Assembly: GCA_963745235.1 (NCBI GenBank)
Contig: CAVUXE010000005.1
Location: 1 to 13,967, forward strand
Direction of reading: 5' to 3'
Source of the DNA: an uncultured Spirochaetota bacterium
GTDB taxonomy: Bacteria; Spirochaetota; Spirochaetia; SZUA-6; Fen-1364
Length of the DNA stretch: 13,967 nt
In this document: positions 1-13,967 of the stretch, piece after piece
Numbering within the stretch: position 1 is the stretch's first letter
How the letters are laid out: every line of letters begins with the position of its first letter
Position numbers and translations under genes: made by a program
Notes under the pieces: model-generated
The model's input: only the letters and a program-made list of their open reading frames with translations
What the model was told of the DNA's origin: nothing
Database searches by the model: none

Positions 1-1
1 A

Positions 2-337
2 ACTGGCAAACAAATACTTGCTGTCTATAAGAAGCATGGAGAGCTTGTGGGCACTGAATCGAAGGCGAGAGAGGAATTGGTGCGAACGGTGGCGGAAAGC
101 GGCTGGATCAGAGTTAGGCATTACACCAATCCGAAGGACTTTTGGTCAATCCAGAGCGACGATTGCGGTAAGCGAAAGAAGGATATTAGGGGCTTTTTAA
201 CATGGGCCTTGGAGCAAAGGATAATGCAGCCAGATTCCGAAGCTCAGATAGTCGGCTTTAATGATCCTGGTGATTTTCAAGAGTTCAAATGGGCTGATGG
301 AGGAATTGGGCGATATCTTTCCGAACAGAAAGGATAG
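2..337 (+). CDS. hypothetical protein, 5'-partial (frame open from the window edge)
   Basis: The frame is open from base 2 (TGKQILAVYKKHGELVGTESKAREELVRTVAESGWIRVRHY...) to TAG at 335-337, so the track start at 47 is probably internal. No family recognised. Confidence 0.65.
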   Translation, partial: TGKQILAVYKKHGELVGTESKAREELVRTVAESGWIRVRHYTNPKDFWSIQSDDCGKRKKDIRGFLTWALEQRIMQPDSEAQIVGFNDPGDFQEFKWADGGIGRYLSEQKG

Positions 338-358
338 GACACAGGATCAATCTGCGGA

Positions 359-991
359 TTGTGTCAAATGCCCAAACAAGACGTTAGGAAGTCTATGGAC
401 GAAAGGTTCAATCTGACGCCAATACAGGTAAGTCGGATTCATGACATAGTGGAAGCGAATGAGGAAAGAATAAGTCATATCGAAGCGAAGAACTCTGTAG
501 TTTTGGTCGTCAGAGTACTGAGCAGCGAATATTACTGCGTCTTAAACTTGTCAAGGCATGGCAAGATTGATTTGCTGACAGCATTTCCTGAATCGGAAAC
601 GGCATTCAAGACGTTCAAGCAAATGATTCCGATTCGCTCTTTCAGCTTTGCTTCCCTTCTTGAGCTTTATAGGGAGGATAGGGTGATCACCGATAAGGAC
701 ATGGTTCACTTCTCCACAGAACAACTGTTCTCTCTTCTAAAGCGTATTGTCGAGGAACTCGCCAAGCGGAAGACGGTTAGGGATTTTGTAACTGACAAGA
801 TCATCCATAGCAAAGAGCTTCTTAGAGCTTTCCATAACAAATCAATCGACGATTTCAGGAAAGATGTCTCTGGCGCTCTTGTAGAACTTGGATTCTCAAG
901 TGAAGAGAATGCTTTAGAAGAAATTGAAGAGCAGCCATACGATGCCGCTAAGGATAGTCTGTTTGGTTTGAATGAATCAGAGATTTTCTGA
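359..991 (+). CDS. hypothetical protein (~200 aa)
   Basis: 210-aa ORF with protein-like composition, just after the upstream stop. The real start may be ATG 368 or 395. No recognisable motif. Confidence 0.65.
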   Translation: MCQMPKQDVRKSMDERFNLTPIQVSRIHDIVEANEERISHIEAKNSVVLVVRVLSSEYYCVLNLSRHGKIDLLTAFPESETAFKTFKQMIPIRSFSFASLLELYREDRVITDKDMVHFSTEQLFSLLKRIVEELAKRKTVRDFVTDKIIHSKELLRAFHNKSIDDFRKDVSGALVELGFSSEENALEEIEEQPYDAAKDSLFGLNESEIF

Positions 992-1015
992 AACCGCAAT
1001 ATGTTCCCTCAATAA

Positions 1016-1501
1016 CTATTTGATGTTGACGCTGCCTTCAGTCGAACCCTTCATCCAATCATAATCTTGGATTGCTCGTTGCATGGCAACGTAGATATTC
1101 CAAATCTGAACGTTCACAAGGTGAAAAGAGCTTATGTTGAATACTCCTCGCGTTTTGATTCCTTCCAAAATGTAAATCAGGTCAGTTACTGTCTTGACTT
1201 CGCTGGGGTGTAGAACGGTTAGCTTAGGATAAACACCCATTAGCTCTACTAATAGGCCCTCTTCTTGCACTCCCCATTTTTTTTCCACATCAGTACTTCC
1301 TTTAGTGAGGCTATAGCGAAGAGGAATGGGGTCTAAGATAAAGTATATCAGGTTTCGCACATTAATTTGGGTTTCATTCCTTTGAATCGCTCCGCTTCTA
1401 ATCTGAAGCAAAATCGCAGACAAAGCAACGAGAGCCGCAACAAAGGTCGACCAAGCTGATATGATCTCATTAACACGTCGGTTTTCTTGGGACAAGGCCA
1501 T
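1016..1501 (-). CDS. hypothetical protein with N-terminal transmembrane segment
   Basis: Strong RBS GAAGGAGG just upstream of the ATG; hydrophobic stretch IISAWSTFVAALVALSAILLQI. Confidence 0.7.
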   Translation of the reverse strand: MALSQENRRVNEIISAWSTFVAALVALSAILLQIRSGAIQRNETQINVRNLIYFILDPIPLRYSLTKGSTDVEKKWGVQEEGLLVELMGVYPKLTVLHPSEVKTVTDLIYILEGIKTRGVFNISSFHLVNVQIWNIYVAMQRAIQDYDWMKGSTEGSVNIK

Positions 1502-1712
1502 CGACCTCCTTCAGCTTCAATTAAGGTAAAGCAAGTGTATTCCTCAAGTCAATCGAAAGGGCGAACGGCATGAAATACCCGATCATGAAGCTGGTGGACA
1601 TGTACTTCTGACAAATAGGGGAGGATGCCGCTTAGCTCGTTAAGCTGTTTGCTTTTTTGTGGGACGTACTAAAATGCTTGAATGGAGAATCCATAAATAG
1701 AGGCTTCCCTTT

Positions 1713-2057
1713 CTACAGAGGTCTTGAAGTCATCGAAAAAGACAGCGCTTCCACGAGATTGTTCTCTTCCTTTTCTGCGAAAATCGTCTTGATCTTATTC
1801 GAAAAAGCGAATATCTCGTCCCTATCCGACGAAGAAAACGTCATGGTGCCATCGTCTCCCACCTCGGCCCAATTGATCTCAGACCTGAGCCGCGCGTATG
1901 CCTTCGGGTCGATCTTCCCTTGCAAACATTTAAGAGTCCAAGTGATATTTCTCGATCCATGTTCGTTATCCTGTTGGCTGGATTCGCTCTGCAAATCCTC
2001 AGTGGGTTTCTCTTTTGGTGTGTGTGAGTCCATGTTTTCTATCTGTTCTGCACCCAT
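1713..2057 (-). CDS. hypothetical protein (114 aa)
   Basis: RBS AAAGGAG 6 nt before the ATG. Preferred over the antisense 1657-2100 ORF, which is Ser/Cys-rich with no clear RBS. Confidence 0.6.
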   Translation of the reverse strand: MGAEQIENMDSHTPKEKPTEDLQSESSQQDNEHGSRNITWTLKCLQGKIDPKAYARLRSEINWAEVGDDGTMTFSSSDRDEIFAFSNKIKTIFAEKEENNLVEALSFSMTSRPL

Positions 2058-2209
2058 ATGCTGCTCCTTTATCGAAGTCCATATCGAATTAGTCTTTTGA
2101 ATGAAGCTTATGAAGAGTTCGCTTCAAGGTCTTTACACGTTCAGGATTCAACTGGCACAGTTAGCCACTGGTTGCCGATTGCCAAGGATGCAAAGCAAGG
2201 AGGAGTCCC

Positions 2210-2713
2210 ATGAACCCAACAAGAGACGGACGAAGCGACCCGCCTTTTAATATCTGAGCTTACAGCCCGAATGCGTCTCTGGCTGGATCGTGCACTGCTA
2301 TGTATTGATCAGTTGGACGACACCCAGGTCTGGTACAGGCCCAATCCGCAGAGTAACGCAGTCGGGAATCTCGTCCTGCATTTGGTCGGGAACCTCAGAC
2401 AGTGGATTCTTGGTGGAATAGACAACCTTCCAGATACTCGTGACAGACCCGCCGAGTTTTCGGCTGCATCGGGGCGCACAAGAGAGGAATTGCGGAGTCT
2501 GCTGAAAGAGAACAGTTGAAGAGAGTTGCAGAGCTCATAGACAAGATGCCAGCCAATCGTGTTACGGAAAGGAAGCGAATACAAGGTGAGGATACGACGA
2601 TTGCTGCCGCCCTGGTAATGGCGGTCTCCCACCTGGGCCTACATGTCGGGCAAATCCAGTACATAGGAAAGATGTTGTTGGGAAGTGCCTACCAGGAGTC
2701 GTCGAAACCATAG
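2210..2713 (+). pseudogene. DinB superfamily (DUF1572-like) protein, two frameshifts
   Basis: RBS AAGGAGGAG then ATG 2210. Motifs 'VWYRPNPQSNAVGNLVLHLVGNLRQWI..RDRPAEF' and 'SHLGLHVGQIQYIGK' are typical of DinB/DUF1572 proteins. One frame break at CCC 2215-2217 and one at ~2511-2517 join ORFs 2271-2519 and 2516-2713. Confidence 0.8.
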
Positions 2714-2747
2714 GACGCTGCGAGTCACTAAGGGCACTGATGCTACC

Positions 2748-2978
2748 ATGAACAGGAAGTCTGAAGATCTTTGGCTAACGGCATTGCACGAAGCTGCTCA
2801 TGCAGTCCTTCAGGAACTGTTCCACGAAGTTGATATCATAGGCGCCGAAGGATTGGCATGTGGGAAAGCAGCCCCTCCATCCACCCGCTGGAAATACGGG
2901 TTTCAACCGAAGACAAGCTACTTCAGATTGCTTGAACGATTCGCTTCTCGTTCCTATTCCTACGTGAGAATTGATTAG
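2748..2978 (+). CDS. short HEXXH-motif protein, possibly a fragment of an M41/FtsH-like zinc peptidase
   Basis: 'LTALHEAAHAV' resembles the TAYHEAGHA motif, but only 76 aa from ATG 2748, so it is likely truncated. Confidence 0.45.
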   Translation: MNRKSEDLWLTALHEAAHAVLQELFHEVDIIGAEGLACGKAAPPSTRWKYGFQPKTSYFRLLERFASRSYSYVRID

Positions 2979-2998
2979 GACTCCGCAGGGGGCGACTG

Positions 2999-3220
2999 AT
3001 GAAACTTAAGTTTGCTGACGGACATTCGGAATATGTTTGTAATGAATGCAAGAAAAGAATAAATGAAAAACTGCTAAGCTATTCAATCATAGATGCGGGA
3101 AGGTTAGCGGTGTTTCCTTGGGTGGAGGACGCTGATATTCACTTTTGTTCGATGATTTGTCTGAAAGCGTTCTTAGATTTCTCTGTTGCAAGAAGGCGTC
3201 GGGCGGAACAACTACTTTAG
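2999..3220 (+). CDS. small Cys-rich putative metal-binding protein
   Basis: CNEC ... HFCSMIC pattern (CxxC...FCSxxC, TRASH/zinc-ribbon-like); AGGGGG RBS-like sequence upstream. Confidence 0.6.
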   Translation: MKLKFADGHSEYVCNECKKRINEKLLSYSIIDAGRLAVFPWVEDADIHFCSMICLKAFLDFSVARRRRAEQLL

Positions 3221-3292
3221 CTAAAGAACTTCATTTCCAGTAGAAGGTCTCTTAGCAATTGGCTATACCGAGAGTGAAGTAGAGAAGTTAGG

Positions 3293-3670
3293 CTATAGGT
3301 CTCTAAACAATAGCTTCTTGGTAAGAGTATGGCGCACAGGACACGTTTCTGCTATCTCAAGTAGCTTCCTCCGCTGCTCATCATCAAGTTGTCCTGAAAG
3401 CTCTATCGAGTAATTGAAGACAGCTTCCGTTGAGGAGTTCCTGTCCAGAGACACCTTCGTGGATGCCTTCTCAAGTTCGACGCCGTAGTTTGTCGCATAC
3501 ATCCGAACGTGCATGTTCATACAGGTTGCCAGGGCCGCTTCCAGTAGCTCGTGGGGACGAAAACCCTGGTTCCCTCCTCCCTTGTCGGGAGTGGTATCAG
3601 CGTTGGCAGCATGGTTCCCGTTTGAAAAGACTGTCAGATACGAACGAGACTCGCTTAAGGCAGTAATCAT
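3293..3670 (-). CDS. OsmC-like family protein
   Basis: 'ADTTPDKGGGNQGFRPHELLEAALATC' and 'AETCPVRHTL' give the two conserved Cys of the OsmC/Ohr/YhfA family. RBS AGAGGAG favours ATG 3670 over 3694. Confidence 0.9.
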   Translation of the reverse strand: MITALSESRSYLTVFSNGNHAANADTTPDKGGGNQGFRPHELLEAALATCMNMHVRMYATNYGVELEKASTKVSLDRNSSTEAVFNYSIELSGQLDDEQRRKLLEIAETCPVRHTLTKKLLFRDL

Positions 3671-3829
3671 GGAGTCTTCTCCTCTGGCGTTCAATCATAA
3701 GACCGCCATCATTACAGGCGGTTGTGCTTATGAACAAGACTCCTTATAGCTCAAAATGCTGTAAGTCGTCCTGCATCGTATATATCGCAGCGGCATCATC
3801 GTGTATACTCAATCAGAGGATTGATTATC

Positions 3830-4624
3830 ATGTATCGCCTCTTCGTAGATGACACAGGCACCAAGGAAAAAGAGGATGCAGCTACAGACCTGTTTGCATA
3901 CTCAGGGATAATTCTCGACTCGCAGAAGGAGCAGGGAGTCTGTGCGTCTGTGGCAGCACTCAAGGGACGTTATTTCAAGACCGATTCGGTGGAGCTTAAA
4001 TCTCGTTGGTTTAGGATGCCAGAACTTAGGAAGGAAAAGTATCTATCGCCCTACGGACTTAGCGATGAAGCTTTCAAGCAGTTCACTTCGGAACTGTTTG
4101 CTCTAATCAGCACTTCACCCATCCGCTGTCTTGGTTCCGTTGTCAGCAAGGCTGAAATGGACAAGACATACCACAAAATAGTGTTCGACCCAAGTCCTGT
4201 TGCATATGAACTTCTCTTACAACGAGTCGCTAACTTTCTCACGCAGTATTCTATCTACCAATTGGGTATCGTCGTTGACGATATGAGCGGCAAGAACGTG
4301 AAGGGTTCTGACTGGAAAGAGCTTTTGGTGCGGCAACATGGTCAACTAAAGCTTGGCAAATCTCCTTTGTATAGAACATGGAAGTCTCGCCCAGGAATGG
4401 ACTACTCAAGGATGCCCAAAGAAATCGTATTTGAGGACTCTTCGAAAAGTACTCCTTTGCAACTTGCCGATCTTTGTGCCTACAACGTGATGCGACAAGC
4501 AAGGGATTTCCATACGTTTGACGGTGCGGAAATGTATCCTGGCTACAAATGGATTTATCCCATCATGCATAAAGACCCCAAGACGAAAAAGGTTGGCGGA
4601 TTCGGTGCCGTGCTATTCCCATGA
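3830..4624 (+). CDS. DUF3800-like (RNase H-like fold) protein
   Basis: N-terminal 'YRLFVDDTG', mid 'IVVDD' and C-terminal 'DSSKSTPLQLADLCAY' are hallmark DUF3800 motifs. AGAGGA at 3815-3820 precedes ATG 3830. Confidence 0.85.
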   Translation: MYRLFVDDTGTKEKEDAATDLFAYSGIILDSQKEQGVCASVAALKGRYFKTDSVELKSRWFRMPELRKEKYLSPYGLSDEAFKQFTSELFALISTSPIRCLGSVVSKAEMDKTYHKIVFDPSPVAYELLLQRVANFLTQYSIYQLGIVVDDMSGKNVKGSDWKELLVRQHGQLKLGKSPLYRTWKSRPGMDYSRMPKEIVFEDSSKSTPLQLADLCAYNVMRQARDFHTFDGAEMYPGYKWIYPIMHKDPKTKKVGGFGAVLFP

Positions 4625-4692
4625 CATGGAAAGACATGTCGACCAGTCAGAAGTCTACTTGCAAATGATTGTCTGCAATTCTTGAGGAAAGG

Positions 4693-5019
4693 TCAGTGCC
4701 TCAAGAATCTCCTTAAGTCAGGTGGATACTTCTTGATTTCAATAAAGCGCTCCCTTGACACATAGTAGATTGTCAGGTAGCCCATACTGGCGAGTTGCTT
4801 GAGTACCTTTCTTTGTTTGTAATCGTTTATTCGCGTCTCGCTCAGTACGTCCTGAATTGTCAATCGAAATCTTTTGTTGCCACTCTGTTTGCTCTTCTTC
4901 AAGAGATAGCCAAAAAATAGTGCCTTTTCGAGTCCCCATTTTCTTACAAGAGAATCAGGAACAGGAAAGCTGTGGGCGGGGTCCCTAAGCGAAGCAATCA
5001 CACTCTCTTCGTCTGTCAT
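4693..5019 (-). CDS. winged-helix DNA-binding protein, similar to phage/plasmid replication-initiator N-terminal wHTH
   Basis: 'LVRKWGLEKALFFGYL...TIQDVLSETRINDYKQRKVLKQLASMGYL' fits a wHTH pattern. The start overlaps the upstream stop (ATGA, 5016-5019), implying translational coupling. Confidence 0.7.
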   Translation of the reverse strand: MTDEESVIASLRDPAHSFPVPDSLVRKWGLEKALFFGYLLKKSKQSGNKRFRLTIQDVLSETRINDYKQRKVLKQLASMGYLTIYYVSRERFIEIKKYPPDLRRFLRH

Positions 5020-6632
5020 ACTTTCCCCCCTTGAAGTTCCATTATTCTATCAGTCTCGTAATAGATGCAAGTTCCAGGCGCATAGGTGACTCCTGGCTTC
5101 AATTCTATCGCTTTCAGAAGACCTGTCTGCTCCAAAAAGGATTTGATTTCAGGAAACGATTTGCTCTTATGGTGCTTTCCCAGGAACTTGATAAGGGAGA
5201 GCGGAAGCGGTAGTCCATCACGCTCGTTCATGAATACTATGGGAAATACCATCGGCAGCTTGAGCTTAGGATCGTTGGTCCAACGAAGTCTCCATTCCTC
5301 AGTCCTTGCTTCCTCATAGCGGATTAGAAACAGCACAAACTGCCCGATCCTTTGGCAATACCTCTCCTGGATAAGATTCTCGTTCTTGAATCCACCCTTG
5401 CTTACGTTGCGTCGATTTGATAGGAACGGTATGAGGCGATCAGATATTTTCTGCCGCAACACATGATCGAGAGTTTCAGATAGCTCTGTGGTTTTGGAAT
5501 ATCGTTCAACCCTGTCAAGAACGTCTTCATAGTTCATGTCGCCAAAGACTTTCCTGCTGTCACTGCGTTCGAAATGATTCTGACCCCATTCGTAGAATGA
5601 CTTGTACTCTGTCTTCCCACGCGCCCCATGGTCGTGTGCCTCACAGATTTCTATAAAGTCCTGCAACGGAAGGCCGTATCGTATGCAGTAGCTGAGGATT
5701 GAGGTCTGTACCTCTTTCCTTTCACCAGCCCCATAGTCAAGCTTGGGATTGTCCAGCAGCTTGTGCTTTATGTTGGTCTGCGCTAATCGCTTCTTTCGTG
5801 GACCGAACTTCTTCTTATACTGCTTGTGATCAAGGTCCATTTCAAGCGAAGGATCGAGATAAGAGAATCTGTCATAGTTCTTCCACAGCGTCAGAAGCTC
5901 ATCGAATGCCATGGTTCTGATCAAGGATGGCTTCTTAATCGAATAGATTCCGTAGACTGAATACTTTCGACTCATTGGCAATCGGATGTGGCCTGTGGAG
6001 CGGACAGCTTCGATTACAAAACCTTTTCTTTTGAACTGGTCCTCAAGGTTCTGCAAAACGGGGTCGGTTGCTGCTCTATCAAAGTGGAAGTACAGGTGGT
6101 AGCCCTTTGACCATGGGTTGTATTCGACGTATTTGACTTCTCCGAACCTTGCGACAAGCTCATGAACGATAACCTTCGTGTCCTTGTTTGATCGCCCATC
6201 AATGTCGATGCAGACGATCCGCTGTGCTTTGACTTGAAGACTGCCCCATTTGATGTATTCGTATCTCCTGTTGAGACTGAAGACCCGTTCGTGAGTGAAG
6301 TGGGAGTTCCTGATGAATGCACGAGCCGTGAAGAGGCTGTAGTTGTCACCGATCTGTTTGTTGGCGTAGACAATCTGATCTGGTCGATTCTTCTCAAGTT
6401 GTGCCCCAGGATCGACACGCTCAAAGTAGAACTCCCTCTCAAGGTAGAATCCGAGAGCTTCAAAGAGAGCGTCCAGCCTTTTGTAGTCTATGTAGGAGTC
6501 TTTGCGTTGACTGCGGAAGCGGACTCGGCCTTGTGAGTCAATCTTGGAGATACCTTTCCCAGGACGACCTTTGGAAGAACCATCCTTTTGAATCGTGGAA
6601 ACCTTCCTGACATCGGATTCAACGGAAGCCAT
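5016..6632 (-). CDS. archaeo-eukaryotic primase superfamily (Prim-Pol/Rep-like) protein
   Basis: AEP-type motifs: hhhDhD 'IVCIDIDG', 'SKGYHLYFHF', 'HIRLP'. Then a PriCT-like helical stretch (GAGERKEVQTSILSYCIRYGL) and a possible C-terminal wHTH. GAGGAA RBS upstream. Confidence 0.7.
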   Translation of the reverse strand: MASVESDVRKVSTIQKDGSSKGRPGKGISKIDSQGRVRFRSQRKDSYIDYKRLDALFEALGFYLEREFYFERVDPGAQLEKNRPDQIVYANKQIGDNYSLFTARAFIRNSHFTHERVFSLNRRYEYIKWGSLQVKAQRIVCIDIDGRSNKDTKVIVHELVARFGEVKYVEYNPWSKGYHLYFHFDRAATDPVLQNLEDQFKRKGFVIEAVRSTGHIRLPMSRKYSVYGIYSIKKPSLIRTMAFDELLTLWKNYDRFSYLDPSLEMDLDHKQYKKKFGPRKKRLAQTNIKHKLLDNPKLDYGAGERKEVQTSILSYCIRYGLPLQDFIEICEAHDHGARGKTEYKSFYEWGQNHFERSDSRKVFGDMNYEDVLDRVERYSKTTELSETLDHVLRQKISDRLIPFLSNRRNVSKGGFKNENLIQERYCQRIGQFVLFLIRYEEARTEEWRLRWTNDPKLKLPMVFPIVFMNERDGLPLPLSLIKFLGKHHKSKSFPEIKSFLEQTGLLKAIELKPGVTYAPGTCIYYETDRIMELQGGKV

Positions 6633-6718
6633 GCATCAGTTCCTCATTCCATACCCTTTCTCAAGCTCCTACTACCAACATGATCCATCACAGTACCAGT
6701 GAGTCTCCCCAATCATCC

Positions 6719-6765
6719 AGATCAGACACTATATCCTCATATATTCATGTATCCCCACTTTTTGA
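6719..6765 (+). repeat. 47-bp direct repeat, copy 1
   Basis: AGATCAGACACTATATCCTCATATATTCATGTATCCCCACTTTTTGA; 44/47 identical to 6963-7009. Confidence 0.9.
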
Positions 6766-6962
6766 ACAAGGTGAAGGGTCGCTATGTGTCAGCCTGACAG
6801 AGGATCGGCCCTTGTCAGAGGGACCATTCAATCCGTCAATTGCCCCCCCATCACACTGTCCCTGTGACCCTCTTTCTCGGTTCCCCATGGTCTACCATAG
6901 CTTCAGGAACCAAGGCATCCACACCCAACCTCTCTCTATTACAGGGATTCCCTCAAACCCTG

Positions 6963-7009
6963 AGATCAGAGACTATATCCTCATATATCTATGTATCCCC
7001 ACTTTTTGA
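6963..7009 (+). repeat. 47-bp direct repeat, copy 2
   Basis: AGATCAGAGACTATATCCTCATATATCTATGTATCCCCACTTTTTGA; 244 bp downstream of copy 1. Confidence 0.9.
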
Positions 7010-7087
7010 TACCTGAGATTCACCGTAAGCGGAATCGAATTGGCTCATTCTGGCGAGCGAGTCGAAAACATGGAATCATCATATAAG

Positions 7088-8387
7088 CTATTCGTTAAGT
7101 ATGGTGGTCGACACATCCGCGTGTCCGAGCAACTCCTGAATGGTCCGTATGTCGTACCCGCGTTCAATCAAGTGCGTCGCGAAGCTGTGCCGCAGCGTGT
7201 GAATGCTTGCGTGTTTCGGGATGCCCGCCGCGCGCAACGCATCCCGAAACGCCTTCTGGAGTGTCGTCGGATACACATGAAAGCGCCGAACCGTCCGCGA
7301 CATCGGATCCATAGACAGATTCCCTGACGGGAAGACCCAATACCAGCCCCACTCGCGACTTGCATTCGAGAACTTCCTGCCCAATGCGCCGGGGATGGCT
7401 ACTCCGTCCACGCCCTTCTTTTGATCCTGGTTGTAGAGGGCGTTGACTTTCAACAGGTGATGACGAATCTCCTCGGTGATCTTTTCCGGCAGGGACCGTC
7501 TCCCGGTCCTTGTTCCCCTTTCCCGCTCTGATAGTCAGGCAGTTTCTTTCGAAGTCGATGTCTTTCACGCGCAGGGTGAGACATTCTTCCAATCTCAGAC
7601 CGCCCCCATAGATCAGGCGGACCATAAGAAGATAGGTCCCCTGCATGCCAGAGAAAACTCTTGAAATCTCCTGCCTGGTGAGCACGACAGGGAGCCTCTT
7701 GGGGACCCGAGACGGCACAACCGTGGACAGGCCGTTGATCTCTATTCCCAGGATGTTGCGGTAGAGGAAAAGGATGGCATTGAACGCGAGCCTCTGGGTT
7801 GCTGCCGCGACACTCTTTTCCACGGCAAGGAAGGAAAGAAAGCTCTTCAAGTCCTGCTCCGAAAGATCGTTGCATGTCTTCGATCCAAGAAAGGACCTGA
7901 ACTGCCGCATCCAGGAAAGGTACGCCTTCTCCGTCCTGAGCGAGAGATGCTTCAGCCGCATGAGCTGCACCAACTCCTGTTCGAGGCGGCTCCAACTCGA
8001 AAACAGCCGTCTGCGCACTTGCGTGGCCCTCGCGTTCTTTGCGTCACCCCGAGGCTGGTCACCGGCCGCGGGCCCCGGGCGGAAACTGTGAGGGTCGAAT
8101 CGCTGCGCCTCGCAGCCAGCGGTCGCGCCGTACCGGATCTCGCGAGCCTTCGGATCGCCGCACCGCGCCCTGTAGTAGGAGTACAGTTGCAGAGCTCTCT
8201 GTGCCTGCTGGACCTGCCATTTCGGGTAGCTTCCAGCGAGCCAACGCAGGAAGTAGGCCAAGGACTGATTGTCGACCGTCTCCCGCTTGGTAATACTTCG
8301 GTATGTACTTGCCCAAAGGTGGTACACCTGGCGAAGAGGTTGCTCAACCCTGTTGTGCTCGGCCAGAAAGTCTGCAAACGACTGCAT
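7088..8387 (-). pseudogene. intI: integron integrase (tyrosine recombinase), frameshifted and C-terminally truncated
   Basis: 'MRLKHLSLRTEKAYLSW', 'LIYGGGLRLEE', 'GKGNKDR', the IntI-specific insertion '[26 protein letters not shown]' and '[15 protein letters not shown]'. An extra base at GGG 7492-7494 breaks [16 protein letters not shown]. Homology ends at 'VSTT' (7101); the expected MIYTH with the catalytic Tyr is absent. Confidence 0.95.
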
Positions 8388-8523
8388 AACTCACCCACCT
8401 TCTGTATTAGGCACCTGCTCCATAACAAGACGTGGGAGATTGCTGTGCTGCTTGCAGGGGGAGCAGAAACCGCTCTGGAGCCCCCGCCGCCTAACACGCC
8501 CGACCAGGGCCTTATAGACAACT

Positions 8524-8543
8524 CGCTAATATGGTTGTTACAT
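8524..8543 (+). other. attI: attI recombination site (core G/TTACAT at 8537-8543)
   Basis: CGCTAATATGGTTGTTACAT lies 150 bp upstream of the divergent intI start. Homology with cassettes 3 and 4 begins exactly at this GTT, and no attC stem precedes it. Confidence 0.85.
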
Positions 8544-9012
8544 CTCCCGAGGTCTCATCGGGGACAAAAGCGTTCGTCCCTTTTTGAAAATTGCTCTGGG
8601 AAGCGTTGGCGTCCTGAAATCCAATGGCGCGGGCTTTCTCTTTGGGGGTTACTAGTGTTTGCTGGCGCTTCAGTGGTCCGCCGAAACGGGTGGCTGCCGG
8701 AAGGGGCGGTTTGTAGATTTCATTTCGGTGAGAACCCGCACCTGGTAGGAGAAAGTGCCGCAAGGAGAGAGATCGTTGGGATGGGCGGAAAGAGGGCTGG
8801 CGGGATGATAATGGCGGGGCAAGGGTTTGGTAAGGAAGAGTTGCCAAAGGCACAAACAGCAGCCATCGGCAGGAGTCGGCGAGCAGGTGCAGTGCAAGAA
8901 GTGAGCTGCGGATATTCTGAGGCTACGCCGACCGGGGAGATGAAGGGACGGTTGATGCGGTGAAGGAGGCGGTGAGGAATCGGCCCCGCCACCGTGTCGG
9001 GGGAGATGTAAC
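8537..9012. ncRNA. candidate structured ncRNA, type A body copy 1
   Basis: No conserved reading frame across the 3 copies. Several helices are conserved, with compensatory or wobble-compatible changes (see findings). Expression is not shown. Confidence 0.5.
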
Positions 9013-9167
9013 AAGTCGTTGAAGCCGACCCCTTAACGACCGGTCTGAAAGTGAGGCACAGGAATCGTAAACGCCGCCGCGGTCTGATCCGGCGGCTTGT
9101 AGTGAGGAATGGGAAACGTAAAAGCCGTTATGGCTGGGATGATGCGGCGGGGCGGCTTAACTCTATG
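8538..9167 (+). mobile_element. integron cassette 1, ORF-less (type A, copy 1)
   Basis: Bounded by the attI GTT and attC1. GTTACATCTCCC (8537-8548) is the exact reverse complement of GGGAGATGTAAC (9001-9012). Confidence 0.9.
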
Positions 9168-9173
9168 TTACAC
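9006..9173 (+). other. attC: attC site 1 (168 bp, internally duplicated loop)
   Basis: R'' ATGTAAC, 5-nt spacer, L'' GTTGAAGC, CGACCCC ... GGGGCG, L' GCTTAAC, TCTAT, R' GTTACAC. Same architecture as the classic aadA-type attC. Confidence 0.92.
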
Positions 9174-9838
9174 GCACGCAAATTGTTCTGAGAAAGCCCC
9201 GTGGTTGGAATATTCTTTGCTGGCTTGAGATTTTGAAAATTGGGCGGAGAACGGGCCGGCAGGGATTTCCTATCAAAGAAGGCTGGTGGTGATTGCTTCA
9301 AGGCAGTTCGCCGCCGAAGGCTTGGCTGATCGAAGTGGTACTTGATGACGCAGACAAGCAGGGGCGATAGCTGAGTTACACTACGCACCGGCCCTTCGGA
9401 CCAGCACAGGTTCGCTGGAAGCAGGTGGCGATTGCTTCAAGGCAACTGGCTTGCGAAGGTTTGGTTGATCGTAACGGTATCTGAAGAGGCAACAGAGTGT
9501 GGAGATAGATGGGTTCCATACGGTCTGGTCCAAAGGGCCGGCAGGGATCGATTGCAACAAGGGAGTCCGCCGCAGAGGGTTGGCTGATTGTAGAGGTGCT
9601 TGAAGGCGCAGACAAGCAGAGGAGATAGCTGGGCTCCACCGCGAACCGGCCCGTGAAGAGAAGATTCGTAGTGCTGGCGACCTTTCCACACCATGATGCA
9701 GGAACAAGGCACCCAGCACTAGGCGTCCGTGTAACAAATCGTTGAAGCCGACCCCTTAACGGCTGCCTTATACTGAGGCACAGGTTTGGTAAGAGCCGCC
9801 GCCGCTGGGTTGATGCGGCGGGGCGGCTTAACTCTATG
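9168..9838 (+). mobile_element. integron cassette 2, ORF-less (type B, three tandem units)
   Basis: GTTACACGCACGC (9167-9179) pairs 12/13 with GCGTCCGTGTAAC (9723-9735). No credible ORF. Confidence 0.9.
9253..9652. repeat. three tandem degenerate units (9253-9394, 9398-9531, 9535-9652), candidate structured RNA array
   Basis: Shared ~103-nt core starting GATTGC at 9291, 9430 and 9550. Each unit is closed by a 7-bp inverted repeat, with 3-nt linkers between units. Confidence 0.85.
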
Positions 9839-9844
9839 TTACAT
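9729..9844 (+). other. attC: attC site 2 (116 bp)
   Basis: GTGTAAC AAATC GTTGAAGCCGACCCC ... GGGGCGGCTTAAC TCTAT GTTACAT. Confidence 0.93.
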
Positions 9845-10419
9845 CTCCCGAGGTCTCATCCGGGACAAAAGCGTTCGTCCCCTTTTGAAGATTTCTCTGG
9901 GAAGCGTTGGCGTCCTGAAATCGAACGGTGCGGGCTTTCTCTTTGGGGGCTACTACGGTTTGGCTGGCGCTTCAGTGGTACGTGCCGAAAAGGATGGCTG
10001 CCGGAAGGAGCGGTTTGTAGATTTCATTCGCTGAGAACCCGCACCTGGTAGGAGAAAGTGCTGCGAGGAGAGATATCGTTGGGATGGGCGGGAAGAGGGC
10101 TGGCGGGATGATGATGGCGGGGCAAGGGTTCGGTAAGGAAGAGTTGCCAAAGGCACAAACAGCAGCCATCGGCAGGGTCGGCGAGCAGGTGCAGTGCAGA
10201 AGTGAGTTGGGGATATTCCAGAGACTACGCCGACAGAGGAGATGAAGGGACGGTTGATGCGGTGAAGGAGGCAGTGAGGAATCGGCCCCGCCACCGTGTC
10301 GGGGGAGATGTAACAAGTCGTTGAAGCCGTCCCCTTAGCTTACGCGCGGAAAGTGGGGCCTACGTTCCGTAGGAAAGGTCGCCGCTAGGCGCAGGTCGGC
10401 GGGGCGGCTTAACTCTGTG
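9839..10419 (+). mobile_element. integron cassette 3, ORF-less (type A, copy 2)
   Basis: Body 9838-10314 is about 90% identical by eye to 8537-9012 and has the same 12-bp terminal inverted match. Confidence 0.9.
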
Positions 10420-10425
10420 TTACAT
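10308..10425 (+). other. attC: attC site 3 (118 bp, divergent loop)
   Basis: ATGTAAC AAGTC GTTGAAGCCGTCCCC ... GGGGCGGCTTAAC TCTGT GTTACAT. Confidence 0.93.
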
Positions 10426-10995
10426 CTCCCGACTCTCATCGGGGACAAAAGCGTTTGTCCCTTTTTGAAGATTGCTCTGGGAAGCGTTGGCGTCCTGAAA
10501 TCCAATGGCGCGGGCTTCTCATTGGGGGTTGCTAGTGTTTGCTGGCGCTTCAGTAGTCCGCCGAAACGGGTGGCTGCTGTAAGGGGCGGTTTGCAGATTT
10601 CATTTCACTGAGAACCCGCGCCTGGTAGGAGAAAGTGTTGAAAGGAGAGAGATCGTTGGGATGGGTGGGGAAGAGGGCTGGCGGGATGATAATGGCGGGG
10701 CATGGGTTTGGTAAGGAAGAGTTGCCAAAGGCACAAACAACAGCCATCGGCAGGAGTCGACGAGCAGGTGCAGTGCAGAAGTGACCTGCGGATATTCTAA
10801 GGCTACGCCGACCGGGGAGATGAAGGGACGGTTGATGCGGTGAAGGAGGCGGTGAGGAATCGGCCCCGCCACCGTGTCGGGGGAGATGTAACAAGTCGTT
10901 GAAGCCGACCCCTTAACGACCGGCTGAAAGTGAGGCACAGGAATCGTAAACGCCGCCGCGGCTGATCTGATGCGGCGGGGCGGCTTAACTCTGTG
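10420..10995 (+). mobile_element. integron cassette 4, ORF-less (type A, copy 3)
   Basis: Body 10419-10892 is roughly 94% identical by eye to copy 1. Confidence 0.9.
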
Positions 10996-11001
10996 TTATG
11001 T
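10886..11001 (+). other. attC: attC site 4 (116 bp)
   Basis: ATGTAAC AAGTC GTTGAAGCCGACCCC ... GGGGCGGCTTAAC TCTGT GTTATGT. Confidence 0.93.
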
Positions 11002-11030
11002 GGCGCAGTCTGGGCTATCATTCAATGGCA

Positions 11031-11504
11031 ATGGTTCGAAGTTCAGTGTTGAAACTATCAATCATCATCGCAATACTCATCCTAATTTCATGCGCGTCGA
11101 AACCAAGCCCCAATTTAGCTGTAAGCGTGGCCATGGCTTCCGCGATACGGGCCGTCGAAAAGTCTGAACAGGCACAATTCAGCCCCGAACAGGAATATTT
11201 CTTAGGCAGAGCCGTCAGCGCTGGAATTCTGTCGAGATATAGAGTTTATGCAAATGACGCTGCAACTCAATACATAAGTCTCATCGGCAAGGCCTTGGCT
11301 ATCCACTGTGCGCTACCGGAGACATTTACCGGATATCATTTCCTCATTCTTGATTCAGCAGAATTGAACGGCTTTGCCGCTCCAGGGGGCTTCGTCTTTA
11401 TAACTCGTGGTTTGCTACTTTCCATCAAAAGCGAGGATATGATAGCTGGAGCCCTTGCATATTCAATAAGTCATGTCGTTATGCATTCAGGTGTTTCAAC
11501 AATC
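11031..11504 (+). pseudogene. cassette 5: M48-family peptidase-like lipoprotein, interrupted by IS66
   Basis: Signal peptide with lipobox-like 'ILILISC'; 'FSPEQEYFLGR' and 'YHFLILDSAELNGFAAPGGFVFITRGLL...SEDMIAGALA' are M48/BepA-like. Start may be 10998, 11025 or 11031. Residues after 11504 are read from IS DNA. Confidence 0.85.
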
Positions 11505-11565
11505 GTATCTATTCAGCTAAAATACCGGACAAATGTTAGGGTATTCCGGAAATTGTGAAAGCGTG

Positions 11566-13167
11566 GTAACTGTTCAGCTGGTCTGAAGGCAGTCAGTCAG
11601 GGTTAGGTCTTTTTCAAACGCATTCATGAGAGCGTCAATAACCGATAGGCCCTGCTTTCTGATCGTTGAGATATAACTTCGTATCCGACAGAATGAGAGC
11701 GCTCCCCCATTGCTTCGGAATGCCCCGGATACTTTCTGCTGGACCCTCATCATTCTTATATCTCGTTCTGCCAAATTATTGTCGAAGTCAACTCTGAAAT
11801 CGGTCATGTATCGCAGGGTCTCCTCGCGTAGTCGTTCAAGTCTTTCCAACAGATTGCGTGCTTTGCTGCGCTTGATCCGGCCCCGTTTTCCGGGGCTGTC
11901 TGCCCGATGAGGCGATGGGTTGGCTTTCATACCACTTGCGATGATCGCTTTGTAGCGGCTCTCATATTTGCGAATGTCGCAGAGGGGTAGTTTCTTCTTC
12001 CCTGTGCGTTTTGCCTGCTCCACAGTTTGCTTGCTCTCCAGAAGAAGGCCGATCATTTGTTGCGCCCACACTTGGCCACCCGGTTCATAGACCGCCGTGA
12101 GTTCTCGAATGTGATGTGCGTTGCACAGCGAATGCGAGCACCTATATTTCATGTAGGGTTTCCAATTATCATGAACCGCGTTGCCTTTCAGCCGCGGCAG
12201 AATCCCAATCTGATCTGTGGCAGCGCTACCACGCCTCTGATGAGGATAGTAGTAGGTGAACTCCTGAGTGCCCGCCCCGTGCAGCCAGTGCAGTTTGCCG
12301 TTGATGCTCAAGCCGGTCTCATCAAAGTGCACCACTTTCGCCTGAATCAGTTTCTCCTTGATCTGCTCCACAACACCCTGGACTCGTTGCGCACACCGCC
12401 GATCGATACTGGCCAGCGTGCCAACGCTGAGGGGAATGGCGAACAGATCAGCGAAGGCTTGGGCGGCTCGATCGTAGGAAAGAAATCCATAGTTTTTTAG
12501 ATACACTGCAAATGCCTTCAGCCGTGGACCGTACTGTGCTTTGTGACTTACCCCGAGTGGGAACACCGCTACCGAAAGCTCGTGGCAGTGGGGGCAGCGC
12601 TTGATCTGGGCACGGTGTTCGGTCACATCCACGGCGATGGGCGGAATATCGAAGACTTGTCGTGACTCATACCCTCGCGGCTTTTGCTGTTGCAGCGACT
12701 TGCCGCATCCCTGGCACACTTTGACTTCATGAATCATCACCTGCTGCGGGTGTTCGACCATGGACAACGTTGTTCCCTCGTGCCCTTGCTGACCGCCAGG
12801 TTTTTTCCCGCTGGATTCTCGTCTCGTATGAATCCGTCGATGCAAGCCATCACTGGAGGGAGGCTTATCGCTGTTATGACTGTCCTTGCTGTTCTTCTCC
12901 TCCAGCGCTTTGATTCTTTGCGTTAACCTCTTGATCTGGTCTACCACCTGGTCGATGGTGTTGTCGTGCTGATCCTGTAGATACTCGATGAGAGAAACGA
13001 TAGCCTCAGGGCCTGCCTTGTATGCATTCAGAATTTGCTCGCGAGGGATTCGCGGCAGATGATAGTCCTTTTCCTCTCCCATGCAACTGAGCGTGACGGA
13101 CTTTTTGAGTTTCCGGAATACTTAACATCCGTCCGGTATTTCACCTCCCGGGGAGCTGAACAGTTAC
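11566..13167 (-). mobile_element. IS66-family element B (single-ORF, ISBst12-like organisation), complete, 1602 bp
   Basis: Perfect 14-bp TIRs GTAACTGTTCAGCT (11566-11579 and 13154-13167); 8-bp target duplication AAAGCGTG at 11558-11565 and 13168-13175. Confidence 0.96.
11574..13082 (-). CDS. IS66 family transposase
   Basis: 'NSKDSHNSDKPPSSD', 'KKPGGQQGHEG', CxxC...CxxC zinc finger, 'VVHFDETG', 'CNAHHIREL', 'FDNNLAERDIR' and 'KVSGAFRS' motifs; intact 502 aa. Confidence 0.96.
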   Translation of the reverse strand: MGEEKDYHLPRIPREQILNAYKAGPEAIVSLIEYLQDQHDNTIDQVVDQIKRLTQRIKALEEKNSKDSHNSDKPPSSDGLHRRIHTRRESSGKKPGGQQGHEGTTLSMVEHPQQVMIHEVKVCQGCGKSLQQQKPRGYESRQVFDIPPIAVDVTEHRAQIKRCPHCHELSVAVFPLGVSHKAQYGPRLKAFAVYLKNYGFLSYDRAAQAFADLFAIPLSVGTLASIDRRCAQRVQGVVEQIKEKLIQAKVVHFDETGLSINGKLHWLHGAGTQEFTYYYPHQRRGSAATDQIGILPRLKGNAVHDNWKPYMKYRCSHSLCNAHHIRELTAVYEPGGQVWAQQMIGLLLESKQTVEQAKRTGKKKLPLCDIRKYESRYKAIIASGMKANPSPHRADSPGKRGRIKRSKARNLLERLERLREETLRYMTDFRVDFDNNLAERDIRMMRVQQKVSGAFRSNGGALSFCRIRSYISTIRKQGLSVIDALMNAFEKDLTLTDCLQTS

Positions 13168-13189
13168 AAAGCGTGAAATAATCTCTCTC

Positions 13190-13967
13190 ATGGGAGGGGG
13201 CCATAAGAAATTCTCGCGCATTGGGCGCTAGCAAATTCTCAACGCTTATCGGGCTGGGCCTGATGCCATCGTCTCGTTGATCGACTATCTGCAAGAGACG
13301 CTTTTGGGAATCATCGAAGAACACGAAGCACGGATCGAAGAGCTTGAAGCGAAGCTCAACAAGGACAGCCACAACAGCGACAAGCCGCCTTCCACAGATG
13401 GACCGAAGCGAAGGTTCACCGCAAAGAATCGGGAGCGCAGTGACAAGAAACCTGGCGGTCAGGAGGGACACGAGGGCACGACGCTGCGGATGGTAAGCGA
13501 TCCAGCCCAGGTGGCAGTTCATGAGGTCAAACGCTGTGGGCGTTGCGGCAGATCGTTGAAGGATGTGAAGCCACGAGGCTACCTCCCACGGCAGGTTTTC
13601 GATATCCCTCGCATTACTGTGGCGGTCACCGAGCATCGAGCGCAGATCAAACGCTGCCCTCACTGTGGAGAGCTTTCCCGGGGAGAGTTCCCTGAGGGGG
13701 TGACTCACACGACCCAGTATGGAACGCGCCTGAGAGCCTTTGCGGTGTACCTGAAGAACTATGGATTTCTCTCCTATCAACGGACCGCCGAAGCGTTGTC
13801 AGACTTGTTCGCCATTGCTGTGAGCGCGGGGACCCTCGCCAGCACAGATGGTCGCTGTGCCCAACGTCTGGAAAGGGTGGTGGAACAGATCAGAGAGAAG
13901 CTTGTTCGGGCGCCGGTGGTGCATTTCGATGAAACAGGACTGAGCATCAACGGGAAGTTACACTGGC
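13190..13967 (+). pseudogene. IS66 family transposase of element A, premature TAG at codon 14, 3'-partial
   Basis: MGGGHKKFSRIGR*QILNAYRAGPDAIVSLIDYLQ...NKDSHNSDKPPSTD...VVHFDETGLSINGKLHW. TAG at 13229-13231 aligns with Glu in the element B paralog. Open to the window end. Confidence 0.9.

Follow-up and report, generated by a model that had tools for sequence, protein, structure and literature searches.

Two multi-copy families of gene-less cassettes at the attI end of an integron in an uncultured soil Spirochaetia species

Gene-less cassettes are a recognised component of chromosomal integrons, and the slots nearest to attI are usually taken to be both expressed and recently acquired. To our knowledge, a few dozen gene-less cassettes have been assayed, nearly all of them from Vibrio, and these were found to be promoters. 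RNA genes have also been linked to integrons: sRNA-Xcc1, which Chen and colleagues reportedly described in 2011, is said to be a small RNA of Xanthomonas that is encoded in an integron and acts in trans. CsrB and RsmZ are protein-sponge RNAs that carry many GGA-containing motifs in short GGA-loop hairpins. In Vibrio, sense promoter activity was measured for 25 of 30 gene-less cassettes similar in size to those described here (Blanco et al, NAR 2024, PMC11014356). In oral Treponema, an ORF-less first-position cassette was active on both strands, and the authors proposed that a first cassette with an antisense promoter could raise intI expression (Tansirichaiya et al, Sci Rep 2019, PMC6557892).

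Here, we analysed one entire 13,967-bp contig (the window) of a MAG (completeness 85.7%, contamination 5.9%) from an uncultured Spirochaetia species of soil and peat. The cassettes next to attI in this window represent two new sequence families, A and B, of a known but poorly understood cassette kind, and both families are confined to one species. The contig itself is short and rich in repeats, with IS copies on its flanks.

Anatomy of the attI-proximal cassettes

The array adjoins a gene for an integron-type tyrosine recombinase, intI (7,088–8,387, minus strand), which is divergent from the cassettes and was recognised by TIGR02249 and by homology to the copy on C9, a 251-kb contig of the same genome. 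The window intI is broken. Its ORF at 7,164–8,387 matches the C9 copy at 99% identity for residues 1–298 and is frameshifted thereafter, with the C-terminal catalytic part encoded in a different frame (7,088–7,453). The C9 integrase is intact and scored 372 bits on TIGR02249 (cut-off 265), compared with 183 bits for the window integrase, whose match is limited to residues 138–298 because of the frameshift. Homology between the window and C9 platforms covers 7,100–8,542 only, at 99.7% identity. From our reading of the boundaries, the attI region (8,388–8,537, plus strand) ends at the G of GTTACAT (8,537), which is the crossover point. On C9 and in a contig of run X1, the cassette that follows this attI belongs to family B.

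When read at the crossover between G and TT, positions 8,538–10,995 contain four cassettes of 630, 671, 581, and 576 bp, the same numbers as in an earlier sequence-only reading, which had proposed attI followed by four ORF-less cassettes. Cassette 1 (family A; 8,538–9,167, plus strand) has its body at ~8,538–9,002 and a composite attC at ~9,003–9,167, and cassette 2 (family B; 9,168–9,838, plus strand) has its body at ~9,168–9,725 and its attC at ~9,726–9,838. Cassette 3 (9,839–10,419, plus strand; attC at ~10,305–10,419) represents the beta subtype of family A and is nearest to the C9 copy, and cassette 4 (10,420–10,995, plus strand; attC at ~10,883–10,995) represents the alpha subtype and is nearest to cassette 1. 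Each cassette is composed of a non-coding body of ~470–560 bp and its own ~110-nt attC. The A and B cassettes are the shortest in the genome (576–671 bp versus 809–3,161 bp for the others).

The attC sites are imperfect palindromes with a bottom-strand hairpin, placed at cassette-length intervals: the 36 nt of the attC 3′ end occur four times, spaced by 671, 581, and 576, and the bottom-strand folds of three of the sites show R-box/L-box hairpins (z −4.27, −4.31, and −2.71). The start of the A cassettes, TTGTTACATCTCCC, is complementary to their own R′′ sequence at 14 of 14 positions, and the start of cassette 2 matches its own R′′ over 21 nt at 81%. An attC profile compiled from 22 of this genome's sites matched 42 places genome-wide and confirmed all four cassette ends with E-values of 1e-12 to 6e-29. 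The proposal that each cassette carries a complete attC is borne out to this extent; for cassette 1 it requires amendment, as this site is a 162-nt composite in which profile positions 1–90 are followed by 34–110. The four units are bona fide integron cassettes without a gene. The sequence-only reading had also taken four such cassettes in a row with conserved base-pairing to suggest either functional non-coding cassettes or selfish ones that exploit IntI; this pairing is the ordinary R′′/R′ pairing of attC and is silent on RNA in the body. Among the coding cassettes of the C9 array, one or more have, by eye and uncounted, the same ~13-nt R′′/R′ match.

Copies of the two families within and beyond the species

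The three A bodies of the window are 91–95% identical in pairs over ~470 bp, with a mean column identity of 90%, in agreement with the view that three of the cassettes are copies of one ~475-bp body. A fourth copy is present in the second integron of the genome, the one on C9 with the intact integrase. Cassettes 3 and 4, although neighbours, show the lowest pairwise identity (91.1%), and the attC differs between the A subtypes, which speaks for separate arrivals of the A copies over a recent tandem duplication. Divergence of the body (6.5% and 4.8%) compared with that of the variable part of attC (10.4% and 1.9%; Fisher p 0.057 and 0.37) suggests that the body is under little constraint. Variable columns (71 of 481) are unevenly spread (chi-square p 0.036), and the final ~80 nt are almost invariant. 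In two runs, the 3′ ~110 nt of A were joined to different upstream sequence, which hints at a reused module.

Two further elements recur in family A. Alignments revealed a terminator-like hairpin at the 5′ end (8,560–8,585, plus strand), GGGGAC-N10-GTCCCT followed by a T-run, with the stem retained in all four copies; its loop of 10 exceeds the limits of the terminator scan, which did not call it. A cluster of G-runs with a G-quadruplex motif occupies 8,778–8,825 (plus strand), with equivalents at ~10,081–10,128 and ~10,658–10,706. This motif is found in all four A copies (G4Hunter maximum 1.48–1.88), and 40–57 G4Hunter windows per copy exceed 1.2, against a genome background of 1.2%.

Family B has three copies in the genome, one in the window and two in the second integron, where B is the first cassette. 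As proposed earlier, the B cassette is a three-unit array: tandem units of ~120–140 nt lie at 9,253–9,394, 9,398–9,531, and 9,535–9,652 (9,253–9,652 in all, plus strand), each closed by a 7-bp stem, namely GGGCCGG/CCGGCCC, GGACCAG/CTGGTCC, and GGGCCGG/CCGGCCC for units 1, 2, and 3. Compared with units 1 and 3, unit 2 has two compensatory changes. A kinship between the families was considered and rejected: their local alignment scored 25 versus 20.6 ± 2.5 for shuffles, 14 of 200 of which scored as high, and we regard A and B as unrelated. Both families stand out by composition, with a GC content of 55–58% and a GC skew of +0.20 to +0.32 in favour of G on the Pc-sense strand. The other cassettes of the genome have skews of −0.05 to +0.11, apart from one on C7 with 0.26, and the highest value found in 157 cassettes of relatives is 0.19.

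Cassettes of this integron are exchanged as discrete units at the boundary between G and TT. A contig of run X1 joins 8,535 to 9,166 and skips 630 bases (8,536–9,165), which is the exact loss of cassette 1, and contigs of runs X3, X6, and X1 continue after cassette 3 (past 10,422) into other cassettes. With three A cassettes and one B cassette next to attI, the earlier description of recurrent cassette families at the attI end holds. The A-B-A-A order is unconfirmed, as no contig with specific sequence spans these junctions in four sequencing runs. The greater part of the A-body sequence (8,582–8,854, 9,856–9,946, and 10,493–10,856) has no contig in the four runs, and we draw no inference from this.

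Searches for homologs recovered copies within the species and near-identical environmental DNA, and nothing beyond the species. BLAST against 92 genomes of the same order, including G000, gave only chance-level matches of 23 and 35 nt for A and none for B. With nhmmer, neither A nor B matched 80 integron loci of IntI relatives (960,024 bases) at E-values up to 10, and when ~290 kb of cassette arrays of four related genomes were queried with A, B, and the B unit, two matches were obtained, both with the B unit (E 0.036 and 0.045). No A or B match was found with blastn in plasmid and phage collections. A B-unit pattern had one match in a genome-contig collection, in a coding gene of an unrelated contig, and an A 20-mer had one match in a metagenome-contig collection, also in a coding gene; an A 21-mer had none in the genome-contig collection and an A 22-mer none in a viral-contig collection. 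Related attC sites are present in 19 of 25 genomes, including G000, and relatives possess multi-copy families of short gene-less cassettes that are unrelated to A and B, among them a run of at least seven in genome G052. Multi-copy gene-less cassettes are a general habit of this bacterial family.

Coding capacity, RNA structure, and promoter-like sites

The absence of a credible protein from the four cassettes, as stated in the sequence-only reading, is upheld by the comparison of copies. The three window A copies differ at nine indel sites of 1–2 nt, and their long minus-strand ORFs shift frame from copy to copy. Translations of the 114-aa minus-strand ORF agree at just 53 of 126 to 75 of 117 aligned positions, at a DNA identity of 91–95%. 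All three minus-strand frames are open, with one to three stops per frame, because the plus strand is purine-rich. None of six ORFs matched Pfam, and no relatives of the spurious 114-aa ORF were found in a protein database. Based on these comparisons, the bodies of the A and B cassettes are non-coding.

We then considered structured RNA. No Rfam family reached its gathering threshold, the best scores being 19.8 bits for sR36 (threshold 55) and 19.6 bits for g2 (threshold 70), and ARAGORN called no genes. Folding z-scores of the bodies were weak (A, −1.51 on the plus and −1.41 on the minus strand; B, −1.35 and −2.32), compared with −2.7 to −4.3 for attC. On the plus strand, the three B units gave −1.78, −1.56, and +0.30, and the A 3′ module gave −0.93. 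Among 142 predicted pairs in A, three are compensatory, and 35 of 500 shuffles had as many; the 32 pairs of the B units include 5 compensatory ones and ~12 that are disrupted in one or more units. These covariation counts have low power because they draw on just four (A) and three (B) sequences. RNAalifold covariation terms were close to zero, and +0.46 for the B units. The central proposal of the sequence-only reading, a candidate mobile system of structured-ncRNA cassettes, is not supported by these tests: there is no Rfam family, z-scores are weak, and covariation is at background.

AGGAG occurs three to five times per A copy versus 1.1–1.6 in shuffles, a count reached by 15, 5, 5, and 44 of 300 shuffles for A1, A3, A4, and the C9 copy, respectively. 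GGA occurs 13–16 times in A versus 15.2–17.0 in shuffles and 10 times in B versus 15.4, and A-N-GGA counts equal the dinucleotide-shuffle expectation. The genome contains a csrA gene; a CsrA-sponge role was rejected because GGA is not enriched over shuffles. A role directed at trans targets was likewise rejected, as the longest exact matches to the rest of the genome (15–18 nt, E 0.04–2.5) are those expected by chance. In a peat metatranscriptome, two short contigs cover B at 9,415–9,577 and the A 3′ part at 10,200–10,307, with the caveat that RNA libraries may carry DNA; within the stretch searched, the same data set had no contig over attI or the fifth cassette. The sequence-only reading had named a lack of both homologs and transcripts as grounds for refutation, and on this the outcome is mixed: homologs are limited to copies in the species and near-identical environmental DNA, and these two short contigs are the only hint of a transcript.

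Promoter-like sites were found on the antisense strand. In A, a sigma-70-like site, TTACCA-17-TATCAT (8,805–8,833, minus strand), points to attI and intI; it occurs again at 10,686–10,714, reaches 8/12 in the C9 copy, and is absent from cassette 3. In unit 3 of B, the site TTGTCT-17-TACAAT (9,587–9,615, minus strand) is present in three of three copies. Antisense matches of at least 9/12 are found in two of four A copies and in all B copies, and the sense strand of all A and B copies has no sigma-70-like site at this threshold. In 2.8 kb there are four antisense sites, two of them copies of a single site, against 1.1 ± 1.0 expected from shuffles. The gene-less run of G052 provides no analogy because its promoter scan showed no excess (8 versus 7.9 in shuffles). 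Since the Vibrio authors hold that such promoters are not predictable in silico (PMC11014356), the scan neither supports nor refutes an action in cis.

Candidate explanations and comparison with described systems

We tentatively favour the explanation that A and B are gene-less cassettes propagated by IntI which, if they act at all, act in cis on transcription of the array. The integrase would move and multiply cassettes by excising them as circles and re-inserting them at attI, and this proposed cycle would account for the diverged copies beside attI and for A and B in the second integron. A host effect would most likely be exerted in cis on array transcription, as in the Vibrio and oral Treponema experiments, with the antisense promoter-like sites of A and B, directed toward attI and intI, and the terminator-like hairpin at the A 5′ end as candidate elements. 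Against an effect in cis, the antisense matches are of ordinary quality, cassette 3 lacks the A site, a plain promoter role leaves the unusual GC skew unexplained, and the cassette order on the MAG contig is unconfirmed. An effect on the window intI is moot because this gene is broken. It is conceivable, if on balance unlikely, that the cassettes are purely selfish or neutral, with no host function, and accumulate most visibly at attI because IntI would readily excise and re-insert short cassettes. The similar divergence of body and attC variable part, structure tests at background level, the short length and multi-copy state of the cassettes, the unrelated gene-less families of relatives, and the failure of the above searches to find a homolog beyond the species are all consistent with this. 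However, the variable columns are uneven and the last ~80 nt of A nearly invariant, the extreme G-rich strand bias wants a cause, the alternative joins of the A 3′ ~110 nt hint at module reuse, and copies at 91–95% identity have persisted and diverged without decay.

We consider it improbable that A and B are functional ncRNA genes (decoy, sponge, antitoxin, or defence) transcribed from Pc. The strong excess of G over C on the Pc-sense strand (skew 0.20–0.32), the stem closing each B unit with its two compensatory changes in unit 2, the G-quadruplex motif in all A copies, AGGAG counts above those of shuffles in A, and the two metatranscriptome contigs would fit such genes. These points are offset by the lack of an Rfam family, weak folding z-scores, near-zero covariation with an A compensatory count matched by 35 of 500 shuffles, unenriched GGA, genome complementarity of chance length, and the possible DNA content of RNA libraries. 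A more specific version appears quite improbable: integron-trafficked RNA genes acting in trans from Pc as a sponge for protein, ribosomes, or C-rich RNA, A being a ~470-nt G-rich RNA with a G-quadruplex core and AGGAG sites and B a three-domain RNA with one stem per domain. If it were true, the gene-less families of sister genomes would amount to a broader, unexplored reservoir of RNA genes that travel on cassettes in soil spirochaetes. Decayed protein-coding cassettes, or misassembly of repeated cassettes in the MAG, are very improbable. A plus-strand ORF from the ATG at 8,782 does keep its first 31 codons in three of four copies, but it is frameshifted in cassette 4, its C-termini differ in every copy, and it shows ~2 synonymous versus 5 non-synonymous changes (read from the alignment); moreover, no protein homolog was found, and none of the coding cassettes examined has a GC skew of 0.3. 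The short, repeat-rich contig between IS copies and the A-B-A-A junctions unspanned by specific sequence in four runs would suit an artefact, but the A copies are 5–9% apart, and are therefore distinct sequences rather than a collapsed repeat, and A and B are assembled on C9 as well.

Returning to IntI-propagated cassettes, the locus is a well-documented example rather than a new kind of system. It indicates that integrons of soil Spirochaetia carry lineage-specific multi-copy gene-less families able to fill attI-proximal slots. If these modulate transcription of the array or the integrase, they would be part of integron self-regulation; if they are selfish, they would be parasites of the integrase. 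In either case, A and B, as G-rich families, lend themselves well to experimental tests.

Among described RNAs, sRNA-Xcc1 provides a precedent for an RNA gene in an integron; A and B have no match in the Rfam set used. Family A resembles CsrB and RsmZ in its purine-rich RNA-sense strand, its many GGA-containing motifs, and the csrA gene of its genome, but its GGA counts are at shuffle level and no array of short GGA-loop hairpins is predicted. The Vibrionaceae gene-less cassettes share with ours the sedentary chromosomal integron setting, the attC boundaries, the lack of an ORF above ~70 aa that holds up, and the size class (size-matched control fragments of 450–650 bp), and some Vibrio cassettes contain repeated regions, too (Blanco et al, NAR 2024, PMC11014356). 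Unlike them, A and B are GC-rich (55–58%) diverged multi-copy families with a strong bias of G over C, located at the attI end and devoid of a sense sigma-70-like match, and their promoter role is only a candidate one. The ORF-less cassettes of oral Treponema belong to the same phylum, Spirochaetota, and the report describes TMB4 as a first-position ORF-less cassette with promoter activity on both strands, a likeness by description (Tansirichaiya et al, Sci Rep 2019, PMC6557892). The antisense sites of A and B would be arranged as in the antisense-promoter proposal of its authors. According to the same report, the T. denticola integron is of the “reverse” type, in which intI and the cassettes share one direction, whereas intI is divergent here, and first-position ORF-less cassettes are rare (1 of 42 and 1 of 5), whereas both platforms described here start with one (PMC6557892).

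Boundaries and coding potential of the attI-proximal cassettes

The G|TT crossover points downstream of attI lie at 8537, 9167, 9838, 10419 and 10995, and the four cassettes between them measure 630, 671, 581 and 576 bp, reproducing the sizes given in the sequence-only reading. A profile derived from 22 of this genome's attC sites identified 42 in the genome, the ends of all four cassettes included (E 1e-12 to 6e-29); each cassette therefore ends in an attC, as had been claimed. The bottom strands of three of these sites form the expected R-box/L-box hairpin (z -4.27, -4.31 and -2.71). The attC of cassette 1 (9003–9167) is a 162-nt composite in which profile positions 1–90 are followed by positions 34–110, and looks as if two attC sites had been fused inside their central parts. 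The complementarity described between the start of each cassette and its own R'' is real (14/14 nt in family A, cassettes 1, 3 and 4; 21 nt at 81% in family B, cassette 2), but a match of ~13 nt was likewise seen, by eye and uncounted, in at least one coding cassette of the second integron array, on contig C9, and the complementarity is a property of the attC.

The cassette copies differ by 1–2-nt indels. Their ORFs of 112–114 aa occupy all three frames of the minus strand, a consequence of the purine-rich plus strand, and the translations shift frame from copy to copy. Pfam matched none of the cassette ORFs (0/6), and a protein search with a cassette ORF against 5.8 billion proteins returned no match. 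A short plus-strand ORF starting at 8782 keeps 31 codons in three of the four A copies, is frameshifted in cassette 4 and, on our reading of the alignment, shows no excess of synonymous change. The earlier view that the cassettes hold no credible protein is thus borne out, and A and B are real non-coding cassettes; that they are pseudogenes or an assembly artefact is highly improbable. The observation of four gene-less cassettes behind attI is confirmed.

The integron platform and its surroundings

The window comprises one whole contig (C5, 13,967 bp) of a 5.85-Mb MAG in 104 contigs (GC 61%, completeness 85.7%, contamination 5.9%), whose RpoB, over its first 400 residues, is 92–97% identical to those of uncultured Spirochaetota and Spirochaetia MAGs. 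On the minus strand, intI (7164–8387) encodes the N-terminal 298 residues of the integron integrase before the frame shifts, and the remainder of the catalytic domain is found at 7088–7453 in a different frame; the gene as a whole (7088–8387) is broken past residue 298. The C9 copy is intact (450 aa; 372 bits against the integron integrase model TIGR02249, cut-off 265). The two contigs are 99.7% identical only over 7100–8542, corresponding to intI and attI, and their outer flanks are dissimilar; homology to the intact integrase stops at 7100, a few codons short of the end of the reading frame. The break marks either a second platform in decay or a variant, of the assembly or of the strain. Just outside intI, a direct repeat of 47 nt (94% identity) occupies 6719–6765 and 6963–7009, and upstream of the integron there is a DUF3800 gene (3821–4624).

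In the region 10996–13170, the fifth cassette opens with an M48-peptidase-like ORF (10998–11558) interrupted by an IS66-family element (~11560–13170; transposase 11574–13082, minus strand), of which other contigs carry at least six further copies at ~99% identity. A second, distinct IS66-like gene begins at 13277. On C9, a methyltransferase-like cassette with an LCM domain (9853–10718 of integron locus L005) is split into three overlapping ORFs and is therefore probably frameshifted.

Cassette families and their distribution

The A bodies (cassettes without their attC) of cassettes 1, 3 and 4 and of C9:241366–241842 are 91.1–95.3% identical, with 71 variable columns of 481 and a nearly invariant last ~80 nt. 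Each of two subtypes has an attC of its own: one unites cassettes 1 and 4, the other cassette 3 and the C9 copy. Because the least similar pair is that of neighbouring cassettes 3 and 4, we rejected recent tandem duplication as the source of the A pile-up. Family B has three copies at 98–99% identity: one in the window and two in the C9 integron, where B is the first cassette and recurs further along the array. It consists of three units (142, 134 and 118 nt, ~75–80% alike), each closed by a 7-bp stem, with two compensatory changes in unit 2. Sequence comparison of A with B revealed no likeness.

Parts of the window were found in 17 public runs (7 studies, covering soil, peat, freshwater sediment and a bioreactor), and contigs from four of these runs were placed in detail. 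In DNA run X1, one contig links 8535 directly to 9166 and so lacks exactly 630 bases, which brings attI next to B, the arrangement also seen on C9. Beyond 10422, contigs of X3, X6 and X1 run into other sequences, indicating that the array varies between samples, and none of the four runs confirmed the A-B-A-A order. The A 3' module (last ~110 nt of the body plus attC; window 10200) has different upstream sequence in X16 (RNA) and X1 (DNA), and might also belong to a different type of cassette, one absent from this genome.

Searches for A or B homologs found none among the other 91 genomes of the order, the 80 integron loci from relatives of IntI, or ~290 kb of cassette arrays taken from four related genomes; plasmids and phages gave none either, nor did scanning genome, metagenome and viral contigs by pattern. 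Of 25 genomes of the family, this one included, 19 have related attC sites. Multi-copy gene-less cassettes as a phenomenon are not unique to this genome. The related genome G052 has two short, AT-rich gene-less families (~392 and ~425 bp; several copies each, 80–99% identity), at least seven such cassettes being consecutive at ~3660–6170 of locus L132 (G052:C1, ~768.7–771.2 kb; 440, 439, 392, 425, 419 and 391 bp plus an 818-bp double), a run that could serve a proper covariation or promoter study. Relatives G065 and G068 contain gene-less pairs of 562 + 563 and 357 + 358 bp.

Candidate roles of the gene-less cassettes

The proposal that these are functional, structured RNA cassettes stood as regards the non-coding families; structure and RNA function gained no support from Rfam, folding or covariation. 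Rfam placed the cassettes in no family (top scores 19–20 bits versus cut-offs of 55 and 70) and matched no motif anywhere in the window, and a tRNA/tmRNA search found none. Whole-body folding z-scores were -1.51 (plus) and -1.41 (minus) for A and -1.35 (plus) and -2.32 (minus) for B; the B units gave -1.78, -1.56 and +0.30 on the plus strand, and the A 3' module -0.93. Compensatory changes affect 3/142 predicted pairs in A (term ~0; few sequences, low power), a count equalled in 35 of 500 column shuffles, and 5/32 pairs in the B unit, where ~12 are disrupted in one or more units (term +0.46; three units). As 3–4 sequences give such tests low power, the structured-RNA idea is unsupported, as opposed to refuted.

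That A and B are RNA genes is unlikely, but several features still speak for the idea. GC skew is +0.31 in A bodies and +0.20 to +0.22 in B, versus -0.05 to +0.11 in the genome's other cassettes (exception 0.26, on contig C7) and a maximum of 0.19 in 157 cassettes of relatives; a G-quadruplex motif is retained in all four A copies, AGGAG is mildly over-represented in A, and two contigs of a peat metatranscriptome (run X16) fall on the cassettes, one of 163 nt on B and one of 208 nt on the A 3' part. Against a sponge role, GGA motifs show no enrichment, which gives no indication of a CsrA sponge even though the genome has csrA, and complementarity of A or B to the genome does not exceed chance. 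The C7 exception (C7:2688–3496; 809 bp, GC 44%) has no more than a 102-aa sense ORF and could represent a third gene-less family. Bodies diverge about as much as the variable part of attC (6.5% versus 10.4%, p 0.057; 4.8% versus 1.9%, p 0.37), which provides no hint that the body is under added constraint; a purely selfish or neutral nature is a rather doubtful reading.

We tentatively regard A and B as gene-less cassettes propagated by IntI that may act in cis on transcription. Sigma-70-like matches of at least 9/12 in A and B are antisense only: TTACCA-17-TATCAT in two of four A copies (8/12 in a third) and TTGTCT-17-TACAAT in all three B copies. The 5' end of A carries a hairpin and T-run, kept in 4/4 copies, that looks like a weak terminator. 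Canonical TTGACA/-10 promoters, read by eye, precede toxin-antitoxin cassettes in the C9 array, so the organism seems to use such promoters. Two features merit experiment, the odd G-rich composition and the pile-up close to attI.

A and B are new families of an already known kind. The study of four Vibrio superintegrons reports sense promoter activity in 25 of 30 gene-less cassettes, with antisense activity too in some, and its authors call in-silico promoter prediction useless for them (PMC11014356). According to the report on oral Treponema, ORF-less cassettes rarely take the first position there; they likewise act as promoters, and its authors make the case that a first-cassette antisense promoter could increase expression of intI (PMC6557892).

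Follow-up and report, generated by a model that had tools for sequence, protein, structure and literature searches.

A gene-less integron cassette of an uncultured spirochaete carries a tandem array of three self-closing units and may encode a structured RNA

A stretch of 13,967 bp, referred to here as the window and comprising the entire contig C5 of a 5.85-Mb metagenome-assembled genome, was found to carry a tandem array of three homologous units, each of them closed by a 7-bp helix formed by its own ends. The array is real and non-random. It lies in a gene-less integron cassette, termed cassette 2, whose payload we consider, at a probability of roughly 0.5, to be a structured non-coding RNA of about 400 nt encoded on the plus strand. 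The features on which this reading is built were observed directly and include the repeat, the complementarity kept at the unit ends and in a hairpin, the absence of a coding signal, the strand asymmetry and the mobility of the cassette. An earlier reading made from the letters alone (the sequence-only reading) had described the array and proposed a structured RNA; the integron-cassette nature of the array was absent from it, and this context matters most for the interpretation.

Location of the array in a mobile gene-less integron cassette

Over a stretch of 400 aa, the RpoB encoded by the genome shares 97-98% identity with that of two uncultured Spirochaetia/Spirochaetota MAGs. The integron has an integrase gene, intI, the product of which matched the Pfam families Phage_int_SAM_4 (5.4e-23) and Phage_integrase (9.7e-10). 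The best NCBIfam model was the integron integrase TIGR02249 (1e-53, 182.7 bits), a match that is under the 265-bit cut-off and spans only model positions 4-164 of 315. To the right of intI, the window holds four cassettes that are separated by a homogeneous repeat of ~113 nt (repeat finder families D4 and D6). When folded as single-stranded DNA, this repeat adopts an imperfect hairpin whose terminal stem measures 7 bp (z -4.5) and was thus identified as the attC site. A profile of the attC site gave 36 matches on 13 contigs of the genome, all belonging to one homogeneous family. Metagenome contigs were found to part from the window precisely at 9170 and 9841, and both places are therefore recombination points; the former (~9170), located in the upstream attC, is the left border of cassette 2. 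The features of the locus are listed by position, strand and supporting evidence.

7164..8387, minus strand: intI, integron-type tyrosine recombinase gene, 407 aa (Pfam and NCBIfam models)
9008..9171, plus strand: attC of the upstream cassette (attC profile matches at 9008-9095 and 9092-9171; contigs diverge after 9170)
9172..9252, plus strand: leader of cassette 2, not repeated (without similarity to the units)
9253..9394, plus strand: unit 1, 142 nt (closing helix GGGCCGG 9253-9259 / CCGGCCC 9388-9394; hairpin 9341-9344/9355-9358)
9395..9397, plus strand: linker 1, TTC, which is CTT in the orthologue L029 (sequence)
9398..9531, plus strand: unit 2, 134 nt (closing helix GGACCAG 9398-9404 / CTGGTCC 9525-9531; hairpin 9480-9483/9493-9496; two compensatory pairs in each)
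9532..9534, plus strand: linker 2, AAA (sequence)
9535..9652, plus strand: unit 3, 118 nt (closing helix GGGCCGG 9535-9541 / CCGGCCC 9646-9652; hairpin 9599-9602/9613-9616)
9670..9722, plus strand: tail hairpin with a 9-bp stem, 9670-9678/9714-9722 (whole-cassette minimum-energy fold; sequence)
9731..9843, plus strand: attC of cassette 2 (attC profile 3.1e-33; contigs diverge after 9841)

Cassette 2 (about 9171-9843) consists of an 81-nt leader followed by the 400-nt array, the tail hairpin, which has no U-run behind it, and the attC. The latter, when folded as single-stranded DNA, displayed a 7-bp terminal stem and z-scores of -4.5 for the bottom strand and -3.8 for the top strand. A consensus scan detected no plus-strand promoter-like site in the cassette, leader included; the single promoter-like site that it gave lies at 9615-9587 of the minus strand. 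Terminator-like sites were likewise not detected on the plus strand of cassette 2. As expected of a gene-less integron cassette, attC borders beside an integrase, several different contexts and no credible ORF were found.

Besides the copy in the window, the genome has two further copies of the array, located at C9:237974-238373 and C9:244842-245241. A 99.7% copy of the integrase and attI was found on contig C9, with a cassette of the cassette 2 type in first place, and metagenome contig L029 carries a 91% orthologue of the integrase, attI and the cassette, with the cassette again first. The upstream neighbour of the cassette was found to be attI (C9 and L029), a gene-less cassette (the window) or a VapBC cassette (the second C9 copy), while the downstream cassette is different in every context. 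These different array contexts, together with the contigs diverging at the two recombination points, support the mobility of cassette 2. All coding cassettes of the sister array on C9 are on the plus strand, and cassettes of this array include HigB-like/HTH, VapBC and Abi_C. All four cassettes of the window are gene-less and G-rich, and the integron array otherwise abounds in toxin-antitoxin and abortive-infection genes.

A second gene-less, G-rich cassette family is present in three copies in the window and shares a stretch of ~36 nt and a stem-closed module with cassette 2. When the units were compared with this second type, seven of nine pairwise tests were not significant; significance was reached only by unit 3 against two of the copies (z 3.4 and 4.5).

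Three homologous units closed by a covarying helix

Upon re-reading of the sequence, all arm coordinates and arm sequences given by the sequence-only reading proved correct, and the tandem arrangement of three units joined by the 3-nt linkers TTC and AAA was borne out at the same positions. The units are homologous, with identities of 76% and 81% (repeat finder families D9 and D11) and a mean column identity of 79%. Since their similarity runs exactly from arm to arm, the repeat has a definite phase. The array went unreported by Tandem Repeats Finder.

The closing helix was found to comprise seven perfect pairs in each of the three units. As previously claimed, unit 2 carries a double compensatory change: at arm positions 3 and 6, A replaces G and T replaces the C opposite, such that Watson-Crick pairing is kept. 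An all-Watson-Crick helix of at least 5 bp, present in all units and with at least two compensatory pairs, did not arise once when the columns of the three-unit alignment were shuffled 2,000 times. In the 91% orthologue L029, all 42 arm positions are unchanged, and 29 of 394 unit positions are changed overall. One metagenome contig and the second copy on C9, however, have a broken closing helix in unit 1. The divergence of the units from the orthologue (6.3-8.5%) is near that of intI and only somewhat under that of the leader, where 9 of 87 positions (9166-9252) are changed, or 10.3%. We also considered that the junctions (3′ arm, linker and next 5′ arm) might be palindromes serving as hairpins or protein sites; this was rejected, since the unit 2 changes weaken both palindromes and keep the pairing within the unit.

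Coding potential

The differences between the units include single-base indels as well as indels of 6 and ~23 nt, the latter two directly after the 5′ arm, which had already been recognized as the most variable part. With these indels, no frame runs alike through all three units. The short plus-strand ORFs of the units do yield similar peptides, but 1-nt indels shift these into different frames from unit to unit. Cassette 2 also has ORFs of 86-118 aa on the minus strand; long frames are to be expected on this strand because it is purine-poor. Comparison with the 91% orthologue revealed 40 substitutions and no indels in 495 nt, with the substitutions distributed 13/15/12 over the codon phases. 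In the same orthologue comparison, the substitutions of intI were distributed 36/18/44 by codon phase (98 of 1,224 positions). The 118-aa minus-strand ORF had no relative in the protein collection searched, and the five ORFs inside cassette 2 (of eight ORFs searched in all) matched no Pfam family at E ≤ 1. A peptide frame shared by the units, which the sequence-only reading held would speak against an RNA, was thus looked for by means of indels, codon phases, Pfam and protein search and was not found. Coding by the array is excluded for practical purposes.

Inner helices, fold models and strand

Helices inside the units were examined under strict pairing. Only two helices of at least 4 bp are kept in all three units, namely the closing helix and a hairpin at alignment columns 89-92/103-106. 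In this second covarying helix, the CUUG/CAAG of units 1 and 3 is replaced by UCUG/CAGA in unit 2, which amounts to two compensatory pairs. In shuffles, an all-Watson-Crick helix of at least 4 bp in all units with two compensatory pairs was reached once in 1,000. The CUUG of the hairpin is the same CUUG that the sequence-only reading had paired with an upstream CAAG; the upstream CAAG is unchanged in unit 2, and covariation therefore favours the 89-92/103-106 hairpin. The unit 3 hairpin is broken in orthologue L029. The inner pairings that had been proposed to recur fared less well. The pair TCAAG/CTTGA versus CTTCA/TGAAG is not compensatory, represents a register shift of two columns, and is absent among the same-column helices of all three units. 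The pair CAGT/GCTG versus CAAC/GTTG does include one compensatory pair, but has a G-G mismatch at one position in unit 3.

The strand was examined by allowing G·U pairs. On the plus strand, 11 conserved helices of at least 4 bp were detected versus 3.4 ± 2.4 in shuffles, with 7 of 500 shuffles reaching 11; six of the 11 helices include a compensatory pair, which was matched by 0 of 500 shuffles. On the minus strand, only the two Watson-Crick helices were found versus 1.5 expected (190 of 500). The GC skew of the body of cassette 2 is +0.20 to +0.21, compared with +0.31 to +0.32 for the second gene-less cassette type and -0.05 to +0.10 for the nine other cassettes. Both the one-sided G·U pairing and the G excess agree with an RNA encoded on the plus strand.

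A four-helix model was derived that consists of (i) the closing helix, (ii) an irregular hairpin at columns 29-60, (iii) a hairpin at columns 63-80, and (iv) the small hairpin. In this model 97.8% of cells are paired and seven pairs are altered on both sides, compared with 85.8% of cells paired for a model built from the pairings of the sequence-only reading; both percentages are flattered because the models were derived from those same sequences. Between L029 and the window, 7 of 152 paired positions are changed (4 of which keep the pair) versus 22 of 242 unpaired positions, a difference that is not significant (Fisher p 0.11). The predicted consensus structure shifts with the set of sequences used, and some bases are claimed by more than one inner helix. 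When cassette 2 is folded as a whole, the minimum-energy structure pairs the 3′ arm of unit 1 and the following UU with AA and the 5′ arm of unit 3, and this nested pairing stretches the unit 2 closing helix to 16 pairs with one mismatch. The CTT that replaces TTC as linker 1 of the orthologue moves this mismatch and keeps two of the three linker pairs. The side-by-side and nested topologies both fit the data, as units 1 and 3 have the same arms. The fold z-scores of single units were -1.78, -1.56 and +0.30 on the plus strand; those of the whole cassette were -1.12 on the plus strand versus -2.08 on the minus strand, and consensus-fold shuffles gave -2.0 and -1.2 for the plus strand and -1.7 and -2.8 for the minus strand. 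With such weak z-scores and no plus-strand preference, thermodynamics neither proves a structure nor picks a strand.

Distribution and transcription

Relatives of the array were searched for at several levels. BLAST in 60 relatives detected only near-identical copies. A covariance model (R1), as called for by the sequence-only reading, was built, and the search with it likewise found near-identical copies only and no distant units: nothing related was detected in 24 genomes of the family, 91 of the order and 150 sampled from the phylum, nor in 80 other integron loci located via their integrase. Two degenerate patterns retrieved 0 and 30 loci from genome contigs, none of the 30 being confirmed (best 14.5 bits). 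One pattern gave 0 loci in viral contigs and eight loci in metagenome contigs, of which only L029 is real. No match was found by blastn to the phage and plasmid collections. The units known in the genome number nine, all within the three cassette copies, and the independent sequences available for covariation are effectively three paralogous units plus close copies of each.

Near-identical pieces of the cassette were detected in public sequencing runs, with 20 rows from 11 studies among those listed; these runs are labelled soil, peat, wetland, sediment and bioreactor. Four runs were compared in detail, with a cassette share of at least 0.2 except for the RNA run X16 (share 0.16). A 163-nt contig from a peat RNA library was found to cover 9415-9577, across the junction of units 2 and 3. 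This contig is a weak hint of transcription that is silent on strand and may also stem from DNA carry-over.

Relationship to known elements and RNAs

No Rfam 15 covariance model matched the window at gathering score, and at E ≤ 10 the only matches were sR36 (19.8 bits vs 55, outside the array) and g2 (19.6 bits vs 70, minus strand). Searches for tRNA and tmRNA were negative. Several DNA and RNA elements were considered for the units and rejected. An attC-like site does not agree with the arms GGGCCGG/CCGGCCC, which are unlike the GTTAC-type attC ends found here, nor with units that are not one hairpin. Miniature inverted-repeat elements have many dispersed copies, terminal inverted repeats and target duplications; here, the only nine units are all in three cassette copies and the linkers differ. 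A tandem riboswitch with an expression platform was rejected, as what comes after the array is a hairpin lacking a U-run, then attC, and a downstream cassette that varies.

Comparisons to known multi-module RNAs were also made. The glycine riboswitch is a tandem-domain RNA, and CsrB and RsmZ are multi-site sponge RNAs. Cassette 2 resembles these in having several like-folded modules per transcript with closing helices of their own and with unpaired stretches as possible binding sites. Unlike the glycine riboswitch, cassette 2 has no regulated gene or expression platform and no Rfam match, and unlike CsrB/RsmZ its units do not conserve the Csr-typical pattern of GGA loops. The sRNA-Xcc1 is a single small RNA. 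It is cited in a passage of PMC6557892 as a trans-acting small RNA from an ORF-less integron cassette of Xanthomonas campestris, and is comparable in that a non-coding RNA would be the payload of an ORF-less cassette; it differs in that it is not known to be a three-module array, and no sequence or Rfam relation to cassette 2 was found. In the openly available full texts searched, no tandem structured-RNA array in an integron cassette was found described.

Discussion

Three self-closing modules of a structured RNA are the best fit to the covariation, the absence of a coding signal, the plus-strand asymmetry and the ORF-less cassette, and to this extent the original inference of a structured RNA is supported. 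Its further part, a polycistronic RNA that is processed to monomers, was unsupported: the sole piece from an RNA library crosses the junction of units 2 and 3, and the linkers are not conserved.

Alternative explanations were weighed against the structured RNA. The array could be an evolutionary leftover, in which a once-functional module was triplicated by unequal recombination and now drifts in a cassette retained at little cost. The divergence from the orthologue near that of neighbouring sequence, the breakage of each good helix in one copy, the very narrow distribution and the weak fold z-scores all agree with this idea; however, without past selection for pairing it is very unlikely that two helices would each have gained two compensatory pairs, no indels occurred in 495 nt and all 42 arm positions are unchanged relative to the orthologue, and the genome has three copies, of which two are adjacent or almost adjacent to attI. 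We regard a leftover as unlikely, though deserving of real weight. Far less room is left for tandem small-peptide genes or a decayed repeat-protein gene, which are close to refuted already: the similar peptides of the short plus-strand ORFs are set out of frame by 1-nt indels, the minus-strand ORFs of 86-118 aa are what a purine-poor strand would produce, the substitutions have no codon periodicity, and neither a protein nor a Pfam match was found. The array might also be a true type III antitoxin array, cut to toxin-inhibiting monomers by an endoribonuclease encoded elsewhere. Type III antitoxin arrays (ToxI, CptI, TenpI) are composed of direct, near-identical repeats of about 35-45 nt and lie, with a terminator in between, just ahead of the gene for their toxin endoribonuclease. 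The likeness lies in head-to-tail structured RNA units on mobile DNA, here in an integron rich in toxin-antitoxin cassettes (HigB-like/HTH and VapBC, along with Abi_C). As the sequence-only reading had itself cautioned, this likeness is limited by the size of the units (118-142 nt) and by the lack of a toxin gene within the cassette. The units are three to four times longer by the sizes given above and, at 76-81% alike and with indels, far from the short near-identical repeats of that family; the cassette has no ORF; and neither a toxin gene nor a terminator follows the array. Furthermore, the linkers are not conserved, the assembled contigs of one RNA library, one of which spans a unit junction, gave no sign of processing, and the 85.7%-complete genome gave no match to the ToxN family (PF13958) in a search whose control was also silent. 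A type III array is accordingly very improbable.

Another explanation is that cassette 2 is a promoter or regulatory cassette for downstream cassettes and that its repeat structure is incidental, which would be compatible with the RNA reading. Passages of PMC11014356 and PMC6557892 report sense-strand promoter activity for most gene-less cassettes tested, and by the former such promoters are not predictable in silico; in cassette 2 no plus-strand consensus match is present and the lone site (9615-9587) is on the minus strand. Cassette 2 shares with the promoter cassettes of Vibrio and Treponema the absence of an ORF and the setting in a sedentary integron of the chromosome, and Treponema belongs to the spirochaetes as well; however, those cassettes are defined by promoter activity, whereas the salient feature here is a repeated module with kept pairing. 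Complementarity kept between sites 110-130 nt apart and the G excess would be left unexplained by a promoter, and two of the four known contexts place the cassette immediately behind attI, the position with the least need of a promoter. This explanation is, overall, distinctly unlikely. Less probable still is that the structure acts as single-stranded DNA, for instance as an atypical site of recombination or priming when cassettes are excised or inserted. Integron recombination does work on folded single strands, and the two best helices are purely Watson-Crick and would form in DNA on either strand; moreover, single-stranded DNA and RNA motifs are described in part of Weinberg et al. 2017 (PMC5737381) as indistinguishable by comparison alone. 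Against this, (i) the attC box consensus is missing from the arms and the units do not form long hairpins, (ii) folds of the units with DNA parameters gave z-scores of -1.6 to +0.4 versus -4.5 for the true attC, (iii) the extra conserved pairing requires G·U and is thus limited to one strand, and (iv) the real attC sites of this genome are one homogeneous family (36 matches on 13 contigs).

In the preferred reading of a structured RNA, cassette 2 would be transcribed on the plus strand, with the orientation shared by all of the integron's coding cassettes, and would act as RNA. It would probably be part of a cassette transcript that starts in the integrase/attI platform; that the cassette comes first in two of its four known contexts would suit a need for expression. 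Each of the three diverged modules may fold alone into the 7-bp end helix and at least one small hairpin (CUUG, a loop of 9-10 nt, and CAAG), with further G·U-containing helices being probable in the 5′ half of the module. Invariant purine-rich stretches, such as the GAUAG block, would be unpaired and are candidates for contacts. The three like modules could in this way offer multivalent binding to a partner, either a protein or an RNA, which would for example be sequestered in trans as by sponge or antitoxin RNAs; a release into monomers is possible. Given the HigB-like/HTH, VapBC and Abi_C cassettes of the sister array, our preferred guess is a decoy or antitoxin-like role. A bolder extension, which we put forward as speculative and itself unlikely, is that RNA-only cassettes are a working class of integron cargo, with cassette 2 being a trivalent decoy or antitoxin-like RNA that binds a toxin, a defence effector or a phage factor and moves between arrays as a self-contained element; the second gene-less family might then supply a relative or a partner of this RNA.

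Given the narrow distribution and the thin comparative basis, the present claims are limited. Most likely, the array is a new form of the known type of non-coding cargo that gene-less cassettes carry, hosted by an uncultured soil and peat spirochaete. Gene-less cassettes are common and have so far been explained mainly as promoters, with very few known to encode RNAs. Cassette 2 would be a defined, synthesisable object of ~560 nt for testing what such RNAs do, and a three-module RNA as the whole payload of a cassette, if true, would show that integrons also trade in RNA functions.

Integrase platform and first attC site

The platform formed by the integrase gene intI and attI was found twice in the assembly, at 7100-8542 of the window and at 236451-237892 of another contig of the same genome (G000 C9), with 99.7% identity between two copies that differ in their first cassette. 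They stem either from two strain variants that ended up in one bin (contamination estimate 5.87%) or from duplication of the platform. The integrase ORF (7164-8387, minus strand) encodes 407 amino acids, of which about 137 precede the first domain match, and generic models end at about residue 300. Because two Spirochaetota MAGs match residues 1-407 (at 53-58%) although the generic models stop short, sequence comparison suggests that the integrase is a lineage-specific form of the enzyme. The interval separating intI (at its 3′ end) from a minus-strand ORF at 5016-6632 (538 aa, family unknown) also contains a direct repeat.

6719-6765 and 6963-7009: 47-nt direct repeat whose copies lie 244 nt apart and are 94% alike
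9008-9171: first attC, detected with the attC profile; 164 nt versus the usual ~113

The first attC is covered by the profile as two overlapping pieces, and stretches of 57-110 nt within it (e.g., 9032-9140) are absent from metagenome contigs. This site appears to be a composite attC, or one that is duplicated in part.

Array end and sister array

After the last attC (region 10998-13966), the following features were identified:

Within 10998-13966: ORF of 186 aa that partially matches Peptidase_M48
11574-13082, minus strand: IS66-family transposase gene, next after the 186-aa ORF
13277-13966, plus strand: second IS66-family transposase gene, running off the contig end

Insertion sequences appear to cut short the integron array of the window. 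The sister array on C9 (L113, 236001-251401) has all of its listed cargo on the plus strand, including (i) toxin-antitoxin or abortive-infection genes, namely HigB-like/HTH, RHH/PIN (VapBC-like), and Abi_C; and (ii) split leucine carboxyl methyltransferase ORFs, an RQC-domain ORF, and an IS630-like transposase pair.

A further family of gene-less cassettes

Besides cassette 2, which bears the three-unit RNA-like array, a second family of gene-less cassettes was detected in four copies:

8543-9007, 9844-10309, and 10425-10887 of the window
241370-241835 of G000 C9

The copies share 92-95% identity, their alignment has 11 gap columns that are nearly all single-base, stops occur in all six frames, and GC skew is +0.31 to +0.32. 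When 92 genomes of the order were searched, the family was found only in this genome. Each copy carries a stem-closed module of ~116 nt with a long stem (about 8627-8742 in the window), one pair of which is U-A in one copy, C-G in one, and C·A in two.

Unit 3 of the array contains a sigma-70-like promoter pattern in minus-strand orientation, and comparable minus-strand patterns were noted in two second-family copies:

9615-9587, minus strand: inside unit 3, 9/12 matches
8833-8805 and 10714-10686, minus strand: second-family copies

Scanned over 29 kb, the covariance model of the array units gave a weak full-length match to the second cassette type (14.2 bits, E 0.09), and the model and pairwise comparison placed regions of unit likeness within this type:

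10508-10621 and 8675-8696: unit likeness

Seven of the nine unit-by-copy comparisons were not significant, and unit 3 was identical to its matched stretch at 29 of 36 positions (z 4.5 against shuffles). The two RNA-like cassette families may have a common motif or ancestor.
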